Virus record (IMG/VR): IMGVR_UViG_2541047954_000002
Location: 1 to 43,165 of that record
Direction: 5' to 3' (one strand)
Source: a virus
Taxonomy: Duplodnaviria; Heunggongvirae; Uroviricota; Caudoviricetes
DNA: 43,165 bases
Part shown: one piece after another, positions 1 to 43,165 of the stretch
How positions within the stretch are numbered: position 1 is the stretch's first letter
How the letters are laid out: every line of letters begins with the position of its first letter
Notes under the pieces: model-generated
Seen by the model: only the letters and a program-made list of their open reading frames with translations
What the model was told of the DNA's origin: nothing
The model's database searches: none
Program-made: the position numbers and the translations under genes

Positions 1-1284
1 CTACTTCTTCGCCTCTGCAACCACTTTGCTACCCACGCCGCGGTTATTGTATTCCCACATGCGGTTGTAGTTAGTGTCATTCAGATTGCGCTGTACTTCG
101 TCGTTATCATCAACGCTGCCGGTGTTACCCGCAAATGGACGATTAGAGATCACCGCATCAGCCCACGGTTTGGCTGTGTTAAAACCTTCGTTGATGGCGC
201 TATCACGGATCACTACCTGACCGTTGGTATTGGCATCAACATCCAGCGAGCGGCCCAGTTGCGCCACGCCATCACCGGAAGCATTGAAACGGCTGTTTAC
301 GGCGAGGAAACCGTAGTAAATGTTGGACAGCGTAGCCGGTGCAAACACATACGCTTCTTGCTGGGTACGGGAGTTCACCACGCGGAATTCGGTGTTATCG
401 AACACCACTGCGCCGCGACCAGAAACGATATCCACATCCCCTTCAATATAGCTGTTGGTCACCAGCGTACGCGGCTGACGATTCGTTTCCAGACGGTTCT
501 GCACACCGCTGTTGGTGACAAAGAAGGTGTTCTGACGACCGAGAATGTTGACGTTATTGATCTGCACTTTGTCGCCATCAGTACGCAGTGCCACCGCCGG
601 ATGGTTACCCGCATCTACGCTATCGCCCAGCGTGTTTTCGATGGTCAGGTTTTGCAGTTGCAGGCCATTGTTTTGTGACCAGAAGACCGCAGAGCAGAGA
701 ACACCGATACTGTCGCTGCGTTTACTCTGGCAGCTATCGTACATATACCACGCCGGTTTACCTGGCATATATTTGCCGCGCGGGTTGACGTCGTGACGCC
801 AGTCGGCAGGGCTCATGCCACCATCAAGGGAAAGCCCAATCTTCACATCAATCGGTTTTTCACCCGTACCGTACAGAGTAATTCCACCCGGAGCGGCAGG
901 GACATACACCGTTCCCTGATACTCACCAGGCATCACGGCAATATACTGGCGCTTGTTGGTACGCTTGATAATTGCCGCATCTACCGCCGCCTGAATCGTG
1001 GTATGCGTTACACCTTGAGTACCCGCCGGGCCGACAACAAAGTCAGGTTGCGCAGGCAGGGTAATCGGGGAAGGATTCCACGCTGCCGCACCTGGTGTCA
1101 GGGATGCAAAATAGTGTTGAGCATCGAAATTCTGCGCTTCTTTTGCCGACAGAATCGGGCGCGAAGAGGTACCAGGCGCGGTTTGATCAGAAGGACGTTG
1201 ATCGGGCGGTGTTGAGCTACAGGCGGTCAGCGTCACGCCAAAAGCCAATGCCAGCGCCAGACGGGAAACTGAAAATGTGTTCAC
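1..1284 (-). CDS. ybhC: Host YbhC (pectinesterase-family outer-membrane lipoprotein / acyl-CoA thioesterase), complete 427 aa
   Basis: Full-length ORF with lipoprotein signal peptide (LTACSS); recognised as E. coli YbhC, the gene flanking lambda attB on the gal side; stop codon at 1..3 on the minus strand. Confidence 0.8.
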   Translation of the reverse strand: MNTFSVSRLALALAFGVTLTACSSTPPDQRPSDQTAPGTSSRPILSAKEAQNFDAQHYFASLTPGAAAWNPSPITLPAQPDFVVGPAGTQGVTHTTIQAAVDAAIIKRTNKRQYIAVMPGEYQGTVYVPAAPGGITLYGTGEKPIDVKIGLSLDGGMSPADWRHDVNPRGKYMPGKPAWYMYDSCQSKRSDSIGVLCSAVFWSQNNGLQLQNLTIENTLGDSVDAGNHPAVALRTDGDKVQINNVNILGRQNTFFVTNSGVQNRLETNRQPRTLVTNSYIEGDVDIVSGRGAVVFDNTEFRVVNSRTQQEAYVFAPATLSNIYYGFLAVNSRFNASGDGVAQLGRSLDVDANTNGQVVIRDSAINEGFNTAKPWADAVISNRPFAGNTGSVDDNDEVQRNLNDTNYNRMWEYNNRGVGSKVVAEAKK

Positions 1285-1330
1285 AGGTTGCTCCGGGCTA
1301 TGAAATAGAAAAATGAATCCGTTGAAGCCT

Positions 1331-1345
1331 GCTTTTTTATACTAA
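1331..1345. repeat. attL core (GCTTTTTTATACTAA) followed by the P' arm
   Basis: Core followed by AGTTGGCATTATAAAAAAGCATTGCTTATCAATTTGTTGCAACGAACAGGTCACTATCAGTCAAAATAAAATCATTATTTGATTTC, which I recognise as the lambda attP P' arm next to int. Confidence 0.9.
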
Positions 1346-1418
1346 GTTGGCATTATAAAAAAGCATTGCTTATCAATTTGTTGCAACGAACAGGTCACTA
1401 TCAGTCAAAATAAAATCA
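1346..1418. promoter_or_regulatory. attP P' arm (Int arm-type and IHF binding region)
   Basis: Sequence matches the remembered lambda P' arm lying between the core and the int stop codon. Confidence 0.6.
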
Positions 1419-2489
1419 TTATTTGATTTCAATTTTGTCCCACTCCCTGCCTCTGTCATCACGATACTGTGATGCCATGGTGTCCGACTTATGCCCGAGA
1501 AGATGTTGAGCAAACTTATCGCTTATCTGCTTCTCATAGAGTCTTGCAGACAAACTGCGCAACTCGTGAAAGGTAGGCGGATCCCCTTCGAAGGAAAGAC
1601 CTGATGCTTTTCGTGCGCGCATAAAATACCTTGATACTGTGCCGGATGAAAGCGGTTCACGACGAGTAGATGCAATTATGGTTTCTCCGCCAAGAATCTC
1701 TTTGCATTTATCAAGTGTTTCCTTCATTGATATCCCAAGAGCATCAACATGCAATGTTGTTGGGATGGCAATTTTTACGCCGGTTTTGCTTTGCTCGACA
1801 TAAAGATAGCCATCTACGATATCAGACCACTTCATTTCGCATAAATCCCCAACACGCTGCCCGGTAACAACAGCCAGTTCCATTGCAAGTCTAAGCCAAC
1901 ATGGTGATGATTCTGCTGCTTGATAAATTTTCAGGTATTCGTCAGCCGTAAGTCTTGATCTCCTTACCTCTGATTTTGCTGCGCGAGTGGCAGTGACCGG
2001 GTTTGTTGTTATATGGCCTTCAGCTATTGCCTCTCGGAATGCATCGCTCAGTGTTGATCTGATTAACTTTGCTGACGCCGCCTTGCCCTCGTCTATGTAT
2101 CCATTGAGCATTGCTGCAATTTCTTTTGTGGTGATGTCTTCAAGTGGAGCATCAGGCAGCCCCCTCCTTATTGCTTTAATTTTGCTCATGTAATTTATGA
2201 GTGTCTTCTGCTTGATTCCTCTGTTGGCGAGGATTTTTTCGTAGCGATCAAGCCATGAATGTAACGTAACAGAATTATCACTGTTGATTCTCGCTGTCAG
2301 AGGCTTGTGTTTGTGTCCTGAAAATAACTCAATGTTTGCCTGTATAGCTTCAGTGATTGCTATCCTCCTGTCTCGGCCTAATCCAAACTCTTTACCCGTC
2401 CTTGGGTCCCTGTAGCAGTAATATCCATTGTTTCTTATATAAAGATTAGGGGGTAAATCCCGGCGCTCATGACTTCGCCTTCTTCCCAT
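1419..2489 (-). CDS. int: Lambda-type integrase (tyrosine recombinase), 356 aa
   Basis: Protein MGRRRSHERRDLPPNLYIRNNGYYCYRDPRTGKEF... matches lambda Int along its length as remembered; adjacent to the P' arm. Confidence 0.97.
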   Translation of the reverse strand: MGRRRSHERRDLPPNLYIRNNGYYCYRDPRTGKEFGLGRDRRIAITEAIQANIELFSGHKHKPLTARINSDNSVTLHSWLDRYEKILANRGIKQKTLINYMSKIKAIRRGLPDAPLEDITTKEIAAMLNGYIDEGKAASAKLIRSTLSDAFREAIAEGHITTNPVTATRAAKSEVRRSRLTADEYLKIYQAAESSPCWLRLAMELAVVTGQRVGDLCEMKWSDIVDGYLYVEQSKTGVKIAIPTTLHVDALGISMKETLDKCKEILGGETIIASTRREPLSSGTVSRYFMRARKASGLSFEGDPPTFHELRSLSARLYEKQISDKFAQHLLGHKSDTMASQYRDDRGREWDKIEIK

Positions 2490-2685
2490 TTTTGATCCTC
2501 TTCAAAAGGCTACCTGTTACTGGTCGATTTAAGTCAACCTTTACCGCTGATTCGTGGAACAGATACTCTCTTCCATCCTTAACCGGAGGAGGGAATATCC
2601 TGCACTCGCGTACCCATCGACGAACTGTTTCAAGGCTTCTTGGGCGTCGCTGGCGTGCGTTCCACTCCTGAAGTGTCAAGTACAT
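2467..2685 (-). CDS. xis: Excisionase, 72 aa
   Basis: MYLTLQEWNARQRRPRSLETVRRWVRECRIFPPPVKDGREYLF... matches lambda Xis; overlaps the int start as in lambda. Confidence 0.95.
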   Translation of the reverse strand: MYLTLQEWNARQRRPRSLETVRRWVRECRIFPPPVKDGREYLFHESAVKVDLNRPVTGSLLKRIKNGKKAKS

Positions 2686-2775
2686 CGCAAAGTCTCCGCA
2701 ATTACACGCAAGAAAAAACCGCCATCAGGCGGCTTGGTGTTCTTTCAGTTCTTCAATTCGAATATTGGTTACGTC

Positions 2776-3087
2776 TTATTCGATGCGCACTCCTGGTATT
2801 TCGCCTTTTGATATTGCGAAGTCATAAATTTGCGCAGCACTATACCCATCTCGCATCCATGAATCTAATGCGCGAATAGCCTCGCTACGCTTTTTATCTT
2901 CTCTCTCATTTTTGATATCAACGAGGACATCAACGCAATTAAGGCAAATGTGGATTTTGTCCTTACATTCGATCATGGCGGCTTTACCATGATTTCCGCC
3001 ACACAGTGAGCATAAATCTTCAGGGTCTGGCTGGTATTTCTGTAACGTTAGATGGTTGAATGTTGAACAGGCCATAATCATCTCCAT
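2776..3087 (-). CDS. Hypothetical Cys-rich (zinc-ribbon-like) protein, 103 aa
   Basis: ORF with CSLCGG...HICLNC motifs; int-proximal position; no family recognised. Confidence 0.45.
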   Translation of the reverse strand: MEMIMACSTFNHLTLQKYQPDPEDLCSLCGGNHGKAAMIECKDKIHICLNCVDVLVDIKNEREDKKRSEAIRALDSWMRDGYSAAQIYDFAISKGEIPGVRIE

Positions 3088-3146
3088 AAAACAAAACTCG
3101 CCGTAGCGAGTTCAGATAAAAGAAATCCCCGCGAGTTCGAGGATTG

Positions 3147-3470
3147 TTATTCATTGCCGATATTCACCTTTATCGCGAACACCTTTACCGGTTTATCGCC
3201 GAAGTGCGGATGTGTGATTGTCTTGATTTCATATCCGTCATACGGAACATCAATTCTACGGCTGGAATCGTCGCGCTTCGGATATCCCTTTGTGATAATC
3301 AGGCGATCATACTCCCGGAACATAATTCGCTTATTCCAGTAGTCATTACACAGGCGATACTCTTCCGTTTTCTCTCTGCGAATCATGGCATCGAAGTATT
3401 CACCTTTAACGGCAAGTTGTAGGTTAGCCAAGGTTAACCTCCTGCGGCGGTTCTGCTGCAAAATACGCAA
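3147..3470 (-). CDS. Hypothetical protein, 107 aa (start uncertain)
   Basis: Intact ORF in the early leftward operon; no confident family assignment. Confidence 0.4.
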   Translation of the reverse strand: MRILQQNRRRRLTLANLQLAVKGEYFDAMIRREKTEEYRLCNDYWNKRIMFREYDRLIITKGYPKRDDSSRRIDVPYDGYEIKTITHPHFGDKPVKVFAIKVNIGNE

Positions 3471-4275
3471 TACCTTTATCCCAGATGGATTTTATGGTCG
3501 TCCATGTGACTGGTACTTTAATTTCAATCCGCCCGCTACCGTCACAGGTATCGCAATCATCATCGCCAAAGCATTCCGGGCAGCTGATAAACGTAGTTTC
3601 TGAAAATTCACCGGATAGCGCACCCTTAGCGCCGTTCTCGGCTGTTAGTCTCTTCGGCACCATGACCCAACCATCCGGAGTTACCGGAGAGTTGCCATTT
3701 ACATCGAAGTTTGGCTCTGCGTCCTGAACCAGGAGGATGTAACCATTCTTGGCTGTATCAAGTTCTAACGCCTCGGTGACGGTGCCGAAATAGCGATTAC
3801 CTAAATCAGCATCACAAGTGCTTACATCAATGGAAACTTCCATGCCCTCGATTAATTCTGGCAAGTTGTAAGTTTGGCTTACGGGTTCGGCTTCCAGTTC
3901 TGCTATGCGCTTTTTTGCTGCTTCCAGATCAACACGCAGCTTCCCTACCGTTAGCGCAATATCCTCGTTCTCCTGGTCGCGGCGTTTGATGTATTGCTGG
4001 TTTCTTTCCCGTTCATCCAGCAGCGCCAAGACGGTAGCCGGATTGGCTGCGGCGATGAATTCAGCGTTGGCCTGCTGTTCCATTTGGAAATCTTCATCGA
4101 AACCGCTTTCTGGATGCGCTCCTTCAATTCTGCAAATAGGAATATATCCAGAAACCTCGCGATGAATTAGTGCATCATCACCATCAAATCGTCCCTCTCC
4201 ATATTCGAGCGACCATACACCACACGTTGCTTTCTCTGCCTTTTCACGCAGTGCCTGATAGTCAATCTTGCTCAC
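3424..4275 (-). CDS. Ead/Ea22-like protein with C-terminal Cys-rich zinc-ribbon; proposed GTG start with strong SD
   Basis: Contains the ANAEFIAAANPATVLALLDE-type motif and coiled-coil typical of Ea22-like proteins, C-terminal CPECFGDDDCDTCDGSG; AAGGAGG lies 6 nt upstream of the GTG at 4275; the ATG at 4467 would overlap the Lar domain by ~200 bp. Confidence 0.55.
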   Translation of the reverse strand: MSKIDYQALREKAEKATCGVWSLEYGEGRFDGDDALIHREVSGYIPICRIEGAHPESGFDEDFQMEQQANAEFIAAANPATVLALLDERERNQQYIKRRDQENEDIALTVGKLRVDLEAAKKRIAELEAEPVSQTYNLPELIEGMEVSIDVSTCDADLGNRYFGTVTEALELDTAKNGYILLVQDAEPNFDVNGNSPVTPDGWVMVPKRLTAENGAKGALSGEFSETTFISCPECFGDDDCDTCDGSGRIEIKVPVTWTTIKSIWDKGIAYFAAEPPQEVNLG

Positions 4276-5014
4276 TGTTTGCCTCCTTTGCTCGCTGATT
4301 CCACTCTGCTCTAACCTCTGAATAAAAAATCGCGCAGTCATTTCCAGGCGCTGCATATTTGCTACCAGATTGAGCGCGACACGTACCGCATCGAACGAAA
4401 TAGAATCGACCGCCAGAGCCATATTCAGGGTGATCCGCTTCGCTGGCAACGTGCGCTGCGCCGCCACAGAATGGACATGGTAGTAGGTTGCTCATGAATG
4501 CACTCCCTTGAATGCACTCCCTTGAATGCACTCCCTTGCGAAGTTGGTCTGCACAATGCAGCAGGGCGTCCGTCGCATATTTAAGCCTCACTAGCTCACC
4601 ATCATCCATTCCCGCGAGATTCGCGTGTTTAACGAACGCCGAGCAAAGGTCATTAAACGCCTGCGCCCGCACTTCATCCAGGAAAGTGTCGGTGGCTGGG
4701 GTTTCAGTAACATCATCTTCCCATTCGCTAAACTCCTCACGACAAAAGTCATTAAATTCCTTCTCAGATTGCTTAAGCGAGGTATTTTCTGCAGCCATCT
4801 TCGCGCATTTAGCCTCAAGGTTATCAATCGTGATTCCAGCAGAACGACACTCCCGCAACGCCGTTTCCAGTTTTGATTCAAGCTCACCGAACTTACGCAC
4901 CAGATATTCAGCGTTTGTTTCGTTAACCTTTAAATCTCGTGGGATGCATTTACCTTTCAGAAAACCATCCATCTCAATTAGTGACATTTGTTTCATTTCT
5001 TCCCACTCCGCCAC
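4262..5014 (-). CDS. 250-aa ORF: N-terminal unknown domain fused in-frame through a 14-bp x3 repeat to a C-terminal Lar-family restriction-alleviation domain (internal start at 4495 would give a stand-alone 77-aa Lar)
   Basis: C-terminus [42 protein letters not shown] has the CPFCG...GGRFYFV...C signature of Lar-family proteins; upstream part is acidic/coiled. Confidence 0.6.
4496..4537. repeat. Perfect tandem triplication of a 14-bp unit (GAATGCACTCCCTT; minus-strand AAGGGAGTGCATTC, contains an SD-like AGGGAG)
   Basis: Three identical adjacent copies directly 5' of the Lar-domain ATG at 4495 on the minus strand. Confidence 0.95.
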
Positions 5015-5153
5015 ATCGCATTCAGATATTTGTTTTGATTCACTGAAGGAAAAGAATTTCTCTTAAGCAATTCCTCTCTCGATGGCATTGGCTTTACGCG
5101 TTGGCGAATAATCATTTCTGCCGGAAGAATGCCGGGATTGTATGCAAGTCCTC

Positions 5154-5462
5154 TCATGATTTACTCTCCACGAACTGGTCAATAGCCATGCTAAGTGACA
5201 CACCTAAAGTCTCGATATGCTGCTGAATATCCTGTAGCGTCTGCGCCTGAGATAACAGGATTTCACGGTTGCATAACTCTTTAACCAGATGCTCAAACTT
5301 GCTGTAATAACCGATACGACTTAGTGTTTCTTTGCCTGCATTCTCGCCTTCTTTGATAATTCCTCTTTCACTAAGAATCAGGTCGTGTTTTGTTCCGGTA
5401 ATAACGTATTTGCCGAGGTCGATGTTTAGCTTCATTGTTTTCATTGTTAATTCCTCAGTCAT
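5154..5462 (-). CDS. Hypothetical protein (~100 aa; start at 5462 or 5444)
   Basis: ORF with ATGA overlap to the upstream gene stop; GAGGAA SD before the 5444 ATG; no family recognised. Confidence 0.4.
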
Positions 5463-5748
5463 TACTGATAGCGCCATAGCGTGAGCGGTAATTACGCAGG
5501 CGCGGGTCAATTTCAGGGAAGTGGGTATATGTGGCTTTGCGGAATGGTCGGATTGATGTCTGGTAAATTCGCTCGCGTTCTTCTTTCTCTGCAAGCCATA
5601 TACAGTGGCGAAATTCCTTTTCATCTTTCGTTTCCTGCGGTAGAGACATTATCTGGTCGTAGTTTTTCCTGAATTTATCCAGCACCTCCAATACGGAATT
5701 GCCGGAACAGCGGCGCGCGTCGTCCGCACCATACAGAGGCGCTGGCAT
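5455..5748 (-). CDS. Hypothetical protein, 97 aa
   Basis: Intact ORF downstream of the SSB-like gene in the same operon. Confidence 0.4.
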   Translation of the reverse strand: MPAPLYGADDARRCSGNSVLEVLDKFRKNYDQIMSLPQETKDEKEFRHCIWLAEKEERERIYQTSIRPFRKATYTHFPEIDPRLRNYRSRYGAISND

Positions 5749-5771
5749 AATGGAATCCTTATGTTGCTACT

Positions 5772-6155
5772 TTAGAAGGGAATTGAATCGTCGTATTCAG
5801 GATGATTTTGATGATTGCTACTTTGCTGCTGTTGGCTGTTTCCTGAAGTTGCAAATCCAATCTTTGCATTCAGTAATTCAAGAGTGATTGATTGACCATT
5901 TTGCCCCTGATAAACATCAACCCTGATGTTTTCTCCGGTAATTTCTACAATGCCACCTTCAACAAGAACACTACGGTAGTAATCCGCTTGCGCTCCCGGC
6001 TTGGCAAATACAACGGCGCTGTAGTTTGTCCGTTCTTTCTTTTTTGTCTGGCGATCGTAATACTGAACGCCAGCACGGATGTTGAATCCGATATTTTCCC
6101 CGGCCTGAAACTCTCTTGCGGGCTTGTTTAGTCTTACAGTAATCGAATGTGCCAT
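5772..6155 (-). CDS. SSB-like protein with C-terminal acidic tail (ends ...EYDDSIPF)
   Basis: C-terminal DDxIPF-type tail characteristic of bacterial/phage SSBs; Gln-rich linker; immediately downstream of erf with a TAATG overlap. Confidence 0.5.
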   Translation of the reverse strand: MAHSITVRLNKPAREFQAGENIGFNIRAGVQYYDRQTKKKERTNYSAVVFAKPGAQADYYRSVLVEGGIVEITGENIRVDVYQGQNGQSITLELLNAKIGFATSGNSQQQQSSNHQNHPEYDDSIPF

Positions 6156-6760
6156 TAAGCAGCCGCTCCTTCTAATTCATCTCGTCTGATGTTGTAAACG
6201 TCCTGCGCTTTGTGCTGCTCCGGTGTGCCTTCGAGCATCTTCCACGCTTTGGCGAACGCCTGTTTAAGCTCTTCTACGGTGTTTTTCTGCATTGCTGCGT
6301 CAGTGAATGCTTTTAGAACCTGTTCAGGTGTAGGTGATGGTTTTGATTGCTTTACTGCTGCGTTCTGCTGATGTTTATGCTCGTCTGTATCTGCATCTTT
6401 CGCATCATCAATGCCGAACAAACCATTGAGGCAATACTTGCGTGCATAAGAGCTTGTAGCGCCCGTAACTTGTGCAGAATCCATTCCTTTCTTGCTTTCT
6501 TCCTCTCGTGCAAGAGCGGTTGCCGTATGACTGTTTTCGCCATCGGTAATAGTTGCCGTGGCTTTCACGTAATACCGATCACCAATCAACACAACTTCAT
6601 CGCTGATTGATAAAAACAGGCCATTCAGTAACGGCTTAACGCCTTCAAGAATGTCTTCGCAGCTTCTGTATTTATATTTGCCGAATGAGTTGTACTGATT
6701 CTTTGGCGCGTTCAGATTCTCCTGAATAGCTGCCAGTCTTGCGTAAAATTCTTTGCTCAT
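6155..6760 (-). CDS. erf: Erf-family single-strand annealing recombinase (P22 Erf-like)
   Basis: MSKEFYARLAAIQENLNAPKNQYNSFGKYKYRSCEDILEGVKPLL... closely matches remembered P22 Erf; start set at the MSKEF methionine. Confidence 0.85.
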   Translation of the reverse strand: MSKEFYARLAAIQENLNAPKNQYNSFGKYKYRSCEDILEGVKPLLNGLFLSISDEVVLIGDRYYVKATATITDGENSHTATALAREEESKKGMDSAQVTGATSSYARKYCLNGLFGIDDAKDADTDEHKHQQNAAVKQSKPSPTPEQVLKAFTDAAMQKNTVEELKQAFAKAWKMLEGTPEQHKAQDVYNIRRDELEGAAA

Positions 6761-6861
6761 ATGATTGTTCTCAGAATGGACACGGCCCAAGGAAATAACG
6801 CTGATTTAATACTTCGACTCGTGACAAATTAAGGCATACCCGCATTCCTTCGCGGTCGCCA

Positions 6862-7020
6862 TTATGGCGATACCAGAGAGCTTTCTGCGTGTACATGCGT
6901 CTCTGTAACTTGCTCTCCTTCACTGTGGTTGCAAGTGACATGAATATCTCCTTCGTTACCGATTAAATCTTTCATCTGACGAATGAATTCTTCGTCTGAC
7001 CAGTTATCTGTAAAACTCAT
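6862..7020 (-). CDS. Small ORF (52 aa) between kil and erf, possible Arf-like accessory protein
   Basis: Hand-translated ORF MSFTDNWSDEEFIRQMKDLIGNEG...; start overlaps the kil stop (ATGA); position matches arf in P22-like early regions. Confidence 0.3.
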   Translation of the reverse strand: MSFTDNWSDEEFIRQMKDLIGNEGDIHVTCNHSEGEQVTETHVHAESSLVSP

Positions 7021-7169
7021 TTCCTGCGATACCACGGAAGGTTGATAGCTGATTTCATCGCTTTATTTGCTTCAAACCACATTTTGGAATCACCAATAAA
7101 TCTGGCTATTACTGCTTTGTTTTGTGCAGCACGAAGCATCTGATGATTTATGGCTATTTCATTGCGCAT
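7017..7169 (-). CDS. kil: Kil-like host cell division inhibitory peptide, 50 aa
   Basis: Hand-translated MRNEIAINHQMLRAAQNKAVIARFIGDSKMWFEANKAMKSAINLPWYRRK; the IA-FIGD-KM motif resembles lambda Kil; located immediately downstream of cIII as in lambda. Confidence 0.55.
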   Translation of the reverse strand: MRNEIAINHQMLRAAQNKAVIARFIGDSKMWFEANKAMKSAINLPWYRRK

Positions 7170-7285
7170 AATAAGACCTCAACTCTTTTCCATCCGTCAC
7201 GTAATTTACGGGTGATTCGTTCAAGTAAAGATTCATTTAATTGGAAGGCACCCATGCGAGCGCCTCCCGCGATTGCGTAAATCAT
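7154..7285 (-). CDS. cIII: CIII-like protein (FtsH inhibitor), 43 aa
   Basis: Hand-translated MIYAIAGGARMGAFQLNESLLERITRKLRDGWKR...; the ESLLERITRKLRDGWKR core is as I remember lambda CIII. Confidence 0.75.
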   Translation of the reverse strand: MIYAIAGGARMGAFQLNESLLERITRKLRDGWKRVEVLLCAMK

Positions 7286-7309
7286 GGGTGGTTCCTTATG
7301 TTGGTTTTA

Positions 7310-8278
7310 TTAGTAGGTTATTTTTGTTGCGAATACTTCGCCTTTTACGATGGCTGTTATGATATTTTTAGCAACATCTTCTGATGCGCCAACCTTGATA
7401 AGGTCAGCAAGTATTTTGTTATTTACTTCTTTCCGGTGAGCTTTATCCTTTGCTCTACACTCTTCTTCTTCCTTGATTCTTTTTTCTTCTGCTATTCTGG
7501 CTTGCTCTTTTGCTTCAGCCTCGCGCCGGATTCGTTCAGCCTCCTCCTGTGCTTTTCGGCGTTCTGCTTCAATTGCCGCCTGCTTTTCTCTTTCAGCTCG
7601 TTCTGCTGCCTCTTTTGCTTCGCGCTGTGCTCGTTGCTCGGCTTCAATGCGTTCACGCTCTGCACGTTCCGCTGCGGCCTTAGCTTCTGCTTCTCGCCTT
7701 GCTGCTGCTTCAATTTCGGCTTTTGCCTTTGCTTCGGCTTCTGCTCTGGCTTTCTCTTCAGCTTCTCTTTTTAAGCGTTCTTCATGCTCTCGCTTTTCCT
7801 GCTCAGCTTTGAGTCTTGCCTCTTCTCTTTGGCGGTCAAATTCGCGATCCATCAAAATCGCTATTTCATGGTCAGACTCAATTTGCTTTGCGAGAGCTTC
7901 AGCTGCTGCCTTAGCTTCTTCTTCGGCTTTAATCCGTGCCTGTTCATCCTCATAATCAGTAAGAGGCTGGCGTGCCTTGGCTTTCAGCTCATCAAGTCGA
8001 TCACGCACTGTCTTGCGGTTGGCATCAATTAGCTTTGGAATTTCCTTCAGTTCAGCAACAAGGTCTTTGCCAAGACCATCGAGATATGTTTTCGTCTGCG
8101 CAACTTTATACGCCAGAGAAGCGATCTCCTTTCTTCCCTTTGCCGTTGTTATATCAGGCACAAAGGACATAACTTCACGTTCAACCTTTTGGAGAATTTC
8201 TTCAATCTGGTCGGCAGACTGAAATACAGTCATTGCATTTGCTTTTTCAATAACAACTAAATCTGTTACTTCACTCAT
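7310..8278 (-). CDS. Highly charged coiled-coil protein with E/A/R/K-rich low-complexity core, 322 aa
   Basis: Long ORF, GGAGGA SD before the ATG at 8278; central ~150 aa is an almost pure Glu/Ala/Arg/Lys repeat. Confidence 0.6.
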   Translation of the reverse strand: MSEVTDLVVIEKANAMTVFQSADQIEEILQKVEREVMSFVPDITTAKGRKEIASLAYKVAQTKTYLDGLGKDLVAELKEIPKLIDANRKTVRDRLDELKAKARQPLTDYEDEQARIKAEEEAKAAAEALAKQIESDHEIAILMDREFDRQREEARLKAEQEKREHEERLKREAEEKARAEAEAKAKAEIEAAARREAEAKAAAERAERERIEAEQRAQREAKEAAERAEREKQAAIEAERRKAQEEAERIRREAEAKEQARIAEEKRIKEEEECRAKDKAHRKEVNNKILADLIKVGASEDVAKNIITAIVKGEVFATKITY

Positions 8279-8410
8279 ATATCCTCCATCAAAAAAATCG
8301 CCCTCACATCGGAGGGCAAAGAAGATTTCCAATAATCAGAACAAGTCGGCTCCTGTTTAGTTACGAGCGACATTGCTCACATAGCAGACTCGCAAATCTG
8401 CTATAGGTGC

Positions 8411-8572
8411 TTATTCGCATCGCATGACAACATCAAATTTTTCGAGATTACTTTGTCGCAACAATCCCTCTTCTACGCGGTCAGCTTTTCTATAATTATC
8501 AAATTCGAAATGTTTAATTACTTCTTTCGTTTCTCGCTCTATAACTTCAACAATGTATTTCTTATTCATCAT
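8411..8572 (-). CDS. Hypothetical small protein, 53 aa
   Basis: ORF with ATGATGA start/stop overlap to the upstream gene. Confidence 0.4.
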   Translation of the reverse strand: MMNKKYIVEVIERETKEVIKHFEFDNYRKADRVEEGLLRQSNLEKFDVVMRCE

Positions 8573-8847
8573 TCTTCCCCCAGGGCCTTGCTGATGGCTG
8601 CCTTGGCTCGTTTGTATTCGGTTAACTCTCTGCACCCTTCGTCATGCTCGTAAAGGAAGACAAGCTCTTGCAGTGCTTCAAGCAAATCAGGAGCTGCTGC
8701 TATCAGTAGCGCATCCTCCCTTTCATTTCTTGTTGCTGCTTCAATGTATGTGTCACCAATCGTCACACCATGGAACGTAGTCATCATCTCGTTGACGTTT
8801 CTAACCGTGTACTTCCATTTACCAGGCGTACCCTTAAACTCTTTCAT
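8569..8847 (-). CDS. Hypothetical protein, 92 aa, with ALLIAAAPDLLEAL motif
   Basis: ORF with GAGGTGG SD; motif resembles the conserved segment of Ead/Ea22-family proteins. Confidence 0.45.
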   Translation of the reverse strand: MKEFKGTPGKWKYTVRNVNEMMTTFHGVTIGDTYIEAATRNEREDALLIAAAPDLLEALQELVFLYEHDEGCRELTEYKRAKAAISKALGEE

Positions 8848-8854
8848 ATCCACC

Positions 8855-8895
8855 TCTGTTGTTTATGCCAAAAATAAAGGCCGACTATGCGGCCT
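8855..8895. repeat. Copy 1 of a 41-bp direct repeat (38/41 identical to 9399..9439); minus-strand hairpin plus U-run, terminator-like
   Basis: TCTGTTGTTTATGCCAAAAATAAAGG identical in both copies; here followed by CCGACTATGCGGCCT, forming GGCCGCATAGTCGGCC + TTTATTTTT on the minus strand. Confidence 0.85.
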
Positions 8896-9364
8896 AGTAG
8901 AATACCCAATTTTCTGTTTCTTGGTTGTGTCCAAAGTTATATTCAATATCTGGTGTTGATGTATCAATATTCTTCATCCCATCAACAAGAGTTGATACAA
9001 CAGCCAAATCTTGTTTGATTCTCATTAAATGGTATTTCTTCCGGCGCAATAAACTTTCAATGGCAAGTTTCTTCGTTGGGAATGCAAAAGATCTTTCTGC
9101 ATTTTTTGCTACTTTCTTAATTGCATATCTATTTCTCCTTTGTTTCCATTCCTGTAACCACTGATTTGGTGCTGGTTTAAAATTAACAATCCAATGCGCA
9201 GGAACCAACCATGCATAATGCTCTGTCTGATGAAAAGCTATATATTGAAGTGCGAATATTTTGATTCCATCTTCTTCAACTGTCGCCTGGAATCTCCAGA
9301 AAACAGGCATTCCCTCATGTTCAGTTTCTGATTCAGGAAAAGGTACGCTCCATGATTTTGTCAT
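8894..9364 (-). CDS. Hypothetical protein, 156 aa, AT-rich cargo gene bounded by the 41-bp direct repeats
   Basis: Intact ORF with GAGGTGAGAT SD; AT-rich relative to neighbours; no family recognised. Confidence 0.55.
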   Translation of the reverse strand: MTKSWSVPFPESETEHEGMPVFWRFQATVEEDGIKIFALQYIAFHQTEHYAWLVPAHWIVNFKPAPNQWLQEWKQRRNRYAIKKVAKNAERSFAFPTKKLAIESLLRRKKYHLMRIKQDLAVVSTLVDGMKNIDTSTPDIEYNFGHNQETENWVFY

Positions 9365-9398
9365 ATCTCACCTCAAATAATTCAGTGCAGTGTTTATT

Positions 9399-9439
9399 CT
9401 GTTGTTTATGCCAAAAATAAAGGACGATTATGCGACCTC
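9399..9439. repeat. Copy 2 of the 41-bp direct repeat (degenerate hairpin)
   Basis: Same 26-bp core as copy 1; lies between the stop of the 9428..10051 gene and the start of the 8894..9364 gene. Confidence 0.85.
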
Positions 9440-10051
9440 GGAAGGAAGTCCAATCATCTTATTCAAATCTTCTACCCGTAAAGCAGGAAGTGCAGTACTT
9501 GCTTTATCTGCTTCTTTTGGTAGCAACTCTTTGCTTTCAGGCCAAACTTCAATAAGTCGCTTAACTGTTGTGACTGAGTTCAAAGCAGCCCATACATTTG
9601 ATTCGATATCCTTTTTCTTGGCTTCAAATTTTTGTTGCAATGCGCAGATTTCATCAAACCTTTTTGTTATTTCGTGTTCTGCGCTAAACATGCATTTATC
9701 TTTGGTCGGAGTAGGGAGCAATATATCTTCGCCGTTGCCGTCTTTCCCATATGAATACCAGCCAACCCTTCTGCCAGATACAGTCAGATAAATTGAAGTT
9801 GAACGGGCATCGCATGAGTAAAATGAACATCCCAGCTTTTCAAGTTCTTCACTTATAGCTACTAACTTGGATGATAACTGATCCACTTCCTCAGTTTTCT
9901 TTTTACCGCCAAACGCAATAACTCTGGCGTCAAGTGCAAGCTGGTTATTTAACTTTGTTACTTCTTCAAGTTCAGTGAAAACCCCGGACTTAATTAAAGC
10001 GTTACGAGCGATTTTCTCTTTCATTCTCGTAGTTAAGCGGATTGATGACAT
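9428..10051 (-). CDS. Hypothetical protein, 207 aa, first gene downstream of N in the pL operon
   Basis: ORF with GAGAGGAA SD before the ATG at 10051, 11 nt after the N stop; AT-rich; no family recognised. Confidence 0.5.
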   Translation of the reverse strand: MSSIRLTTRMKEKIARNALIKSGVFTELEEVTKLNNQLALDARVIAFGGKKKTEEVDQLSSKLVAISEELEKLGCSFYSCDARSTSIYLTVSGRRVGWYSYGKDGNGEDILLPTPTKDKCMFSAEHEITKRFDEICALQQKFEAKKKDIESNVWAALNSVTTVKRLIEVWPESKELLPKEADKASTALPALRVEDLNKMIGLPSEVA

Positions 10052-10062
10052 ATTAATTCCTC

Positions 10063-10389
10063 TCAAATAAGTGGTTTGCTGCCTAATTTCATTTTCTGGC
10101 GACCAACACAAGTCACACCCATTTCACTGCGTGGCTTGCTGTACCATGTGCGCTGATTCTTGCGCTCAATACGTTGCAGGTTGCTTTCAATCTGTTCGTG
10201 GTATTCAGCCAGTACCGTAAGGTCTATCGGATTCAGTGCGCTTTCTACTCGTGATTTCGGTTTGCGATTCAGCGAGAGAATAGGGCGGTTAACTGGTTTT
10301 GCGCTTACCCCAACCAACAGGGGATTTGCTGCTTTCCATTGAGCCTGTTTCTCTGCGCGACGTTCGCGGCGGCGTGTTTGTGCATCCAT
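10063..10389 (-). CDS. N: Antitermination protein N (lambda-type), 108 aa
   Basis: MDAQTRRRERRAEKQAQWKAANPLLVGVSAKPVNRPILSLNRKPKSRVESALNPIDLTVLAEYH... matches lambda N including the arginine-rich motif. Confidence 0.95.
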   Translation of the reverse strand: MDAQTRRRERRAEKQAQWKAANPLLVGVSAKPVNRPILSLNRKPKSRVESALNPIDLTVLAEYHEQIESNLQRIERKNQRTWYSKPRSEMGVTCVGRQKMKLGSKPLI

Positions 10390-10540
10390 CTGGATTCTCC
10401 TGTCAGTTAGCTTTGGTGGTGTGTGGGAGTCGTAGTCCTGAACGAAAACACCCCGCGATTGGCGCATTGGCAGCTAATCCGGATTCGCACTTCCGGCCAA
10501 TGCTTCGTTTCGTATCACACACCCCAAAGCCTTCTGCTTT

Positions 10541-10580
10541 GAATGCTGCCCTTCTTCAGGGCTTAATTTTTAAGAGCATC
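10541..10580 (-). promoter_or_regulatory. nutL (boxA GCTCTTAAAAATTAA + boxB GCCCTGAAGAAGGGC)
   Basis: Minus-strand sequence GATGCTCTTAAAAATTAAGCCCTGAAGAAGGGCAGCATTC matches remembered lambda nutL; located between pL and N. Confidence 0.85.
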
Positions 10581-10609
10581 ACCTTCATGGTGGTTAGTGC
10601 GTCCTGCTG

Positions 10610-10700
10610 ATGGCTTAAAATATACCTACAGGTAAAACTATTGTCTATACCTGCAGGTAAATAAAATTGGTGTGAGAGTTTACCTGTTTGAATTTTCAGG
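10610..10700 (-). promoter_or_regulatory. OL/pL region with TACCTNCAGGTA-type palindromic operators
   Basis: TACCTACAGGTAAA, TACCTGCAGGTAAA and TTACCTG...CAGGTAA palindromes upstream of nutL/N; the same motif recurs at OR. Confidence 0.6.
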
Positions 10701-10719
10701 TAATTAATTTTTTGGATTG

Positions 10720-10745
10720 ATATAAAAAAGCCCGCTTTGCGGGCT
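10720..10745 (-). terminator. Rho-independent terminator closing the cI operon
   Basis: Hairpin AGCCCGC-TTT-GCGGGCT followed on the minus strand by a U-run; 12 nt after the stop of the 10757..11071 gene. Confidence 0.6.
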
Positions 10746-10756
10746 GAAAGGAGATG

Positions 10757-11071
10757 TCAGAAGCTATTTGGATTGCTTGGCCATTGCGGCAATTTTGATT
10801 CTACCGGGGTGTGTTTGGGTTTGAGTCCGTTTAAGTAGTCAAGACGCTCAATGGCGCATTTATACATAGCAATCTGATCTGATGACATGTCGTCATATGA
10901 CATGCCTTTGAACTTCTTAATTATCGTTTCTGCCTCATGTATAAGATGCTTCTTCTTCATGAGTTCAGCTGTATGCTTAGAGCTTACAGGAGATAACTTT
11001 GCCCATATGAAGCAGATGATTACAACAGCGACCACTATACCTGGTATAAACATTTGCTGCTTTATCCTCAA
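10757..11071 (-). CDS. Small membrane protein (single N-terminal TM helix, 104 aa) co-transcribed downstream of cI
   Basis: Hydrophobic segment FIPGIVVAVVIICFIWAKL; start overlaps the cI stop; followed by a terminator; occupies the rexAB slot of lambda. Confidence 0.55.
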   Translation of the reverse strand: MRIKQQMFIPGIVVAVVIICFIWAKLSPVSSKHTAELMKKKHLIHEAETIIKKFKGMSYDDMSSDQIAMYKCAIERLDYLNGLKPKHTPVESKLPQWPSNPNSF

Positions 11072-11754
11072 AATTTTGGCAGATCGTCCTGGTCTACATA
11101 CCTAGTGTGTTTCACAATAGCTGAAACAAAATGCATTTTATCAACTTCTTCAACAGGAAGAGTGATTGGACGGTGATCGCTGTTTATACTACTAAACTGA
11201 TAGTCTCCGTCTCTTGTTTTGTTCATGATCTTTATCATGTTATGACCATCTTTGGTCCTTACAAAGACTTCATCACCTGGATGTACTGGCGTATTTGGTT
11301 CAATAACAACATATTCTCCTGACTGAATCCTTGGCCACATGCTGTCACCCTTAACCTTCAGACCGTAAGCATCTTTATCGCCACTGTAGATGCTTAACCA
11401 ACCGGATCTGAATTCAATCATATCCACTGAGCCATCAACTCCCAAAACGGCTTCACCAATTACCGGAACAAAACCCGCACGAACGTTACCCGCAAACTCA
11501 AGATGGTCTGCAGATCCAACTTTGCTATCTGCAAGCATGTCCATCCATCCGCGTGGGAGATTAAAAGATTTTTCAATTAGCTCCATCATATCGTCAGCAA
11601 TGCGTTTTTTTCCGCTTTTTCCTTCCGGATACAGCATTCTGGAAACGTATGATGGTTCCCTTTCTATTCGACGAGCCAACTCTGAGGCCTTTCCATTACA
11701 GAATCGGTCTCTTATCTCTATCAGCCTTAGTCGTCTTTGTTCGTATTTATCCAT
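11068..11754 (-). CDS. cI: Prophage CI repressor with C-terminal S24 (LexA-like) autopeptidase domain, 228 aa
   Basis: C-terminal KVKGDSMWPRIQSGEYVV motif; divergent from cro across an operator-containing intergenic region. Confidence 0.8.
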   Translation of the reverse strand: MDKYEQRRLRLIEIRDRFCNGKASELARRIEREPSYVSRMLYPEGKSGKKRIADDMMELIEKSFNLPRGWMDMLADSKVGSADHLEFAGNVRAGFVPVIGEAVLGVDGSVDMIEFRSGWLSIYSGDKDAYGLKVKGDSMWPRIQSGEYVVIEPNTPVHPGDEVFVRTKDGHNMIKIMNKTRDGDYQFSSINSDHRPITLPVEEVDKMHFVSAIVKHTRYVDQDDLPKF

Positions 11755-11769
11755 GATTTAATTCTATCT

Positions 11770-11835
11770 TTGATTACCTGCCGGTAAATAACCTATGGGT
11801 ATTGATTTGCTTTTTACCTACAGGTAAACTCATCT
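11770..11835. promoter_or_regulatory. OR region (pR/pRM) with TACCTNCAGGTA-type operators
   Basis: TTACCTGCCGGTAAA and TTACCTACAGGTAAA palindromes between divergent cI and cro; candidate pR -35 TTGATT / -10 TAAACT. Confidence 0.6.
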
Positions 11836-11862
11836 TATTCAACAACGGGAAGGAGATAGCAA

Positions 11863-12093
11863 ATGGAAGAACTCCGCTTGTATCTGAACTCCCTTTCACT
11901 GGAAGAGCAGAGAGAATTTGCCACCAAGTGCGGAACTTCTATCGGCTATTTGAGGAAAGCACTTAGCCGTAATCATGAATTGGGCGCAGCACTTTGTGTT
12001 CTGATTGAGAAGTTCAGCAATGGTGAAGTGACTCGCAAAGACCTTCATCCGGTTGATTGGGAAAGCATCTGGCCTGAATTAATGGCCGCTTAA
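11863..12093 (+). CDS. cro: Cro-like repressor, 76 aa
   Basis: Small ORF divergent from cI, immediately right of OR, followed by nutR. Confidence 0.6.
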   Translation: MEELRLYLNSLSLEEQREFATKCGTSIGYLRKALSRNHELGAALCVLIEKFSNGEVTRKDLHPVDWESIWPELMAA

Positions 12094-12109
12094 GTTATTA
12101 ACGCTCTTA

Positions 12110-12141
12110 CACATCCCCGCCCTGAAAAAGGGCATTACCAG
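12110..12141 (+). promoter_or_regulatory. nutR (boxA CGCTCTTACA + boxB GCCCTGAAAAAGGGC)
   Basis: CGCTCTTACACATCCCCGCCCTGAAAAAGGGC matches remembered lambda nutR; between cro and cII. Confidence 0.85.
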
Positions 12142-12209
12142 AAACAAATCTCTATGGTTTTGCGTTTCTTTGCGAAGCCAACTCTATCTAATAATTAAGG
12201 AAATTATCT

Positions 12210-12491
12210 ATGGGTACTATTGCAACTAAAAGCAAGAAAGCGGCTCGCATCGAGTCAGCCTTGCTGAACAAACTGGCACTGATGGGGCAGAAGACATTCG
12301 CTCGAGCAATGGGGGTTCCTGAATATCAGGTAAGCCGATGGAAGAATGGTTTCTTCTCGCAGGTAAGCATGATGCTGGCTGTTCTGGAATACGGAATCGA
12401 AGACGATGAAATGGCTGAGCTGACTAAGCGGCTTGCCAATTACCTGACAAAAGAAAAAGCCCCGAAGAACGGCGAATTCTTCGAGGCCTGA
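12210..12491 (+). CDS. cII: CII transcriptional activator, 93 aa
   Basis: ARIESALLNKLALMGQKTFARAMGV...SRWKNGFFSQVSMMLAVLEYGIEDDEMAEL parallels lambda CII. Confidence 0.85.
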   Translation: MGTIATKSKKAARIESALLNKLALMGQKTFARAMGVPEYQVSRWKNGFFSQVSMMLAVLEYGIEDDEMAELTKRLANYLTKEKAPKNGEFFEA

Positions 12492-12525
12492 TGTAGAAAG
12501 ACTGGAACAATCCACAGGAGTAATT

Positions 12526-12687
12526 ATGACAAAACGTCGTAAGAAATACCAGGAAAAAGAAGAGATTCGACACCCTGATTCACCTGAGGGATTAGTGGTA
12601 GCCGCAGCAAATAACAGGGCGTTCGCAGAGCGCCTTGTTGGTGTTTACAGACTAGCCAAAGCAGGAGTGAAACATGGGCGTCGTTAA
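12526..12687 (+). CDS. Small basic ORF, 53 aa
   Basis: Hand-found ORF with AGGAG SD 5 nt upstream; overlaps the start of the replication initiator gene. Confidence 0.35.
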   Translation: MTKRRKKYQEKEEIRHPDSPEGLVVAAANNRAFAERLVGVYRLAKAGVKHGRR

Positions 12688-13564
12688 ATTAGCTGATTAC
12701 AGGCATAACCCTGTACAACATCAGGAGGCATCCAGTATGGGGTATGTCTCTATACACCGCCAGTTTATGGACAGCAGGCTCTATAAGGACTCTCAGGCAG
12801 TACATCTTTGGCTTCACTTAATCCTCAAGGCTAATCACGAATCTACTGTCGTCAATACGGATATCGGTCCGATAACTGTTGATCGCGGTCAGATGATAAC
12901 TGGACGCCCGTCGCTGGTCAGAGAAACATTCATCCCCGACAACAAAGTTCGGAGCTTATTACGGACTTTTGAGTCGAAAGGGATGCTTAATATTTGCGCG
13001 ATGGGGAAGAAATTTAGCCTGTTTACAATCGTTAAATATGACGATTTTCAGTCAAAAAATTGTCCAACGGTTGTCCAACAGTTGTCCAACGCAAACACCA
13101 GTAATGGCGCGGCTCTCAGCGGAGATTGTCCAACGGTTGTCCAACAGTTGTCCATAAACAATAATATAAATAATATCTCTAATACTGACGTATTAGAGAG
13201 TGCCACAGCAGACAAAAAGTCTGACAAGAAAAAACCTTCCGTTAGCTGTCAGGATGTTGTCGATGCTTACCACGAAATCCTTCCTGAAGCTCCAAGAATC
13301 CGCGCACTGAATGACAAGCGTAAAAACCAGATCCGAACGTTCTGGCGCAAAGCCGGAGTGATAACCCGCCAGCTTGACGGGCATGGGTTCTCGATGCAGG
13401 ACTGGAGAAATTATTTGAGCTACGTAGGCGAAAATTGCCGATGGATGTTCGAAGAGCGCCCAAACCATCAACGCGGAACTGTCTGGCACAAAAAGGGATT
13501 TGATTTCCTGCTTAACGATAATACCTACCTGAAAGTTCGTGAGGGTGAACACGATGACCGATAA
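12674..13564 (+). CDS. Replication initiator (O-like / P22 gp18-like) with origin iterons inside the coding region
   Basis: Position between cII and the helicase; internal iterons encoding the duplicated peptide CPTVVQQLS; ATGA coupling to the helicase gene. Confidence 0.7.
   Translation: MGVVKLADYRHNPVQHQEASSMGYVSIHRQFMDSRLYKDSQAVHLWLHLILKANHESTVVNTDIGPITVDRGQMITGRPSLVRETFIPDNKVRSLLRTFESKGMLNICAMGKKFSLFTIVKYDDFQSKNCPTVVQQLSNANTSNGAALSGDCPTVVQQLSINNNINNISNTDVLESATADKKSDKKKPSVSCQDVVDAYHEILPEAPRIRALNDKRKNQIRTFWRKAGVITRQLDGHGFSMQDWRNYLSYVGENCRWMFEERPNHQRGTVWHKKGFDFLLNDNTYLKVREGEHDDR
13055..13165. repeat. Replication origin iterons: ~6 copies of TTGTCCAAC in two groups, followed by an AT-rich tract
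   Basis: TGTCCAACGGTTGTCCAACAGTTGTCCAACG and GATTGTCCAACGGTTGTCCAACAGTTGTCCATAAACAATAATATAAATAATATC, read directly. Confidence 0.75.
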
Positions 13565-14990
13565 TTTTTATGCGCCGCCCCATAGCATCGAGGCAGAGCA
13601 GGCGGTGATTGGTGGATTGCTTCTGGATGATGACAGCAGTGAGCGCGTCCAGAAAGTTCTGGCGATGCTGAAGCCTGATTCATTTTACAGCCGACCACAC
13701 AAAATCCTTTTCGAAGAAATAACCAGAATGCACCGTGAGCAAAAGCCAGTAGATGGCCTGACGCTTTTCGATGAACTGGAGCGTAAATCGTTAACGGCGT
13801 CTGTTGGCGGTTTTGCTTATATCGCTGAGATCGCAAAGAACACGCCAAGCGCAGCAAACATCGTTGCCTATGCAATGCAGGTTCGTGAAACCGCAATGGA
13901 ACGCTACGCCATCAACCGCATGACTGAAGCGACGGAATTGCTCTATTCCCGCAACGGAATGACTGCAACGCAGAAGTACGAAGCTATTCAGGCGATTTTC
14001 ACGCAACTGACAGACCATGCAAAAACCGGATCGCGTCGCGGCCTTCGCTCATTTGGTGAGGTCATGGAAGACTGGGTTAGCGACCTTGAGAAGCGATTTG
14101 ACCCATCAGGCGAACAACGGGGAATGAGCACAGGGATCCCATCGCTGGACAGGATGCTGTCACCGAAAGGTCTGGTAAAAGGCTCTCTGTTTGTCATTGG
14201 CGCTCGCCCTAAGATGGGGAAAACGACGCTATACAGCCAGATGGCAATCAACTGCGCAGTGCATGAGAAAAAGCCCGCTCTGATGTTCAGCCTTGAAATG
14301 CCAGGTGACCAGATACTGGAAAAACTGGTAGGGCAGAAGTCAGGTGTTAACCCGAATATTTTTTACCTTCCGGCGACAAATGACGCCGATGACGGCTATC
14401 AGGGTGATTACGATGGTGACTTCAACAGGGCGATCGAAACAGCCAATCGCTTGAGTGAAATCGACCTGCTTTACATCGACGACACGCCGGGATTATCTCT
14501 GGCTCAAATCGTCAGCGAAAGCCGTCGAATCAAGCGAGAAAAAGGATGTGTTGGCATGATTCTGGTCGATTACCTGACACTAATGACCGCTGAGAAGGCC
14601 GATCGCAACGACCTTGCTTACGGCATGATCACCAAAGGACTGAAGAACCTTGCCAAAGAGCTTGATTGCGTTGTTGTGCTTCTGACACAGCTTAACCGCG
14701 CACTGGAAAGCCGAACCAATAAACGCCCATTACCAAGTGACTCACGAGATACAGGGCAGATTGAACAGGATTGCGATTATTGGGTGGGGATCCATCGTGA
14801 AGGTGCTTTTGATGACAGTATTCCACCTGGTGAAACTGAACTAATCCTTCGTCTCAATCGTCATGGCAATACCGGCACGGTGTATTGCATTCAGGCAAAT
14901 GGCGCTATTTATGACACAGACCAACAGTCTGCTGAAATGCGCCGCCGTGAACGTGAGGAACCGCAGTCCAAGAAGAAAGGAGGATTCTGA
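13554..14990 (+). CDS. DnaB-family replicative helicase (P22 gp12-like)
   Basis: N-terminal DnaB-like domain (SIEAEQAVIGGLLLD), Walker A GARPKMGKT, RecA-like C-terminal motifs. Confidence 0.9.
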   Translation: MTDNFYAPPHSIEAEQAVIGGLLLDDDSSERVQKVLAMLKPDSFYSRPHKILFEEITRMHREQKPVDGLTLFDELERKSLTASVGGFAYIAEIAKNTPSAANIVAYAMQVRETAMERYAINRMTEATELLYSRNGMTATQKYEAIQAIFTQLTDHAKTGSRRGLRSFGEVMEDWVSDLEKRFDPSGEQRGMSTGIPSLDRMLSPKGLVKGSLFVIGARPKMGKTTLYSQMAINCAVHEKKPALMFSLEMPGDQILEKLVGQKSGVNPNIFYLPATNDADDGYQGDYDGDFNRAIETANRLSEIDLLYIDDTPGLSLAQIVSESRRIKREKGCVGMILVDYLTLMTAEKADRNDLAYGMITKGLKNLAKELDCVVVLLTQLNRALESRTNKRPLPSDSRDTGQIEQDCDYWVGIHREGAFDDSIPPGETELILRLNRHGNTGTVYCIQANGAIYDTDQQSAEMRRREREEPQSKKKGGF

Positions 14991-15070
14991 TGACCATCTA
15001 CATCACTGAGCTGATAGCAGGCCTGCTGGTAATCGCAGGCCTTTTTATTTGGGGGAGAGGGAAGTCATGA
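14990..15070 (+). CDS. Possible 26-aa hydrophobic peptide (MTIYITELIAGLLVIAGLFIWGRGKS)
   Basis: Start overlaps the helicase stop and stop overlaps the ninB start (ATGA at both ends); TM-like composition. Confidence 0.3.
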   Translation: MTIYITELIAGLLVIAGLFIWGRGKS

Positions 15071-15507
15071 AAAAACTAACCTTTGAAATTCGATCTCCAG
15101 CACATCAGCAAAACGCTATTCACGCAGTACAGCAAATTCTTCCAGACCCAACCAAACCAATCGTAGTAACCATTCAGGAACGCAACCGCAGCTTAGACCA
15201 AAACCGAAAGCTTTGGGCTTGCCTTGGTGACGTCTCTCGTCAGGTTGAATGGCATGGTCGCTGGCTGGATGCAGAAAGCTGGAAGTGTGTGTTTACCGCA
15301 GCATTAAAGCAGCAGGATGTTGTTCCTAACCTTGCCGGGAATGGCTTTGTGGTAATAGGCCAGTCAACCAGCAGGATGCGTGTAGGCGAATTTGCGGAGC
15401 TATTAGAGCTTATACAGGCATTCGGTACAGAGCGTGGCGTTAAGTGGTCAGACGAAGCGAGACTGGCTCTGGAGTGGAAAGCGCGATGGGGAGATCGGGC
15501 TGCATGA
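15067..15507 (+). CDS. ninB: NinB (Orf recombination mediator), 146 aa
   Basis: MKKLTFEIRSPAHQQNAIHAVQQILPDPTKPIVVTIQERNRSLDQNRKLWACLGDV... matches lambda NinB as remembered. Confidence 0.95.
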   Translation: MKKLTFEIRSPAHQQNAIHAVQQILPDPTKPIVVTIQERNRSLDQNRKLWACLGDVSRQVEWHGRWLDAESWKCVFTAALKQQDVVPNLAGNGFVVIGQSTSRMRVGEFAELLELIQAFGTERGVKWSDEARLALEWKARWGDRAA

Positions 15508-16031
15508 CTATCAAATCAAATACGCCAGCGTCAGATAGGTATCGGGTTATTGAGGATTATCTGTATTTAGACGGAGATACAGTCAGATACAAAAAGGACT
15601 CGCTAAAACACCCCAGCCACAGCCACCGGGCCGGAGATGAAATTAAAACATCGATAAATGGATCTGGGTATAGACAGGTGTGTTTTGCAGGCATTCAGAT
15701 GTTTGTTCACGTAGTTGTTTTTGCGCTGCACAACAAAAGAATGCCATTGAAAAATATTGACCATATTAACGGAAACAGGCTGGACAATTCCCCAAAAAAT
15801 CTTAGGGAGGCAAGCCGGATAGCAAACAGCCGAAATCAGAAAACTAAGTGCAATAGCCGTTCTGGAATAAAAAATGTTTTATGGAACAAGCAAAAAAATA
15901 AATGGGCCGTTCAAGTGCGCACAGATTTTGGCCGGTTGCATTTTGGGTTCTATGAAGATCTTGAGCTTGCTGGCTTGGTTGCCAGTGAGGCTATCAACAA
16001 ATATCACGGACAATATGCGAGGGTTGAATGA
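15504..16031 (+). CDS. HNH endonuclease with C-terminal AP2-like DNA-binding domain (free-standing homing-endonuclease-like gene)
   Basis: HNH_3-type motif DHINGNRLDNSPKNLR; C-terminal GIKNVLWNKQKNKWAVQVRTDFGRLHFGFYEDLELAG resembles AP2 domains; replaces ninC/ninD. Confidence 0.8.
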   Translation: MTIKSNTPASDRYRVIEDYLYLDGDTVRYKKDSLKHPSHSHRAGDEIKTSINGSGYRQVCFAGIQMFVHVVVFALHNKRMPLKNIDHINGNRLDNSPKNLREASRIANSRNQKTKCNSRSGIKNVLWNKQKNKWAVQVRTDFGRLHFGFYEDLELAGLVASEAINKYHGQYARVE

Positions 16032-16558
16032 TTCAGCATAAATCAGAAACACCAAAAGAAGTTAGAGACTGCTGGCAAACGCCGCTTTGGCTTTTTGATG
16101 CACTGGATATTGAGTTTGGATTCTGGCTGGATTCGGCAGCGAGCGACAAAAATGCTCTGTGCGCTCACTGGCTAACTGAGGCCGACGACGCGCTCAATTC
16201 TGAGTGGGTAAGCCACGGTGCAATCTGGAATAACCCACCGTACAGCAATATCAGGCCGTGGGTGGAAAAAGCCGCTGAGCAGTGCATACAACAGCGCCAG
16301 ACGGTAGTGATGCTTGTGCCAGAGGATATGTCTGTCGGATGGTTCAGCAAGGCTCTGGAGAGTGTTGACGAAGTTCGCATTATCACTGATGGACGGATTA
16401 ATTTTATCGAACCATCGACAGGGCTGGAGAAGAAGGGAAACAGCAAAGGCTCAATGCTGCTGATTTGGCGACCGTTCATCAGTCCTAGACGGATGTTTAC
16501 TACCGTATCCAAAGCGGCATTGATGGCGATCGGGCAGGGCGTCAGGAGGGCGGCATGA
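16028..16558 (+). CDS. Phage-type DNA N6-adenine methyltransferase (Dam-like orphan MTase)
   Basis: Catalytic NPPY motif ([10 protein letters not shown]); size and position typical of nin-region Dam-like MTases. Confidence 0.8.
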
Positions 16559-16737
16559 GGCGACAGCGACGAAGTTTCACCGACATCATCTGCGAAAACT
16601 GCAAATACCTTCCAACGAAACGCTCCAGAAATAAACGCAAGCCAATCCCAAAAGAATCTGACGTAAAAACCTTCAACTACACGGCTCACCTGTGGGATAT
16701 CCGGTGGCTAAGAAATCGTGCGAGGAAAACAAGGTGA
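16555..16737 (+). CDS. ninE: NinE, 60 aa
   Basis: [52 protein letters not shown] matches lambda NinE. Confidence 0.9.
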
Positions 16738-16904
16738 TTGACCAAAATCGAAGTTACGAACAAGAAAGCGTCGAGCGAGCTTTAACGTGTGCTAACTGCG
16801 GTCAGAAGCTGCATGTGCTGGAAGTTCATGTGTGTGAGCACGGCTGCGCAGAACTGAGGAGCGATCCGAATAGCTCAATGTACGAGGAAGAAGACGATGA
16901 ATGA
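16734..16904 (+). CDS. ninF: NinF (GTG start), 56 aa
   Basis: [40 protein letters not shown] matches lambda NinF; GTGA overlap with the ninE stop. Confidence 0.75.
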
Positions 16905-17619
16905 GTTAATAAATGGCAATGCCATCAAAATGACAAGCATTGAAATCGCTGAGTTGGTGGGTAAGCGTCATGACAATGTGAAACGTACCATCGAAACGCT
17001 GGCTAAAAATGGTGTTATCCGGCTTCCTCAAATTGAGGTTTCCGAAAGAATCAATAACTTAGGGTTCAATGTTCAGTACGAGCATTACGTCTTCGAAGGC
17101 GAACAAGGTAAGCGAGACAGTATTGTCGTTGTTGCCCAGTTGTCGCCGGAATTCACCGCTCGCCTTGTTGACCGCTGGCGAGAGCTTGAAGAAGCTGCGG
17201 TTAGTATCCCCAAAACGCTACCAGAAGCGTTGCGCCTTGCTGCTGATCTTGCTGAGCAGAAAATGCAACTGGAAAACCAGCTCGCAATTGCCGCACCTAA
17301 AGTTGAGTTTGCCGATCGCGTTGGCGAGGCCAGCGGAATTTTGATTGGAAACTTTGCAAAGGTTGTCGGTATTGGTCCAAACAAACTGTTTGCGTGGATG
17401 CGCGATCACAAAATCCTTATTGCTTCAGGTTCCCGGCGCAATGTGCCAATGCAGGAATATATGGATCGCGGCTATTTCACAGTGAAAGAAACAGCGGTCA
17501 ACACAAATCACGGAATACAGATATCGTTCACCACAAAAATCACCGGGCGTGGTCAACAGTGGCTGACCAGAAAGCTGCTCGATAACGGAATGCTGAAAGT
17601 AACAGGGGAGGCTGCTTAA
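16897..17619 (+). CDS. Antirepressor-like protein: N-terminal Rha (pRha) domain + C-terminal KilA-C/AntA-type domain, 240 aa
   Basis: N-terminus resembles Rha-family proteins (compare the 20865..21401 gene); C-terminal half resembles phage antirepressor KilAC domains. Confidence 0.65.
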   Translation: MNELINGNAIKMTSIEIAELVGKRHDNVKRTIETLAKNGVIRLPQIEVSERINNLGFNVQYEHYVFEGEQGKRDSIVVVAQLSPEFTARLVDRWRELEEAAVSIPKTLPEALRLAADLAEQKMQLENQLAIAAPKVEFADRVGEASGILIGNFAKVVGIGPNKLFAWMRDHKILIASGSRRNVPMQEYMDRGYFTVKETAVNTNHGIQISFTTKITGRGQQWLTRKLLDNGMLKVTGEAA

Positions 17620-17909
17620 TGGCTAACCTACGCAAAGAAGCGCGCGGCAGAGAATGCCAGGTACATATTTACGGCGTATGCAATGGCAATCCTGAAACTA
17701 CAGTTCTGGCACATTACCGGATGGCTGGAATTTGCGGAACGGGGATGAAGCCTGACGACCTGATCGGCGCATGGGCTTGTAGCGACTGCCACGCGGAGAT
17801 CGACCGACGCACCCATAATCTCGACAACAAAGACGCCAGACTTTACCACCTCGAAGGCGTGATCAGGACGCAGGCGATACTGCTGAAGGAGGGGAAGATT
17901 AAACCATGA
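17619..17909 (+). CDS. nin-region Cys/His-rich small protein (DUF1364-like), 96 aa
   Basis: C...C...H and CSDCH motifs; located immediately upstream of rusA, as commonly seen in lambdoid nin regions. Confidence 0.45.
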   Translation: MANLRKEARGRECQVHIYGVCNGNPETTVLAHYRMAGICGTGMKPDDLIGAWACSDCHAEIDRRTHNLDNKDARLYHLEGVIRTQAILLKEGKIKP

Positions 17910-18268
17910 ACGAATATCAGTTTGTGCTTCCATACCCGCCGTCGCTGAATACCTACTGGCGAAGACGGGGAAGCCAATACTACATCAGCGATAAAGGCCA
18001 GAAATACCGAAAAGACGTTCAGCAAATCATCCGCCAACTCAAGTTAGACATTTTCACCAAATCACGACTCCGCATAAAAGTCATCGCAGACGTTCCAGAC
18101 TCCCGCCGCCGCGACCTCGATAACATCCTGAAAGGTTTACTCGACTCCCTTATCCATGCCGGATTTGCGGAAGACGACGAGCAATTCGATGACATTCGCG
18201 TAATTCGTGGTGTGAAAGTACCAGGCGGACGGCTTGGAATAAAAATCACCGAACTGGAGAACGTATGA
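17906..18268 (+). CDS. rusA: RusA Holliday-junction resolvase, 120 aa
   Basis: RRRDLDNILKGLLDSL...AGF..DD catalytic aspartate motifs and overall similarity to RusA; occupies the ninG slot. Confidence 0.85.
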   Translation: MNEYQFVLPYPPSLNTYWRRRGSQYYISDKGQKYRKDVQQIIRQLKLDIFTKSRLRIKVIADVPDSRRRDLDNILKGLLDSLIHAGFAEDDEQFDDIRVIRGVKVPGGRLGIKITELENV

Positions 18269-18453
18269 ACGCCACAATTCAAACGATACCAGAGCTTCTT
18301 ATCAAGACACGAGGCAATCAGACCGAAGTGGCGAGGATGCTTTCCTGCGCAAGAGGAACGGTGCTCAAGTACAACCGAGACAGCAAAGGCGAGCGTCACG
18401 TAATAGTTAACGGCGTCCTGATGGTCACGCCAGGCAAAAAGGGAAGACGATGA
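18265..18453 (+). CDS. ninH: NinH-like protein, 62 aa
   Basis: KTIPELL...GNQTEVARMLSCARGTVLKY...IVNGVLMV parallels lambda NinH. Confidence 0.7.
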   Translation: MNATIQTIPELLIKTRGNQTEVARMLSCARGTVLKYNRDSKGERHVIVNGVLMVTPGKKGRR

Positions 18454-18968
18454 GCATAAGAGAGCTAAATCTCACCAAAGAACAGCACGAGTGGCTGAAT
18501 GGCTGGCTTGAACTGTGGGGCGCATGGGTTTATTCAGGTCGTCTGGAAAAGCGCATGGGCAGCGTAATAGCGAAGTTCATGGAGAGCGTAGAGCCGGGAA
18601 GAGTTATGACAAGGCCAATGTGTAATGATGATGATGGAATGTTGATTTCTCAGGTCGTCGATTCCGTCATGTACATTGACAAGAAAGCCTTTGGCATCCT
18701 CCTCAGCTACTACGCTCATGGTTCATCTAAGCGAGCAATTGCATCCTACTATCACGCGACTGCAAAGCCACGCAAGATGTGTGGACGTGGTGGCGAGGGA
18801 TGGAGAAAACCTTCACTGGCAACCTGTAGAAACGAAATTGACGACATCCTGAAAGCATCGTTATTTGTTTTGTACCAGCCAATGCAAAATGCTTTCAAAA
18901 TGCGTAAACGTGTTGAGAAAGTTAAGCATGTTGCTGTTAAAAGCCTTGACATGCAATTATCCATTTAG
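18450..18968 (+). CDS. Late-gene antiterminator Q-like protein, 172 aa
   Basis: Last gene of the nin operon, directly upstream of a pR'-like promoter, terminated leader and the lysis cassette; family identity not verified. Confidence 0.55.
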   Translation: MSIRELNLTKEQHEWLNGWLELWGAWVYSGRLEKRMGSVIAKFMESVEPGRVMTRPMCNDDDGMLISQVVDSVMYIDKKAFGILLSYYAHGSSKRAIASYYHATAKPRKMCGRGGEGWRKPSLATCRNEIDDILKASLFVLYQPMQNAFKMRKRVEKVKHVAVKSLDMQLSI

Positions 18969-18975
18969 CCATAAT
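18946..18975 (+). promoter_or_regulatory. Candidate late promoter pR' (-35 TTGACA, 18-bp spacer, -10 CATAAT)
   Basis: Near-consensus sigma70 hexamers overlapping the Q stop codon. Confidence 0.4.
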
Positions 18976-18987
18976 TAGAAGGTAAGC

Positions 18988-19030
18988 TGCCGTTAGTGAC
19001 TCTTAAGTTGCAACGGTGGCTTTTTTTATT
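18988..19030 (+). terminator. Candidate tR'-like terminator of a short leader transcript
   Basis: Palindromic segment (CCGTT...AACGG / GTTGCAAC) followed by GGCTTTTTTTATTT. Confidence 0.35.
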
Positions 19031-19031
19031 T

Positions 19032-19106
19032 GGGTCAGTCGTATAAAGGTCATTACGGAAGGCTGTTAACCTTCTTATCGTGGTTCGAGCCCACGCTGTC
19101 CCGCCA
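19032..19106 (+). tRNA. tRNA gene, anticodon GUU by hand folding (tRNA-Asn-like), encoded CCA
   Basis: Hand-folded cloverleaf: acceptor GGGTCAG/CTGTCCC (one mismatch), anticodon stem GAAGG/CCTTC with loop CTGTTAA, T-arm CGTGG-TTCGAGC-CCACG, 3' GCCA. Confidence 0.5.
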
Positions 19107-19111
19107 AACAT

Positions 19112-19187
19112 GCTGGTTTAGCTCCAATGGTAGAGCAGTCGCCTTGTAAGCGAATGGGTAGCGGTTCAAGTCCGTTAACCAGCACCA
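19112..19187 (+). tRNA. tRNA gene, anticodon UGU by hand folding (tRNA-Thr-like), encoded CCA
   Basis: Perfect 7-bp acceptor GCTGGTT/AACCAGC, D-arm GCTC..GAGC, anticodon loop CTTGTAA, T-arm AGCGG-TTCAAGT-CCGTT, 3' ACCA. Confidence 0.65.
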
Positions 19188-19428
19188 TAACTGAGCCGTA
19201 GCCACTGGCTATCCTGAATTCATCAGTGATAGTTACGCTGCGGCCTTCTCACATGACCTTCGTGAAAGCGGGTGGCATGAGGTTGCGCTAACAACCTCCT
19301 GCCGTTTTGCCCGTGCATATCGGTCACGAACAAATCTGATTACTAAACACAGTAGCCTGGATTTGTTCTATCAGTAATCGACCTTATTCCTAATTAAATA
19401 GAGCAAATCCCCTTATTGGGGGTAAGAC

Positions 19429-19752
19429 ATGAAGATGCCAGAAAAACATGACCTGTTAGCCGCCATTCTCGCGGCAAAGGAACAAGGCATCGGGGCAATC
19501 CTTGCGTTTGCAATGGCGTACCTTCGCGGCAGGTATAATGGCGGTGCGTTTACAAAAACAGTAATCGACGCAACGATGTGCGCCATTATCGCCTGGTTCA
19601 TTCGTGACCTTCTCGACTTCGCCGGACTAAGTAGCAATCTCGCTTATATAACTAGCGTGTTCATCGGCTACATCGGTACTGACTCGATTGGTTCGCTTAT
19701 CAAACGCTTCGCTGCTAAAAAAGCCGGAGTAGAAGATGGTGGAAATCAATAA
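19429..19752 (+). CDS. S: Holin S (lambda S107/S105 dual-start), 107 aa
   Basis: [77 protein letters not shown]... matches lambda S. Confidence 0.97.
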
Positions 19753-20212
19753 TCAACGTAAGGCGTTCCTCGATATGCTGGCGTGGTCAGAGGGAACTGA
19801 TAACGGACGTCAGAAAACCAGAAATCATGGTTATGACGTCATTGCAGGCGGAGAGCTATTCACTGATTACTCCGATCACCCTCGCAAACTTGTCACGCTA
19901 AACCCCAAACTCAAATCAACAGCAGCCGGGCGTTACCAGATTCTTTCCCGTTGGTGGGATGCCTATCGTAAGCAGCTTGGCCTGAAAGACTTCTCTCCGA
20001 AAAGCCAGGACGCCGTTGCGCTGCAGCAGATTAAGGAGCGTGGCGCTTTACCGATGATTGATCGCGGTGATATCCGTCAGGCAATCGACCGTTGCAGCAA
20101 TATCTGGGCTTCACTGCCGGGCGCTGGTTATGGTCAGTTCGAGCATAAGGCTGACAGCCTGATTGCAAAATTCAAAGAAGCTGGCGGAACGGTAAGAGAG
20201 ATTGAGGCATGA
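19736..20212 (+). CDS. R: Endolysin R (lytic transglycosylase), 158 aa
   Basis: [35 protein letters not shown]... matches lambda R. Confidence 0.97.
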
Positions 20213-20646
20213 GCAGAGTAACCGCGATTATCTCCGCTCTGATTATCTGCATCATCGTCTGTCTGTCGTGGGCTGTTAATCATTACCGTGATAACGCCAT
20301 TACCTACAAAACCCAGCGCGATAAAGCCACGTACATCATCGCTGACATGCAGAAGCGTCAACGTGATGTAGCAGAACTCGACGCCAGATACACAAAGGAG
20401 CTTGCTGATGCTAACGCGACTATCGAAAGTCTCCGTGCTGATGTTTCTGCTGGTCGTAAGCGCCTGCAAGTCGCCGCCACCTGTGCAAAGTCAACGACCG
20501 GAGCCAGCAGCATGGGCGATGGAGAAAGCCCAGGACTTACAGCAGATGCTGAACTCAATTATTACCGTCTCCGAAGTGGAATCGACAGGATAACCGCGCA
20601 GGTTAACTACTTGCAGGATTACATTAGGACGCAGTGCTTAAAATAA
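20209..20646 (+). CDS. Rz: Spanin inner-membrane subunit Rz, 145 aa
   Basis: N-terminus [34 protein letters not shown] as in lambda Rz; coiled-coil periplasmic domain. Confidence 0.9.
20402..20593 (+). CDS. Rz1: Spanin outer-membrane lipoprotein Rz1, embedded in the +1 frame of Rz
   Basis: Signal peptide with lipobox LVVSAC followed by a Pro-rich mature region; fully nested within Rz. Confidence 0.75.
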
Positions 20647-20688
20647 TTTTAATTTCACTGAAATTTAACAAGTGACTTTCAGGAAAAT

Positions 20689-20713
20689 GCCTCGCAGATG
20701 CGGGGCGTTTTTG
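20689..20713 (+). terminator. Candidate rho-independent terminator after the lysis cassette
   Basis: CCTCGCAGATGCGGGG hairpin followed by CGTTTTTG. Confidence 0.45.
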
Positions 20714-20864
20714 TATAGGTATTTCACCGCGCACCGCAGCGCACAATAACCACCGAACCTGACCCTTTGGAATGGGCCTTTGAGGATACCAGTTAGTGCT
20801 GGCGAGCCTCGGTGGGCTGGTTTCCTGTGCGGCAAAGGTTCATTTCGAAGTAGCAGGTAACGCC

Positions 20865-21401
20865 ATGAATGAATTAATTGTGAATCATGACTTTGACTTT
20901 CGCCAGTTAGTTACCGCAGCAGAAGGTCAACCGGTAACTGACACCTTCCAGATCGCAAAGGCATTTGGTAAGCGTCATGCGGACGTATTGAGGGCGCTGA
21001 AAAATTGTCATTGCTCTGAAGATTTCCGGAGAGCGCATTTTTGCGTTGCCGAAAAAATCAATGACTTAGGGATTTTTGACAAGAAACAGATTTACTACCG
21101 CATGGACTTTAGTGGCTTCGTTATGCTGGTCATGGGATTTAATGGCGCAAAAGCCGACGCTGTTAAAGAGGCCTATATAAATGCCTTTAACTGGATGTCT
21201 GCAGAACTCCGTAAGTACAGCGAAAGTTATGAAGCAGAACGCAACGCCATAATGCTGGAGTATATGAAAGAGAAGGATGTCGCCAGTATGTCTGGCCGCC
21301 TGCTCAATCGCTGGGGAAAAATTAAGAAGCCTCAGCTACTGGCGAGAATTGAACGCCTTGAACAGCACGGGCAAACCGTAATCCCCGGACTCACTAATTA
21401 A
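20865..21401 (+). CDS. Rha-family phage regulatory protein, ~179 aa
   Basis: N-terminus MNELIVNHDF...FGKRHADVLRAL parallels the Rha domain of the 16897..17619 gene; located between the lysis and packaging genes. Confidence 0.65.
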   Translation: MNELIVNHDFDFRQLVTAAEGQPVTDTFQIAKAFGKRHADVLRALKNCHCSEDFRRAHFCVAEKINDLGIFDKKQIYYRMDFSGFVMLVMGFNGAKADAVKEAYINAFNWMSAELRKYSESYEAERNAIMLEYMKEKDVASMSGRLLNRWGKIKKPQLLARIERLEQHGQTVIPGLTN

Positions 21402-21547
21402 CAGCAGTACCACGAAGCAACCCAAGCCAGTAAGTGGGGAAATAACACTGGCAGCCACTGAAAGATGAACCTCCAGCCTTATGGCAAAAAAGATTCTTTG
21501 TGGTGGCGGACTGATGGAAAGACATCCGCTGAATCGATGATGAACAA

Positions 21548-21733
21548 GTGGAAGAGGTTGCGATGGTTTCAGTAAACAAAGATCCGAAGGAAGGCGTTGA
21601 ATACATCACTGGTGCTGATGGTGTGAAAAGGCCAATGGCTTATTACAAAGCGGCTGAAGAGAGGGCAAGAATGGAAAATCCCCCTAAATGCGGATCATTT
21701 TTCGACATGCTGGACCTTCAATGGAAGTTGTGA
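21548..21733 (+). CDS. Hypothetical small protein, 61 aa
   Basis: ORF followed by a hairpin plus T-run at ~21745..21767. Confidence 0.35.
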   Translation: MEEVAMVSVNKDPKEGVEYITGADGVKRPMAYYKAAEERARMENPPKCGSFFDMLDLQWKL

Positions 21734-21872
21734 ACAACTAACAGGTCGCTCAGGCGGCCTTTTTTATTGCCATCACAAAAGCCATTCCCTACAGAGTGGC
21801 TTTGATAATGGCTTATACCCTACACGGGATAACTTAACTGATATCCCTTTTAACGGATAAACGGAGCCAACA

Positions 21873-22115
21873 ATGGCAGAGATTATTCCCATGACTGAAG
21901 AACAGAAATTCCAGTTAGAGATTTACAAACTGGTCATGAACCAGAACGCAGCCGCAGAAGAAGCATTTCAGTTCATTGGCACTGACGAGCTGAAGCTTGA
22001 GTTATTCAAAATTCACTTCCAGTCAGGCGGCGCTAATTCAGATATCACGACCCGCACAATCGAAGCGGTGCGTAAATCGAAGGAAGCGTTAGACCTGTTC
22101 ACTACCGGAGCATAA
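21873..22115 (+). CDS. Hypothetical small protein, 80 aa, upstream of the terminase genes
   Basis: Intact ORF tightly linked to the terminase small subunit gene. Confidence 0.4.
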   Translation: MAEIIPMTEEQKFQLEIYKLVMNQNAAAEEAFQFIGTDELKLELFKIHFQSGGANSDITTRTIEAVRKSKEALDLFTTGA

Positions 22116-22117
22116 AC

Positions 22118-22558
22118 ATGGCGCGCCCAACAAAGTATCAAGAGGCGTATGCCGAACAGGCACGCAAACTGTGCTTGCTGGGCTACACCGATGCAGAGCT
22201 TGCTGATTTCTTCGAAGTCAGTGAGTCAACTATTAACAAGTGGAAGCTTGATTATCCTGAGTTTTCGGAGTCCATAAAAAAGGGTAAGGCCGTCGCTGAT
22301 GCAGAAGTTAGTGATCGTCTTTATCAACGCGCTATGGGCTTCGTGGCTCCAGACATCGATATTCGTGTTATTGAAAACAGAATTGTCGAAACTCCGCTTG
22401 AGAAGTATTACCCGCCTGATACAACCGCCGCCATCTTCTGGCTTAAGAACCGACAGAAGGATAAATGGCGCGATAAGGTTGATCACGAGCTAACAGGCAA
22501 AGACGGCGGCGCAATCCAGATTGAAACATCACCGATGAGCACTCTATTCGGAAAATGA
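22118..22558 (+). CDS. Terminase small subunit (HTH-containing), 146 aa
   Basis: Immediately upstream of and overlapping the terminase large subunit; N-terminal HTH-like segment. Confidence 0.6.
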   Translation: MARPTKYQEAYAEQARKLCLLGYTDAELADFFEVSESTINKWKLDYPEFSESIKKGKAVADAEVSDRLYQRAMGFVAPDIDIRVIENRIVETPLEKYYPPDTTAAIFWLKNRQKDKWRDKVDHELTGKDGGAIQIETSPMSTLFGK

Positions 22559-23970
22559 CCTCGATTAATCCTATCTTTGAACCGTTCATTGAGGCGCATC
22601 GCTATAAAGTCGCCAAAGGCGGTCGAGGTAGCGGTAAGTCATGGGCAATCGCGAGGCTGCTTGTTGAAGCGGCGCGTCGGCAGCCGGTGCGTATTCTCTG
22701 CGCTCGTGAACTGCAAAACAGTATCAGCGATTCGGTAATCCGGTTGCTTGAAGACACCATAGAGCGGGAAGGGTATTCGGCTGAGTTTGAAATTCAGCGT
22801 TCAATGATTCGTCATCTCGGAACGAATGCTGAGTTCATGTTCTACGGCATCAAAAACAACCCGACGAAGATTAAATCGCTCGAAGGCATTGATATCTGCT
22901 GGGTGGAGGAAGCGGAAGCGGTAACGAAGGAATCATGGGATATCCTGATACCAACCATCCGCAAGCCATTTTCCGAAATATGGGTGAGCTTCAACCCGAA
23001 AAACATCCTCGACGATACCTATCAGCGATTCGTAGTAAACCCTCCCGATGATATTTGTCTGCTGACGGTGAACTACACCGACAACCCGCACTTTCCTGAA
23101 GTTCTCCGTCTGGAGATGGAAGAGTGCAAACGCAGAAATCCGACACTGTATCGTCACATCTGGCTTGGTGAGCCGGTAAGCGCAAGTGATATGGCAATCA
23201 TCAAACGTGAATGGCTTGAAGCCGCAACCGATGCGCACAAGAAACTCGGATGGAAAGCGAAAGGTGCGGTTGTTTCTGCGCATGACCCGTCAGATACAGG
23301 GCCAGATGCTAAAGGTTACGCATCGCGTCACGGTTCGGTGGTTAAGCGCATTGCCGAAGGTCTGCTGATGGACATCAACGAGGGTGCTGACTGGGCTACT
23401 TCGCTGGCGATTGAAGACAGCGCTGACCATTACCTGTGGGATGGTGATGGCGTCGGTGCGGGGCTACGCAGACAGACAACGGAAGCATTCTCCGGTAAGA
23501 AAATCACCGCCACGATGTTCAAGGGCAGTGAATCGCCATTCGATGAAGATGCGCCGTATCAGGCCGGAGCATGGGCTGATGAAGTCGTACAGGGCGACAA
23601 CGTTCGCACTATTGGTGATGTGTTCCGCAATAAGCGAGCGCAATTCTATTACGCGCTGGCTGACAGGCTGTATCTGACATATCGGGCGGTTGTCCACGGT
23701 GAGTATGCAGACCCCGACGACATGCTGAGCTTCGACAAAGAAGCGATAGGCGAGAAGATGCTGGAGAAGCTGTTTGCAGAACTGACGCAGATTCAGCGCA
23801 AATTCAATAATAACGGGAAGCTGGAGCTTATGACTAAGGTCGAAATGAAGCAGAAGCTCGGTATCCCATCTCCTAACCTGGCTGATGCGCTGATGATGTG
23901 TATGCATTGCCCGGAGTCGGCTGCGCAACCCGACTATTCCAGTTACTCAATTCCTTGTGGTGTAGGTTGA
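22555..23970 (+). CDS. Terminase large subunit, 471 aa
   Basis: Walker A-like VAKGGRGSGKSW, Walker B-like ICWVEEAE, C-terminal nuclease region; position before the portal gene. Confidence 0.9.
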   Translation: MTSINPIFEPFIEAHRYKVAKGGRGSGKSWAIARLLVEAARRQPVRILCARELQNSISDSVIRLLEDTIEREGYSAEFEIQRSMIRHLGTNAEFMFYGIKNNPTKIKSLEGIDICWVEEAEAVTKESWDILIPTIRKPFSEIWVSFNPKNILDDTYQRFVVNPPDDICLLTVNYTDNPHFPEVLRLEMEECKRRNPTLYRHIWLGEPVSASDMAIIKREWLEAATDAHKKLGWKAKGAVVSAHDPSDTGPDAKGYASRHGSVVKRIAEGLLMDINEGADWATSLAIEDSADHYLWDGDGVGAGLRRQTTEAFSGKKITATMFKGSESPFDEDAPYQAGAWADEVVQGDNVRTIGDVFRNKRAQFYYALADRLYLTYRAVVHGEYADPDDMLSFDKEAIGEKMLEKLFAELTQIQRKFNNNGKLELMTKVEMKQKLGIPSPNLADALMMCMHCPESAAQPDYSSYSIPCGVG

Positions 23971-23971
23971 T

Positions 23972-26170
23972 ATGGCAGAAAAAAAGATGACTGACTGGCA
24001 TCGCAAGGTGCTGTGCAACTTTGATAATGCCTGGTCAGCAACGCAGGATATGCGTGAGCAGATTATTGAGGCTCAACGTTTCGTCCGGGTGTCCGGCGCA
24101 CAGTGGGAAGGCAGCACAAACGCTGGTTACTCATTTGATGAAGGCAGGTTTGAGCATTACCCGCGCTTTGAACTGAATAAGATTGCCCGTGAATGTGATC
24201 GCATCATTGGCGAGTATCGACAGAATCGCATCAGCGTTAAATTCAGGCCGAAGGACGATAAGGCATCGGAAGCGTTAGCCGAAAAGATGAACGGCAAATT
24301 CCGCGCTGACTATCAGGAAACATCCGGTGGCGAAGCGTGTGATAACGCATTTGATGATGCTGTAACGGGCGGATTCGGTTGTTTCCGCATGTGTGCCGAT
24401 TACGAAGATGAAATGGATCCGAGTAACGAGCAGCGCCGCATCAGCCTTCTTCCTGTTTACGACCCAGCGACATGCGTCTTCTTCGATCAGGACAGCAAGC
24501 AATATGACCGTTCTGATGCTATGTGGGCTATGGAAATGTTCTCCATGACGCCTAAAGCGTTCGAGACTGAATACCCTGATTCCATCGCGGCAAGCCTTTC
24601 TCGTGATGACACTGGCACTCAGTATGACTGGTCAACGCCCGATGCCATCTATGTTGGACGCTACTACGAAGTTCGCATAGAGAAGGTGAAGCTCACGGCG
24701 TGGCGCAACCCTGTTAGCGGAGAAACGGCAATCTATGATGAAGAGCAAATCAAAGATATTGTTGACGAGCTGACCGATGGCGCATTCGAACTGATTGGCG
24801 AGCGGACAGTGAAGAAACGCCGCGTTTATTGCGGCCTTCTGTCTGGCGCTGAATGGCTGGAAGAACCGAAGCGTATTCCGGGCGAACATATTCCTCTCAT
24901 CCCGGTATATGGGCGTCGCTCATTTGTTGATAATCAGGAGCGAATCGAAGGCCACGCTGCAAAAGCGATGGATGCACAGCGTCTTGAGAACCTGATGGTT
25001 TCCATGATTGCAGATAACGCTACTCAGGCTGGCGGTGATGGCATTCCTATCGTGGATGTTGATTTCATTCCCGGTCCATTAATGAATCACTGGGCAGAGA
25101 GGAATAAGAAAAGACCAGCAGTTCTTCCCATGACCAGCAAGAAGGACAAAAACGGAACGGTCATTTCAGAGGCTCAGGTTGCTGGCTGGACGCCTCCGAC
25201 ACAAATGCCTCCAGCTCTTGCCGGGCTATTGCAGTACACCGGAACGGCTATTCAGCAAATTACAGGTGCTTCGCAGCTTGAGAACATGCCGAGCAACGTC
25301 GCCACCGATACCGTTGATAGCATTTTTAACCGGATGGACACGCAGTCCTATATCTACATGGACAACATGGCTAAATCCATGCGTCGCGCTGGCGTTGTGT
25401 GGCTTTCTATGGCGCGTGAAGTCTATGGCAGCGATACGCCGATGCGTATCGTTAATGAGGACGGCAGCGATGACGTGGCGCTGATGACTGGTGAAGTGGT
25501 TGACCGTCAGACAGGGCAGGTTATCGCGCTTAACGACCTTTCGCAGGGTAACTATGAAGTGACTGTCGATGTCGGTCAGTCGTTCGCTACTCGCCGTGAT
25601 GCAACGGTTAAGTCGTTACTTTCCATGCTGGCACTTATCCCGCCAGGAACGCCGAAGCATGACCTTGTATCGTCGATGATTCTCGACAATATGGACGGCG
25701 AAGGGATGGACGACCTGAAAGAATACAACCGCAATCAGTTGCTTCTGTCTGGCGTTATCAAGCCGAGAACGCCTGAAGAACAGCAAATGGTTGAGCAGGC
25801 GAAACAACAACAGGCCAGTCAGCCAGATCCGGCTATGGTTGCTGCGCAAGGTCAGCTTCTTGCTGGTCAGGCTGAATTGCAGAAAGCGCAGAACGAACAA
25901 GCAGCCATTCAGGTTAAAGCATTCCAGGCACAGACGGATGCTCAGGTTGCTGCGGCAAATGTTGTGAAAATCCTCGCATCTGCCGATAGCCAGCAAAAAT
26001 CTGATATCCGTGAGGCGCTGAAACTGCTCGGACAGTTCCAGCAACAGCAAGGAGATAATGCCCGTGCTGATGCAGAGCTTGTCCTGAAGAGTCAGGCGCA
26101 GGGCCATGCGCAGCGCATGGACATCAACAGCATCCTGCAAAAATCAACTCAGCAACAACCACAGCAGTAA
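23972..26170 (+). CDS. Portal protein, P22 gp1-like, 732 aa
   Basis: Segments YYEV...GEHIPLIPVYG, TPEEQQMVEQAKQQQ, DPAMVAAQGQLLAGQAELQKAQNEQ parallel remembered P22 portal including the Gln-rich C-terminal barrel. Confidence 0.9.
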   Translation: MAEKKMTDWHRKVLCNFDNAWSATQDMREQIIEAQRFVRVSGAQWEGSTNAGYSFDEGRFEHYPRFELNKIARECDRIIGEYRQNRISVKFRPKDDKASEALAEKMNGKFRADYQETSGGEACDNAFDDAVTGGFGCFRMCADYEDEMDPSNEQRRISLLPVYDPATCVFFDQDSKQYDRSDAMWAMEMFSMTPKAFETEYPDSIAASLSRDDTGTQYDWSTPDAIYVGRYYEVRIEKVKLTAWRNPVSGETAIYDEEQIKDIVDELTDGAFELIGERTVKKRRVYCGLLSGAEWLEEPKRIPGEHIPLIPVYGRRSFVDNQERIEGHAAKAMDAQRLENLMVSMIADNATQAGGDGIPIVDVDFIPGPLMNHWAERNKKRPAVLPMTSKKDKNGTVISEAQVAGWTPPTQMPPALAGLLQYTGTAIQQITGASQLENMPSNVATDTVDSIFNRMDTQSYIYMDNMAKSMRRAGVVWLSMAREVYGSDTPMRIVNEDGSDDVALMTGEVVDRQTGQVIALNDLSQGNYEVTVDVGQSFATRRDATVKSLLSMLALIPPGTPKHDLVSSMILDNMDGEGMDDLKEYNRNQLLLSGVIKPRTPEEQQMVEQAKQQQASQPDPAMVAAQGQLLAGQAELQKAQNEQAAIQVKAFQAQTDAQVAAANVVKILASADSQQKSDIREALKLLGQFQQQQGDNARADAELVLKSQAQGHAQRMDINSILQKSTQQQPQQ

Positions 26171-26260
26171 TTAACCCATAACGTGCAATGGCTGTCTTTA
26201 TGAGGCCTGGCACCCTATTGCCTTCCGATGGGCTGAACATCGAGTAAACAGGGGTAAAAA

Positions 26261-27154
26261 ATGGACCAGATGGCAGAAAACACACCAGAAGTTGAAATCG
26301 AAACCGACGCGTCAGAGCAGATTCCTGATGATGTCGAACTGGCTGAAGAAGTCGAAACAGCAGATGGCAGTGAGTCCTCAGGAAATGATGCAGAGGAAGC
26401 TACTGACACTGATGACGACGAATCAGAACAGGAATTCTACTTTGGTGACGAAAAGCTGGATTCGCCAACCAGCGAAGATGGAGCTGAGCATGGACTGGTA
26501 AAACACTTGCGCAAGACGATTAAAGAGAAAGACCGCGAGCTGAAAGAGCTGATGCGTCAGTCTCAGAAACCCGTCGAGCAGCAGCCGGTAATCACTCAAC
26601 CACCGCGAATGCCAAAACTGGACGATGAGGACATCGGTTTCGATGAAGAAATCTACCAGCAACGCATGGCTAAGTGGGCAGAGGATAACGGCAAATACCA
26701 GGAGCAAGTACGAGAGCGGAAACGAGAGGAAGAGGCGCGTACCGCAACGCTTCAGCAGAAAGCAGCCAATTACATGCAGAGAGTAAAAGCACTGAAAGTG
26801 GCTGGCTACCAGGATGCAGAGCAGGCTGTACGCGAAGATGTTCCTGTTCATATTCAGGACATGATCCTTCTTGAGTCAGAGAAGCCGGAAATCGTTGTTC
26901 TGGCGCTCGGTCGCAACGCTGAACTGCGCAAGCAACTGGCAGAAGCTACCAACCCCGTAGCAATTGGTCGTCTGCTGGAACGTATCGAATCGAAGGCCAG
27001 AATCATGCCAAAAGCAAAAACCACGGCAGCCACAACCCCGACAGTTAAGGGGAGCAACGGCGCAGTAATCAACAACCTCGACAAATTGAAAGCCAAGGCG
27101 CTGGAAACTGGTGACTGGACGCCGTATTTCGCCGCTAAAAAGGCAAAAAAATAA
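26261..27154 (+). CDS. Scaffolding protein (P22 gp8-like), 297 aa
   Basis: Acidic N-terminus, charged helical body, position between portal and coat. Confidence 0.7.
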   Translation: MDQMAENTPEVEIETDASEQIPDDVELAEEVETADGSESSGNDAEEATDTDDDESEQEFYFGDEKLDSPTSEDGAEHGLVKHLRKTIKEKDRELKELMRQSQKPVEQQPVITQPPRMPKLDDEDIGFDEEIYQQRMAKWAEDNGKYQEQVRERKREEEARTATLQQKAANYMQRVKALKVAGYQDAEQAVREDVPVHIQDMILLESEKPEIVVLALGRNAELRKQLAEATNPVAIGRLLERIESKARIMPKAKTTAATTPTVKGSNGAVINNLDKLKAKALETGDWTPYFAAKKAKK

Positions 27155-27172
27155 CCTATCGGAGCATTAAGC

Positions 27173-28426
27173 ATGGCTAACCAATTAGCAAAAGACCTTG
27201 AAATCATGTTCGAAAACTACGTTGAAGGCTTTGAGGCCGCCTGCGTAGTTTCCCGTAACGCTAAAAAATTCCGTCCCGGTGATACAGCAATGCAGCGAGC
27301 AGGTGATGTTCTGTATCGTCCGCAGCATTACCACATGAACATTGAGGAAGGCCTCGATCTCAGCAGCAAAACGCCTACAGCACTGGTTCAGCGCCTTGTT
27401 CCTTCTGTGTTCAAGGAGCCGAAAAACATTCTGTACACTCTGGATGCGCGTGAAATGCGTGACCCTGAGCATAAAACTGAAGCTGGTCGCGCCGCAGGTA
27501 TGCGCCTTGCTGCACAGATTGACTCTGACCTGATTTCCATGGTTACGCAGCGTGCTACTAACGTGATCACAATGTCTGACTCAACCACAGGTACACAGGG
27601 CCGTGATTTGTGGAACTGTGCGGCAGGTATTGATGCCACCATGACGGCGATTGGTGTACCGCAGGGTATCAACCGTCGCTCTTTCTGGAACCCCTTCAAC
27701 TACAAAGACCTTGCTGGCGAGCTTGGTCACCGTGCCTACGCTCAGGGCGCAACCCTGACAGCATACGAAAAAGCGCAGATCCCTCCGGTTGCTTCCTTTG
27801 ATAGCTACAAGACCGATATTTCTGGTCGATTACCGAAAGGAAGCGCTGAATCCTTGACAGTATCAGGCCAACCTGAACACAAGGTTGAAGCGAAAGATTC
27901 AAATGGTATGCCAGTTGATAACCGACAGGGGACTATTACGGTATCTGCATCTGGCTTGCAGGTTGGTGATGCGTTCACCATTGCCGGTGTGAATTCCGTA
28001 CACCAGATCACAAAAGATACCACCGGGCAACCGCAGGTATTCCGTGTTCTGGCTGTTAGCGGAACTACCGTAACAATCTCTCCAAAGATTCTCCCTGTTG
28101 AAAATACCGATGTTGCGAGTCGTCCATATGCAAACGTCGATGCCAAACCGGCAGAATCAGCAGCAATCACCATTCTCAACAAGAACGCAGCACCTGCTAA
28201 CCTGTTCTGGGCTGATGGTTCTGTTGAGCTGATGTACGGCAAACTAGCGTTCCCGACTGGTCAGGGTCCACAGGTAATGACAGCAACCACCGAGCAGGGC
28301 GCTACGCTGATCATGTCTTACGCCTTCGACCACATCAAAGGCGTAACCACTGCTCGTTTCACCACTCTGTACGGTTGCTCTGTACTTGTTCCTGAATATA
28401 CGGGCATCGTTATTGCCGGGCAGTAA
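27173..28426 (+). CDS. Major capsid (coat) protein, P22 gp5-like, 417 aa
   Basis: Size and position; segment ILNKNAAPANLFWADGSV parallels the P22 coat; strong terminator immediately downstream. Confidence 0.85.
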   Translation: MANQLAKDLEIMFENYVEGFEAACVVSRNAKKFRPGDTAMQRAGDVLYRPQHYHMNIEEGLDLSSKTPTALVQRLVPSVFKEPKNILYTLDAREMRDPEHKTEAGRAAGMRLAAQIDSDLISMVTQRATNVITMSDSTTGTQGRDLWNCAAGIDATMTAIGVPQGINRRSFWNPFNYKDLAGELGHRAYAQGATLTAYEKAQIPPVASFDSYKTDISGRLPKGSAESLTVSGQPEHKVEAKDSNGMPVDNRQGTITVSASGLQVGDAFTIAGVNSVHQITKDTTGQPQVFRVLAVSGTTVTISPKILPVENTDVASRPYANVDAKPAESAAITILNKNAAPANLFWADGSVELMYGKLAFPTGQGPQVMTATTEQGATLIMSYAFDHIKGVTTARFTTLYGCSVLVPEYTGIVIAGQ

Positions 28427-28433
28427 TTTTGGT

Positions 28434-28456
28434 GGGGCTTCGGCCCCATTTTTATT
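28434..28456 (+). terminator. Rho-independent terminator after the coat gene
   Basis: GGGGCTTCGGCCCC hairpin followed by ATTTTTATT. Confidence 0.65.
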
Positions 28457-28467
28457 GGGAGAAGACA

Positions 28468-28656
28468 ATGGCACGAACAATGCTCTATAAGCCTGGCAAC
28501 ATGATCACCTGTGGTCAGTTTGCTGTCGATTACATCATTGTTGATGACGAAGAAGTTAAATCTCACCTGAAAAAAGGTTGGGTAAAAACTCCTGAAGAAA
28601 CCGCAACGAAGCAAAAAGTGGCTAAGGCGGAAGAAGATGGCGAAAACGAAGGGTGA
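28468..28656 (+). CDS. Hypothetical small protein, 62 aa
   Basis: GGGAGAAGACA SD before the ATG at 28468; between coat and gp4. Confidence 0.4.
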   Translation: MARTMLYKPGNMITCGQFAVDYIIVDDEEVKSHLKKGWVKTPEETATKQKVAKAEEDGENEG

Positions 28657-29098
28657 TCTCGTTCTAAAGGCTTTACGAAAAGCCGGGCTGTATTCCAATG
28701 CCACGTTGACAGATGCCGACCCTCAGGCAATTGAAGATGCCATTAATGACCTTGAAGACATGATGGCAGCATGGCAGGCGAAAGGTATCGAGCTTGGATA
28801 TCAGTTTGCGGATACAGAAAACGGCATCATGCCGTTACCTGACGATGATTCAGGTATCCCTGCATGGGCAAATGATGGCGTCGCTTTGAAGCTCGCTGTG
28901 CAAGTGTGCATGGATAACGTCATTCAGCCGTCGGATGCTCTCCTGACCGCTGCTGACAGTGCATATCAGACAATCTGTATCGCTTTAACAAAAATACCAC
29001 CACTTGAGCGGCGAAATGACATGCCTCGCGGTAGTGGTAACAAAAGCGCGTTTACGTGGAATCGGTTTTACATCGAGAAAGATGATCCGAGTACGTGA
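28637..29098 (+). CDS. Head completion / tail adaptor protein, P22 gp4-like, 153 aa
   Basis: KTKGDLV...ALRKAGLYSNATLTDADPQAIEDAINDLEDMMAAW parallels P22 gp4. Confidence 0.8.
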   Translation: MAKTKGDLVLKALRKAGLYSNATLTDADPQAIEDAINDLEDMMAAWQAKGIELGYQFADTENGIMPLPDDDSGIPAWANDGVALKLAVQVCMDNVIQPSDALLTAADSAYQTICIALTKIPPLERRNDMPRGSGNKSAFTWNRFYIEKDDPST

Positions 29099-29107
29099 GG
29101 TGAATAA

Positions 29108-29212
29108 ATGCCGATTCAGCAACTTCCGCTTATGAAAGGTGTCGGCAAAGACTTTCGAAACGCCGACTATATCGACTATCTGCCAGTGAATATGTTGGCA
29201 ATTTTGATATAA
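29108..29212 (+). pseudogene. Remnant 5' fragment of gene 10 (34 codons, [34 protein letters not shown]) left behind by the homing endonuclease insertion
   Basis: Encodes the same N-terminal peptide as the intact gene 10 at 29781 but with different codons and a premature stop at the insertion junction. Confidence 0.7.
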
Positions 29213-29248
29213 TAAGTACATGAAAAATCGAAACTTTAAGGAGTAGAT

Positions 29249-29833
29249 ATGCTTTCTGAGAATGCTAAAGATATACCTGGATTTGAAGGTGTTTATGCCG
29301 TAACAGAAGATGGCAGGGTGTATTCTCACTCACGTGTTGTTAAGGCTGCGCATGGCAGCACGCAACTCAGAAAGGGGCGCTGGTTAAAGCCTAAAATAAA
29401 TCAGGGAAGGGTGCTTTATAATATCGGAGCAAAATGGACTTTTGCCCATCGAATCGTTGCAATGACATTCCTGCCAAATCCTGAAAACAAGCCTCAGGTA
29501 AATCATATTGATGGCAATCCACTCAATAATAACGTCAATAATCTTGAGTGGTGCACTCAAAGCGAAAACATCAAACATGCATACGCCACAGGATTAAAGA
29601 AACCAATCAAGTTTTTCGGAACCAAGCACCCAAAACACAAGTTGAGTGATGACGATGTTCTTGCAATCAAGTCATCAAAAGAAAGCTTGTCAGTAATTGC
29701 GGCTAAGTACGGGATATCTAAGACCTGGGCAAGTAGGCTAAAGCGTGATGCTAACTGGGTTCATATAAAGGTTGATTCCAATGGCAATACAACAACTACC
29801 ACTAATGAAGGGATTAGGGAAAAGTGCGGTTAA
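29249..29833 (+). CDS. HNH homing endonuclease (NUMOD4-like N-terminus + HNH_3 + C-terminal DNA-binding region), 194 aa, inserted in gene 10
   Basis: GFEGVYAVTEDGRVYS (NUMOD4-like), VNHIDGNPLNNNVNNLEW (HNH), low-GC sequence; 3' end overlaps the restored gene 10 start. Confidence 0.8.
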   Translation: MLSENAKDIPGFEGVYAVTEDGRVYSHSRVVKAAHGSTQLRKGRWLKPKINQGRVLYNIGAKWTFAHRIVAMTFLPNPENKPQVNHIDGNPLNNNVNNLEWCTQSENIKHAYATGLKKPIKFFGTKHPKHKLSDDDVLAIKSSKESLSVIAAKYGISKTWASRLKRDANWVHIKVDSNGNTTTTTNEGIREKCG

Positions 29834-31199
29834 TGCTGATTATATAGACCAACTTCCAGTCAATCTTTTAGCTACGCCCAAGGAGGTGTTGAATTCATCG
29901 GGATATCTTCGCTCATTCCCGGGCATTGCCAAACGCTCTGATGTGAACGGTGTATCGCGCGGCGTCGAGTACAACATGGCGCAGAGTGCTGTTTATCGCG
30001 TGTGTGGTGGCAAGCTCTACAAAGGCGAAAGTGAAGTCGGTGACGTTGCCGGAAGTGGTCGCGTATCAATGGCACATGGTCGGACATCACAGGCGGTAGG
30101 TGTTAACGGGCAACTGGTCGAATACCGCTATGATGGCACGGTTAAAACCGTCTCAAACTGGCCTACAGATAGCGGATTCACTCAGTATGAGTTAGGTTCG
30201 GTTCGTGACATTACGCGCTTGCGCGGGCGTTATGCGTGGTCAAAAGACGGCACTGATTCATGGTTTATCACTGACCTTGATGACGAAACACATCCTGACC
30301 GTTACAGCGCACAATATCGTGCCGAGTCTCAGCCTGACGGCATCATCGGCATCGGAACATGGCGAGACTTCATCGTCTGCTTTGGTTCATCGACGATTGA
30401 ATATTTCTCCCTGACAGGCGCAACTACCGTTGGTGCTGCTTTGTATGTCGCGCAGCCATCGCTGATGGTGCAGAAAGGTATTGCCGGAACCTACTGTAAA
30501 ACACCATTCGCTGATTCGTATGCGTTCATCAGCAATCCGGCAACAGGTGCGCCGTCTGTGTACATCATCGGATCTGGTCAGGTATCACCAATCGCCAGCG
30601 CGAGCATTGAGAAAATCCTCCGCTCCTACACTGCTGATGAACTGGCTGATGGCGTGATGGAGTCTCTGCGATTTGATGCTCATGAGTTGCTGATTATCCA
30701 CCTTCCGCGTCACGTCCTCGTGTACGACGCATCTTCAAGCGCCAATGGCCCACAATGGTGTGTACTGAAAACAGGCTTGTATGACGATGTGTACCGCGCT
30801 ATCGACTTCATTTACGAAGGAAATCAGATAACGTGCGGCGATAAGCTGGAATCGGTGACCGGGAAATTGCAGTTCGATATCAGCAGTCAGTATGGGCTTC
30901 AACAGGAACACCTGCTGTTTACTCCACTGTTCAAAGCGGATAACGCCAGATGCTTCGATCTGGAGGTGGAATCATCCACTGGCGTAGCTCAGTACGCCGA
31001 CCGCCTGTTCCTCTCTGCAACCACTGACGGCATCAATTACGGGCGTGAGCAGATGATTGAGCAGAATGAACCGTTCGTTTACGACAAACGCGTTTTGTGG
31101 AAGCGAGTAGGGCGCATCAGGAAAAATGTCGGTTTCAAATTGCGCGTTATCACGAAGTCACCTGTCACTCTGTCTGGTTGCCAGATAAGGATTGAGTAA
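29781..31199 (+). CDS. Tail hub / head-to-tail protein, P22 gp10-like, 472 aa
   Basis: [49 protein letters not shown]... parallels P22 gp10; follows gp4. Confidence 0.85.
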
Positions 31200-32047
31200 T
31201 GGCGGATTCGAATCTCAATGTGCCGGTAATCATCCAAGCTACGCGGCTTGATACATCAGTCCTTCCACGCAATATCTTCTCGCAGTCGTATCTGCTTTAC
31301 GTTATCGCACAGGACACTGATGTTGGTAACGTGGCTAACAAGGCCAACGAGGCCGGACAGGGCGCTTATGACGCACAAGTCAGGAACGATGAGCAGGATG
31401 TGATTCTCGCTGACCATGAGCAGCGAATTTCTGCTGCGGAAGCAACGCTTGTTAATCATGAGGAGCGAATCAGCCAGGCAGAATCAACTCTTCAGGAACA
31501 TGAAACGCGAATCGCTCAGAATGAAAGCGATATTGCGTCTCTTGATACCAGAGTTCAGTCGCTGGAGTCGCAGGTTTCAGACCATGAAACGCGCATCGAT
31601 GCCCTGGAGTATGCCACTACTCGCAAGAAGTCAGAGGTTGTTTACTCTGGCGTATCTGTAACCATCCCGACAGCGCCGACCAACCTTGTTAGCCTGCTGA
31701 AAACGCTCACGCCGTCATCAGGCTCGTTGGCACCATTCTTCGACACCGTTAACAACAAGATGGTTGTGTTCAACGAGAACAAAACCTTGTTCTTCAAGCT
31801 GTCGATCGTCGGGACGTGGCCCAGCGGAACCGCCAACAGGTCAATGCAGCTAACCTTTTCCGGCTCTGTTCCTGACACGTTGGTCAGCAGTCGTAATGCG
31901 GCGACAACAACCGACAACATCCTGTTAGCTACGTTCTTCAGCGTGGATAAAGACGGCTTTCTTGCCACAAATGGCAGTACGTTAACCATTCAGTCAAATG
32001 GGGCGGCGTTTACTGCCACAACCATCAAAATCATTGCGGAGCAGTGA
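31199..32047 (+). CDS. Tail needle (plug) protein, P22 gp26-like N-terminus with a distinct C-terminal knob-like domain, 282 aa
   Basis: N-terminal ~60 aa [43 protein letters not shown]...NDEQDV closely parallels P22 gp26; heptad coiled-coil; C-terminal ~130 aa unrelated. Confidence 0.85.
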
Positions 32048-32526
32048 TGGAAATAAAGCTCATCGATAATCCGGTGAAGCTTGCAGAATTCCTCAACAAC
32101 CCGGCAAACACGGGAAATATCGTAGACAGTGGAGACAAATACTACATCAAGCCTGATGCGGTATACCTCGGCATCTACGAAGGACTGATGCTGGTCGGAG
32201 TGCATGAAGTGCGTAACTTCTGGCATAGCGTTGTTGAATGCCATGCGGTGTACGACCCCGGATTCCGTGGCGAATATGCACTGCAAGGGCATCGATTATT
32301 CTGCAAATGGCTTCTCGAAAACTCACCATTCCTTAACAGCATCACTATGGTTCCTGACACCACGAAATACGGACGGGCAATTATCCGTTTGCTTGGCGCT
32401 ACCCGTGTTGGTCACCTTGATGATGCTTATACCAGCAATGGAAAGCCTGTAGGCATCACGATTTATCAGTTACCGCGCTCAAAATACGAGGAGCTAAAGA
32501 ATGTTAATTTTCCAGATTGCCAATAA
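32044..32526 (+). CDS. gp14-like protein (position-based), 160 aa
   Basis: Occupies the gene 14 slot between the needle and ejection proteins. Confidence 0.45.
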
Positions 32527-33175
32527 GCACCTCAGCAAAACTGTTTACTGCAAAGGTGGCGGTGATGGCGGTTCAAAAGCCCAGGCACGCGCCACTGAAA
32601 AGGGCATCGAACTGCAGCGTGAAATGTGGCAAACGAACATGCAGAACCTTGCACCGTTTACGCCACTCGCTCAGCAGTACGTATCAGAGTTGCAAAATCT
32701 TTCCTCTCTTCAGGGGCAAGGTAAGGCGCTTAACCAGTATTACAACTCTCAGCAGTATAAAGACCTTGCAGGGCAGGCGCGCTATCAGAGTCTGGCAGCA
32801 GCAGAGGCAACTGGTGGATTAGGCTCTACAGCAACAGGAAACCAGTTAGCAGCAATCGCACCTACACTCGGTCAAAACTGGCTGTCAGGTCAGATGAACA
32901 ACTACAACAATCTGGCAAATATCGGCCTTGGTGCTCTTACAGGTCAGGCAAATGCCGGACAGAACTACGCTAACAACGTCAGCCAATTGTATCAACAGCA
33001 GGCGGCAGCATCTGCGGCTAATGCTAACCGACCATCAGGACTGCAATCAGCCTTGGGAGGTGCCATGAGCGGTGCTGCATCAGGGGCGATGATTGGCTCT
33101 GTGGTGCCTGGAATAGGTACAGCTGTTGGCGCTATTGGTGGCGGTATTATCGGTGGGCTTGGATCATTGTTTTAA
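32501..33175 (+). CDS. Ejection (DNA-transfer) protein, gp7-like
   Basis: Gln/Ala/Gly-rich composition with Gly-rich hydrophobic C-terminus; first of three ejection-protein genes in P22 order. Confidence 0.65.
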   Translation: MLIFQIANKHLSKTVYCKGGGDGGSKAQARATEKGIELQREMWQTNMQNLAPFTPLAQQYVSELQNLSSLQGQGKALNQYYNSQQYKDLAGQARYQSLAAAEATGGLGSTATGNQLAAIAPTLGQNWLSGQMNNYNNLANIGLGALTGQANAGQNYANNVSQLYQQQAAASAANANRPSGLQSALGGAMSGAASGAMIGSVVPGIGTAVGAIGGGIIGGLGSLF

Positions 33176-33184
33176 GGTGGGAAT

Positions 33185-34486
33185 ATGGCTACTTGGCAAC
33201 AAGGAATCAACTCAGGCGGCTTTCTTGCTGGTATCGGTGGGCAAAACTCAAATGCGCCAAAGGCAAGTGATGTAAGTGAGGCGTTGGCCTATATTCGCCA
33301 GAACAACGAAATGGAGCGCTCAGGTCGCAATAACATCGGCCTTCAGGCGTTGCAGGGTCTTGGTAGTGTCGCTCAAGCATATCAAGCCGCAAAGCAACAG
33401 GAAGCGGATGCTGCATTCCAAAAAGAATATGCGGCAGCCATCCAGTCCGGCGATCGACAGCAGGTTCGAAATCTGATGACCAAATATCCTGGTCAATTAG
33501 AGAAGATTCAGTCTGGTATGAAGTGGGCAGACGAAGACCAGCGCAATTCCATCGGTACCTTAGCGGCTGGCGCACGCCTTGCGTCATCGTCTCCAGAAGC
33601 AATGCAATCATGGCTGCAAAACAACGCCAAGGAACTGACTCGCGTCGGTGTTGACCCTAATAACGTTGCTCAGATGTATCAGCAGAATCCTTCAGGATTT
33701 GGTGAGTTTGTTGATCACCTTGGAATGGCTGCTCTTGGTCCGATTGATTACTTCAATGTTCAGGACAAGATGGCTGGTCGTGAGATTGACCGAGGCAGGC
33801 TGGCAGAGACAATCCGCAGCAATCAGGCAGGAGAAGCACTAACAGCTCGAGGTCAGGACATCCAGATACGTGGACAGAACATCAGCGCACAGAATGCTGC
33901 TCTTTCCCGAGAAATACAAAGAGCAGAATTACAAGAAAAGGCTCTGGACAGACAGATAGCCAGAGAAAGCAATCAGTTAAAGCTTGAAGAGCTAAAACAG
34001 AAACAGGCAGATGTTCGGCAAAAGGCTGACATAGCCCGCGCTGACAGGCAGGCCGCCGCTCAGGGTGCAGTTGATACGTTCAGCACCGCGCTTGATTCTC
34101 TCAACGAGATAGAGCAAAGCCCCGGCCTTTCAAAAGCAGTAGGAATTCGCTCAGCGTTTCCGACAGTTCCTGGCTCTGATGCGGCTAACTTTGAAGCAAG
34201 GCTCGACACCTTTAAAGCTCAAACATTCCTTCCTATGGTGCAGTCCCTGAAGGGTATGGGCGCTCTTTCAGATGCAGAGGGTAAAAAATTATCCGATGCG
34301 GTTGGTGCCCTAAGCCCCAAAATGAGTGAAAAGGCTTTTCGTGACTCTATCGGAAAGATTAGAAATCAGCTTGAAAGCAAGTTGAGCACTGTTAAAAAAC
34401 AGTTTGATTATCAGGAGCCGGTGCAGAATATGCCAGGGCAACAATCTACTACTGGCAGTAACTTTTCTTCGCTATGGGGTGATTAA
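33185..34486 (+). CDS. Ejection (DNA-transfer) protein, gp20-like, 433 aa
   Basis: Position and size in the P22-like order; Ala/Gln-rich. Confidence 0.7.
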   Translation: MATWQQGINSGGFLAGIGGQNSNAPKASDVSEALAYIRQNNEMERSGRNNIGLQALQGLGSVAQAYQAAKQQEADAAFQKEYAAAIQSGDRQQVRNLMTKYPGQLEKIQSGMKWADEDQRNSIGTLAAGARLASSSPEAMQSWLQNNAKELTRVGVDPNNVAQMYQQNPSGFGEFVDHLGMAALGPIDYFNVQDKMAGREIDRGRLAETIRSNQAGEALTARGQDIQIRGQNISAQNAALSREIQRAELQEKALDRQIARESNQLKLEELKQKQADVRQKADIARADRQAAAQGAVDTFSTALDSLNEIEQSPGLSKAVGIRSAFPTVPGSDAANFEARLDTFKAQTFLPMVQSLKGMGALSDAEGKKLSDAVGALSPKMSEKAFRDSIGKIRNQLESKLSTVKKQFDYQEPVQNMPGQQSTTGSNFSSLWGD

Positions 34487-36483
34487 TGGCTAAAGCATGG
34501 AAAGATGTTATCGCCTCTCCACAGTATCAGGCGTTAGCACCAGAACAAAAAGCGCAGGCTCAGGAGCAATACTTCAATGAAGTCGTTGCCCCGCAAGCCG
34601 GAGAAAATGCAGAGCAGGCTAAGCAAGCTTTCTATGCTGCCTATCCATTGCCATCTGTGCAGCCAGTGGAGACACAACAACCAGTATCACAGCAACAACC
34701 ACAGCAAAGTGGATTTATGTCGGATCTTGGTGAAGCCGTGAAAGAAACTGGTCGCGGACTGGTGCAGGCTGGCGTGAACGTGGCAAACATACCTGCATCA
34801 GTTGCCGATGCTGTAACAAGCGCGGCGGCATGGGCTGGCGGTAAACTCGGCATTGGCGATGGTACATATCAACCAGCGCCACGAGTAACAACGCAGGGGT
34901 TAGAGCAGGACTTTGGCCTTCAGCAAGGCGCGCTCACTCCACAAACGACAGAGGGAAGGGTATTTGCTGAAGCATTGCCTTACCTCACTCCTGCTGGCGT
35001 TGAGAGAGCGGCAGCACAGGCACCAACACTTGCTGGTCGAATTGCTCAGGGGGCAACTCGCCTTCTAGCAGAAAACGCAGTTGGATCACTTGCTGCAAAT
35101 AGTGCGAAAGATGATGCGGAAGCACTCGCCATCGATTTAGGCGTTGGCGTTCTGGCTGGCGGTGCTATTAACGCTGCCGGACGTGGATTAGGTGCTGCTT
35201 ATCGTGGCGTTCGTGGTGCTATTGCGCCAGAAGCGCAGCAGGCTATCAGATTTGCAGAGCGTGAAGGAGTTCCTCTGCACACCACAGACCTGTTACAGCC
35301 TACTTCCCGCGTCGGAAAAATGGCGCAAACGACAGCAGAAAATATCCCCCTGGCTGGCACAAGCGGAATGAGAGCAACGCAACAGGAAGCGAGAAGCCAG
35401 TTGGTTCAGAGATTTGCTGATAAATTCGGTGAGTATGATCCAGCGGTTGTTATTGACAGCCTTAAAGCGAAAACATCAGGAATTCGTCGTGCCGCCGGTA
35501 ATCGACTGGAGCAGGTTCAGAATGCTATGGCGGGAATAAACATTCAGCCTGCAAGAGCAATTCAGCAGATTGATACAGAAATATCTAACCTGCAGAAGCT
35601 TGGTAAGGTTGCTGATAACGAGACTATTTCAAAACTTCAGTCCTATCGTGATGAGCTTGTTCGCAATGCTGGTCCTGATGGTCCGGTAAATCTGGATTTG
35701 AAGCAATTAAGCGATCTGCGCAGCCAGTTCAGAATGGATGTGAAGGGTGAGCGACCAGTGTTACCAAACCGTTCCGATGCTGCCATTCAGCGCGTTTACA
35801 AGGCAATGACCGACGATATCAATGGTGCCATTGGTCAGAATCTTGGCAACGATACTCTCCGTAAATATCAGCAGGCCAATGCCGTCTACGCTGACGAAGC
35901 GGCGAAACTAAAGAATACCATGCTGAAGAATGTTCTCATGAAAGGCGACCTGACGCCGGAAGTTGTCAACAACATGCTATTCAGCAAGAACAAATCGGAA
36001 ATTAAGACGCTGTATAACTCAGTTGGTCGTGTTGGCAGGGCGCAAATGCGCAATGGCATCATTGGAAAGGCGATGGAGAAATCAGGTGGTTCCCCTGATC
36101 AGTTCCTTCGACAGCTTAACATCCTGCAAAACCAGACTGGCATCACATTTAAGGGGCAGGACGCTGCTTATCTGAAAGGATTGAAAAACTACCTGCAATC
36201 CACGCAGCAGGCTGCAAAAGCGGCAGTAACAACACCAACAGGGCAGCAAACCATCCCGTTCATTATCGGGTATGGGACAGCAATGAACCCGGCGACAACT
36301 GGCGCAGCGGTAAGCTACGGACTTCTTACTCGCGCCTATGAGAGCGAACCATTCAGAAATGCAATGCTCCGAATGGCAAACACACCACGCGGATCGACAG
36401 CGTTTGAGAAAGCCATGCAGCAAGCGCAAAAAGCGATTAATGCACTGACGCAGGGTGCTAAGTCTGATTCGTTGTCAGAATAG
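34486..36483 (+). CDS. Ejection (DNA-transfer) protein, gp16-like, 665 aa
   Basis: Position and size in the P22-like order. Confidence 0.7.
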   Translation: MAKAWKDVIASPQYQALAPEQKAQAQEQYFNEVVAPQAGENAEQAKQAFYAAYPLPSVQPVETQQPVSQQQPQQSGFMSDLGEAVKETGRGLVQAGVNVANIPASVADAVTSAAAWAGGKLGIGDGTYQPAPRVTTQGLEQDFGLQQGALTPQTTEGRVFAEALPYLTPAGVERAAAQAPTLAGRIAQGATRLLAENAVGSLAANSAKDDAEALAIDLGVGVLAGGAINAAGRGLGAAYRGVRGAIAPEAQQAIRFAEREGVPLHTTDLLQPTSRVGKMAQTTAENIPLAGTSGMRATQQEARSQLVQRFADKFGEYDPAVVIDSLKAKTSGIRRAAGNRLEQVQNAMAGINIQPARAIQQIDTEISNLQKLGKVADNETISKLQSYRDELVRNAGPDGPVNLDLKQLSDLRSQFRMDVKGERPVLPNRSDAAIQRVYKAMTDDINGAIGQNLGNDTLRKYQQANAVYADEAAKLKNTMLKNVLMKGDLTPEVVNNMLFSKNKSEIKTLYNSVGRVGRAQMRNGIIGKAMEKSGGSPDQFLRQLNILQNQTGITFKGQDAAYLKGLKNYLQSTQQAAKAAVTTPTGQQTIPFIIGYGTAMNPATTGAAVSYGLLTRAYESEPFRNAMLRMANTPRGSTAFEKAMQQAQKAINALTQGAKSDSLSE

Positions 36484-36573
36484 CCTTTCAAACACCAGGA
36501 ACGTGCAAAAACCAAATATGTAGAACGCGAGGTTTATCGTATTCCTCTGCATAGGCGATACCTTTGCTGATTG

Positions 36574-37059
36574 TTATCTGATGTTACTGCTACTGTTGCA
36601 TGTTACCGCGTTTCCAAATCCTGAATTGCAGTTTGTATATGTGTCAACGCGTGTTGGGTAAGGTTGAGTTATAACAGGCTGGCGCGCTTTTTGCTCGATC
36701 GCTTGCATTGTGTTTACAGCCTGATAATTCAATAAAGCCTGCTGGAATGCTTGGCTTTGTGCTATTTGTTGGGCTTGTTCTTGGCTTTGTAATTGAACAT
36801 AAAGATTCTGAAGCTCAAGTCTTGCCTGTGCGTCACTTATCTTGCCTTCATCGACACCTTGCCCGAGCATCTTTGCAGCAAGGACATACAGCTTAGGTGT
36901 TGGTGCTGATGCCATGCGTGAGTCGTTCTTCACACTGGCATCAAGGCAATTAGCCATATCGCTAAGCTTTTGATAGCGTTGTTCGCAACTTGCTTGATAG
37001 TCACTTACTTTTGCGCACCCAGCCAGCAGAAGCGGGATAATTAACAGTGATTTTTTCAT
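36574..37059 (-). CDS. Lipoprotein (signal peptide MKKSLLIIPLLLAGC), 161 aa, opposite strand to the late operon
   Basis: Lipobox LLAGC; strong AAGGAGAG SD; in the sieA/immI slot between gp16 and the tailspike. Confidence 0.7.
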   Translation of the reverse strand: MKKSLLIIPLLLAGCAKVSDYQASCEQRYQKLSDMANCLDASVKNDSRMASAPTPKLYVLAAKMLGQGVDEGKISDAQARLELQNLYVQLQSQEQAQQIAQSQAFQQALLNYQAVNTMQAIEQKARQPVITQPYPTRVDTYTNCNSGFGNAVTCNSSSNIR

Positions 37060-37093
37060 ATAATTAACTCTCCTTAGTTTTGCGCAGGATACC

Positions 37094-37459
37094 ATGAAAA
37101 AAGTTAACATTGGAAACGTACCAAAGATGCTCGTTCCGCTCTTTGAGAGCGGTACAATTGTGTTTTGTAGAGACTTTCCAGAATGGCAACGCCTGCATCA
37201 AAAACTTGGCGTTGACGTGCATGACTCGGACGCCAACGGAGCGTCTCATACAATGAGTAGCGAGAATGGTGTTTTGCATGTGATAGGCGTGTTCAATGGC
37301 AAACTATCTACTATTGCCCATGAGTGCGCTCACATGGCATTCGATATCTGCTCAAGGGTAGGTGTTGATGTTGAACCAGGAAGAGCCAACGAGACTTACT
37401 GCTACTTAATGAGCAGGCTTGTTGAGTTCTGCGAGCGACATATCAAAAAGCCGGAGTGA
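37094..37459 (+). CDS. Hypothetical protein with HExxH motif (IAHECAHMAFD), 121 aa
   Basis: ORF with a possible zinc-metallopeptidase HExxH motif; weak SD; overlaps the probable promoter region of the lipoprotein gene. Confidence 0.3.
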   Translation: MKKVNIGNVPKMLVPLFESGTIVFCRDFPEWQRLHQKLGVDVHDSDANGASHTMSSENGVLHVIGVFNGKLSTIAHECAHMAFDICSRVGVDVEPGRANETYCYLMSRLVEFCERHIKKPE

Positions 37460-37472
37460 CCCGGCTTGATTA

Positions 37473-37652
37473 TTACTTTTTGCTGTCTGGAGTTCGCTTA
37501 TCCAATACCCAGCCATGACCTGGCTTTGTTGTTGGTGGAAGCCTTTCGTTGTCCTTGACGGTTGCAAAATTGTCTTTCTTACCGCCGCGTGGGCCAACTT
37601 CTTGGTATATTCCGCCGTTTTTTCCTGTGTTTTCACCTGGTTTTTTCGCCAT
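37473..37652 (-). CDS. Small hydrophilic protein, ~59 aa, YjzC-like
   Basis: MAKKPGENTGKNGGIYQEVGPRGG...LPPTTKPGHGWVL pattern resembles small YjzC-family proteins; hairpin plus T-run immediately downstream on the minus strand. Confidence 0.4.
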   Translation of the reverse strand: MAKKPGENTGKNGGIYQEVGPRGGKKDNFATVKDNERLPPTTKPGHGWVLDKRTPDSKK

Positions 37653-37734
37653 GATATACCTCAACATACACCCGTTATTGGGCGATTAAATATTGATCTC
37701 ATTTTATAAGTAGTCAATATGGCCCAGGTAAATG

Positions 37735-37767
37735 CAAAAATTAACCCACCTTCAGGTGGGTTTTTTG
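37735..37767. terminator. Bidirectional terminator-like hairpin overlapping the mnt stop codon
   Basis: ACCCACC-TTCA-GGTGGGT hairpin flanked by a T-run on the plus strand and by AATTTTTG on the minus strand. Confidence 0.5.
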
Positions 37768-38003
37768 TACAAATCCTTCAGCGTATCAAACACCATCTTC
37801 TTAACAAGTTCAGACTGCTCATCAGCGATGCGTTCCGCATCGTCTCGATAGCCTGAAATTTTGGATGGCTTTGATACGGCATCAGTCACTATCTGAACTA
37901 ATTCTGAATTAAGAGAGCGGCCATTGGATTTGGCTCGCTGTTTTAGTTTTTCCTTTAATTCGTAAGGTAGCCGCAGATTAAATTGCGGGTCATCTCTTCC
38001 CAT
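37752..38003 (-). CDS. mnt: Mnt repressor (ribbon-helix-helix), 83 aa
   Basis: DDPQFNLRLPYELKEKLKQRAKSNGRSLNSELVQIVTDAVSKPSKISGYRDDAERIADEQSELVKKMVFDTLKDLYKK closely matches remembered P22 Mnt. Confidence 0.9.
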   Translation of the reverse strand: MGRDDPQFNLRLPYELKEKLKQRAKSNGRSLNSELVQIVTDAVSKPSKISGYRDDAERIADEQSELVKKMVFDTLKDLYKKPT

Positions 38004-38077
38004 TCTTGATGCCTCGCTTTTGTGAGTGGATCGGCATCTTATTATCTGCTGGTTGCATCCTCAATAAGACCACAGTG

Positions 38078-38092
38078 GTCTCTTTGTTTGAT
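38078..38092. promoter_or_regulatory. Candidate Mnt operator (perfect palindrome AGACCACAGTGGTCT) in the mnt upstream region
   Basis: 15-bp perfect palindrome between mnt and the tailspike gene. Confidence 0.4.
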
Positions 38093-38149
38093 TAATAATG
38101 CATCACTGTGGCAATGCTGCGGCGATTCCTTGTATCTGGAGCAAATTAA

Positions 38150-40855
38150 ATGACAGACATTACAGCCAATGTTGTAGTGAGTATGCCTTCGCAACTCTTC
38201 ACTATGGCGCGTTCTTTTAAAGCCGTAGCCAATGGCAAAATTTATATCGGTAAAATTGACACTGACCCGGTAAATCCTGAAAACCAGATTCAGGTTTATG
38301 TAGAGAACGAAGACGGTTCTCACATTCCTGTTTCGCAACCAATAATCATTAACGCTGCTGGATATCCGGTATATAACGGACAGATTGCCAAATTCGTAAC
38401 CGTGCAAGGCCATTCTATGGCTGTTTACGATGCTTATGGCACTCAGCAGTTTTATTTTCCAAATGTATTAAAATACGATCCAGATCAGTTTGGCCCAGAC
38501 TTCAAAGAGCAGTTATCTCAATCAGGAGCATACATTAATGATGATTCAAAAGGTGATGCATTAATTGGGGTAAGGCAGCCATTTACCGGGGCTGTAACTA
38601 TAACTCAGCATGAAAACAATGCTCTTTTCTTAAATGTAAAACAATTTGGAGCAATTGGGGATGGGAAATATCATCCATTATCTGAGTGGTTTTCTTCAAT
38701 TTCTGAAGCAAAATCCTTATATCCTTTTGTTGACTCATTATCTCAGTCAATAGACTGGGCCGCGTGGCAAGCTGCCATTAACACAGGAAAGGTTATTTAT
38801 GGTACTGATAATGCGTATGTAATAACGGATACGTTAACACCTGTTTCTGGTGGTGGGATAATTGGTCTTGGTGTGGGCAAATGGGTCTCCGGATATACTG
38901 CAACATTTGCTCCTGATATTACCACAGGGACCACATTCCTGATGTACGGTGTAGGAAATAAAAAATATACTGTAGATTGTGTTTCTAATATGGATGTTAG
39001 TGGTGGTGTGGTTTCTAATCCATCTTCCGAAGACCCGTATACAACAACGGCACCTGCGTCATCATATGATTTATTGGATTTTACTAACGGTGATGCTAAT
39101 GGGGCTACAAGAGCCACGCTTAAACCATTCTCTGCCGCAATATTGATGCCAGAGACAGGATGTGTTCGCCTTGAGAACTTTCGTATTGTTCCATATTTCA
39201 ATGGGCTGGATGGTTATAAAGACATTGCAAATACCGGTCTTGGCGATGAGTGGGATGTAGGTATTTGGTCACGTGCGTCTTTTGGCAATGAATACCGCAA
39301 TTTGCAGGTGGTTGGATACTGGCGCAAGACGGCACTTTTAAAAACGAACATTCCTGTATCTGGCACGCTGGCCGCTCAGGGCGAGGATGAAAACTATTAT
39401 CACTGTAGATTCCAGGGATTCAAGGGTGTTTCGATCCGCGCCCATGATGTATTCCGAATTACAGCGGTAACGTCCAGCACTATCGAAATCCCATGGTCAT
39501 CAAGCCACACCTTCGAAACGTCCGGGGTTTTAAGATCGGGAGGCAGGAATTTCACTTATTCAGGATTATCCGTATCCGGTGATAAGTTAGTATTTACTGG
39601 AGTGTCTAACGCTTCTGAGGCAACAGTAGGTTCTACTATACGGCGAAATGACATAGATAACTTTGGTATGGCGGGAACGCAATTTTTCGATTGCTACATT
39701 ACCAGCCTGTATCACCACACACATCTGCTTGCCACATCGCAATACCTGTCTCAGCCATTCAGCCGGCCATCAGAGTGTATGGAGGTTTCAGGGGAACCAG
39801 TTCGCGGTGTACAGGTACATGCGGGAACCATTCAGGGATGGGATGATGTTCTTATTCATCTGCATGACTGTGGAAATATGAACTTTTACAGTACATATTT
39901 CGAAAGCCAGCAAGCATATGTAACTATAAATGGTGGTAATGCTATTGGTTATGGAGCACGTATGATAGCTTCCCGGCAATCAACAAGCTCATTACCATAT
40001 GCAGCAGGGAATACTCGAGTGCTTAGAATGGTCGGGTGCTCTGAAGGCAATGGCGTTGACTGGGGTCCTGTATTTAACAACTATACAGGAGGAAGATATA
40101 ATTCTGGAGACGGTGTATTTAACCCCCGCGATGCATTTATAGACCATAAATCTCTTCCTGAGCAGTCAGGAGGTGAGTCAAGACTCGTATCACAAAAAGG
40201 AAATGCCAGAGTAGTATGTGGTGTTGGTAAAACTGTACTGCTTGGACCAACGTCAGGAGATTGTAATTTACAGAGTAATACTGGAAGTTTAAATATTAGA
40301 AGTGGGATAAGAGTAAGAATCGGTCACGCTGATGGAACAGACTGGTGGTTGGCAGATGCTAATAAAATAGCTCCTGTTGATGATAATGTTAAAGCTATTG
40401 GACAGCCATCAAACAGATGCTCTGTTATCTATGCAGGAACCGGGTCAATCAATACATCAGATGAAACTCTTAAAACAAGATATGATATTCTTAATGCAGA
40501 GCGTGATGCCGCTATTGAAATAAAGTCAGTCATCTATAAATTTAAATTTAATGACTCAATTAATCACAAAGGAATTGAGTCGTCCAGGTATCATTTTGGC
40601 GTTGGCGCTCAAACCGTAGGGGATATTCTTAGAAAGCATGGTTTAAATCCTGAGCAATATGCTTTTTGGTGTTACGATGAATGGCCTGACGTATGGGATG
40701 AAGAGGTGATAACTGAAGAGAGCACAGATCCTGATACAGGTGAGAAAATTTATTCTCAATATAAAACAGGAGATATGATTCTTGTAAAAAAAGCAGGAGG
40801 ACGCTACGGAATTCGTTATGACGAATTGGCTATGTTTATATTAATGGCAATGTAG
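38150..40855 (+). CDS. Tailspike protein: P22 gp9-like N-terminal head-binding domain, divergent receptor-binding body, C-terminal intramolecular-chaperone-like domain, 901 aa
   Basis: N-terminal ~115 aa [43 protein letters not shown]...[10 protein letters not shown] parallels P22 tailspike; C-terminal region has an SDETLK motif resembling autoproteolytic chaperone domains. Confidence 0.9.
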
Positions 40856-40873
40856 TTGCAATAAATGCAGTAT

Positions 40874-40902
40874 ATCCCGCATAAAAATGCGGGATTGTTT
40901 TT
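40874..40902 (+). terminator. Rho-independent terminator after the tailspike gene
   Basis: ATCCCGCATAAAAATGCGGGAT hairpin followed by TGTTTTT. Confidence 0.65.
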
Positions 40903-41189
40903 ATCTGGTGTATTTATGAATTTTAAGTAAATTTTAGTATTGATTACTGCATCGCAGTTAAAGCCTCATTACCTATGAGGCAAAACTGAGACACACAAGG
41001 CTTTGCACTGGATTGCAAGGCTTTGTGCTATCTGAGATATAGCAATGTTGGTTGCTCCACCTTTTCATCAAGCCAGTCCGCCCACCACTGCATCATTTCT
41101 CTGCGCTTATCGAGATACTGAGCATGGTTGTAAATTCAACTACCCCAGTGAGTTGACAAAAAATTAGCGCAAGAAGAAAAAAAATCACC

Positions 41190-41344
41190 TTGCGCTAATG
41201 CTCTGTTACAGGTCACTAATACCATCTAAGTAGTTGATTCATAGTGACTGCACATGCTGTGTTTTGCAGTATTATGTAGTCTATTATTTAGACCAAAACC
41301 ATCATAACACATTGATATTGATGATTTTTCTTGTTTCTCATTCA
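41190..41344. promoter_or_regulatory. attP P arm (Int/IHF/Xis binding region) at the right prophage end
   Basis: CTGTTACAGGTCACTAATACCATCTAAGTAGTTGATTCATAGTGACTGCA... resembles the remembered lambda P arm, with some divergence. Confidence 0.55.
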
Positions 41345-41359
41345 GCTTTTTTATACTAA
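41345..41359. repeat. attR core (GCTTTTTTATACTAA) followed by bacterial B' sequence
   Basis: Identical 15-bp core to attL; followed by CTTGAGCGAAACGGGAAGG, as remembered for attB. Confidence 0.9.
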
Positions 41360-41449
41360 CTTGAGCGAAACGGGAAGGTAAAAAGACAAAAAGTTGTTTT
41401 TAATACCTTTAAGTGATACCAGATGGCATTGCGCCATCTGGCAGAGTGA

Positions 41450-41926
41450 TTAACTAAACATCGCAGTAATCGAGGCACTCGCCAGAGAGTGAAAATGAAC
41501 GTTAAACCCGACCATCGCGCCGCTGGCACCTTCATCGACATCAATACGTTCTACATCCAGCGCGTGAACGGTAAAAATGTAGCGATGGGTTTCGCCTTTC
41601 GGCGGCGCTGCGCCATCGTACCCGGTTTTACCAAAGTCGGTACGCGTCTGCAAAACGCCGTCTGGCATAGCTACCAGACCAGAGCCAAACCCTTGCGGTA
41701 ATACGCGGGTATCAGCGGGTAAATTAACAACTACCCAGTGCCACCAGCCGGAGCCGGTTGGCGCATCCGGGTCATAGCAGGTGACAACAAAACTTTTCGT
41801 TCCCACAGGAACATCATCCCACGCCAGATGCGGTGAAATATTATCGCCATCGTAACCCATGCCGTTAAAGACATGACGATGCGGCAGCTTATCGCCATCG
41901 CGCAGATCGTTACTGATGAGTTTCAT
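41450..41926 (-). CDS. ybhB: Host YbhB (PEBP/Raf-kinase-inhibitor-like family protein), 158 aa
   Basis: MKLISNDLRDGDKLPHRHVFNGMGYDGDNISPHLAWDDVP... recognised as E. coli YbhB, the attB-flanking gene on the bio side. Confidence 0.9.
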   Translation of the reverse strand: MKLISNDLRDGDKLPHRHVFNGMGYDGDNISPHLAWDDVPVGTKSFVVTCYDPDAPTGSGWWHWVVVNLPADTRVLPQGFGSGLVAMPDGVLQTRTDFGKTGYDGAAPPKGETHRYIFTVHALDVERIDVDEGASGAMVGFNVHFHSLASASITAMFS

Positions 41927-42034
41927 TAGAATGCCTCCGGGAAACCTCGGCCTTCAGACCGGGGAGGAAAGGAGGCGGTTTTCCGACTAACTGTACTTTG
42001 CATAATCACATTTTCCTCTTTAGTATGTGAACAC

Positions 42035-43165
42035 ATGAAACGCGCATATAAATACCGGTTTTACCCGACAACTGAGCAGGCTGAGCTTTTAGCTCAGACG
42101 TTTGGCTGTGTGCGCTTCGTCTACAATTCCATCCTTCGTTGGCGTACCGATGCGTACTACGAGCGAAAAGAAAAGATCGGTTATCTACAGGCCAACGCTC
42201 GCCTTACGGCGCTCAAAAAAGAGCCTGAATACATATGGCTGAATGATGTTTCCTGCGTTCCCCTCCAGCAGTCGTTGCGCCACCAACAAGCCGCCTTTGC
42301 TAACTTCTTTGCCGGACGAGCTGCATATCCGGCTTTCAAAAGCAAACGGCACAAACAGGTGGCTGAGTTCACTGCCAGCGCGTTTAAACACCGTGACGGC
42401 GAGTTGTATATAGCAAAGAGCAAGTCGCCGCTGGATGTTCGCTGGAGTCGAGAATTACCATCTGCGCCGTCAACCGTTACCATTTCCAGAGATAGCGCTG
42501 GCAGGTACTTTGTTTCCTGCCTGTGTGAGTTTGAACCTGTATCAATGCCTGTTACCGCTAAAACGGTCGGCATTGATGTGGGCTTAAAAGATTTATTCGT
42601 CACCGATACCGGATTCAAAACCGACAATCCCCGCCACACCGCTAAATATGCGAAGCGATTAACGCTGCTACAGCGACGTTTAAGCAGGAAGCAAAAAGGC
42701 TCAAGAAACCGTATTAAAGCCCGCTTAAAGGTCGCCCGACTCCACGCGAAAATCGCCGATTGCCGGATGGACAATCTGCACAAGTTGTCCCGCAAACTGA
42801 TTAACGAAAACCAAGTTGTTTGCGTCGAATCCCTCAAGGTGAAAAACATGATCCGCAACCCGAAGCTGTCTAAAGCAATAGCTGACGCAGGCTGGAGCGA
42901 ACTTGTTCGCCAGCTCCAGTACAAAGGCAAATGGGCCGGGCGGTCAGTGGTCGCCATTGACCAGTATTTACCGTCCTCAAAATGCTGTAGTTGCTGCGGT
43001 TTCACCATGCAAAAAATGCCTCTTAATGTTCGTAAATGGCACTGCCCTGAATGCGGCGCAGACCATGATCGCGACATTAACGCGGCACGTAATATTAAAG
43101 CTGCCGGGCTGGCAGTGTTAGCCCACGGAGAGCCTGTAAACCCTGAATCGCAGCACGCGGCTTAG
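42035..43165 (+). CDS. tnpB: IS200/IS605-family TnpB (OrfB) RNA-guided nuclease-type protein, 376 aa, no tnpA
   Basis: RuvC-like motifs (GIDVGLKDL, ESLKVKNM) and C-terminal zinc finger CCSCCG...CPECG...RDINAARNI; stop codon at the window end; no upstream Y1-transposase gene. Confidence 0.85.
   Translation: MKRAYKYRFYPTTEQAELLAQTFGCVRFVYNSILRWRTDAYYERKEKIGYLQANARLTALKKEPEYIWLNDVSCVPLQQSLRHQQAAFANFFAGRAAYPAFKSKRHKQVAEFTASAFKHRDGELYIAKSKSPLDVRWSRELPSAPSTVTISRDSAGRYFVSCLCEFEPVSMPVTAKTVGIDVGLKDLFVTDTGFKTDNPRHTAKYAKRLTLLQRRLSRKQKGSRNRIKARLKVARLHAKIADCRMDNLHKLSRKLINENQVVCVESLKVKNMIRNPKLSKAIADAGWSELVRQLQYKGKWAGRSVVAIDQYLPSSKCCSCCGFTMQKMPLNVRKWHCPECGADHDRDINAARNIKAAGLAVLAHGEPVNPESQHAA

Follow-up and report, generated by a model that had tools for sequence, protein, structure and literature searches.

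The initiator gene and its neighbourhood

The window, which is the whole stretch of DNA analysed in this study (43,165 nucleotides), contains an early-right lambdoid operon in which Pfam searches identified CII, Cro-like and S24 repressor genes upstream and NinB downstream. The genes follow one another in the order cI, cro, cII, small ORF, initiator, DnaB helicase and ninB. The genes and protein domains considered here are listed below.

12526 to 12687, plus strand: small conserved ORF of 53 aa (phrog_1331; HK97 gp53 / P22 orf48 type)
12674 to 13564, plus strand: replication initiator gene, 296 aa (phrog_345, 'replication initiation O-like')
12737 to 13054 (approximately residues 22-127), plus strand: predicted N-terminal DNA-binding domain of the initiator (AlphaFold2 pLDDT 76-89)
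13058 to 13237 (residues 129-188), plus strand: predicted disordered linker of the initiator (AlphaFold2 pLDDT below 50)
Residues 189-293, plus strand: predicted C-terminal domain of the initiator (AlphaFold2 pLDDT 80-91)
13554 to 14990, plus strand: DnaB-type replicative helicase gene, P22 gp12 / Sf6 gp44 type (Pfam DnaB 3.5e-31, DnaB_C 3.5e-60)

The initiator matches phrog_345 over residues 1-296 in the PHROG search (E 1.3e-84) and shares 98% protein identity and 98.7% DNA identity with Sf6 gene 43, and 81% protein identity with gp18 of phage L. Its start at position 12674 is supported by the N-terminal extension, which is conserved among homologues and includes an invariant R10. No Pfam match above the gathering cutoff, no NCBIfam match and no PDB sequence match were found for this protein, and a Foldseek search against PDB returned only winged-helix structures, none of them significant (best E 0.025). 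Residues 22-187 are matched by PHROGs that carry the label 'DnaD-like helicase loader' (3e-24 to 2e-10), although no DnaD model in Pfam or NCBIfam matches. In E. coli genomes the gene is often annotated merely as 'hypothetical protein'.

The small phrog_1331 ORF always precedes the initiator gene. On the other side, the start of the helicase gene overlaps the initiator stop codon with no gene between them; the helicase ORF is listed from a GTG at 13539, and an internal ATG at 13554 matches the start of Sf6 gene 44. This helicase is presumed to be the partner of the initiator C-domain.

Iterons, AT-rich tract and palindrome

Five elements were annotated in the linker-coding part of the initiator gene.

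13060 to 13092, plus strand: iteron triplet 1, three 11-bp units at 13060, 13071 and 13082 with the core TGTCCAAC
13093 to 13125, plus strand: inter-triplet spacer of 33 bp, CAAACACCAGTAATGGCGCGGCTCTCAGCGGAG
13126 to 13158, plus strand: iteron triplet 2, full units at 13126 and 13137 and a truncated last unit, TTGTCCATAAA, at 13148
13155 to 13175, plus strand: AT-rich tract, TAAACAATAATATAAATAATA, with one C in 21 nt
13176 to 13199, unstranded: perfect inverted repeat TCTCTAATAC-TGAC-GTATTAGAGA, 10-bp arms with a 4-nt centre

A preliminary description of this DNA had reported about six repeat copies in two clusters, and the count agrees with it. The exact repeat TTGTCCAAC occurs at 13060, 13071, 13082, 13126 and 13137, five copies against 0.40 expected and a number reached in none of 100 shuffles, while the sixth copy, starting at 13148, is truncated (TTGTCCAtA). 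Exact matching found no further copy of TTGTCCAAC in the remainder of the 43-kb window. The conserved part of the 11-bp unit is the 8-mer core TGTCCAAC, whose GTTG..CAAC symmetry is absent from the other core types described below. The units are 11 bp apart and the triplet starts 66 bp apart, and the 30 nt of 13059-13088 recur without any change at 13125-13154. Promoter-like matches at the iterons were rejected as an artefact, since TGGACA, the reverse complement of the core, resembles a -35 box.

The repeats lie within the ORF 12674-13564 and are translated, as had been noted, as the duplicated peptide CPTVVQQLS (residues 130-138 and 152-160). Triplet 1 encodes C130-N139 with each of its three units in a different reading frame, and an 11-bp period therefore cannot stem from selection on the protein. 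One triplet together with the 33-bp spacer makes up a 66-bp unit of 22 codons that is gained or lost as a whole. In the AlphaFold2 prediction, the part of the initiator that is encoded by the putative origin is exactly the low-confidence linker joining two confidently folded domains.

The AT-rich tract that had been described after the repeats is present at 13155-13175, its position is conserved in relatives, and GC content falls to 0.27 in the 60-nt window 13140-13199. It is presumed to be the DNA-unwinding element. The borders first drawn for the element, 13055-13165, enclose all the iterons and are too short on the right, because the perfect inverted repeat formed by 13176-13185 and 13190-13199 belongs to the element and extends it to 13199.

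This inverted repeat has a DNA folding energy of -9 kcal/mol (z -5.6). At least 16 different arm sequences were observed in relatives, all of them perfect and at a fixed offset. Among 27 distinct sequences the inner nine pairs are 100% Watson-Crick with no G-T pair, all ten pairs vary on both sides with a one-sided change in none, and the whole stem gives 90 compensatory cells. An Rfam search found no RNA family at the locus. It is very unlikely that the inverted repeat is instead an RNA element, namely an intrinsic terminator that ends leftward antisense transcription and whose U-rich tail comes from the AT tract. A minus-strand terminator scan does flag it weakly (10 pairs, tail TATTATTTAT) and the phage L record carries a minus-strand terminator at the equivalent place, but the stem has only three G-C pairs and no known leftward promoter lies downstream. 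The lack of any G-U wobble in the inner nine pairs is also unusual for an RNA stem, and covariation that is all Watson-Crick points to a double-stranded palindrome or a DNA hairpin. Moreover, the unrelated initiator families of lambda O and P22 gp18 have origins with a palindrome of 4-nt centre in the same place.

By these sequence comparisons the palindrome is a third conserved element of the putative origin and the counterpart of the palindrome in lambda ori. It most likely acts through DNA structure, forming a hairpin or cruciform when the surrounding DNA unwinds. A broader proposal, which we put forward only tentatively, is that 13176-13199 represents an obligatory structure-forming part of lambdoid origins that folds into a hairpin or cruciform as the DNA opens and is used for helicase entry or for priming. 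It is also conceivable that the palindrome is what SMC-type defences (Lamassu/DdmABC, SbcCD) sense when phage origins fire, and its covariation may interest researchers in replication and phage defence, if tested.

Constraint, exchange and copy number among relatives

The layout of three 11-bp units, a 33-bp spacer, three 11-bp units, an AT tract and a palindrome was found at about 90 distinct loci from a wide range of Enterobacterales, at a constant offset after the N-domain. The last unit of triplet 2 is cut off after CCA in every relative and in all core types. Across nine diverged lineages the iteron cores are identical in 1656 of 1656 pairwise comparisons, including 540 of 540 third-codon positions. 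In the same lineages, identity amounts to 50% at synonymous third positions of the N-domain and to 75% at nucleotides between the cores; the 33-bp spacer is only 74% identical in diverged lineages.

At least eight core types occur in the family: TGTCCAAC, TTACCAGC, GTGCCAAC, TGTCCAGCC, AATCCAA, AGCCAAC, TTCCCAGAA and TGTCCGA. The core type follows the N-domain (nearest neighbour of the same type in 55 of 59 cases, against 20 of 51 when neighbours are chosen by the C-domain, with GTGCCA[A/T/G] variants counted as one group), and 33 pairs combine different iterons with C-domains of 90% identity or more. In one variant, L140, an iteron and a single A are missing and 29 codons of the linker are read in a different frame, which suggests that the linker peptide is dispensable.

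These observations bear on whether the repeats are merely a duplicated segment of protein, a low-complexity linker with no function in the DNA. The segment is indeed translated, its 66-bp unit duplicates in frame and the linker is predicted to be disordered; however, the basic period of 11 bp is no multiple of three, and the third-codon positions of the cores stay invariant even as residue 133 varies among V, D, G and N and residue 136 between Q and R. Relatives change both core and peptide and keep the geometry, and the frameshifted variant retains the DNA repeats and loses the peptide. We consider a purely protein-level repeat hardly credible and have rejected it, as the 11-bp period and the third-position invariance effectively refute it. 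The putative origin is a neat case in which a function at the level of DNA sets the sequence of a protein linker.

The mosaic joint between the module of N-domain and iterons and the C-domain module falls in the AT tract. At this tract, identity to HK620 O rises from 40-77% to 97-100%, and identity to two other relatives (L133 and L010) falls. Another exchange was observed in Erwinia phage 59, whose 'O' protein combines the N-domain of this initiator family, the iterons and the palindrome with a lambda O C-domain (70% identity to lambda O 178-299) and is followed by a lambda-P-type gene. Specificity modules (N-domain and iterons) appear to be shuffled against partner modules (C-domain and helicase).

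The preliminary description had also suggested that the repeats can drive in-frame expansion or contraction of the initiator, and that iteron number be compared among related prophages. Natural variants with one, two or three triplets do exist, corresponding to 3, 6 or 9 iterons and to proteins of 274, 296 or 318 aa. An extra copy of the 66-bp unit is present in L110 and the 318-aa proteins, and one copy is missing from L111 and the 274-aa proteins. Changes that keep the frame are open to this unit only and not to a single 11-bp iteron. The two-triplet form is the commonest, with 76 of 120 proteins among the matches listed, and it is present in all but two of the 134 in-register loci (by motif count and printed repeat blocks). 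All repeat copies within one protein share variant residues, and recent unequal exchange is therefore indicated.

Such variation would also be expected of a contingency (slippage) locus, the main role of which is to switch or tune the initiator by repeat number. The variants with one, two or three triplets, the single variant with five iterons (L140) and the signs of recent unequal exchange fit this explanation, which we nevertheless regard as very improbable. The two-triplet form dominates, and the variation is better read as a varying number of initiator sites, comparable to the four iterons of lambda and the six of Stx phages (PMC7466680). Nothing is switched on or off, because all common variants keep the frame, and a phase-variation switch was rejected for this reason. 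The natural series of 3, 6 and 9 iterons may be of interest to replication and phage-defence researchers, if tested.

The putative origin and known replication systems

This study establishes the anatomy of the element and its constraint at the level of DNA, along with covariation, modularity and variants in copy number. Taken together, the sequence comparisons indicate that a P22-like (CUS-3/Sf6-type) E. coli prophage very probably has its replication origin at 13060-13199, in the linker-coding part of its own initiator gene. The same proposal had been made earlier, and it is supported here by the frame-independent conservation of the cores, their covariation with the N-domain, the linker location, the adjacent DnaB-type helicase and published annotations. 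For the phrog_345-type initiator family, the literature yielded neither a binding assay nor origin mapping nor a replicon test.

In the mechanism that we propose, the N-terminal winged-helix-like domain (approximately residues 22-127) would bind the six TGTCCAAC iterons. The 11-bp spacing and the two triplets 66 bp apart would align the sites along approximately the same face of the helix, so that bound initiators could oligomerise and distort the DNA. This distortion would melt the adjoining tract 13155-13175, beside which the palindrome 13176-13199 would act as a third element, most likely as a hairpin or cruciform after unwinding. The C-terminal domain would then recruit the DnaB-type helicase that the phage itself encodes in the next gene; direct recruitment is assumed because there is no separate helicase-loader gene, unlike in SPP1.

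Gene matches were found in 377 of 5426 complete E. coli genomes, and the assignment thus provides a probable origin for a common prophage type. It also yields an annotation rule, in which an N-domain is followed by 3 + 3 iterons at 11 bp, an AT tract and a palindrome. The practical value is modest.

The repeats of this family are already known, as a likely origin has been assigned to them in the records of Sf6 and HK620 and in the paper on phage L. The Sf6 record (AF547987) places a rep_origin at 28385-28480 in gene 43, which corresponds to 13059-13154 of the window, and the coliphage HK620 record annotates the repeats in gene O as a putative origin. The same repeats in gene 18 of Salmonella phage L / ST64T (MW013502) were called a putative origin by Zaworski et al. 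(2021, PMC8022706), who cite indirect genetics from L/P22 hybrids. Searching the literature for the repeat sequence as text gave only unrelated primer matches. The annotations of Sf6, L and HK620 are predictions that cover the repeats only and leave out the AT tract and the palindrome. In Sf6 and phage L the TGTCCAAC 11-bp repeats are located identically, with no essential difference from the window. HK620 and HK022, in contrast, match in the C-domain (97-99%), but their N-domain has diverged (48%) and their iterons are of another type (TTACCAGC). A helicase of DnaB type follows Sf6 gp43, phage L gp18 and HK620/HK022 O in all cases, as it does here.

Experimental evidence is available for a distant relative. 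The N-domain of the initiator shows 28% identity to SPP1 G38P over about 107 residues (residues 20-126 against 2-111; pairwise BLASTP E 6e-13), a distant match that was also found in the phage collection (tblastn E 7e-6), and the similarity stops at a Y-D/E-x-x-Q boundary common to both. G38P binds direct repeats within gene 38 (L138 1559-1646), the two together support reconstituted theta replication, and both binding and origin function are experimentally established (PMC6316719). A DnaB-family helicase lies downstream in SPP1 as in the window. The SPP1 repeats differ from the window iterons in sequence and spacing, however, and the C-terminal part of G38P is unrelated to the initiator C-domain, so that the homology is very distant and confined to the N-domain. 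Neither the separate loader of SPP1, G39P, nor its second origin, oriR, has a counterpart in the window.

The SPP1 system also raises the question of whether the initiator binds the repeats while replication starts elsewhere, the sites then serving autoregulation, 'handcuffing', a fork barrier or a second site like oriR. SPP1 has two G38P-binding regions, G38P at oriR is proposed to stall forks (PMC6316719), and binding within its own gene could throttle transcription of the initiator. We judge this improbable, as it is the intragenic site of SPP1, oriL, that sustains theta replication in the reconstituted system (PMC6316719), and the AT tract and palindrome flank the iteron cluster exactly as in the mapped lambda origin. 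In addition, no second iteron cluster was found in the whole window, where a single stray TGTCCAAC occurs at 322-329, and a second origin like oriR was rejected on this ground. The element also differs from iteron origins of the plasmid type (Rep, iterons, DnaA box, DUE), which have one or more DnaA boxes beside the iterons; the DnaA box TTWTNCACA has no match in the whole window against 4.4 expected.

Stx phages have six iterons against the four of lambda (Nejman 2009; Kozlowska 2020, PMC7466680). Iteron number in their O gene varies naturally and linker length changes in frame, as in this family, in which the change occurs by the 66-bp block of three iterons and spacer. Stx phages carry a true lambda O, whereas the window initiator belongs to a different family.

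The initiator had been described as O-like and its arrangement as mirroring that of lambda. The first term agrees with the phrog_345 label and does not extend to homology with lambda O: BLASTP against lambda O gave nothing (best E 3.6), the C-domain is unrelated as well, and Pfam gave no Phage_rep_O match. The likeness to lambda likewise holds for the layout and not for descent. Lambda ori also lies inside gene O, between a DNA-binding N-domain and a partner-binding C-domain, and consists of iterons, an AT-rich tract and a palindrome with a 4-nt centre in the same order as in the window. Lambda has four dyad-symmetric iterons of about 18 bp that are 20-24 bp apart, in contrast to six asymmetric 11-bp direct repeats in the window, and its partner is lambda P with host DnaB rather than a phage DnaB-type helicase. 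Common to lambda and to the window type is that N-domain and iterons are swapped among lambdoid phages as one module.

Repeats, AT tract and palindrome in the initiator gene

About six iterons in two clusters, followed by an AT-rich tract, had been reported at 13055-13165 in the preliminary description, and both are confirmed here, as is the duplicated peptide CPTVVQQLS in the initiator ORF (residues 130-138 and 152-160). The right border of the proposed span falls short, as the element runs about 35 bp further to the end of a palindrome. The features are as follows:

12674-13564 (+), ORF of the 296-aa initiator
13060, 13071 and 13082, exact TTGTCCAAC iterons of triplet 1
13126 and 13137, exact TTGTCCAAC iterons of triplet 2
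13148, start of the sixth iteron, shortened to TTGTCCAtaaa
13155-13175, AT tract of 21 nt with one C
13176-13199, perfect inverted repeat TCTCTAATAC-TGAC-GTATTAGAGA, directly after the AT tract

The five exact copies of TTGTCCAAC are the only ones in the 43-kb window (0.40 expected; five or more in none of 100 shuffles), and its 8-mer core TGTCCAAC has one extra stray copy (322-329, minus strand). The iterons have a period of 11 bp and the triplets start 66 bp apart, with a 30-nt block (13059-13088) recurring identically at 13125-13154. Triplet 2 merges into the AT tract, and GC content is 0.27 in the 60-nt window 13140-13199. No match to the DnaA-box consensus TTWTNCACA was found on either strand of the whole window, where 4.4 were expected from shuffles. 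Between units 2 and 3, both window triplets (13059-13154) carry CAACAG with the rarer A variant, while in most relatives at least one triplet has G; the shared variant suggests homogenisation between triplets by conversion or unequal exchange.

As a P22-like prophage of E. coli, the window has its top matches in CUS-3, Sf6 and their relatives, and its gene order is S24-type repressor (minus strand), Cro-like, CII, a 53-aa ORF, the initiator, DnaB-type helicase and NinB. Two neighbouring phage-borne tRNA genes, tRNA-Asn (GTT) and tRNA-Thr (TGT), lie at 19032-19187 (+). The initiator matches phrog_345 ‘replication initiation O-like’ (E 1.3e-84), with no match in Pfam above the gathering cutoff, in NCBIfam or in a PDB sequence search. 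AlphaFold2, run on a shallow alignment, gave confident domains at residues 31-128 and 189-293 and a pLDDT below 50 for residues 129-188. Iterons, AT tract and palindrome all lie within the ORF and encode linker only (residues 129-176). Every Foldseek match of the N-domain was a winged-helix DNA-binding protein, none of them significant (E at least 0.025). The gene has matches in 377 of 5426 complete E. coli genomes (RefSeq), where an annotation gap exists as the product is often labelled ‘hypothetical protein’.

The initiator gene is 98.7% identical in DNA, and 98% in protein, to Sf6 gene 43. The Sf6 record holds a rep_origin, ‘repeat region reminiscent of the phage lambda origin’, that maps to window positions 13059-13154, and equivalent features occur in the HK620 and phage L records; the palindrome is left out of all three origin annotations. 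Near-identical phages already have these repeats on record as a predicted origin, and our search of the literature on the Sf6 gp43-type family turned up no experiment on binding, origin mapping or replicon activity. Only the covarying palindrome and the series of 3, 6 and 9 iterons go beyond what is published.

Iteron constraint, module exchange and copy number

Our survey covered 134 loci (97 distinct) from genome and viral collections. Nearly all of them have iteron cores at offsets 42, 53, 64 and 108, 119, 130 past the N-domain, and at least eight core types were observed, namely TGTCCAAC, TTACCAGC (HK620/HK022), GTGCCAAC (Klebsiella, Raoultella, Pantoea, Yersinia), TGTCCAGCC (CobraSix, Enterobacter), AATCCAA, AGCCAAC, TTCCCAGAA and TGTCCGA. 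The architecture is kept while the sequence varies. Four or five tandem xGAACAAC units with the 11-bp period occupy the same place in distant homologues from Spongiibacteraceae, Elusimicrobiales and Bacteroidia MAGs. Two other distant homologues have mid-gene repeats with an in-frame period of 12 bp, not 11: GACACC repeats (3+3) in a Glaciecola MAG (L050) and nine tandem TGAGCAAACAAA in Prevotella sp. oral taxon 376 (L055).

Nine lineages that share the TGTCCAAC core were compared (36 pairs), their N-domains being 73-100% identical to that of the window protein. Their cores were identical at all 1656 positions compared, including 540 of 540 third-codon positions, whereas synonymous third positions in the N-domain were 50% identical, the three nucleotides between cores 75% and the inter-triplet spacer 74%. 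As 11 bp does not make whole codons, the units of a triplet are translated in three frames (CPT, VVQ and QLS), yet the cores are invariant: the constraint lies on the iteron DNA and not on the encoded protein.

The iterons also covary with the N-domain. The nearest N-domain neighbour has the same core type in 55 of 59 cases and the nearest C-domain neighbour in 20 of 51; in 33 pairs the iterons differ even though the C-domains are at least 90% identical, and N-domain identity never exceeds 73% in pairs with different core types. In identity profiles, the recombination joint falls at about 13155-13185, where identity to HK620 O changes from 40-77% on the left to 97-100% on the right; two other relatives (L133 and L010) show the reverse.

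Homologues are 274, 296 or 318 aa long (E. coli type) or 277 or 299 aa (Salmonella type), holding one, two or three copies of the 22-residue unit CPTxVQxLSNANTSNxAALSGD. These natural variants bear out the suggestion that the repeats allow in-frame expansion and contraction, and the comparison of iteron number among related prophages recovered one-, two- and three-triplet forms. The 120 listed proteins include 14 with a single copy and 23 with three; at the DNA level, locus L111 has one triplet and L110 three. Since all copies inside one protein carry the same variant residues, the pattern fits recent unequal exchange between triplets, with separate events in the E. coli and the Salmonella lineage. 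Gain or loss of one 11-bp unit on its own would break the frame. One single-contig assembly (L140:690-790, Logan SRR23153152; protein P0039), possibly an artefact, has lost one iteron together with one A of the upstream A-run (12 nt in total), so that five iterons remain and 29 linker codons are out of register until the original frame resumes; the linker peptide would be dispensable if this contig is real and not an assembly error. Iteron number varies elsewhere too, with four in lambda and six in Stx phages (PMC7466680).

The covarying palindrome

As single-stranded DNA, the window palindrome folds at -9 kcal/mol (z -5.6). A search for hairpins up to 260 nt from the first iteron gave, as the best one in every Enterobacterales relative (among loci L001-L137), a perfect inverted repeat whose 9-10-bp arms flank a 4-nt T[AG]A[CA] centre. 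Its offset from the first iteron is nearly constant in two-triplet loci, at about 117-123 nt in most (extremes 108 and 144), which puts it roughly 10-25 nt beyond the last iteron. The arms come in at least 16 different sequences, and the arm sequence goes with the C-domain side of the joint.

In an ungapped alignment of 28 sequences (A2), 96.3% of the cells are paired, the inner nine pairs are 100% Watson-Crick, and all ten pairs vary on both sides, with 90 compensatory cells and no one-sided change. The covariation score of 0.847 compares with 0.197 for shuffles (0 of 500 reach 0.847) and 0.08-0.20 for slid controls. The phage L record marks a minus-strand terminator here, as does a simple scan; such a role is unlikely because the stem has just three G-C pairs and its inner nine pairs include no G-T wobble. 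With Watson-Crick symmetry kept this strictly, the element is more likely a DNA palindrome or hairpin than an RNA stem.

Origin model and comparison with known systems

The proposal of a likely prophage origin inside the initiator gene is supported by the DNA-level constraint, the covariation with the N-domain and the precedent of SPP1 G38P. Six sites would be filled by initiator N-domains, with one helical turn between neighbours and six turns between the two groups, and the nucleoprotein complex would then strain the adjoining AT tract. The C-domain would bring the phage DnaB-type helicase, and the palindrome probably has a structural role next to the melted tract.

SPP1 G38P can be aligned with the initiator N-domain over residues 20-126 (28% identity, pairwise E 6e-13). 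G38P binds direct repeats inside gene 38 and, acting alongside G39P, G40P and the replisome of the host, supports theta replication in a reconstituted system that starts at this site (PMC6316719). These repeats likewise begin directly past the part encoding the N-domain. A natural chimera is found in the ‘O’ of Erwinia phage vB_EhrS_59 (L006:1138-2789), where the N-domain, GTGCCA-type iterons and palindrome of the family precede a lambda-O-type C-domain that shares 70% identity with lambda O 178-299, with a lambda-P-type gene downstream in place of the DnaB-type helicase. Taken together, SPP1 and this chimera suggest that N-domain and repeats do the job of the lambda O N-domain and the ori-lambda iterons, and that the C-domain fits the helicase or loader partner.

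The likeness to lambda noted earlier extends to the layout of iterons, AT tract and palindrome but not to homology, as the initiator has no sequence similarity to lambda O. In lambda, GTCAGAGAATTC-tggc-GAATCCTCTGAC lies directly right of the AT tract. The P22 gene 18 origin (L141:2340-2480) has four dyad-symmetric iterons of about 20 bp (TTTACCnnATCGGTAAA), an AT tract with a 14-bp tandem repeat and then, where the window has its palindrome, CCCCC-TAAA-GGGGG, whose TAAA loop is that of many palindromes in the window's initiator family. Phage L gp18, a close relative of the window protein, is reported to be only 25% identical to P22 gp18. With the lambda and P22 palindromes in matching position, the three-part layout is common to three initiator types that have little or no mutual sequence similarity.

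Follow-up and report, generated by a model that had tools for sequence, protein, structure and literature searches.

The DNA analysed here, a stretch of 43,165 nucleotides taken as a whole (the window), is an E. coli prophage of the P22-like kind (CUS-3/HK620-type). In its nin region, a gene for a predicted HNH endonuclease lies directly before the gene of an orphan adenine methylase, and further downstream there is a gene combining Rha and KilAC domains. The locus raises the question of whether nuclease and methylase are partners or one of them has invaded the gene of the other, and whether the Rha/KilAC protein acts as an antirepressor. The nin genes are found on the + strand in the order ninB, HNH endonuclease gene, Dam-family methylase gene, ninE, ninF and Rha/KilAC gene, with ybcO located between the latter and rusA:

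15070-15507, + strand: ninB/orf recombination mediator gene (Pfam NinB, E 2e-54)
15504-16031, + strand: HNH-AP2 endonuclease ORF, 175 amino acids (Pfam HNH_3, E 4.6e-11; PHROG 99, HNH endonuclease)
16028-16558, + strand: orphan Dam-family N6-adenine methyltransferase gene, 176 amino acids, intact (Pfam Dam PF05869, E 8e-66)
16555-16737, + strand: ninE (Pfam NinE, E 3e-42; 98% identity to HK140)
about 16734-16904, + strand: ninF (Pfam NinF; 93% identity to HK140 NinF; GTG start assigned by homology to HK140 gp58)
16897-17619, + strand: roi, DNA-binding protein gene with Rha N-terminal and KilAC/ANT C-terminal parts (Pfam Phage_pRha, E 6e-9; ANT/KilAC, E 8e-33)
17619-17909, + strand: ybcO/DUF1364 putative nuclease gene (HK97 gp66, hkbD; Pfam YbcO, E 6e-43; PHROG 131)

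The earlier note on this DNA had named and placed these genes, ybcO excepted, and described the coupling of the endonuclease and methylase genes through ATGA overlaps. Pfam bears out each gene as placed, and the overlaps are present at 15504-15507, where the TGA of ninB meets the ATG of the HNH gene, at 16028-16031 and at 16555-16558. The other overlaps are GTGA between ninE and ninF and TAATG between roi and ybcO, and no promoter-like sites were found within 15000-18000. The backbone ninB-methylase-ninE-ninF-roi-ybcO-rusA-ninH is common to HK97 and HK140, with 95-98% nucleotide identity (97% at the amino-acid level between the window NinB and that of HK140). Apart from the HNH gene, this nin region is a well-known and already sequenced lambdoid arrangement.

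A resident methylase gene interrupted by a cassette

The methylase scored 264 bits against the NCBIfam equivalog TIGR01712 (phage N-6-adenine-methyltransferase), for which the cut-off is 97. It carries the NPPY motif at residues 68-71, within IWNNPPYS, and is accompanied by no cognate restriction gene; PADLOC classifies it as 'orphan methyltransferase'. From residue 5 on it is 96% identical to HK97 gp62, which like HK140 gp56 occupies the same position between ninB and ninE. It is an independent resident orphan enzyme of HK97/HK140-type nin regions. Its specificity is presumably GATC, as expected from the family. GATC is also the target of M.EcoVT2Dam (PMC6602927), at most a candidate homologue of the methylase of the window.

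Alignment with HK97 and HK140 revealed a precise indel inside the 5' end of the methylase gene. Both phages are collinear with the window and 95-98% identical on the two sides, and lack exactly positions 15531-16066, where they have only the 9 nucleotides CACGACAAG. The elements of the insertion, whose left flank is ninB, are the following:

15504-15530, + strand: captured start, 9 codons (MTIKSNTPA), the HK97/HK140-type methylase start, now the N-terminus of the HNH protein
15531-16066, + strand: AT-rich cassette of 536 bp, absent from HK97 and HK140
16015-16066, + strand: donated methylase 5' end, with a GAGGG ribosome-binding site, an ATG and 13 replacement codons (from the alignments)

The captured start is identical in nucleotides to the beginning of the HK140 methylase gene and one base off that of HK97, and with it the HNH ORF uses both the first 9 codons of the methylase and its coupling to ninB. 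At the other end, the donated ATG overlaps the HNH stop codon, and the replacement codons rejoin the methylase frame just before the conserved D-C-W-Q-T-P motif. Owing to the cassette, only the first 13 residues of the methylase differ from the HK97/HK140 form (there MTIKSNTPAHDK). The cassette has 41.4% GC versus 50-53% in the flanks, a base composition that is presumably foreign.

All the loci with the HNH gene have the 9 codons of the HK97/HK140-type start (A-type) at the left and the same donated start (B-type) at the right. These uniform junctions may go back to a single founding event, after which the cassette spread passively. The B-type start was also found in a few loci devoid of the HNH gene, for instance in E. 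coli E308. Some of these alleles carry no scars, so the donated 5' end also exists as an allele independent of the cassette, which leaves the sequence of events uncertain. We considered whether the A-type start could be a product of HNH deletion and rejected it, since its codons 10-12 (CAC GAC AAG) are absent from the HNH-plus loci; the NTP..D.KD motif being native to Dam-family N-termini (it is seen in the distant locus L013) also speaks against it. The two alleles of the junction between the ninB end and the methylase start match at 39 of 69 aligned positions, with 51 of 2000 shuffles as good, which only hints at a direct repeat on either side of the HNH body. In M160133-type loci, what looked like a second methylase-like anchor ahead of the HNH gene turned out to be a chance match within a divergent ninB/ybcN-like gene.

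The HNH-AP2 protein and its relatives

The HNH_3 domain covers residues 67-110 (nt 15702-15833), and all the family-invariant residues (H69, D86, H87, N99, N108) are kept, including the catalytic His and the metal-binding Asp/Asn of this HNH (His-Me finger) subfamily. The model and fold matches indicate an AP2-like domain at about residues 121-167 (nt 15864-16004), as homologues also do. The domain is too diverged for the Pfam AP2 model, which matched neither the whole protein nor its C-terminal 66 residues at E<=10. The best structural match of the predicted structure was I-HmuI. A sequence search of PDB gave no meaningful match for either the HNH protein or the methylase. This architecture, N-terminal HNH_3 plus C-terminal AP2-like domain, is that of the HNH-AP2 family (Magnani et al. 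2004), to which the 'IPA-HNH' genes of ICP1 phages belong (PMC10448857) and which is matched by 1523 phage records at E<=1e-8. The HNH protein of the window differs from the family at large in the divergence of the AP2 domain and in the tie of its clade to Dam-family methylase genes.

This tie was found in two diverged relatives. In L012 and L013, with 75% and 50% HNH identity, the HNH gene is again located directly 5' of a Dam-family methylase gene, although these methylases are only 46% and 44% identical to the one in the window and the left neighbours are different (DUF1367 and thioredoxin/nrd, respectively). Among 73 metagenomic relatives with 35-50% identity, there was no Dam-family gene within the available flanking DNA, and further distant relatives were located among capsid, tail-fibre or holin genes. 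The clade of the window would therefore be the one specifically attached to Dam-family methylase genes. The dN/dS against the 75%-identical relative was 0.10, as would be produced by long-term purifying selection between lineages. Within the E. coli clade the value was 0.8, a figure derived from 3 synonymous and 9 non-synonymous changes only, and selection there is apparently relaxed.

Distribution and decay of the cassette

We found the complete cassette in 34 of 5426 E. coli genomes, of which 1566 carry the body of the methylase gene; the HNH gene is absent from HK97, HK140 and about 98% of the E. coli carrier genomes. A nucleotide search of 50,697 phage records with the cassette gave no match, and the HNH protein had none above 60% identity in phage records. 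The GTDB representative genomes contained one distant relative only and are uninformative on host range.

The presence/absence polymorphism affects one precise site among near-identical genomes. At least 4 different ninB backgrounds carry the cassette. HNH-less counterparts of 3 of them are 97-100% identical over the left 250 nt, and over the right 460 nt the identity to HNH-less counterparts is 98-99.8%. The alleles with and without the HNH gene do not differ by any fixed SNP in the methylase body. These data together indicate that the polymorphism arose by recombination tight to the cassette, and not by deletion, since a deletion cannot regenerate the 9 nucleotides of the empty allele. Searching the methylase body for co-conversion, we found no HNH-linked haplotype, only a weak frequency shift at 16162; co-conversion tracts, if any, would be very short or erased by later recombination.

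Five of 21 cassette copies (24%) were broken by a frameshift, a premature stop or an IS100 truncation. In E. coli E2 a deletion at a 7-bp microhomology left a mini-ORF of 14 codons, and a second deletion scar was found in FDAARGOS_944. With the dN/dS of 0.8 within the clade, the broken copies suggest that many HNH genes may no longer be under selection. Broken copies, scars and dN/dS values follow the cycle of invasion, degeneration and loss of homing genes.

The HNH gene might instead be an ordinary accessory nin gene, comparable to YbcO, RusA or NinG as a nuclease for recombination or repair, passively shuffled by lambdoid mosaic recombination and not driving its own spread. Nin regions are indeed highly mosaic and contain many nucleases (PMC8022706, PMC4118853), breakpoints at gene boundaries are common, and the cassette is rare and not sweeping. 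However, its breakpoints fall within the methylase ORF and not at a gene boundary, the same insertion site is used in three diverged lineages next to different left neighbours, the protein has the fold and family assignment of a homing endonuclease, and decay and scars are a better fit to a selfish element than to a useful gene. We consider the accessory-gene explanation unlikely.

Nuclease and methylase as a pair

Adjacency of a nuclease and a methylase gene invites another interpretation, a two-gene module, either minimal and restriction-modification-like or serving competitor exclusion, in which the nuclease would act on unmethylated DNA and the adjacent methylase would shield the DNA of the phage itself. 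Some type II restriction enzymes do use HNH catalytic domains. The two genes are translationally coupled here, and they are adjacent in three lineages, with 100%, 75% and 50% HNH identity to the window. ATGA coupling, however, is a general syntax of nin regions (PMC8022706) and therefore no proof of functional pairing. Neither have the two genes diverged together in L012, as the HNH proteins are 75% identical but the methylases only 46%. In a type II system the genes are inherited together and the nuclease is never without its protecting methylase; here, besides the many carriers of the methylase alone, broken HNH copies adjoin intact methylases, and E. coli E89 has a truncated methylase pseudogene next to an intact HNH gene. 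The wider HNH family is not located beside methylases in the flanking DNA available. The architecture of the protein is that of homing endonucleases, and PADLOC gave it only a weak 'homing endonuclease' match while taking the methylase as an orphan. We regard such a module as very unlikely.

The standard view of this methylase family is that of an orphan, possibly restriction-evading enzyme. The earlier note had rightly leaned away from a classical restriction-modification system. Its suggestion that the pair may form a mobile cassette is supported for the HNH gene, given the precise indel, but not for the pair, because the methylase is resident without it. For annotation, the case warns that adjacent and translationally coupled nuclease and methylase genes should not be taken by default as a restriction-modification pair.

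The Rha/KilAC gene is roi

The predicted product of the gene downstream of ninF is Roi, a DNA-binding regulator of the HK022 type. It is 99.2% identical to HK140 gp59, 98.3% to CUS-3 Roi and 88% to HK022 Roi. The roi genes of HK022, HK97, HK140, HK620 and CUS-3 occupy the same place, between ninF and ybcO/hkbD, and encode the same two domains. Roi of the window departs from the HK022 and HK97 alleles mainly within residues 22-64, in its Rha/helix-turn-helix part, so the DNA-binding specificity may differ from that of the studied HK022 Roi.

The earlier note had suggested that this protein may replace the missing Ant of immI, and had raised the question of whether it induces this or other prophages, the repressor of this one being encoded at 11068-11754. 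The absence itself was confirmed: a mnt homologue (37752-38003, - strand) is located directly before the tailspike gene, and neither arc nor ant was found beside it in the ant moron of the window. The C-terminal half of the protein also matches the ANT/KilAC family and PHROGs labels it 'anti-repressor Ant'. Nevertheless, P22-type Ant belongs in the ant moron under mnt/arc control, and this gene is in the nin region, at the place held by its orthologues in HK022 and HK97, neither of which is P22-like. According to PMC3430580, Clerget and Boccard (1996) described HK022 Roi as DNA-binding and connected it with lytic growth that depends on IHF. Moreover, CUS-3 carries roi together with a putative antirepressor gene of the ant moron (PMC2629481), and in Stx phages Ant and Roi are found side by side (PMC3430580). 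The presence of Roi therefore does not depend on immI having been lost, and the substitution of Ant by this protein is highly improbable.

Probable homing into the methylase 5' end

The anatomy of the cassette, its presence/absence pattern, its decayed copies and its family membership lead us to conclude that the 536-bp cassette is probably a homing endonuclease gene aimed at the 5' end of the methylase gene, with the resident orphan methylase rebuilt intact. A promoter-less HNH-AP2 cassette has probably recombined into codons 10-12 of the methylase. The nuclease ORF reads on from the ATG and first 9 codons of the methylase, inheriting the translational coupling to ninB, and the end of the cassette, with its ribosome-binding site, ATG and 13 codons, restores the methylase reading frame. 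When HNH-plus and HNH-less phages or prophages meet in one cell, the putative nuclease would nick or cut the uninterrupted HK97-type allele, and repair templated by the HNH-plus copy would bring the cassette in. As a guess, the cut would be at or near ...ACGCCAGC(A/G)CACGACAAG/GACTGCTGGCAAACGCCG... Nuclease activity, target site and direction of transfer are what we infer, and cleavage, nicking and homing are putative for the close relatives too. Most of the freestanding endonucleases that have been characterised cleave at sites hundreds of bp away from the gene encoding them (PMC2988022), which counts against the proposed site. Ordinary homologous recombination among mosaic lambdoid phages, with no nuclease involved, could produce the same presence/absence pattern.

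There are known systems with which this case can be compared. Intronless homing is represented by mobA-E of T4 and by I-HmuI of SPO1 (PMC2988022). As in the window, these are small nuclease genes between or beside conserved genes, promoter-less in the T4 cassettes, sporadic among near-identical genomes, linked to a neighbouring target gene and with decayed copies. The HNH gene of the window, for which nuclease function is putative, differs in that it lies within the 5' coding part of the adjacent gene and not between genes, borrows the start codon of that gene and supplies a substitute 5' end. The ShiLan-domain insertion (PMC11855218) is also an HNH homing element inside a phage orphan methylase gene, a DNA methylase of actinophages, without intron or intein and with the methylase apparently functional. 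There the HNH gene occupies the middle of the methylase in another reading frame, and translation of the methylase runs through it to give an extra loop, while in the window it is in frame with the 9 methylase codons and has its own stop, and the methylase restarts at the donated ATG; methylase families, HNH families and hosts are all unrelated. Gene 31 of the P22-like phage epsilon34 (PMC2629481), an HNH homing endonuclease fused in frame to the eaE N-terminus, is a further parallel. It is in the early left operon and belongs to another HNH lineage, and its description mentions no restored copy of the interrupted gene further downstream.

More tentatively, and with the balance leaning somewhat against it, the HNH gene of the window may represent a small HNH-AP2 clade whose special target is the conserved 5' end of orphan methylase genes of the Dam family in phages. 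Intragenic invasion without intron or intein, through capture of the start codon and a substitute ribosome-binding site, ATG and N-terminal codons, would amount to a self-repairing form of intronless homing, and the insertion would be phenotypically neutral. Only the HNH insertion is unusual in this region; the rest is textbook lambdoid mosaicism, with methylase and Roi already present in published phages. If correctly interpreted, the insertion would be a clean natural example of a homing gene in a coding sequence without splicing. It would also be a testable system, with HK97 and HK140 as empty-site recipients and dozens of E. coli prophages as donors, among temperate lambdoid phages, in which homing has been much less examined than in T4-like phages.

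The nin region and its known backbone

As a whole, the window is a CUS-3/HK620-type, P22-like prophage. Its integrase is of the lambda type, its repressor belongs to S24, its morphogenetic genes are of the P22 type, and its tailspike bears a P22 head-binding domain. This tailspike (38150-40855, + strand) joins the P22-type head-binding domain to endosialidase-type C-terminal pieces (End_tail_spike and a Peptidase_S74 chaperone), an architecture that resembles the K1-specific tailspike of CUS-3. The early-right operon is densely packed on the + strand between 15.0 and 19.0 kb, and the nin-region genes described in the earlier note were confirmed.

Genes of the nin region
15070-15507, +, ninB
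15504-16031, +, HNH_3 endonuclease ORF
16028-16558, +, Dam-family (PF05869) N6-adenine methyltransferase, 176 aa, complete
16555-16737, +, ninE
16734-16904, +, ninF
16897-17619, +, roi (Rha + KilAC/ANT gene)
17619-17909, +, ybcO/DUF1364
17906-18268, +, rusA
18265-18453, +, ninH
18450-18968, +, Q

Inspection of the gene junctions showed that the ATGA overlaps claimed before are real, as are GTGA and TAATG overlaps further downstream in the operon. Such overlaps are general syntax in lambdoid nin regions (PMC8022706) and are therefore no sign of a particular link between the HNH gene and the methylase. No sigma-70-like promoter was found in 15000-18000, where 3.3 were expected by chance. A strong terminator-like hairpin (15019-15042, + strand; 8-bp stem, 6 GC pairs, T-run) separates the DnaB-like helicase gene from ninB, at the position of tR2 in lambda. 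Genes for tRNA-Asn (GTT, 19032-19106) and tRNA-Thr (TGT, 19112-19187), both on the + strand, follow Q and precede the holin gene.

Nucleotide identity across 15000-18300 was 95-98% to phages HK140, E212, N7, HK97 and mEp506; portions match HK022, HK620, CUS-3 and many Stx phages, and related DNA appears in 2351 of the 5426 complete E. coli genomes. The gene order of HK140 and HK97 is exactly ninB-methylase-ninE-ninF-roi-gp66-rusA-ninH-Q, and they cover 84% and 82% of these positions, respectively, both without a block present in the window. Nin-region proteins are 92-99% identical to those of HK140 except Q, a 98% match to that of CUS-3. The methylase is a TIGR01712 equivalog and, from residue 5 on, shares 96% identity with HK97 gp62. 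It and Roi, the Rha/KilAC protein, are already known genes.

A cassette within the 5' end of the methylase gene

In the alignment, 536 bp (15531-16066) stand in place of 9 nt (CACGACAAG) within the 5' end of the HK97-type methylase ORF. At the left edge, the HNH ORF starts with the methylase's ATG and first nine codons (ATGACTATCAAATCAAATACGCCAGCG, MTIKSNTPA), and the three codons that follow are still similar (SDR vs HDK, 6 of 9 nt identical). Since the methylase's own start is used, the nuclease inherits the ATGA coupling to ninB. At the right edge, GAGGGTTGAATGA is followed by 13 substitute codons that lead back into the shared methylase sequence at GAC TGC TGG CAA ACG CCG (D-C-W-Q-T-P); a second ATGA restarts the methylase, and its 176 aa product is complete. 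The peculiarity of the cassette is its place within coding sequence, where it takes the methylase start for itself and supplies a substitute 5' end. It is AT-rich (41.4% GC vs 50-53% in the flanks).

Below, A denotes the methylase start of the HK97 type and B the substitute. In the pooled loci, the HNH gene was absent from 67 of 67 A-type loci, and the B-type start was found in all 32 classifiable HNH-plus rows, a count that includes some contigs twice and five rows reclassified after a false anchor match. Codon 3 of the methylase in the window (16034-16036) is CAG (Gln, MIQHK), and AAG (Lys, MIKHK) in all other B-type loci examined. The B-type start also appears in a few HNH-less loci, some retaining part of the HNH 3' end (E. 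coli E2, FDAARGOS_944 and contig L063) and some not (E308, TW10590 and contigs L052 and L064). The E2 locus (L004 1520-1580) retains a 14-codon mini-ORF (MTINKYHGQYVRVE) produced by deletion between two CTATCAA copies, a clear scar of HNH loss. In the deletion scar of FDAARGOS_944 (L005 1500-1535), the ninB frame continues across 26 nt from the 3' end of the HNH gene and terminates at the former HNH stop. The 9 nt of the A type cannot be regenerated by simple deletion.

Distribution and decay

The cassette had no nucleotide match among 50,697 phage records, and no phage record held a match to the HNH protein above 60% identity. The complete cassette was found in 34 of the 5426 E. coli genomes and the methylase body in 1566 (2193 places), so that occupancy is about 2%; in every case the cassette was directly 5' of the methylase. 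HNH-plus loci have at least four different ninB backgrounds, three of them with HNH-less A-type counterparts 97-100% identical across the 250 nt left of the cassette. On the right side, the HNH-less counterparts are 98-99.8% identical over 460 nt, with no fixed SNP separating HNH-plus from HNH-less alleles in the methylase body. Several backgrounds, near-identical flanks and the lack of a fixed SNP indicate that presence and absence are the product of recombination tight to the cassette, not of descent.

Among 21 HNH copies inspected, 16 were intact and five broken: two frameshifted, one with a premature stop and two without the 5' end (one of these cut off by IS100). Between the window and the relative in L012, a Logan contig, dN/dS was 0.10 at a dS of about 1.6, which indicates long-term purifying selection on the HNH gene. 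Inside the E. coli clade the ratio was 0.8, a value based on just 3 synonymous changes and 9 non-synonymous ones.

The HNH family and its association with Dam-family methylases

The protein is assigned to HNH_3 by Pfam and to HNH endonuclease families by PHROGs, and has all the residues invariant across 54 homologues. HNH-AP2 is a described homing endonuclease family (Magnani et al. 2004, as cited in PMC10448857). Pfam AP2 was not detected in the window protein and was detected in 20 of the 54 homologues. Phage relatives at 38% identity or less are plentiful (1523 records), often annotated as homing endonucleases and wedged among lysis, replication or structural genes, with several per genome in some large phages (H8, SHSML-45). 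Two environmental phage contigs (L015 3001-4732 and L016 1716-3447) each have a pair of distinct HNH_3 genes within 1.3 kb beside tail-fibre genes, and are an example of homing endonuclease gene clustering. Another HNH endonuclease, with 38% identity, has inserted immediately before ninG in the nin region of Stx1 phage AU6Stx1 (L023 2402-3007), so the elements of this sort in nin regions come from more than one lineage.

The site is common to two more lineages. In L012, an HNH protein with 75% identity is followed by a Dam-family methylase with only 46%, the stop codon of the first overlapping the ATG of the second; on the left lies DUF1367 in place of ninB. At the nucleotide level this locus is 70-82% identical through the HNH gene and roughly the initial 100 nt of the methylase, then drops to about 50%. 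In contig L013, an HNH protein 50% identical abuts (TAATG) a Dam-family methylase 44% identical, with thioredoxin- and ribonucleotide-reductase-like genes on the left. None of 73 metagenomic HNH relatives at 35-50% identity had a Dam-family gene in the flanking DNA compared. Methylase adjacency is therefore a trait of a narrow HNH clade, not of the whole family, as expected if the target of the clade lay in the conserved 5' part of Dam-family genes.

Roi and the ant locus

Roi is 99.2% identical to HK140 gp59, 98.3% to CUS-3 Roi and 88% to HK022 Roi. Most differences from HK022/HK97 Roi fall in residues 22-64 (16960-17088; 27 of 43 positions), and the C-terminal 175 residues are nearly identical. 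The Rha/helix-turn-helix part is a module swap, a different allele from that of HK022/HK97, that may change DNA-binding specificity. A second Rha-family gene (20868-21401, + strand; Phage_pRha and ORF11CD3 domains) follows the lysis genes, so the prophage has two Rha-domain regulators.

The interpretation in the earlier note was right in part. Its claim that ant is missing stands: an mnt homologue (37752-38003, - strand; an 83 aa Mnt-like ribbon-helix-helix repressor) sits immediately before the tailspike gene (38150), and both arc and ant are absent. Its proposal that Roi substitutes for Ant is not supported, with Roi in the same nin position in HK022 and HK97, neither of them P22-like, and coexisting with antirepressor genes in CUS-3 (PMC2629481) and Stx phages (PMC3430580). 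The mnt locus looks like a degraded 'ant moron', the remainder of which (36574-37667) includes two ORFs that match nothing in Pfam and one that resembles a lipoprotein gene (36574-37110, - strand; MKKSLLIIPLLLAGC signal).

Nature of the cassette

Reading the HNH gene and the methylase as a restriction-modification-like pair is disfavoured: the methylase occurs alone in most cases and belongs to an orphan class in PADLOC, broken HNH copies adjoin intact methylases, and one intact HNH gene adjoins a truncated methylase. It also seems unlikely that the HNH gene is an ordinary accessory nuclease, passively shuffled. What was observed agrees with a freestanding-type HNH homing endonuclease gene, because the cassette is promoter-less, precisely sited, sporadic on several backgrounds and subject to decay, leaves scars and neighbours its presumed target gene (for the criteria, see PMC2988022). 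On this reading the protein would cleave DNA at a target site, and the cassette would be inherited in super-Mendelian fashion. Two elements offer partial precedents: epsilon34 gene 31, an in-frame eaE'-HNH fusion (PMC2629481), and the HNH element of ShiLan, which lies within the methylase of an actinophage (PMC11855218). The cassette described here is a previously undescribed selfish element of a known kind, and the manner in which it spares the host gene is neat, although not unprecedented.

Follow-up and report, generated by a model that had tools for sequence, protein, structure and literature searches.

The window analyzed here, 43,165 nucleotides in length, belongs to a P22/lambda-like Escherichia coli prophage. 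Its late region runs from pR' through a leader of about 50 nt, tR', tRNA-Asn(GUU), a 5-nt spacer, tRNA-Thr(UGU), and a lambda-type leader to the lysis genes, where R and Rz follow S. In window coordinates, this region comprises the following features:

18450..18968, + strand: late antiterminator gene Q of the phage-21 type (ORF of 172 aa)
18946..18975, + strand: late promoter pR', overlapping the end of Q (TTGACA, 18 nt, CATAAT; 11/12 consensus positions)
18976..19031, + strand: short leader of the late transcript, including tR' (hairpin at about 18986-19020; T-run T7-A-T3 at 19021-19031)
19032..19106, + strand: tRNA-Asn gene, anticodon GUU (75 nt, CCA encoded, discriminator G73)
19107..19111, + strand: spacer AACAT between the tRNA-Asn and tRNA-Thr genes (5 nt)
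19112..19187, + strand: tRNA-Thr gene, anticodon UGU (76 nt, CCA encoded, G1-C72, C2-G71, A73)
19188..19428, + strand: lambda-type leader 5' of S, near-identical in lambda, HK75, and Kapi1
19429..19752, + strand: holin gene S, with which the protein genes of the late operon begin (dual start MKM of the lambda S107/S105 type)

The Q protein matches PHROG 943, "anti-termination protein Q-like" (E = 1e-92), and is 81% identical to the Q protein of phage 21. In Sf6 and HK75, the same sequence as in the window bears the annotation of late promoter pR', and the Sf6 annotation puts the qut region (terminator/qut) at the leader matching 18976..19031. The tR' region is identical to the terminator region of phage 21, where it is labelled "aRNA". 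A simple terminator scan skipped tR' because the motif lies outside the limits of the scan, but folding shows that the hairpin is real: together with the T7 run it reaches -21.5 kcal/mol (z = -4.7), and none of 200 shuffled sequences folds as well. Downstream of the tRNA genes, the leader of S folds at -61.4 kcal/mol (z = -5.4). A hairpin at about 19195-19244 is conserved, and a second one, at 19274-19303, resembles a terminator, with GUUUU after it (to 19308); in phage L, a terminator is annotated 3' of the tRNAs. The counterpart of S in Sf6 is annotated as holin plus holin inhibitor. A first-pass annotation had located two tRNA genes between a pR'-like promoter with a T-rich terminator and S. 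The 11/12 promoter, the fold of tR', and the start of S at 19429 bear out this arrangement.

Over the whole window, ARAGORN finds exactly two tRNAs, Asn(gtt) and Thr(tgt), both on the + strand. The Rfam model RF00005 recovers the same genes as full-length cloverleaves (model positions 1-71) with 53.0 bits (E = 1e-8) for tRNA-Asn and 61.5 bits (E = 4.7e-11) for tRNA-Thr, the gathering score being 29. The two programs agree on the boundaries, 19032-19106 and 19112-19187, and, with the sequence itself, on the anticodons and encoded CCA read earlier. The anticodon arms are GAAGG/CUGUUAA/CCUUC in tRNA-Asn and GUCGC/CUUGUAA/GCGAA in tRNA-Thr, where a G27.A43 mismatch leaves a 4-bp stem. Both anticodon loops (CUGUUAA and CUUGUAA) have 7 nt, U33, and a purine at position 37, and the T-loops TTCGAGC and TTCAAGT conform to GTTCRA. 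The imperfect acceptor stem and short D-stem noted for the first tRNA correspond to a U.U at the fourth acceptor pair and a U13.U22 mismatch that leaves three pairs in the D-stem. In E. coli, asparagine identity resides in G34, U35, U36, and G73, and threonine identity in G1-C72, C2-G71, G35, and U36. All these synthetase identity elements are present in the two window tRNAs, whose features also agree with the curated annotation of Sf6.

The window tRNAs make up a cassette already known from lambdoid and P22-like phages, the late-leader cassette of the phage-21/Sf6 type. Now widely annotated, it was first noticed in phages 21 and Sf6, the genome of the latter having been published in 2004. The Sf6 record (AF547987) annotates a pR'/qut/tR'/tRNA-Asn/tRNA-Thr region with the same order and spacing, followed by lysis genes, and is 98.3% identical to the window over 521 nt. 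The match to coliphage 21 (AJ237660; 99.4% over 171 nt) starts at the tR' hairpin; in the promoter and Q-binding region, the window is like Sf6 and unlike phage 21. The tRNA-Asn gene differs from those of both phages at a single T-loop position (74/75 identical; C in the window, T in the other two), and the tRNA-Thr gene is identical to that of phage 21 (76/76). We found the cassette in 353-369 of 5426 complete E. coli genomes (about 6.5%), where it is annotated by PGAP, and it is 95-100% conserved across phages of Escherichia, Salmonella, Shigella, and Klebsiella.

The two genes had been described as inserted at this site. Their position is as claimed, but the event is better called a cassette replacement, as the same slot in lambda and HK75, between the T-run of tR' and AACTGAGCCGTAGCC, holds about 205 nt of unrelated sequence. 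In Kapi1, the cassette of the window stands behind a lambda-type Q/tR', with a breakpoint exactly in the T-run. Phages L, Kp, and Flyfo carry Asn and Thr genes homologous to those of the window in the slot 3' of Q and the late promoter. In the Klebsiella and Flyfo phages, a tRNA-Phe gene lies between them, at the place of the 5-nt spacer, and Klebsiella phage ST16-OXA48phi5.2 has Asn-Phe-Thr-Arg in the Q-to-lysis slot. Phage L combines the Asn gene with a degenerate derivative of the Thr gene for which ARAGORN gives no call. The Stx phage 933W carries ileZ-argN-argO in its Q-to-lysis slot; the 933W tRNAs decode rare Ile and Arg codons, a specificity unrelated to that of the Asn/Thr cassette.

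That the slot is a hot spot of recombination and can hold other cargo raises the question of whether the tRNA genes are neutral passengers or decaying pseudo-tRNAs, which illegitimate recombination brought in at a mosaic joint and hitch-hiking has preserved. The degenerate Thr derivative of phage L and the two U.U mismatches of tRNA-Asn would fit such an origin, but these mismatches are themselves conserved. Between the window and the Klebsiella phage copies there are 12 differences, of which 10 form five compensatory pairs and two lie in the T-loop; no pair is broken and the U.U mismatch is retained. The Klebsiella phage tRNA-Asn shows three compensatory pairs. A comparison with the tRNA-Thr of P1-like phages and of the T5-like phage Cyrano gives three to four compensatory pairs, three of them in the anticodon stem, and none broken; compensatory pairs in tRNA-Thr are also seen in the Kp and Flyfo copies. 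Every stem substitution across genera is thus compensatory or conservative. This pattern, the 95-100% conservation across four genera, and the activity in vivo of the identical tRNA-Thr, as described by Govande et al. (NAR 2025, PMC12445682), make neutral passengers scarcely credible. Both are genuine elongator tRNA genes by ARAGORN, Rfam, and their identity elements, and the substitutions point to selection on their structure. We also rejected a recent capture from the host: the window tRNA-Asn gene is 62% identical to asnT, and the tRNA-Thr gene is 72% identical to host thrU versus 82-83% to the Thr genes of the P1-like phages and Cyrano.

Late expression under Q antitermination, as put forward in the first-pass annotation, would be the natural reading of this gene order. 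We considered a separate tRNA promoter and rejected it: a scan of the upstream + strand gives pR' only, and the T-run adjoins tRNA-Asn, leaving no room. Since no other promoter was detected and tRNA-Asn starts right after the T-run, both tRNAs would be made from pR' transcripts that pass tR'. Such transcripts would probably arise at a low leak level in lysogens and by massive read-through once RNA polymerase is modified by Q; host RNase P and 3' processing nucleases would then excise the tRNAs. In a study of the BTP1 lysogen transcriptome, two tRNA genes are set apart in the list of genes above 100 TPM, which suggests that the tRNAs are also abundant in lysogenic cultures.

In BTP1, the apparent 5' end of the late operon lies directly 3' of the two tRNA genes. 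The tRNAs might act mainly as punctuation, that is, as RNase P/RNase E signals that separate the late mRNA from the structured pR' leader and its terminator, with decoding secondary, and an RNase P cut would indeed remove the leader precisely where tRNA-Asn adjoins the T-run. Yet lambda, HK75, and many relatives work with a non-tRNA sequence in this slot. Punctuation would not need the anticodons, identity elements, and encoded CCA that are strictly conserved, and cell rescue by the identical tRNA-Thr needs the UGU anticodon class (PMC12445682). We therefore regard a primary role in RNA processing as very improbable.

If made late, the cassette would supply decoding of ACA and AAC/AAU during late protein synthesis. 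The first-pass annotation had proposed looking for an enrichment of these codons in the late genes. ACA is enriched, although not only in the late genes, and AAC/AAU are not. The share of ACA among Thr codons is 0.29 in the late, 0.28 in the early-right, and 0.38 in the early-left genes of the window phage, as compared with 0.17 in ordinary host genes and 0.065 in host ribosomal genes. The odds ratio for phage late genes against ordinary host genes is 2.0, the excess being about 2-fold across the whole phage and 4-6-fold relative to ribosomal genes. For asparagine, the late genes use 46.8 codons per thousand versus 42.2 in ordinary host genes, which is no significant difference, and the AAC fraction is 0.53 versus 0.50 in the host (p = 0.40).

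These values bear on the simplest alternative, pure codon supplementation, according to which the tRNAs only raise the supply of decoders for phage-favoured codons and have no anti-nuclease role. The ACA excess speaks for it on the threonine side. On the asparagine side, Asn codon use and AAC fraction of the late genes are at the level of ordinary host genes, and the host has several asn tRNA genes of its own, E. coli possessing four (asnT/U/V/W). The authors of the phage L paper did argue for such supply in the case of Asn, from 24/25 AAC in the coat gene; in the window, a coat-sized gene (27173-28426) has 15 AAC versus 3 AAT. A further support is the low abundance of tRNA-ThrU, the sole reader of ACA in E. 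coli according to Govande et al. (PMC12445682), but ACA peaks in the early-left genes, whose translation comes too early to benefit from a Q-dependent tRNA. Pure supplementation also leaves unexplained the redesign of the anticodon stems and the published protection conferred by the identical tRNA-Thr where host ThrU is destroyed (PMC12445682). We consider it unlikely as a complete account, though well ahead of a punctuation role.

The reading that we prefer, and hold to be reasonably probable, is that both genes encode genuine functional elongator tRNAs of a known cassette, made past tR', which would supply decoding and at the same time be poorly cut by rival nucleases. Their rebuilt anticodon stems would make them poor substrates for the Toprim-family anticodon-arm nucleases of rival mobile elements. 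For tRNA-Thr, a role against the P2 Old nuclease rests on published experiments with the identical molecule, the identity of the window tRNA-Thr with tRNAThr21 of phage 21 having been set through the GenBank record of phage 21. Govande et al. (NAR 2025, PMC12445682) showed that tRNAThr21 protects cells from P2 Old and resists cleavage, owing to an altered CNG motif (C28U/G42A) and a shorter anticodon stem. [quoted passage not shown] The window tRNA-Thr shows no RNA difference from tRNAThr21: U28/A42 replaces the C28/G42 of the host tRNA, and the 27-43 mismatch shortens the stem. With UCG at 28-30, CGA at 40-42, and G27.A43 unpaired, it fits the Old-resistant class as described there (PMC12445682).

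The carriers of this tRNA differ. tRNAThr21 is borne by phage 21 and the window copy by a P22-like prophage without a recognizable Gam or Abc2, the RecBCD inhibitors known as the trigger of P2 Old. Among the early-left ORFs, comparison with PHROGs recognized Erf, SSB, an Arf-like small protein, Kil, and an N-like protein, and neither Gam nor Abc2. Old may thus not be a pressure on the window phage, as its trigger may be absent.

[quoted passage not shown] Positions 36-41 read UAAGCG in the window tRNA-Thr and UAACCU in the window tRNA-Asn, versus UAAUCA and UAAUCC in the host tRNAs. Host asnT also has paired CNG motifs, whereas the window tRNA-Asn has none. The loss of U39 and of both CNG motifs, which are substrate features of the host tRNA for AriB and P2 Old, suggests that tRNA-Asn may be nuclease-resistant as well. 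A comparable set of tRNAs is known in T5 (PMC12409363): two of its three anticodon specificities are shared with the window, the changes lie at 39 and 41, beside the 40|41 cut, and G39 of the window tRNA-Thr is common to T5, the window and T5 tRNAs being only 60-66% identical. tRNA-Lys(UUU), the prime target of AriB, is required for escape from PARIS (PMC12409363). As ARAGORN finds only Asn and Thr, and no tRNA-Lys, in the whole 43 kb, the window pair alone should not defeat the AriB that was studied.

From these positions, one may go further and propose that tRNA-Asn serves not codon supply but as the second half of a two-tRNA cassette directed against Toprim nucleases. We advance this proposal tentatively and would sooner doubt than assert it. 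The loss of CNG is not obligatory, as the Klebsiella tRNA-Asn variant has regained both motifs, and part of the motif loss could be incidental, since anticodon stems differ between any diverged tRNAs. Following the precedent of Gifsy-1, we screened the prophage itself for a tRNA nuclease or another defence system; PADLOC and Pfam gave none, the only domains found being Nmad5 and Ead/Ea22.

As a discovery, the cassette has little novelty: it has been annotated since the Sf6 record, PGAP calls are routine, and a paper of 2025 has already established what the identical tRNA-Thr does. The practical value lies in the annotation and interpretation of prophages with the cassette, which probably carry a ready-made countermeasure to the tRNA-cleaving defences of P2-like phages and satellites. 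Were tRNA-Asn also nuclease-resistant, the annotation "two tRNAs" would become a defined two-part counter-defence module, and its genes together would stand in for the two host tRNAs that P2 Old and PARIS-type AriB both attack.

Such a shared pressure would also explain the recurrence of the Asn(GUU)-Thr(UGU) tandem in lambdoid/P22-like, P1-like, and T5-like coliphages. In P1-like phages (RCS47) and in Cyrano, Asn(GUU) is directly followed by Thr(UGU), as in the window, but outside a late-leader context. Their Asn genes belong to another lineage (58-64% identity to the window tRNA-Asn). Their tRNA-Thr shares G39 with that of the window and, unlike it, has retained the two CNG motifs and an anticodon stem of the full 5 bp, from which we predict that it is Old-sensitive.

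The window holds a mosaic E. coli prophage of P22-like (Lederbergvirus-type) make-up that, overall, is most similar to CUS-3, Sf6, and their relatives. Gene order, beginning at the left end, is integrase, an early-left operon that includes Erf, SSB, and Kil, the repressor, O, P, and the nin region, followed by a phage-21-type Q, the tRNAs and lysis genes, and P22-type virion genes. ARAGORN identified exactly two tRNA genes in these 43 kb, arranged as follows:

18946-18975, + strand: pR' promoter, TTGACA and CATAAT separated by 18 nt (11/12 of the sigma-70 consensus)
about 18986-19031: terminator tR', a long GC-rich hairpin followed by a run of seven Ts (by folding)
19032-19106, + strand: tRNA-Asn, anticodon GTT (ARAGORN)
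19112-19187, + strand: tRNA-Thr, anticodon TGT (ARAGORN)
from 19429: dual-start holin gene S, then R and Rz

Both genes match the full length of the Rfam tRNA model, with 53.0 bits for tRNA-Asn and 61.5 bits for tRNA-Thr (gathering score, 29). Together with the ARAGORN calls, these matches bear out the two tRNAs, coordinates, and anticodons proposed by the first-pass annotation. The 3' CCA is indeed encoded in both genes, and the imperfect acceptor stem and short D-stem noted for the first tRNA correspond to U.U oppositions at the fourth acceptor pair and at 13-22, which leaves three D-stem pairs. The E. coli identity elements for AsnRS (GUU and G73) and ThrRS (G1-C72, C2-G71, G35, and U36) are all present in tRNA-Asn and tRNA-Thr, respectively. 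Compared with the window, 12 positions are changed in the Klebsiella phage copies; ten of them form five compensatory base-pair exchanges: the sixth and seventh acceptor pairs and 28-42 in tRNA-Asn, 3-70 and 6-67 in tRNA-Thr. The other two are variable T-loop positions; no pair is broken and the U.U mismatch is kept. In the more distant tRNA-Thr genes of a P1-like phage and Cyrano, the anticodon stem shows compensatory changes at three additional pairs. Recent capture from the host is ruled out, since tRNA-Thr is 72% identical to E. coli thrU versus 82-83% to other phage Thr genes, and tRNA-Asn only 62% identical to asnT.

The pR' promoter overlaps the end of the Q gene. The tR' structure folds at -21.5 kcal/mol (z = -4.7), with none of 200 shuffled sequences as stable, and tRNA-Asn starts immediately after the T-run. 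The predicted setting, a pR'-like promoter and T-rich terminator upstream and lysis genes downstream, is thus confirmed. Between tRNA-Thr and S, a terminator-like hairpin lies at 19274-19308 (GGCAUGAGGUUG...CAACCUCCUGCC, then GUUUU) and another strong hairpin at 19195-19244; the fold of this region has z = -5.4, and lambda, HK75, and Kapi1 have almost the same sequence. The tRNA pair is therefore bracketed by two terminator-like structures. Since the + strand has no promoter-like site upstream other than pR' and the T-run leaves no gap before tRNA-Asn, we naturally infer that the tRNAs would be transcribed by Q-dependent read-through of tR', consistent with the annotation of Sf6. In the BTP1 lysogen transcriptome paper, the two tRNA genes are set aside in the list of genes exceeding 100 TPM, and the lytic operon is described as apparently starting just behind them. 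The BTP1 module is 98% identical to that of the window. Stable tRNA may thus accumulate even in mostly uninduced cultures, so that expression may not be exclusively late.

The cassette is real but already known and routinely annotated, and the earlier reading is correct in outline. The 521-nt tRNA region of Sf6 is 98.3% identical to the window, and the curated Sf6 record lists, in the same order, late promoter pR', qut site, terminator tR', tRNA-Asn, and tRNA-Thr, each with a remark on similarity to phage 21. That Sf6 has Asn and Thr tRNAs at this site is also stated in the genome paper of phage L. In phage 21 (AJ237660), where ARAGORN finds the same two genes, the pair is 99.4% identical. The window and phage 21 are essentially identical over the stretch that begins with the terminator hairpin and ends with tRNA-Thr; the promoter and Q-binding region of the window match Sf6 and not phage 21, and the Q proteins of the window and phage 21 are 81% identical. 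At least 80% of the pair is covered in 59 phage records, and it occurs in 353-369 of 5426 complete E. coli genomes, where PGAP annotates tRNA-Thr and tRNA-Asn.

The cassette sits at a mosaic joint. In Kapi1 it stands behind Q and a terminator of lambda type, and the T-run of that terminator is exactly where similarity to the window begins. At the right edge, lambda and HK75 become similar again from AACTGAGCCGTAGCC on, directly after the CCA of tRNA-Thr; in place of the pair, these two phages hold a different sequence of about 205 nt. The same Q-to-holin slot contains an Asn-Phe(GAA)-Thr-Arg(UCU) array in Klebsiella phage ST16-OXA48phi5.2 (compared sequence L007, 801-1120) and an Asn-Phe-Thr array in a Flyfo siphovirus (L016, 701-938), the Phe gene interrupting what is otherwise the 5-nt Asn-Thr spacer. 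The slot thus takes alternative cargoes, of which the tRNA pair is one; its position before the lysis genes stands, but not a simple insertion. In phage L, whose two-tRNA region is 89% identical overall to the window, the second late-leader tRNA (L006, 688-759) is annotated as tRNA-Leu(UAA). This gene has the look of a diverged derivative of the window tRNA-Thr, shorter by 4 nt around the anticodon arm. Because ARAGORN makes no call on it, it probably represents a copy in decay or put to another use rather than a Leu tRNA.

Codon usage was compared, as the first-pass annotation had proposed, between strand-restricted prophage ORF sets and annotated MG1655 genes. The ACA share of Thr codons is 0.29 in late, 0.28 in early-right, and 0.38 in early-left genes, versus 0.17 for ordinary genes of the host and 0.065 for its ribosomal and elongation-factor set. 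This amounts to an enrichment of about 2-fold for ACA, but phage-wide and without late specificity. An AAC/AAU enrichment is not seen: neither the AAC fraction (0.53 versus 0.50 in ordinary host genes, p = 0.40) nor total Asn codons (46.8 versus 42.2 per thousand) differs. The scarce tRNA-ThrU is the sole reader of ACA (PMC12445682), so codon supplementation can account for tRNA-Thr, though not for tRNA-Asn.

For tRNA-Thr, a function is already published. Govande et al. (NAR 2025; PMC12445682) showed that, in P2-lambda interference, P2 Old is lethal because it excises the anticodon arm from the tRNA-ThrU of the host, cutting after the C of paired CNG motifs (28-30 and 40-42). Phage tRNA-Thr(UGU) genes rescue the cells, the rescue described being of cell viability and not of phage plating; the phage 21 gene, tRNAThr21, also protects and withstands Old cleavage in vitro, which is attributed to changes in the CNG motif and a shorter anticodon stem. 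The window tRNA-Thr is identical to it at 76/76 positions, and its arm (GUCGC/CUUGUAA/GCGAA) has exactly the tRNAThr21 features U28, A42, and a G27.A43 mismatch. [quoted passage not shown] At positions 36-41, thrU and asnT read UAAUCA and UAAUCC, versus UAAGCG and UAACCU in the window Thr and Asn. Host asnT has paired CNG motifs (CGG/CCG); the window tRNA-Asn has none (AAG/CUU). Both phage tRNAs thus lack the determinants reported for Old and AriB. Evasion is demonstrated for tRNA-Thr against Old; for every other tRNA/nuclease combination we infer it.

An adjacent Asn(GUU)-then-Thr(UGU) tandem is also present in P1-like RCS47 (L015, 1425-1578) and T5-like Cyrano (L005, 1473-1625). Their Thr genes are related to that of the window (82-83% identity) and their Asn genes are not (58-64%); CNG motifs are retained in these two phages, unlike in the window. 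Both motifs are regained in the Klebsiella Asn variant. G39 replaces host U39 in every phage tRNA-Thr(UGU) examined, namely the window/phage-21 lineage including the Klebsiella and Flyfo copies, RCS47, Cyrano, and T5. The tRNA-Asn without both nuclease motifs, the phage-Thr G39, and the tandem in lambdoid, P1-like, and T5-like phages are modestly new. That the pair would be a two-part countermeasure to Old-family Toprim nucleases is supported, not proved. Full rescue from PARIS needs T5 variants of all three target tRNAs, and escape requires tRNA-Lys (PMC12409363); ARAGORN finds no tRNA-Lys in the window. We recognized neither Gam nor Abc2, the trigger of Old, in the prophage, and found no defence or tRNA-nuclease gene in the prophage itself.

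Where the window has the tRNA pair, HK75 (L002, about 1405-1535) carries a tRNA-like element of roughly 130-143 nt. About 93 Salmonella siphophages have it at 94% identity and Pantoea phage PdC23 (L012, 601-744) at 78%; in Salmonella phage Skate (L013, 601-742), it adjoins tRNA-Ile. RNAalifold predicts a five-armed tRNA-like fold (acceptor stem, D-arm, long 55-nt arm, 5-bp/7-nt-loop arm, and canonical T-arm) with eight compensatory pairs (double changes). One record labels it tRNA-Ser. ARAGORN makes no call on it, and Rfam gives only a sub-threshold 20-bit match to the tRNA-like domain of tmRNA. This element, outside the window, may be more novel than the tRNA pair.

Elsewhere in the prophage, an early-left gene (9428-10111, - strand) encodes a full-length Nmad5 domain (nucleotide modification associated domain 5; E = 4e-70) and has no PHROG function. 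Two genes encode Ant/Rha-like anti-repressors or regulators, one in the nin region (16897-17619, + strand) and one directly after the lysis cassette, before the terminase genes (20796-21401, + strand). The prophage is flanked on the left by a pectinesterase-domain gene (1-1284, - strand) and on the right by a PEBP-family gene (41450-41926, - strand), which presumably resemble ybhC/ybhB, the genes on either side of the lambda attB. In that case, the prophage would combine a P22-like virion module with lambda-type integration.

Follow-up and report, generated by a model that had tools for sequence, protein, structure and literature searches.

We identified, in a P22-like phage, what is probably (we put the chance at about 70%) a mobile homing-endonuclease cassette that interrupts gene 10, an essential virion gene, at codon 31/32 and spans ~29200-29900 of the analysed window (IMG/VR record IMGVR_UViG_2541047954_000002, Caudoviricetes, 43,165 nt in full). 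Such a cassette would carry a promoter-like TGATATAAT element with a leader, an endonuclease gene and a replacement gene 10 start (ribosome-binding site, ATG and 40 diverged codons). Its insertion would have converted resident codons 1-31 into a dead 34-codon stub, and gene 10 would be re-initiated from the cassette, so that the phage would be viable without an intron or an intein.

On the + strand, gene 4 is followed by the gene 10 stub, the endonuclease gene and a restart of gene 10 that overlaps the 3' end of the endonuclease gene. Gene 4 (28637..29098, +; Pfam P22_Tail-4, E 7e-41), which encodes the gp4 tail accessory or head-tail adaptor protein, is the upstream neighbour; it lies outside the cassette and constitutes a hypervariable mosaic module on the left. 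The stub (29108..29212, +, 34 codons; N-terminal peptide …GVGKDFRNADYIDYLPVNMLA) matches positions 1-28 of Pfam Phage_stabilise (E 7e-11) and retains the native Shine-Dalgarno sequence GAGGTG after gene 4. It consists of native codons 1-31 (29108-29200), followed by three cassette-encoded codons (ATT TTG ATA) and a TAA stop, with a second TAA at 29213-29215. Its product shares 24 of 31 residues with the N-terminus of the full gene (BLASTP, E 3e-15), and its DNA is ~97% identical to native, uninterrupted gene 10 starts. The functional gene 10 (29781..31199, +; 472 aa; Phage_stabilise 1-469, E 1e-295) corresponds to P22 gp10, the "packaged DNA stabilization" protein; PGAP places its start identically, at the equivalent of 29781, in near-identical E. 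coli prophages, and it overlaps the endonuclease ORF by 53 nt, out of frame. As regards existing annotations, pipelines label the stub a pseudogene (lacking its C-terminus, according to PGAP, in E. coli prophages), and at least one GenBank record, that of phage UPF_BP1, begins gp10 36 codons too late.

Both cassette junctions are visible in alignments with uninterrupted alleles, and they are identical in all 41 cassette-bearing loci compared (possibly a partly redundant set, as collections overlap; UPF_BP1, for example, is counted twice). The cassette (29200..29900, +, accurate to a few bases) takes the place of native codons 32-40 and makes the locus 673 bp longer than in uninterrupted alleles; two-piece megablast matches accordingly cover 1091 bp, versus 1764 bp of query. 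The final cassette-specific difference lies at 29900 and the first flank-type polymorphism among cassette-bearing loci at ~29918. Between them is a right-hand crossover zone (29901..29917, +; GGATATCTTCGCTCATT) within which the exact right end cannot be placed because cassette and native sequences are identical there. GC content is 41% in the cassette and 52% in the remainder of gene 10. The first-pass annotation had described a gene 10 that begins twice, at 29108 and 29781, around a low-GC HNH endonuclease gene (29249..29833), and had made its interpretation depend on nucleotide homology between the stub and gene 10; each of these points holds, and the alignment to uninterrupted alleles that it proposed yields the boundaries given above.

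The first 40 codons of the functional gene (29781..29900, +), which are carried by the cassette, are foreign in sequence ("recoded"). They are preceded by an AAGG Shine-Dalgarno-like element located inside the endonuclease ORF. Nucleotide identity with a native allele (E212) is 62.5% over these codons and ~95% from codon 41 on. Compared with the stub, the new copy is 64.5% identical over 93 nt, with 33 differences, 23 of them at third codon positions; 16 of the 22 conserved non-Met codons are changed synonymously and seven amino acids differ. The diverged segment extends nine codons past the duplicated part, through codon 40 (29900), and includes two AGC->TCA/TCG serine switches in this extension, so that native codons 32-40 were replaced rather than duplicated. 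At the protein level, 8 of the 40 N-terminal residues differ from native alleles: the latter read NMLATPKE(I/V)LN where cassette lineages all share another 11-residue-type sequence, and the NML codons just left of the junction are NLL or NCL in every cassette copy. An earlier description of two N-termini that encode nearly the same peptide and differ at wobble positions is thus correct as to the predominance of third-position changes, but these changes are not silent overall; codons 32-40 and the protein-level change had been missed.

The new 5' end is best read, from its composition and relationships, as a foreign, long-diverged natural allele travelling with the endonuclease gene. GC3 is 0.35 in the diverged segment, 0.39 in the endonuclease gene and 0.55 in the rest of gene 10, and the nearest natural allele (L124, found by a peptide scan of IMG/VR) is 84% identical in nucleotides over codons 1-31. 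The "recoded" duplicate of the first-pass annotation is therefore real as a diverged copy, but de novo recoding of a local duplicate is rejected in favour of a foreign allele, given the endonuclease-like GC3 and the resemblance to L124; it is also disfavoured by the fact that the segment is more diverged than any examined Lederbergvirus allele pair. When the 42-aa N-terminus was searched against phage records with tblastn, only UPF_BP1 matched at 100%, the next best match being at 83%. A 45-aa N-terminal query against a large protein database returned only nine short fragments. Salmonella phage NM-3 was checked as a donor and is not the source. The functional gene 10 is a hybrid of a cassette-borne 5' end and a resident body; as the isolated phage UPF_BP1 also carries it, the hybrid gene is taken to work.

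The endonuclease gene (29249..29833, +, 194 aa) encodes a free-standing I-HmuI-like HNH homing endonuclease, with Pfam matches to HNH_3 (40.6 bits, cutoff 24.8) and NUMOD4 (35.4 bits) and a match to PHROG 59 (E 4e-53). The only significant sequence match in the PDB is I-HmuI (1u3e, E 1e-8). Foldseek likewise retrieves 1u3e_M as the sole PDB match at E<=0.001 (E 1.9e-6, probability 1.00, 179 aligned columns, 26% identity); the TM score is only 0.45-0.49, which we attribute to an elongated multi-domain shape. The AlphaFold model has a pLDDT of 84.8, with residues 180-194 below 50. It comprises an N-terminal NUMOD4/beta-sheet DNA-binding region, an HNH(N) catalytic motif (N85 H86 ... N98 ... N107 H110) and a C-terminal three-helix (helix-turn-helix) DNA-binding domain. 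This organization of DNA-binding sheet, HNH motif and helical C-terminal domain is that of I-HmuI and I-BasI, the HNH nicking endonucleases of Bacillus phages SPO1 and Bastille, although these are intron-encoded and the sequence identity to I-HmuI in the fold alignment is low. Among the 33 homologues compared, the catalytic columns are invariant, and the C-terminal tail is present only in the clade of this endonuclease: its final ~19 residues arise incidentally, where the ORF runs on, in another frame, into the new gene 10 start. The gene comes with an AAGGAG Shine-Dalgarno sequence and an ATG of its own, and its frame differs from that of gene 10; these translation signals, together with the lack of a match to any Rfam intron family, confirm its free-standing status. 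The ORF is intact in 40 of the 41 loci (it is frameshifted in L010), and residues 1-174 show 12 synonymous versus 6 non-synonymous polymorphisms. Because of this intactness, the synonymous excess, the invariant HNH(N) residues and the sequence and fold match to I-HmuI, the enzyme looks functional. It would nick or cleave naive gene 10 site-specifically. For I-HmuI-type enzymes, the recognition site is degenerate and ~24 bp long, and the nick falls 3 nt away from the point of insertion (PMC3017599), in agreement with the ~27-bp replaced segment plus junction. This segment and the recoded codons on either side of the junction lend such cleavage indirect support.

The cassette is rare. Among 916 E. 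coli genomes having gene 10, it is present in 18, while the gene is uninterrupted in ~900, as it is in most P22-like phages; uninterrupted alleles, on whose existence a mobile-element reading depends, are thus the rule. The cassette was also found in a single isolated phage, which accounts for two of 105 phage records, in 26 IMG/VR contigs and in several Logan/NCBI assemblies. Scanning one genome per species for the left-end motif gave no matches, and the same scan of IMG/VR recovered the known clade and one additional copy only. A conservation profile of the target site over uninterrupted alleles is flat (0.87-0.97) and does not single the site out.

Comparison of the 41 loci reveals a uniform cassette in diverse surroundings. 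Pairwise divergence is 0.3-0.6% in the cassette, 4.1% in the stub (maximum 19%), 5-7% in the right flank and 34% on average in gene 4. The stub exists as 22 haplotypes; its polymorphisms, 21 synonymous and 5 non-synonymous, resemble standing variation that was passed down from functional alleles. Four unrelated types of gene 4 3' end adjoin the same cassette, and each of the three commonest 700-bp cassette haplotypes is found beside two or three unrelated gene 4 types. UPF_BP1 matches Salmonella phage 25 at 100% across gene 4 and the stub, as far as the junction; to the right of the cassette, ~130 bp are window-like (97%, versus 83% P22-like) in a context otherwise identical to P22, and these form a co-conversion tract. 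Conversion tracts are apparently short at most other loci. These observations, together with the identical junctions, strongly support the mobile-element interpretation of the first-pass annotation. Its claim that the insertion is recent fits the E. coli/Salmonella clade, but not the architecture itself: distant P22-like phages, some of them Proteus-phage-like, have the layout of gene 4, stub, endonuclease gene and overlapping restart as well, although endonuclease identity is down to 69-83%, and their stubs end at codon 31 or no more than a few codons away from it. Retention of the layout at such identities indicates that the family is old and still moving.

How the cassette may move can be outlined as follows. 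In a cell containing a cassette-bearing and a naive P22-like genome, the endonuclease would introduce a nick or a cut into the naive gene 10, in the region of codons ~26-40. Repair would then copy the cassette from the donor, whose stub would provide the left homology arm while gene 10 from codon 41 on would provide the right one, and the recipient's own gene 10 start would turn into a new stub. We thus propose that the stub doubles as an upstream homology arm for homing; as this left arm is the conserved gene 10 start and not hypervariable gene 4, the cassette could move between unrelated gene 4 modules. The donor would be immune because the target is split between stub and diverged copy, the new copy being presumably resistant to cleavage. 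In one lineage (L181), the 23 nt that follow the junction on its right are the same in the cassette copy and in the naive relative, Salmonella phage MS2 LVA, so that immunity there cannot depend on the right half-site and would have to lie in the split and the recoded left half. The rarity of the cassette (~2% of E. coli P22-like prophages) counts against strong drive; co-infection opportunities may limit its spread.

The left end of the cassette carries TGATATAAT (29205..29213, +), a perfect extended -10 promoter consensus located 36 nt upstream of the endonuclease ATG, which may be the cassette's own promoter. The element was spotted by eye and by pattern search only; the TGNTATAAT pattern has a single match in the window, versus 1.25 expected by chance, so that the argument for a promoter is carried by position and conservation. 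Five cassette lineages, with endonucleases diverged to the extent given above, share TGnTATAATAA without any change. Equally invariant across these lineages is the endonuclease 5' leader (29226..29248, +), which comprises AATCGAAAC (29226-29234) and the Shine-Dalgarno sequence (29238-29243) and is shared with related endonuclease genes that other P22-like phages carry between genes 10 and 26.

This conserved element suggests a possible additional function besides homing, namely that an endonuclease expressed in lysogens from the cassette's own promoter would damage superinfecting naive P22-like phages and exclude or convert them, and that the benefit to the carrier would maintain the cassette. 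Most known cassette copies are indeed in prophages, and enzymes of the I-HmuI family mediate competition between related phages. Nevertheless, the promoter is a consensus match only (a two-hexamer scan returned nothing and no -35 element was found), and the stop codons of the stub lie in the same bases, a second role that could account for their conservation. We regard such a role in competition or defence as unlikely.

The comparative data could also be produced, in principle, by a passive mosaic module that originated from a single illegitimate event and has since spread only by ordinary homologous recombination between the conserved gene 10 sequences that flank it, the endonuclease being inactive or having another target. 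The gene 4/gene 10 boundary is mosaic anyway, as its four gene 4 types show, and recombination without an endonuclease at such a known boundary can likewise place a uniform cassette in diverse flanks; the low frequency (18/916) and the frameshifted endonuclease gene of L010 fit a passive module as well. We consider this improbable, for four reasons. The endonuclease ORF is otherwise intact, with a synonymous excess and invariant catalytic residues. In many independent backgrounds, the crossover points are at most a few bases from the left end of the cassette and ~20 bp from its right end. The layout has persisted through endonuclease divergence down to 69% identity, implying that the enzyme has long been under selection. 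Finally, related endonucleases also occur at the other end of gene 10 (the 10/26 junction) with a foreign flank.

Splicing or bypass would make the stub exon 1 of gene 10, interrupted by a group I intron, an intein or a translationally bypassed segment, and joining stub codon 31 to codon 32 at 29874 would indeed give a full-length gp10. This is rejected as highly implausible: a search of 28900-30100 against Rfam gave no family, introns included, at E<=1 except a weak MicA match below the gathering score; the stub ends in two stop codons, and the supposed exon 1 does not end in U. Moreover, the endonuclease gene carries a Shine-Dalgarno sequence for itself and is read in another frame than gene 10, and a complete substitute start with 40 N-terminal codons, on which PGAP agrees, would be pointless in a spliced gene. 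Misassembly, sequencing error or a short ORF arisen by chance has a negligible probability and is refuted by independent recurrence in complete E. coli genomes, an isolated phage, IMG/VR contigs and Logan/NCBI assemblies, and by the stub-gene 10 homology noted above.

The closest precedent for a homing cassette of this kind appears to be the gene hybrids of fungal mitochondria, of which it would be a mirror image. Mitochondrial endonucleases of fungi belong to GIY-YIG and LAGLIDADG types. Endonuclease "gene hybrids", reportedly found by Paquin et al. in 1994, are described for atp6 of Allomyces macrogynus and for atp6, atp9, cox2 and nad3 of Glomus by Beaudet et al. in 2013 (PMC3630166). As in these hybrids, the mobile unit combines an endonuclease gene with a foreign version of one end of the gene that it invades, the native end persists as a remnant nearly identical to related genomes (the stub, in our case), the inserted copy is diverged more in DNA than in protein (nucleotide identity of 64-81% in fungi, 64.5% here) and the invaded gene is functional without an intron or an intein. 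Differences are that the phage cassette substitutes the 5' end and leaves its remnant upstream, whereas the fungal units substitute the 3' end and leave theirs downstream; that the endonuclease is a separate HNH (I-HmuI-type) gene overlapping out of frame, whereas the fungal ones are often fused in phase and of other types; and that the host is a temperate phage operon, with an apparent promoter-like element of the cassette's own.

Two phage systems are also related. Intronless homing by a free-standing endonuclease is said to have been shown for T4 SegF by Belle et al. in 2002. What is reported of SegF and similar enzymes (PMC12724721; review PMC2988022) resembles our case in that a free-standing endonuclease gene adjoins a diverged, presumably resistant version of its target, and in that repair-mediated conversion entails co-conversion of flanking markers; at our locus we find both a presence/absence polymorphism at one precise site and the co-conversion tract of UPF_BP1. 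The 10/26-junction endonucleases of other P22-like phages fit this type exactly. Classical intronless homing, however, is intergenic and exchanges flanking sequence with no duplication, whereas the present insertion is within an ORF and leaves a stub that would be renewed at each transfer. The second system consists of "genes in pieces", such as mobE in Aeh1 nrdA, mobA in T4 gene 39/60 and a seg gene in gene 43 (PMC2988022), in which free-standing homing endonuclease genes also lie inside essential phage coding regions without an intron or an intein. There, two polypeptides reassemble; here, gp10 is made whole from the substitute 5' end, as the downstream ORF covers the entire Phage_stabilise model (1-469) and the stub, which duplicates residues 1-31, is redundant.

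We found no description of this arrangement in the literature on P22-like and other phages, although it may have been mentioned earlier; an invasion route known from fungal mitochondria may thus be new in phages. A broader proposal, which we make tentatively and hold to be somewhat less than an even bet, is that this is a third route into essential phage genes besides introns and inteins. The invader would supply a substitute terminus and its own promoter, the stub would be remade at each transfer as a portable homology arm that crosses the gene 4 mosaic boundary, and the cassette, expressed from prophages, would attack and convert superinfecting relatives.

On the preferred reading of a homing cassette, a selfish nuclease gene can settle inside an essential phage structural gene without splicing, by bringing a replacement start for that gene. 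The system is natural and tractable, with naive alleles in P22, Sf6 and HK620 and carriers in UPF_BP1 and E. coli lysogens such as MS 115-1, so that target recognition, immunity by recoding and the homology-arm idea are directly testable in these phages. For P22-like phages, the cassette would explain both an abrupt mosaic breakpoint and a variant N-terminus of gp10 and, together with the endonucleases at the 10/26 junction, it points to homing as a driver of local mosaicism in head-completion genes.

Gene 10, which encodes the packaged DNA stabilization protein gp10, begins twice, and the stub, endonuclease and restart that the first-pass annotation had placed around 29100-29840 are all present. 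After gene 4 (28637-29098, + strand; Pfam P22_Tail-4) come the native ribosome-binding site of gene 10 and, starting from it, a 34-codon ORF (29108-29212, +), the stub, in which codons 1-31 form a gene 10 start (Pfam Phage_stabilise 1-28, E 7e-11). Beyond two stop codons and a leader of 36 nt lies an endonuclease ORF of 194 codons (29249-29833, +) with NUMOD4 and HNH_3 domains, and the complete gene 10 (472 codons, +; Phage_stabilise 1-469) restarts at an ATG at 29781, 53 nt upstream of the endonuclease stop and in a different frame. As the annotation also held, the two starts encode similar peptides with wobble-different DNA: 24 of 31 residues are common to both (E 3e-15), with a base identity of only 64.5% and 23 of the 33 nucleotide differences at third codon positions. 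Chance cannot account for the stub ORF, and the annotation was right about the arrangement and largely right about its meaning. A group I intron is excluded, as no Rfam intron family matched at 28900-30100 with E<=1.

Gene 10 is uninterrupted in many P22-like phages (E212, phiKp_30, Sf101, CUS-3, HK620, Sf6 and others), and alignment to them defines the insertion boundaries. Their two-piece matches cover 1091 bp where the window has 1764 bp, which gives a net insertion of 673 bp. According to the alignment and codon table, the left junction lies after codon 31 (…AAT ATG TTG GC/A ATT TTG ATA TAA, slash at the junction) and the diverged copy extends through codon 40 (…AAT TCA TCG, 29900), beyond which the match to native alleles rises abruptly from 62.5% to about 95% identity, so that the cassette unit occupies about 29200-29900. 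Codons 1-31 are duplicated in diverged form and native codons 32-40 are replaced, with eight resulting changes in gp10 (P2A, V12L, D15S, F16A, R17V, Y24Q, M29L, and I36V). An inverted repeat (TGCCAG…(T)TGGCA, 29181-29200, +), called terminator-like by a scan and followed by a T-rich run, terminates exactly at the insertion junction; native alleles there read GCCAG-N8-CTGGC.

Among 5,426 complete E. coli genomes, the gene region is found in 916 and the cassette in only 18; the cassette also occurs in one isolated phage (Salmonella phage UPF_BP1) and in 26 IMG/VR contigs. PGAP calls the stub a truncated pseudogene. In an alignment of 41 cassette-bearing loci, junctions are identical in all 41, and mean pairwise divergence is 0.3-0.6% in the cassette (29201-29900), 4.1% in the stub (maximum 19%), 5-7% in the right flank, and 34% at the 3' end of gene 4, flank polymorphism starting 5 nt left and about 18 nt right of the cassette. 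Each of the three commonest 700-bp cassette haplotypes adjoins two or three of four unrelated gene 4 types. Identical junctions, a near-uniform cassette in diverged flanks and mixed gene 4 types strongly support the proposed mobile-element insertion, which has spread horizontally as a unit. Stub polymorphisms in the same loci (21 synonymous versus 5 non-synonymous) have the look of standing variation carried over from working genes, so that the stubs stem from many different resident alleles. Two copies are decaying: E. coli ES5 (L010, 752-1335) has a 1-nt deletion in the endonuclease gene, called as two ORFs, and E. coli LD39-1 (L008, 709-802) a 1-nt insertion in the stub.

The clearest single case for mobility is UPF_BP1. 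Across gene 4 and the stub, up to the very junction, this phage matches Salmonella phage 25, a P22 relative, at 100%; right of the cassette, about 130 bp are window-like (97%, versus 83% to P22-like alleles), before the sequence is again 100% P22-like. Such a trace would be expected from gene conversion of a P22-type recipient by an E. coli-type donor. Over the equivalent of window positions 29901-31400, gene 10 of this phage (L001) is a patchwork, as the ~130 bp of window-like sequence are followed by 100% P22-like sequence at 30050-30350 and by E. coli-like sequence to the gene end and into gene 26, the result of conversion that was discontinuous or of a second recombination event. Its GenBank gp10 CDS (KX776161 SPUPF_00058, L001 2283-3593) begins at an internal ATG, 36 codons late; the true start is at L001 2175, inside the endonuclease ORF, and the stub is unannotated in that record.

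The first-pass annotation described the new start as a recoded duplicate. A diverged copy is indeed carried with the endonuclease, but it is best read as a long-diverged natural allele, as three observations indicate. First, the cassette copy is 62.5% identical to native alleles, versus ~82% between the most distant Lederbergvirus alleles. Secondly, its GC3 (0.35) is close to that of the endonuclease gene (0.39), versus 0.55 in the rest of gene 10. Finally, in an IMG/VR prophage remnant (L124; IMGVR_UViG_2909177499_000003, 1501-1620), gene 10 directly follows gene 4, without stub or endonuclease, and over codons 1-31 it shares 84-88% identity with cassette copies and only 65% with native alleles, becoming native-type from codon 32. 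This locus either belongs to the donor lineage or is a resistant allele, free of the endonuclease, that remained when the cassette was lost. It lies in a defective prophage, with a frameshifted gene 10 and a DnaB-like ORF immediately upstream, overlapping the gene 4 start.

The insertion had also been considered recent, which holds for the E. coli/Salmonella clade but not for the family. Endonucleases 83, 82, 72 and 69% identical over their full length, tail included, were found in a large protein database, and their contigs (some akin to Proteus phages, one to Salmonella phage MS2 LVA) all show gene 4, stub, endonuclease, and overlapping gene 10 restart. Their stub peptides, each ending at a stop codon, are MPKIQVPISRGLSKDFRTADYVDSLPVNML (L182-L184), MPIQQLPLMRGTGKDYRNADYIDYLPVNMLAFLI (L185), MPTTQLPLSKGLGKDYRNADYVDLLPVNMLAL (L186), and the shorter MPQVKIPLARGLRKDPHTADYIDGLK (L181); stubs of these lineages terminate at codon 30-31 except in L181. 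The latter, the only lineage with a close uninterrupted relative, has a native-type stub (89% identical to MS2 LVA over the first 75 nt). All cassette copies read (V/T)N(L/C)LATPKEVLN, versus VNMLATPKE(I/V)LN in native alleles. Such fresh-looking stubs despite endonuclease divergence are best explained if the stub is remade from the recipient at each transfer. In distant P22-like phages (L181, 3560-5353; Proteus phage vB_BPM-V3, L188, 2101-3882), gp10 has ~595 residues versus 472 in the window, an excess of ~120.

The endonuclease is conserved and appears functional. Its gene is intact in 40 of the 41 loci, its HNH(N) residues do not vary across 33 homologues, and polymorphisms in residues 1-174 (12 synonymous versus 6 non-synonymous) suggest purifying selection. 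I-HmuI (1u3e) is the only solved relative by sequence (E 1e-8), and the sole match with E<=0.001 to the AlphaFold model (pLDDT 84.8; 179 columns). The last ~19 residues are confined to the window's clade, disordered in the model, and encoded by the start of the new gene 10 read in another frame, which makes the overlap incidental packing. The 5' leader and first ~47 endonuclease codons (29225-29388) are 86.6% identical at the nucleotide level to Escherichia phage HZ41 (L003, 2423-2585), whose endonuclease is diverged beyond ~codon 47, including the C-terminal DNA-binding domain, suggesting modular shuffling of specificity domains.

The 43-kb window contains a single perfect extended -10 consensus, TGATATAAT (29205-29213, +), which lies at the left end of the cassette and whose bases double as stub stop codons. 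None of the five cassette lineages departs from TGnTATAATAA, AATCGAAAC, or GGAGTAGAyATG. The -10 element is a putative cassette-owned promoter that may permit expression from a prophage. A short upstream ORF (29220-29246, +; ATG AAA AAT CGA AAC TTT AAG GAG TAG) overlaps the Shine-Dalgarno sequence and stops 2 nt before the endonuclease ATG. Three of the five lineages have this ORF; L184 lacks it, and in L181 it is joined in frame to the endonuclease. It might contribute to translational control.

We thus have a well-supported mobile homing-endonuclease cassette with a substitute gene start, whose cleavage specificity and immunity we infer as follows. The endonuclease would break naive gene 10 around codons 26-40; repair would then rely on homology to the donor stub on the left and to the gene body from codon 41 on the right, the recipient's own start becoming the new stub. 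The size of the replaced segment fits the degenerate ~24 bp site of I-HmuI-type enzymes, whose nick falls 3 nt away from the insertion site (PMC3017599). Carriers would be immune through the split site and the diverged junction. In the L181 lineage the first 23 nt to the right of the junction do not differ between the cassette and the naive relative, so that only the split and the recoded left half could confer immunity, suggesting that critical contacts include codons ~26-31. Given the hypervariability of gene 4, it would be the conserved left arm within gene 10 that allows the cassette to move from one gene 4 type to another, which could be the rationale of the duplication.

Related endonucleases (55% and 43% identical) occupy the gene 10/26 junction in other P22-like phages (HZ41, L003, 2446-2991; L047-L058 and L066-L069, 2501-3037). 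In these phages the remnant is absent and the last ~330 nt of gene 10 (window ~30860-31199) are only 50-65% identical to the window, which resembles classical intronless homing directed at the opposite end of gene 10. Intronless homing of the SegF type shares its logic with the gene 10 cassette but is intergenic and without duplication. Split phage genes (mobE/nrdA, mobA/gene 60; PMC2988022), unlike the cassette, leave the host protein in two pieces. We found no published account of the gene 10 cassette in the literature that we searched, though an earlier mention may exist. The closest precedent is the fungal mitochondrial gene hybrids (Allomyces atp6; Glomus atp6, atp9, cox2, and nad3), in which a foreign C-terminal segment is inserted with an endonuclease ORF and the native C-terminus stays as a remnant (PMC3630166). 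Compared with these hybrids, the gene 10 cassette is a 5' mirror image, with an HNH enzyme and a phage host. It is a variant on a known homing theme, at the 5' end instead of the C-terminus and in a phage, and provides an experimentally tractable system.

Follow-up and report, generated by a model that had tools for sequence, protein, structure and literature searches.

What does a P22-like phage carry in the place of sieA when it has no sieA? The interval between gene 16 and the tailspike gene, which an earlier, sequence-only reading of this locus had named as a site of SieA-type exclusion, is indeed documented as the place of sieA, or 'ant moron' position, in P22-like phages (PMC2629481, PMC10883804). 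Only about one third of the sequenced P22-like phages carry sieA (PMC10883804), and the contents of the slot in the others are largely unexplored. Here we analyzed the slot in a P22-like prophage of E. coli, contained in a window (the whole stretch of DNA under analysis) of 43,165 nucleotides.

Gene content of the slot

The slot is bounded on the left by the ejection gene 16 (34486-36483, plus strand) and on the right by the tailspike gene (38150-40855, plus strand). Between them the strand flips, as had been read from the sequence, and all three of the expected minus-strand genes were located: mnt, a homolog of P22 orf59a, and a lipoprotein gene. Together with the plus-strand gene hkcC, the same four slot genes are annotated by PGAP on a 99.9% identical E. 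coli chromosome. Searches with tblastn across the whole window detected neither arc nor ant, in agreement with the earlier claim, and no sieA. An Rfam search of the region, in which sar RNA was sought among the components of P22 immI, gave no significant RNA family. The distance from mnt to the tailspike gene is just 146 bp.

The plus-strand reading frame with an HExxH motif, previously regarded as uncertain, turned out to be the conserved gene hkcC (37094..37459; phrog_1365, E = 1.7e-39; PGAP WP_000757525.1), already named in P22 and HK620 (PMC2629481). This 366-bp gene on the late-operon strand encodes a cytoplasmic protein of 121 aa that is 99% identical in P22. The motif (H76 E77 C78 A79 H80) is invariant and NET nearly invariant among 19 homologs, and homologs with as little as 43% identity retain it. 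The AlphaFold model (pLDDT 89) comprises a sheet and a helix bearing HExxH. Foldseek returned 26 phage proteins at E <= 1e-3, a few of which are named SprT-like or metalloprotease, and a PDB sequence-profile search gave no meaningful match. We conclude that hkcC is a separate late-strand gene, whose small product may be zincin-like.

The identification of mnt (37752..38003, minus strand) was confirmed. Its 83-aa product, an Arc/Mnt-family repressor, matches Pfam Arc (PF03869, 2.8e-22) and Repressor_Mnt (PF11423, 2.2e-18), having both the Arc-like ribbon-helix-helix N-terminus and the C-terminal Mnt tetramerisation domain, and is 76% identical to P22 Mnt, with Gln instead of His at residue 6. 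Upstream lies the perfect 15-bp palindrome described earlier, AGACCACAGTGGTCT (38067..38081), the single copy in the window, placed where P22 has its Mnt operator. It aligns with that operator (AGGTCCACGGTGGACCT), is conserved in five loci with the same mnt allele, and is, judging by these alignments, probably the Mnt operator. A Pmnt-like promoter read by eye (TTGAGG-17 nt-TAAGAT; 38036..38064, minus strand) aligns with the P22 Pmnt hexamers; it was not reported by the promoter scan because it falls below the scan threshold. Control of the lipoprotein gene by Mnt was considered and rejected, as no second copy of the palindrome was found within 3 mismatches in the window.

The small gene downstream of mnt (37473..37652, minus strand; 59 aa; phrog_3202; a PGAP CDS) is real and 98% identical to P22 orf59a. 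Its product is only weakly YjzC-like: the match to Pfam YjzC (PF14168; 19.4 bits, E = 0.0014) stays under the 25-bit gathering cutoff. The hairpins proposed behind each of the three minus-strand genes were recovered for two of them by the terminator scan: a bidirectional terminator-like hairpin at the 3' end of mnt (37743..37762), and a bidirectional terminator between hkcC and orf59a (37448..37467), which is t_mnt in the P22 annotation. None was found after the lipoprotein gene (fold z = -1.15). The proposed minus-strand operon is therefore not present in this form: the orf59a terminator and hkcC split mnt and orf59a from the lipoprotein gene, which additionally has its own upstream region homologous to P22 PsieA. 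We conclude that a remnant immI module, made up of mnt, orf59a and the probable palindromic operator and equipped with terminators of its own, stands outside the transcription unit of the lipoprotein here.

The lipoprotein gene and its exchange with sieA

The lipoprotein gene (36574..37059, minus strand; PGAP CDS WP_047613045.1; phrog_6067) has all the features first ascribed to it, namely a 161-aa reading frame, the lipobox LLAGC and a strong Shine-Dalgarno sequence (AAGGAG; 37070..37075, minus strand, 10 nt before the ATG). Codons 1-15 (37015..37059, minus strand) encode the signal peptide and lipobox. The precursor starts with MKKSLLIIPLLLAGC, follows the pattern [LVI][ASTVI][GAS]C after the N-terminal signal peptide, and has its lipid-attachment site at Cys15, giving a mature protein of 147 aa. 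The +2 residue is Ala and the +3 residue Lys; Asp at +2 is the Lol-avoidance signal for inner-membrane retention. Among 235 family members, 213 keep the lipobox, and none of these 213 has Asp at +2. Exactly five Cys are found in 159 of the 213 lipobox-bearing relatives, and two conserved Cys pairs, Cys25/Cys38 and Cys144/Cys154, are probably disulfide-bonded. No transmembrane segment was detected in the lipoprotein (no 19-residue window with a Kyte-Doolittle hydropathy > 1.6). The AlphaFold model is of moderate confidence only (mean pLDDT 63).

Homology and structure searches gave a divided answer. The protein matches phrog_6067 over its full length (E = 9e-110; residues 1-161 of the 161-position profile), the only family that its distant relatives match as well. 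Nothing above noise was obtained in Pfam, NCBIfam or PADLOC, and neither PDB sequence-profile nor fold searches produced a meaningful match to a solved structure. A literature search found no work on this lipoprotein.

With a dN/dS of 0.04-0.11, the gene is under strong purifying selection, which together with its conservation rules out a spurious reading frame. A 178-aa form from an upstream start was also discarded, as that start lacks a Shine-Dalgarno sequence and PGAP and the homologs begin at the 161-aa ATG. An Rz1-type spanin was rejected because the prophage already has a lysis cassette (20065-21282).

It could further be argued that the RNA is the active product: with no terminator behind the lipoprotein gene, a minus-strand transcript could continue into the 3' end of gene 16 as antisense RNA and so silence incoming homologous phages, the protein being secondary. 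In other prophages the stop codons of gene 16 and the lipoprotein gene lie only 2-14 bp apart, and the STnc6030 RNA of BTP1 provides a precedent (PMC7067206). We consider this very improbable, given that the protein is under strong purifying selection (differences to the VSe13 homolog: synonymous 38.5, non-synonymous 8.5), that the lipobox and Cys pattern are retained across 50% protein divergence, and that three unrelated types of gene 16 occur next to this one gene.

Comparison with P22 revealed that the lipoprotein reading frame is an exact allelic replacement of sieA that shares its Shine-Dalgarno sequence and PsieA region. The right boundary of the cassette is the Shine-Dalgarno sequence, where identity to P22 begins (99 of the 100 nt preceding the start codon are identical, with 1 mismatch), and the left boundary is the lipoprotein stop codon. 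The stretch homologous to PsieA (37094..37124, minus strand; 13861-13891 in the P22-pbi annotation AF527608) lies within the 5' end of hkcC on the opposite strand; its hexamers are weak and were not called by the promoter scan. In E. coli EC931, whose hkcC, orf59a and mnt are identical, the slot codes for SieA instead (92% identity to the P22 protein), so that the lipoprotein gene and sieA alternate in otherwise identical prophages. In P22, single-copy sieA with 85 bp of upstream sequence suffices for exclusion (PMC10883804). Position in the sieA slot behind the same Shine-Dalgarno sequence and PsieA makes expression in the lysogen and a role in exclusion the most economical reading.

Occurrence and proposed role of the lipoprotein

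The lipoprotein gene was found in 186 of 5426 complete E. coli genomes, about five times the frequency of type-A sieA (35/5426). In IMG/VR viral contigs it adjoins gene 16 in 80/80 loci, none of which carries sieA, and mnt is directly upstream in 50 of the 80. Brookers has the order promoter, mnt, 17-bp gap, lipoprotein gene, terminator. Across P22-like (pro)phages from many Enterobacterales, the gene always converges on gene 16, and synteny is retained in Tatumella, Providencia, a metagenome-assembled genome and the phages VSe13, Gally and Brookers. The homologs form 93 clusters, a profile search returned 251 representative relatives, and a scan of GTDB species representatives gave 5 loci. 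Many carriers are clinical E. coli, ST131 and O26 included.

Some distant relatives lie amid chromosomal housekeeping genes (uvrC/pgsA/bio genes; dsbB-minCDE). In such ordinary neighborhoods the role of the fold need not concern phages, and a role in host physiology is possible. The lipoprotein might accordingly be a lysogenic-conversion or envelope-physiology factor with no effect on phages, either a Bor/Iss-like fitness factor or a captured housekeeping lipoprotein, for which the housekeeping neighborhoods of some of the 251 relatives and the many clinical carriers could be cited. However, close family members occur only in the gene 16/tailspike slot of P22-like (pro)phages, where they swap specifically with sieA; the hosts differ widely in lifestyle, with carriers including sewage phages of Salmonella and Proteus; and there is no match to Pfam Lambda_Bor (E <= 1) or any other such family. 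We regard this explanation as unlikely.

For the exclusion reading, we propose the following course. The gene would be transcribed in the lysogen, from PsieA in this window and, in most relatives, presumably as the second gene behind mnt. Its lipid anchor would place the product in the outer membrane's inner leaflet, from which it would extend into the periplasm, with a predicted helical domain of ~75 residues, a Gln-rich helix of ~50 residues and a disulfide-closed C-terminal hairpin. There it may shield the lysogen from superinfection, the likeliest mechanism being that it disturbs the conduit through which incoming P22-like phages eject their DNA (gp7/gp20/gp16), in its outer-membrane or periplasmic part. 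We put the chances that a prophage-made, Lol-sorted outer-membrane lipoprotein acts in superinfection exclusion in SieA's place at about even.

For a factor in an arms race against the hypervariable gp16/gp20, a dN/dS this low would not be expected. Strong purifying selection would fit a conserved host target, as in receptor masking of the Cor/Llp type, where the lipoprotein would act not on the ejection conduit but on an outer-membrane protein, bound from its periplasmic side, so that unrelated phages depending on that protein are blocked, or on a secondary receptor used by P22-like phages. The predicted outer-membrane location and the independence of the gene from gp16 and tailspike type are consistent with such masking, and T5 Llp and the Cor proteins are precedents (bioRxiv 10.64898/2026.03.26.714494). 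Yet there is no sequence relation to Cor outside the signal peptide, the lipoprotein is 2-3 times the size of Llp and Cor with a long helical stalk in the model, and it has the position and the promoter of sieA, whose action is limited to P22-like phages (PMC10883804). Masking is, in our view, rather improbable.

Taken further, the exclusion reading would define a new class of exclusion factor that stops P22-type podoviruses by jamming assembly of the gp7/gp20 conduit from the outer-membrane/periplasmic side and complements the inner-membrane SieA, the chromosomal relatives being domesticated anti-podovirus defenses across Proteobacteria. This wider proposal is tentative and less likely than not. 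The lipoprotein gene itself is a good candidate for a new way of excluding rival phages. If it does exclude, it would offer a second, topologically opposite probe of the trans-envelope DNA conduit of short-tailed phages, and would explain part of the resistance to P22-like phages in clinical E. coli lineages (ST131, O26). If it does not, it would be another prophage moron without an assigned role.

Comparison with known systems

One of the closest counterparts is P22 SieA (types A/B/C; Leavitt et al. 2024, PMC10883804), which shares the 'ant moron' slot, the orientation convergent to gene 16, the Shine-Dalgarno sequence and PsieA region, and a similar length (164 aa against 161 aa). The proteins themselves are different: a BLASTP comparison of the lipoprotein with P22 SieA aligned nothing at E <= 100. 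SieA, a polytopic protein of the inner membrane, has three hydrophobic stretches and a cytoplasmic FxRYPxEAxxFNK motif, whereas the lipoprotein has a cleavable lipoprotein signal, no transmembrane helices and a predicted outer-membrane/periplasmic location.

The 'ant moron'/immI region of P22-like phages (Villafane et al. 2008, PMC2629481) is known as a gene-flux hot spot, and the P22 and epsilon34 genes that the text of that study covers (Figure 3 aside) do not include the lipoprotein gene. Unlike P22 immI, the region analyzed here lacks arc, ant, sar and sieA, Mnt has Gln6 for His6, and the operator half-site is AGACCAC in place of AGGTCCAC.

T5 Llp, the Cor proteins of phi80/N15/HK022 and Ltp of Streptococcus TP-J34 are likewise phage-encoded lipoproteins that block the entry of superinfecting phages from the envelope; Ltp is expressed from a prophage and targets an injected phage protein (works cited in PMC10883804 and PMC3952083). 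None of them is homologous to the lipoprotein, the match to Cor phrog_1119 (E = 0.03) covering residues 1-31, which are the signal peptide only. The predicted architecture of a helical domain, a long Gln-rich helix and a Cys-closed hairpin also sets it apart.

Finally, the BTP1 antisense RNA STnc6030 (Owen et al. 2020, PMC7067206) is likewise transcribed from the minus strand of a prophage at the gene 16/tailspike junction, and it gives an exclusion phenotype. STnc6030 contains no ORF > 60 aa, whereas the transcript here would carry a well-conserved protein gene.

Gene layout between gene 16 and the tailspike gene

Across this region, the window shares 99.9% identity with the E. coli CH10508 chromosome. 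Over the equivalent 43 kb of that chromosome, the genes annotated by PGAP make up a complete P22-like (Lederbergvirus-type) prophage, which is flanked by dsdC and yfdC and has intS and tRNA-Arg at its right end. Within the late operon, ejection gene 16 (34486-36483) and the tailspike gene (38150-40855, plus strand, 901 aa) enclose three minus-strand genes. These are mnt (37752-38003; Pfam Arc and Repressor_Mnt matches, 76% identity to P22 Mnt), a small gene (37473-37652, 59 aa) and the lipoprotein gene (36574-37059, 161 aa, start MKKSLLIIPLLLAGC, with AAGGAG 10 nt 5' of the ATG). The feature is real, and the sequence-only reading had described its three genes and their location accurately. Its absence of arc and ant also held: tblastn searches with P22 SieA, Arc and Ant found none of the three in the entire window. 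The small gene had been called YjzC-like. It is P22 orf59a (98% identity), and its YjzC score falls under the Pfam cutoff.

A hairpin had been proposed after each gene. Terminator-like hairpins do follow mnt (37743-37762) and orf59a (37448-37467, annotated as t_mnt in P22), but we found none 3' of the lipoprotein gene, where the RNA is no more stably folded than shuffled sequences (z = -1.15). A single operon has to be abandoned for the window, as t_mnt and a 366-bp plus-strand gene (hkcC, 37094-37459) separate orf59a from the lipoprotein gene.

This plus-strand gene, considered an uncertain HExxH reading frame before, is annotated by PGAP and conserved. PMC2629481 names it hkcC, a gene of P22 and HK620 without an assigned function. 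The P22 copy, which lacks annotation in GenBank AF527608, is 99% identical. Homologues down to 43% identity keep H76, E77, C78 and H80 of the HExxH motif invariant, and the 121-aa protein is modelled with a confident fold (pLDDT 89); structural relatives occur in many unrelated phages, and a few of these proteins bear the name SprT-like or metalloprotease. hkcC lies on the late-operon strand and contains the PsieA-like stretch within its first 31 bases. A perfect inverted repeat (CCGCTCT-TTG-AGAGCGG, 37136-37152), identical in P22, is located within hkcC codons 15-20 (PLFESG), 12 nt 5' of the putative PsieA -35 hexamer. It could represent a regulator site or simply coding constraint.

Upstream of mnt, the palindrome AGACCACAGTGGTCT (38067-38081) noted in the sequence-only reading occurs once in the window and aligns column for column with the P22 Mnt operator AGGTCCACGGTGGACCT. 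It is kept in five loci with the same mnt allele; the operator of SE1 has C as its central base. From the sequence and the P22 alignment we read a Pmnt-like promoter for mnt (TTGAGG-17 nt-TAAGAT), and the counterpart of P22 Pant in the alignment (TCGGCA-17 nt-TGCATC) has decayed. Residue 6 of Mnt is Gln in the window, whereas it is His in P22, and the operator half-site is AGACCAC instead of AGGTCCAC; together these changes may reflect co-variation of repressor and operator. The window mnt is an orphan, located in an ant moron without an ant gene to control. A KilAC-domain antirepressor is annotated by PGAP in the nin region (17454-18176, plus strand).

Exchange of the lipoprotein gene with sieA

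Window positions 37066-37853 are 97% identical to P22 by megablast. When the window is aligned with both P22 and phage Gally, the P22-identical part begins at the Shine-Dalgarno sequence preceding the lipoprotein gene, which is the one serving sieA in P22. Of the 100 nt 5' of the start codon, which include the segment labelled PsieA in AF527608, all but one match P22. Single-copy sieA with just 85 bp of upstream DNA confers full exclusion (Leavitt et al., PMC10883804). At the left edge, many E. coli prophages with a different gene 16 match from window 36575-36578 on, exactly at the stop codon. Since the match to these prophages sets in at the stop codon and P22 identity starts at the Shine-Dalgarno sequence, the reading frame is a precise replacement of sieA, in a cassette holding nothing beyond it. 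In E. coli EC931, the HkcC, Orf59a and Mnt proteins are identical to those of the window, and the slot is occupied by a 164-aa protein with 92% identity to P22 SieA. The lipoprotein shows no similarity to SieA and contains none of the hydrophobic stretches, of which SieA has three. We infer that the lipoprotein is expressed in lysogens.

Among 5426 complete E. coli genomes, 186 carry the lipoprotein gene, one of them O26:H11 11368, and 35 carry type-A sieA. Five phage records carry the gene (Gally, vB_EcoP-720R6, Salmonella VSe13, MS2 LVA and Proteus Brookers). The protein relatives form 93 clusters, from Escherichia, Citrobacter, Serratia, Cronobacter, Klebsiella, Pectobacterium, Yersinia, Morganella, Providencia and Tatumella; flanking by gene 16 and the tailspike gene also occurs in Tatumella, Providencia, one metagenome-assembled genome, VSe13 and Brookers.

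Classification of the best 80 of 125 IMG/VR matches placed the gene between gene 16 and the tailspike gene in 80/80, with sieA in none (0/80), a co-oriented mnt immediately upstream in 50, the mnt-orf59a-hkcC arrangement of the window in 16, and the full arc/ant module retained in some. Wherever the stored stretch of these 80 loci extends to gene 16, the orientation is convergent, with one of three gene-16 types. In Gally and 10 of the best 80 loci, an unrelated second lipoprotein (Gally gp14, 3209-3628 of the Gally locus, plus strand, MKRIIGVVAGAILLSGC..., phrog_6823 of unknown function) lies in between, on the late strand, where it replaces hkcC and orf59a. In Brookers, a promoter-like site is followed by mnt, a 17-bp gap, the lipoprotein gene and a terminator, and O26 has no terminator between mnt and the lipoprotein gene. 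From these two arrangements and the 50 loci with mnt directly upstream, we conclude that an mnt-lipoprotein operon is the commonest form in the family, though not in the window.

The first ~125 residues of the window tailspike resemble P22 (70% identity) and Gally (90%), and the remainder is unrelated to either. Tailspikes accompanying the lipoprotein gene have at least five different lengths.

Properties and relatives of the lipoprotein

The lipoprotein is constrained at the protein level, with dN/dS of 0.04-0.27 against five diverged alleles (0.04 at dS = 0.52). Among the invariant positions in the homologue alignment are G14, C15, C25, C38 and C154, together with a series of helix residues; the cysteines of the window protein are at 15, 25, 38, 144 and 154. 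Among 235 relatives, 213 have a lipobox, 159 have exactly five cysteines and none has Asp at +2. Lol sorting is governed by the +2 rule, by which a lipobox without Asp at this position predicts an outer-membrane lipoprotein, and anchoring there is probable. Two putative disulfides would fit an oxidising compartment. AlphaFold predicted a helical domain (residues 18-95, pLDDT about 80); the long helix that follows, ending at residue 125, and the C-terminal hairpin are modelled at low confidence. Solved structures offered no resemblance beyond generic helix bundles.

Homology searches, also suggested in the sequence-only reading, gave phrog_6067 (unknown function) as the sole family match, with none in Pfam, NCBIfam, PADLOC or PDB sequences, and we found no literature on the lipoprotein. 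An exhaustive profile search returned 251 representatives (E <= 1e-3), mostly lipoproteins of 125-140 aa sharing the N-terminal domain and a C-terminal C-x-G-x-C motif; these relatives matched no Pfam family. Their contexts are mixed: one is on a phage-like contig, one amid uvrC, pgsA and bio genes, and another between a theta-like gene and ycgN in the enterobacterial dsbB-minCDE region. Given these chromosomal relatives, the lipoprotein may have a role unrelated to phage. The 65-aa DNA polymerase III theta-like gene adjoins the chromosomal homolog of the dsbB-ycgN region, and Brookers, too, has a theta-like gene beside its tailspike gene (L023 6438-7411; L027 513-806, two compared loci), so this chromosomal copy may be a prophage remnant.

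A possible role in superinfection exclusion

The sequence-only reading had proposed SieA-like exclusion. Its genomic support is now firmer than could be seen at that stage, and we regard a role in exclusion as the best available hypothesis. We favour a model in which the lipoprotein would disturb the ejection-protein conduit in its outer-membrane or periplasmic section, because its slot partner SieA acts on this conduit (PMC10883804), because the same gene 16/tailspike junction in BTP1 yields an exclusion factor as well (PMC7067206), and because the gene accompanies the ejection genes in phages with many different hosts, regardless of tailspike. The low dN/dS, and the occurrence of the gene irrespective of gp16 type, would fit a conserved host target equally well, as in receptor masking of the Cor/Llp kind. 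The stop codons of the lipoprotein gene and gene 16 are 2-14 bp apart in other prophages (L011 3486-3500; L012 3498-3501); in the window the interval is 36484-36573. With this spacing and no terminator, the lipoprotein mRNA should run antisense into gene 16, and such predicted read-through recalls the BTP1 exclusion RNA STnc6030.

Follow-up and report, generated by a model that had tools for sequence, protein, structure and literature searches.

A probable tnpB-only insertion sequence of the IS200/IS605 family abuts the ybhB start codon in Escherichia coli

The DNA analysed here (referred to below as the window) is a 43,165-nucleotide stretch from the IMG/VR virus record IMGVR_UViG_2541047954_000002, and its right-hand end carries two divergently oriented genes. 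On the minus strand lies ybhB (41450..41926), which encodes a PEBP-family 'kinase inhibitor' and was recognised as a 158-aa ORF with a Pfam PBP match (E 1e-41) that RefSeq annotates as ybhB in both CFT073 and K-12. On the plus strand lies tnpB (42035..43165), the TAG stop codon of which makes up the final three bases of the window. The initial annotation of this DNA had put the start of tnpB at 109 bp from that of ybhB and had seen no tnpA gene between the two; in good agreement, 108 bp separate the divergent start codons and this gap holds no ORF of at least 40 aa. Left of ybhB, at 41345-41359, we read the λ-type att core GCTTTTTTATACTAA, which we take to be that of phage λ itself. This position puts the prophage at attB between ybhC and ybhB, and therefore makes ybhB and the tnpB element host DNA that lies outside the prophage. 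The right edge of the window is a provirus-prediction boundary at a gene end, ~1.8 kb beyond attR.

Its location might suggest that tnpB is a conserved chromosomal gene of the core bio region or cargo of the lambdoid prophage: it adjoins the prophage and falls within an IMG/VR-style provirus window, and 18 IMG/VR proviral contigs (L128-L145) end, just like the window, exactly at the tnpB stop. However, apart from the position of the att core, CFT073 has the gene order ybhC-ybhB-tnpB-bioA with no prophage at attB, and in K-12, where ybhB is followed directly by bioA, the gene is absent, as it is from ~94% of genomes. We regard this reading as refuted and assign it a negligible probability.

The 376-aa product of tnpB was characterised from the ORF list with Pfam, NCBIfam and an alignment to ISDra2 TnpB. 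Three Pfam families match above their cut-offs, PF12323 (HTH_OrfB_IS605), PF01385 (OrfB_IS605) and PF07282 (Cas12f1-like_TNB). The NCBIfam model NF040570 (guided_TnpB) scores 369.5 bits against a cut-off of 100, and NF038281 (IS200_TnpB) scores 400 bits, slightly below its cut-off of 425 and higher than the IS607_TnpB model. ISDra2 TnpB (PDB 8bf8/8exa) aligns over residues 3-369 (E 9e-75). In this alignment the RuvC triad is intact, with D181, E265 and D347 (codons at 42575-42577, 42827-42829 and 43073-43075, plus strand) matching ISDra2 D191, E278 and D361, and the four cysteines C318, C321, C337 and C340 (codons starting at 42986, 42995, 43043 and 43052, plus strand) matching the ISDra2 zinc finger. 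The protein thus has the HTH, OrfB_IS605 (RuvC) and zinc-ribbon architecture of a TnpB, and its description as a full-length TnpB with RuvC motifs and a zinc finger stands; RefSeq likewise labels it an InsQ/TnpB-family RNA-guided endonuclease. Judging from its sequence, it would be a nuclease that cleaves double-stranded DNA in an RNA-guided, TAM-dependent manner. The start of tnpB (42000-42037) has no Shine-Dalgarno motif, there is a -10-like TAGTAT whose end is 8 nt upstream of the ATG, and relatives share the motif GTGAAnnnATG at their tnpB start, which together suggest that the tnpB mRNA is leaderless or nearly so.

The element to which tnpB belongs measures 1291 bp and extends from window position 41927 to 52 bp past the right edge of the window (6528-7818 of locus L001). 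The initial annotation had proposed extending the sequence to the right and comparing it with the uninterrupted ybhB-bioA region of other strains, and both steps proved informative: in CFT073 the right end is reached 52 bp past the tnpB stop, as a hairpin followed by GTCAA, and the empty site of K-12 defines the insertion. With slashes marking the junctions, the K-12 empty site reads TTTCAT/GAACCC and the CFT073 filled site TTTCAT/TAGAATG…GTCAA/GAGCCC, with no target duplication; at greater length, ...GAGTTTCAT/GAACCCTCCTTTC... in K-12 corresponds to ...GAGTTTCAT/TAGAATGCCTCC…GGGGAGCCGTCAA/GAGCCCTCCTTTC... in CFT073. Since the element has a K-12-like GAA right flank in a second E. coli lineage and the exact GAG empty site exists in six genomes, the third flank base is a host polymorphism and not part of the element. 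One partial 'empty site' match, H112, was considered as a scar allele and rejected, as this genome simply carries the element. Homology to relatives breaks off at element bases 1-2 and 1291; the plasmid and chromosomal copies (79-90% DNA identity) align from base 2-7 to base 1291-1292 but not beyond. Between the two ends tnpB is the sole ORF, with 108 bp from the left end to its ATG and 52 bp from its stop to the right end.

Directly left of the element stands TTCAT (41922..41926, plus strand), identified from the K-12 and CFT073 junctions and from the left flanks of relatives. These flanks end in TCAT, extended to TTCAT in about half of them, and TCAT or TTCAT is found left of every copy with this left-end type except L004 and L147. 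We infer that TTCAT is the TAM of the system. Insertion 3' of a specific 4-5-nt target, lack of a target duplication and a precise empty site are all as in the IS200/IS605 family.

The left end (41927..42034, plus strand), at which homology to the relatives begins, comprises an 18-nt leader, a subterminal hairpin and the tnpB promoter region. The hairpin, CCTCGGCCTTCAGACCGGGG (41945..41964, plus strand), is conserved in the family, has a T·G mismatch at stem position 3 and is the presumptive TnpA binding site. A palindrome spanning 41934-41967 had been suggested as a possible left-end hairpin; 41945-41964 is its core, and the suggestion is borne out by the conserved position, by compensating changes in the relatives L006, L023, L026 and L061 and by the match to the right-end hairpin. 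The left end of relatives starts with CAGAATGCCTCCGGGAAA, followed by the hairpin consensus CCTCGGCC-TTCA-GGCCGGGG with its T·G mismatch; the right-end hairpin, CCTCGCCC-TTTA-GGGCGGGG, is of the same type and is followed by AGCAGTCAA. Stems covary across the relatives, e.g. GGTC/GACC, GCCC/GGGC and GTCC/GGAC. The hairpins begin 18 nt after the left terminus and end 9 nt before the right terminus (GTCAA), so that the element has imperfect subterminal hairpins at both ends and not terminal inverted repeats, a layout which we take to be the IS608/ISDra2 architecture. DNA folding of the single left- and right-end hairpins was not better than that of shuffled sequences (z -0.5 to -1.8; left -0.48), and it is therefore family conservation that supports them. 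The E. coli copy departs from the family consensus by substitutions in both hairpins and by T in place of C as its first base; in the left hairpin a G-to-A change weakens the top of the stem, and the L121/L125 allele keeps the consensus G. Given these substitutions, the E. coli copy may be immobile even when TnpA is supplied.

An ωRNA scaffold overlapping the 3' end of tnpB is strongly supported by comparative folding. We aligned the last 190 nt of 27 relatives and derived a consensus fold with RNAalifold, which contains 38 pairs in 8 helices, with compensatory double changes in 21 of the 38. In the alignment 94.1% of cells are paired, versus 36-49% when the partners are slid by 1-3 columns, and none of 500 shuffles reached the observed values; furthermore, every helix can pair in the E. 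coli sequence. The 5' part of the scaffold lies at 43067..43165 (plus strand); it includes helix 3, a stem-loop at 43100-43116, and at 43122-43134 the 5' strand of a k-turn-like stem, the 3' strand of which lies past the window edge. As read from CFT073, the scaffold runs on for 52 nt past the window to ...GCCGTCAA and is followed by the guide GAGCCCTCCTTTCTTG; the right-end hairpin, too, is located past the right edge. The expectation that the guide RNA would be encoded beyond this edge thus holds for the guide and for the final 52 nt of the scaffold, but ~100 nt of the scaffold lie inside the window. After GTCAA the sequence is different at each locus of the relatives, and a structured ωRNA overlapping both the 3' end of tnpB and the right end, with a flank-derived guide next to it, is the arrangement of a TnpB system.

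An Rfam scan of the extended locus returned no family at threshold, only a chance snoRNA match and a sub-threshold match to RAGATH-18 (RF03064; L001 7723-7788) that covers the full model length at 29 bits against a gathering threshold of 44.9 (E 0.006) and amounts to resemblance, not membership. The guide RNAs, or reRNAs, of IS607 TnpBs have RAGATH-18 as their core (PMC11061315). The likeness lies in the stem CCCAC-GGAG…UGAA-GUGGG, which resembles the k-turn/E-loop core of RAGATH-18; the IS607 reRNA differs in being fully intergenic, whereas the RNA described here overlaps coding sequence.

Among known elements of solved structure, ISDra2 of Deinococcus radiodurans gives the best natural match. 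It shares the triad and the zinc finger, an ωRNA overlapping the 3' part of tnpB as well as the right end, hairpin ends and the lack of target duplication, and its 5-nt TAM, TTGAT, likewise stands 5' of the left end where TTCAT stands here. It differs in having its own tnpA and a TnpB that is 32 aa longer; moreover, the TAM described here includes CAT and its targets coincide with start codons, unlike those of ISDra2. IS609 of E. coli K-12 (insQ/ydcM with the tnpA pseudogene yncK; L127 4162-5909) belongs to the same IS200/IS605 family, its hairpins, CCCCATCC-TTCA-GGGCGGGG, are very similar, and its right end also finishes with GTCAA, of which TCAA provides the TGA stop of ydcO (5906-7081). However, its InsQ is 34% identical, its target is TTAT, its tnpA is decayed and it occupies another locus. 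Sense-overlapping ncRNAs have been described at the 3' ends of IS1341-type genes (PMC4615843). The present element shares such an ncRNA position with the IS1341 group, together with the order of left end, tnpB and right end and the lack of tnpA, and its membership in that group is by organisation only.

We conclude that the feature is, with high probability, a non-autonomous insertion sequence of the IS200/IS605 family and of the tnpB-only IS1341 type. The first of the two readings offered by the initial annotation, an IS1341-like minimal element, therefore agrees with the sharp ends, the K-12 empty site, the absence of a duplication and the lack of tnpA in the enterobacterial relatives. The second, an exapted RNA-guided nuclease, fares poorly in view of the intact triad and ends, the patchy distribution and the frameshifted alleles described below.

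Among 5426 complete E. coli genomes, 342 (~6%) carry ybhB together with the element, which is single-copy in all of them. The site is ybhB in each carrier inspected, i.e. in the 30 full-query matches listed and in the annotated loci. The window sequence is 100% identical to that of CFT073, Nissle 1917, ATCC 25922, LF82 and others, and copies are 99.8-100% identical across several E. coli lineages. The tnpB ORF is intact in 333 genomes at 99% identity or more, which could, as far as the sequences tell, reflect recent common ancestry and not selection. One protein record, WP_000817269.1, recurs in CFT073, in the O170:H18 strain CFIAFB20120266 and in the O2:H6 strain PG20180057. In one lineage (23CRST027, ECNB21-M121; ~1.2% divergence) a 13-bp and a 1-bp deletion frameshift tnpB. 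In strain 23CRST027 (L121 1024-1500) both ybhB, which has an internal stop, and the frameshifted tnpB are annotated as pseudogenes. The initial annotation had named, as the observation that would speak against an insertion, a conserved gene present in all related strains without IS ends; what is found is presence in 342 of 5426 genomes, IS ends, and relatives at other loci. Patchy presence and a frameshifted lineage together indicate that tnpB is neither a conserved or exapted gene nor prophage cargo.

This distribution, together with the ends, bears on whether TnpB or its guide RNA has been domesticated and is kept by selection for a host role, such as TldR-like regulation of bioA-ybhB, or for defence. 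A single-copy element at a fixed locus, 99.8-100% identical across several lineages, with no tnpA and with a guide complementary to the former 5' UTR of ybhB, speaks in favour of such a role. TldRs are nuclease-dead, however, and here both the D/E/D triad and the two transposon ends are intact, the latter being common to mobile relatives at ~40 other sites. Furthermore, only 6% of genomes carry the element, the deletions in one lineage have disrupted tnpB (with ybhB a pseudogene too in one strain), and the genomic target beside the right end has no adjacent TAM and is therefore not bindable in cis. We consider domestication very unlikely.

The same observations can be read as those of an inert relic, the ends of which are too degenerate and the TnpB and ωRNA of which are unexpressed or inactive, so that it persists by drift. 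Consistent with this are the substitutions in both hairpins relative to the family consensus, the lack of a cognate TnpA, second copy or mini-element in E. coli, and the decay in one lineage. Against it, most carriers retain a full-length ORF with all catalytic residues, as illustrated by the recurrence of one protein record in three strains, and all ωRNA helices remain pairable in E. coli. An inert relic is improbable, if slightly less so than a domesticated TnpB, and we return to the non-autonomous insertion sequence as our preferred reading.

The relatives of the element occupy dozens of other loci and share its ends. No tnpA was found beside the enterobacterial relatives, in which the left end always lies ~110 bp from the tnpB ATG, and among all ORFs in the retrieved loci a motif screen picked out no more than two Y1-like ones, each from a distant Endozoicomonas locus. 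In a low-stringency search with the left-end consensus, the left end was found once per carrier genome, the only other matches being 19 weak ones on plasmids; E. coli is therefore without a partner element or miniature copy. Several further observations concern the wider family. TnpBs that are 62-88% identical ride on different left ends and use the targets TTAC or TTAT and not TCAT (L009-L011, L015-L020, L024, L070-L073; L031-L076), implying that target specificity has switched repeatedly among close relatives. Endozoicomonas genomes contain more than 12 copies of related elements. The first 50 kb of the 74.5-kb Yersinia plasmid NZ_MT039227.1 hold one full copy and solo right-end fragments. 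Part of the element is matched by 626 Klebsiella plasmid records, and in 387 plasmid records overall the best match has 90-95% identity; these probably represent a widespread truncated or related copy. A lambdoid phage tail gene has a 47-nt miniature at its start codon, in the context TTTCAT/…/ACATTCC (L117 3366-3412; also L150, L164-L167, L176 and L184). This miniature consists of the outermost 18 nt of the left end, a single hairpin and the outermost 9 nt of the right end. In other phages (L152-L158 and L175) that same tail-gene site is occupied by the full 1291-bp element, and the miniature is the scar of an in-situ deletion from hairpin to hairpin or else a PATE-like mini-element.

At ybhB, the insertion is precisely placed. 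ATGAA, the first five bases of ybhB, is the target in reverse complement, and the element, which abuts the start codon (the reverse complement of 41924-41926), therefore lies exactly between that codon and the native Shine-Dalgarno sequence. In CFT073 the latter, AAGGAGGG, is now found right of the insertion, 1.3 kb away. The element is oriented antisense to the bioA-ybhB operon, and the minus strand of its left end reads CCCGGAGGCATTCTA/ATG, with a GGAGG (41934..41938, minus strand) 7 nt upstream of the ybhB ATG. With its ATG retained, ybhB is presumably translated with the GGAGG of the left end as a replacement ribosome-binding site; its transcription may stem from PbioA read-through or from a promoter that faces outward. 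Promoter and terminator scans of the element returned matches at the frequency expected from shuffled sequences. One such match, an outward minus-strand TTCACA-18-GATTAT, is thus at chance level and, like a TTGCAT-17-TAGTAT upstream of tnpB that was read by eye, is speculation.

As TCAT is the reverse complement of ATGA, we examined the sequence left of each copy for start codons. Of 25 independent insertions in chromosomes or metagenomes, 18 have as their CAT the ATG of a long ORF (120-779 aa), and in 17 of these 18 at most one other possible in-frame start precedes it. For the 15 whose right end was read, there is an in-frame stop no more than 28 codons upstream, often with a Shine-Dalgarno motif. 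According to Pfam the genes at these start codons are real and unrelated to each other, with N-terminal domains that begin at profile positions 1-3. On PGAP-annotated plasmids, insertions are found at the starts of traX, trbC, traW and a phage tail U gene. In three plasmid cases the stop of the upstream gene is a TGA within the right-end TCAA, which means that these insertions had hit ATGA start/stop overlaps. Phage-borne relatives add seven further sites at start codons and two elsewhere, so that in total about 29 of 39 independent insertions are at host start codons; in four of the ten exceptions a stop codon still directly abuts the ATG. For the null expectation we used 393 kb of comparable sequence with crude ORF calls, in which start codons make up 3% of all TCAT sites and 14% of the TCAT sites that do not interrupt an ORF. 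Even under the 14% null, P is ~1e-10 for the first 25 sites. The cousins with TTAC or TTAT targets show an analogous stop-codon overlap in 3 of 12 cases. The multi-copy Endozoicomonas relatives, which have TTAC or TTAT targets, were tried on the start-codon question and were uninformative.

The bias can be accounted for in two ways. Survivorship in gene-dense DNA is a plausible explanation: insertions at such sites preserve both neighbours, and imprecise deletion of the element would be counter-selected. However, the Zobellella/Pseudomonas left-end type lacks a Shine-Dalgarno motif and yet is found at start codons. Alternatively, this tnpB-only lineage may have become adapted to, or be mechanistically targeted at, start codons and ATGA overlaps within operons, to which we give somewhat less than even odds. 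The ingredients of adaptation are the TCAT target that corresponds to ATGA, the left-end GGAGG 7 nt from the ATG and the right-end TCAA that supplies a TGA. If adaptation or targeting were true, the element would be able to sit in dense operons, plasmid tra regions and phage tail modules with neither neighbour destroyed, and would also be shielded against imprecise deletion.

By analogy with ISDra2 and the Geobacillus elements, TnpB and the ωRNA would cut TTCAT followed by the guide sequence, a target that re-forms only where the element has been lost or is missing, and cutting of the empty allele would favour keeping the element or copying it back by recombination. In the homing model of Meers et al. 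(bioRxiv 10.1101/2023.03.14.532601), TnpB cuts the donor joint, i.e. the TAM with the right-end flank, and the element is retained. That work gives TTCAT as the TAM of the ISGst5 IscB, identical to the presumptive TAM described here, and presents the Geobacillus ISGst elements, unlike ours, as autonomous or TnpA-assisted; a term search of it for 'start codon' found no mention of such an association. Transposition would require a Y1 TnpA acting in trans, and E. coli appears to have none with matching ends; as a consequence, this copy would behave as a fixed, vertically inherited and slowly decaying insertion. It would effectively be a fixed passenger in a subset of (mostly B2) E. coli lineages.

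The element itself is ordinary, and its protein is already called TnpB in RefSeq; the element is now fully delimited. A modest additional interest lies in the precise insertion between Shine-Dalgarno and ATG and in the family-wide association with start codons. Searches of the literature for TnpB in connection with ybhB found nothing relevant, and those for start-codon targeting by IS200/IS605, IS1341 or TnpB elements found no description, although the pattern may be known elsewhere. The work provides a delimited native E. coli TnpB/ωRNA pair, with its ends, TAM, guide and empty site, in the widely used strains Nissle 1917, CFT073 and ATCC 25922, where genome engineering might have to reckon with RNA-guided nuclease activity of endogenous origin. 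With the bioA-ybhB operon split and the ybhB ribosome-binding site swapped, ybhB expression may be changed in the carrier lineages. Finally, if the start-codon association reflects targeting or adaptation, it would be a new aspect of how 'peel-and-paste' single-strand elements coexist with compact genomes.
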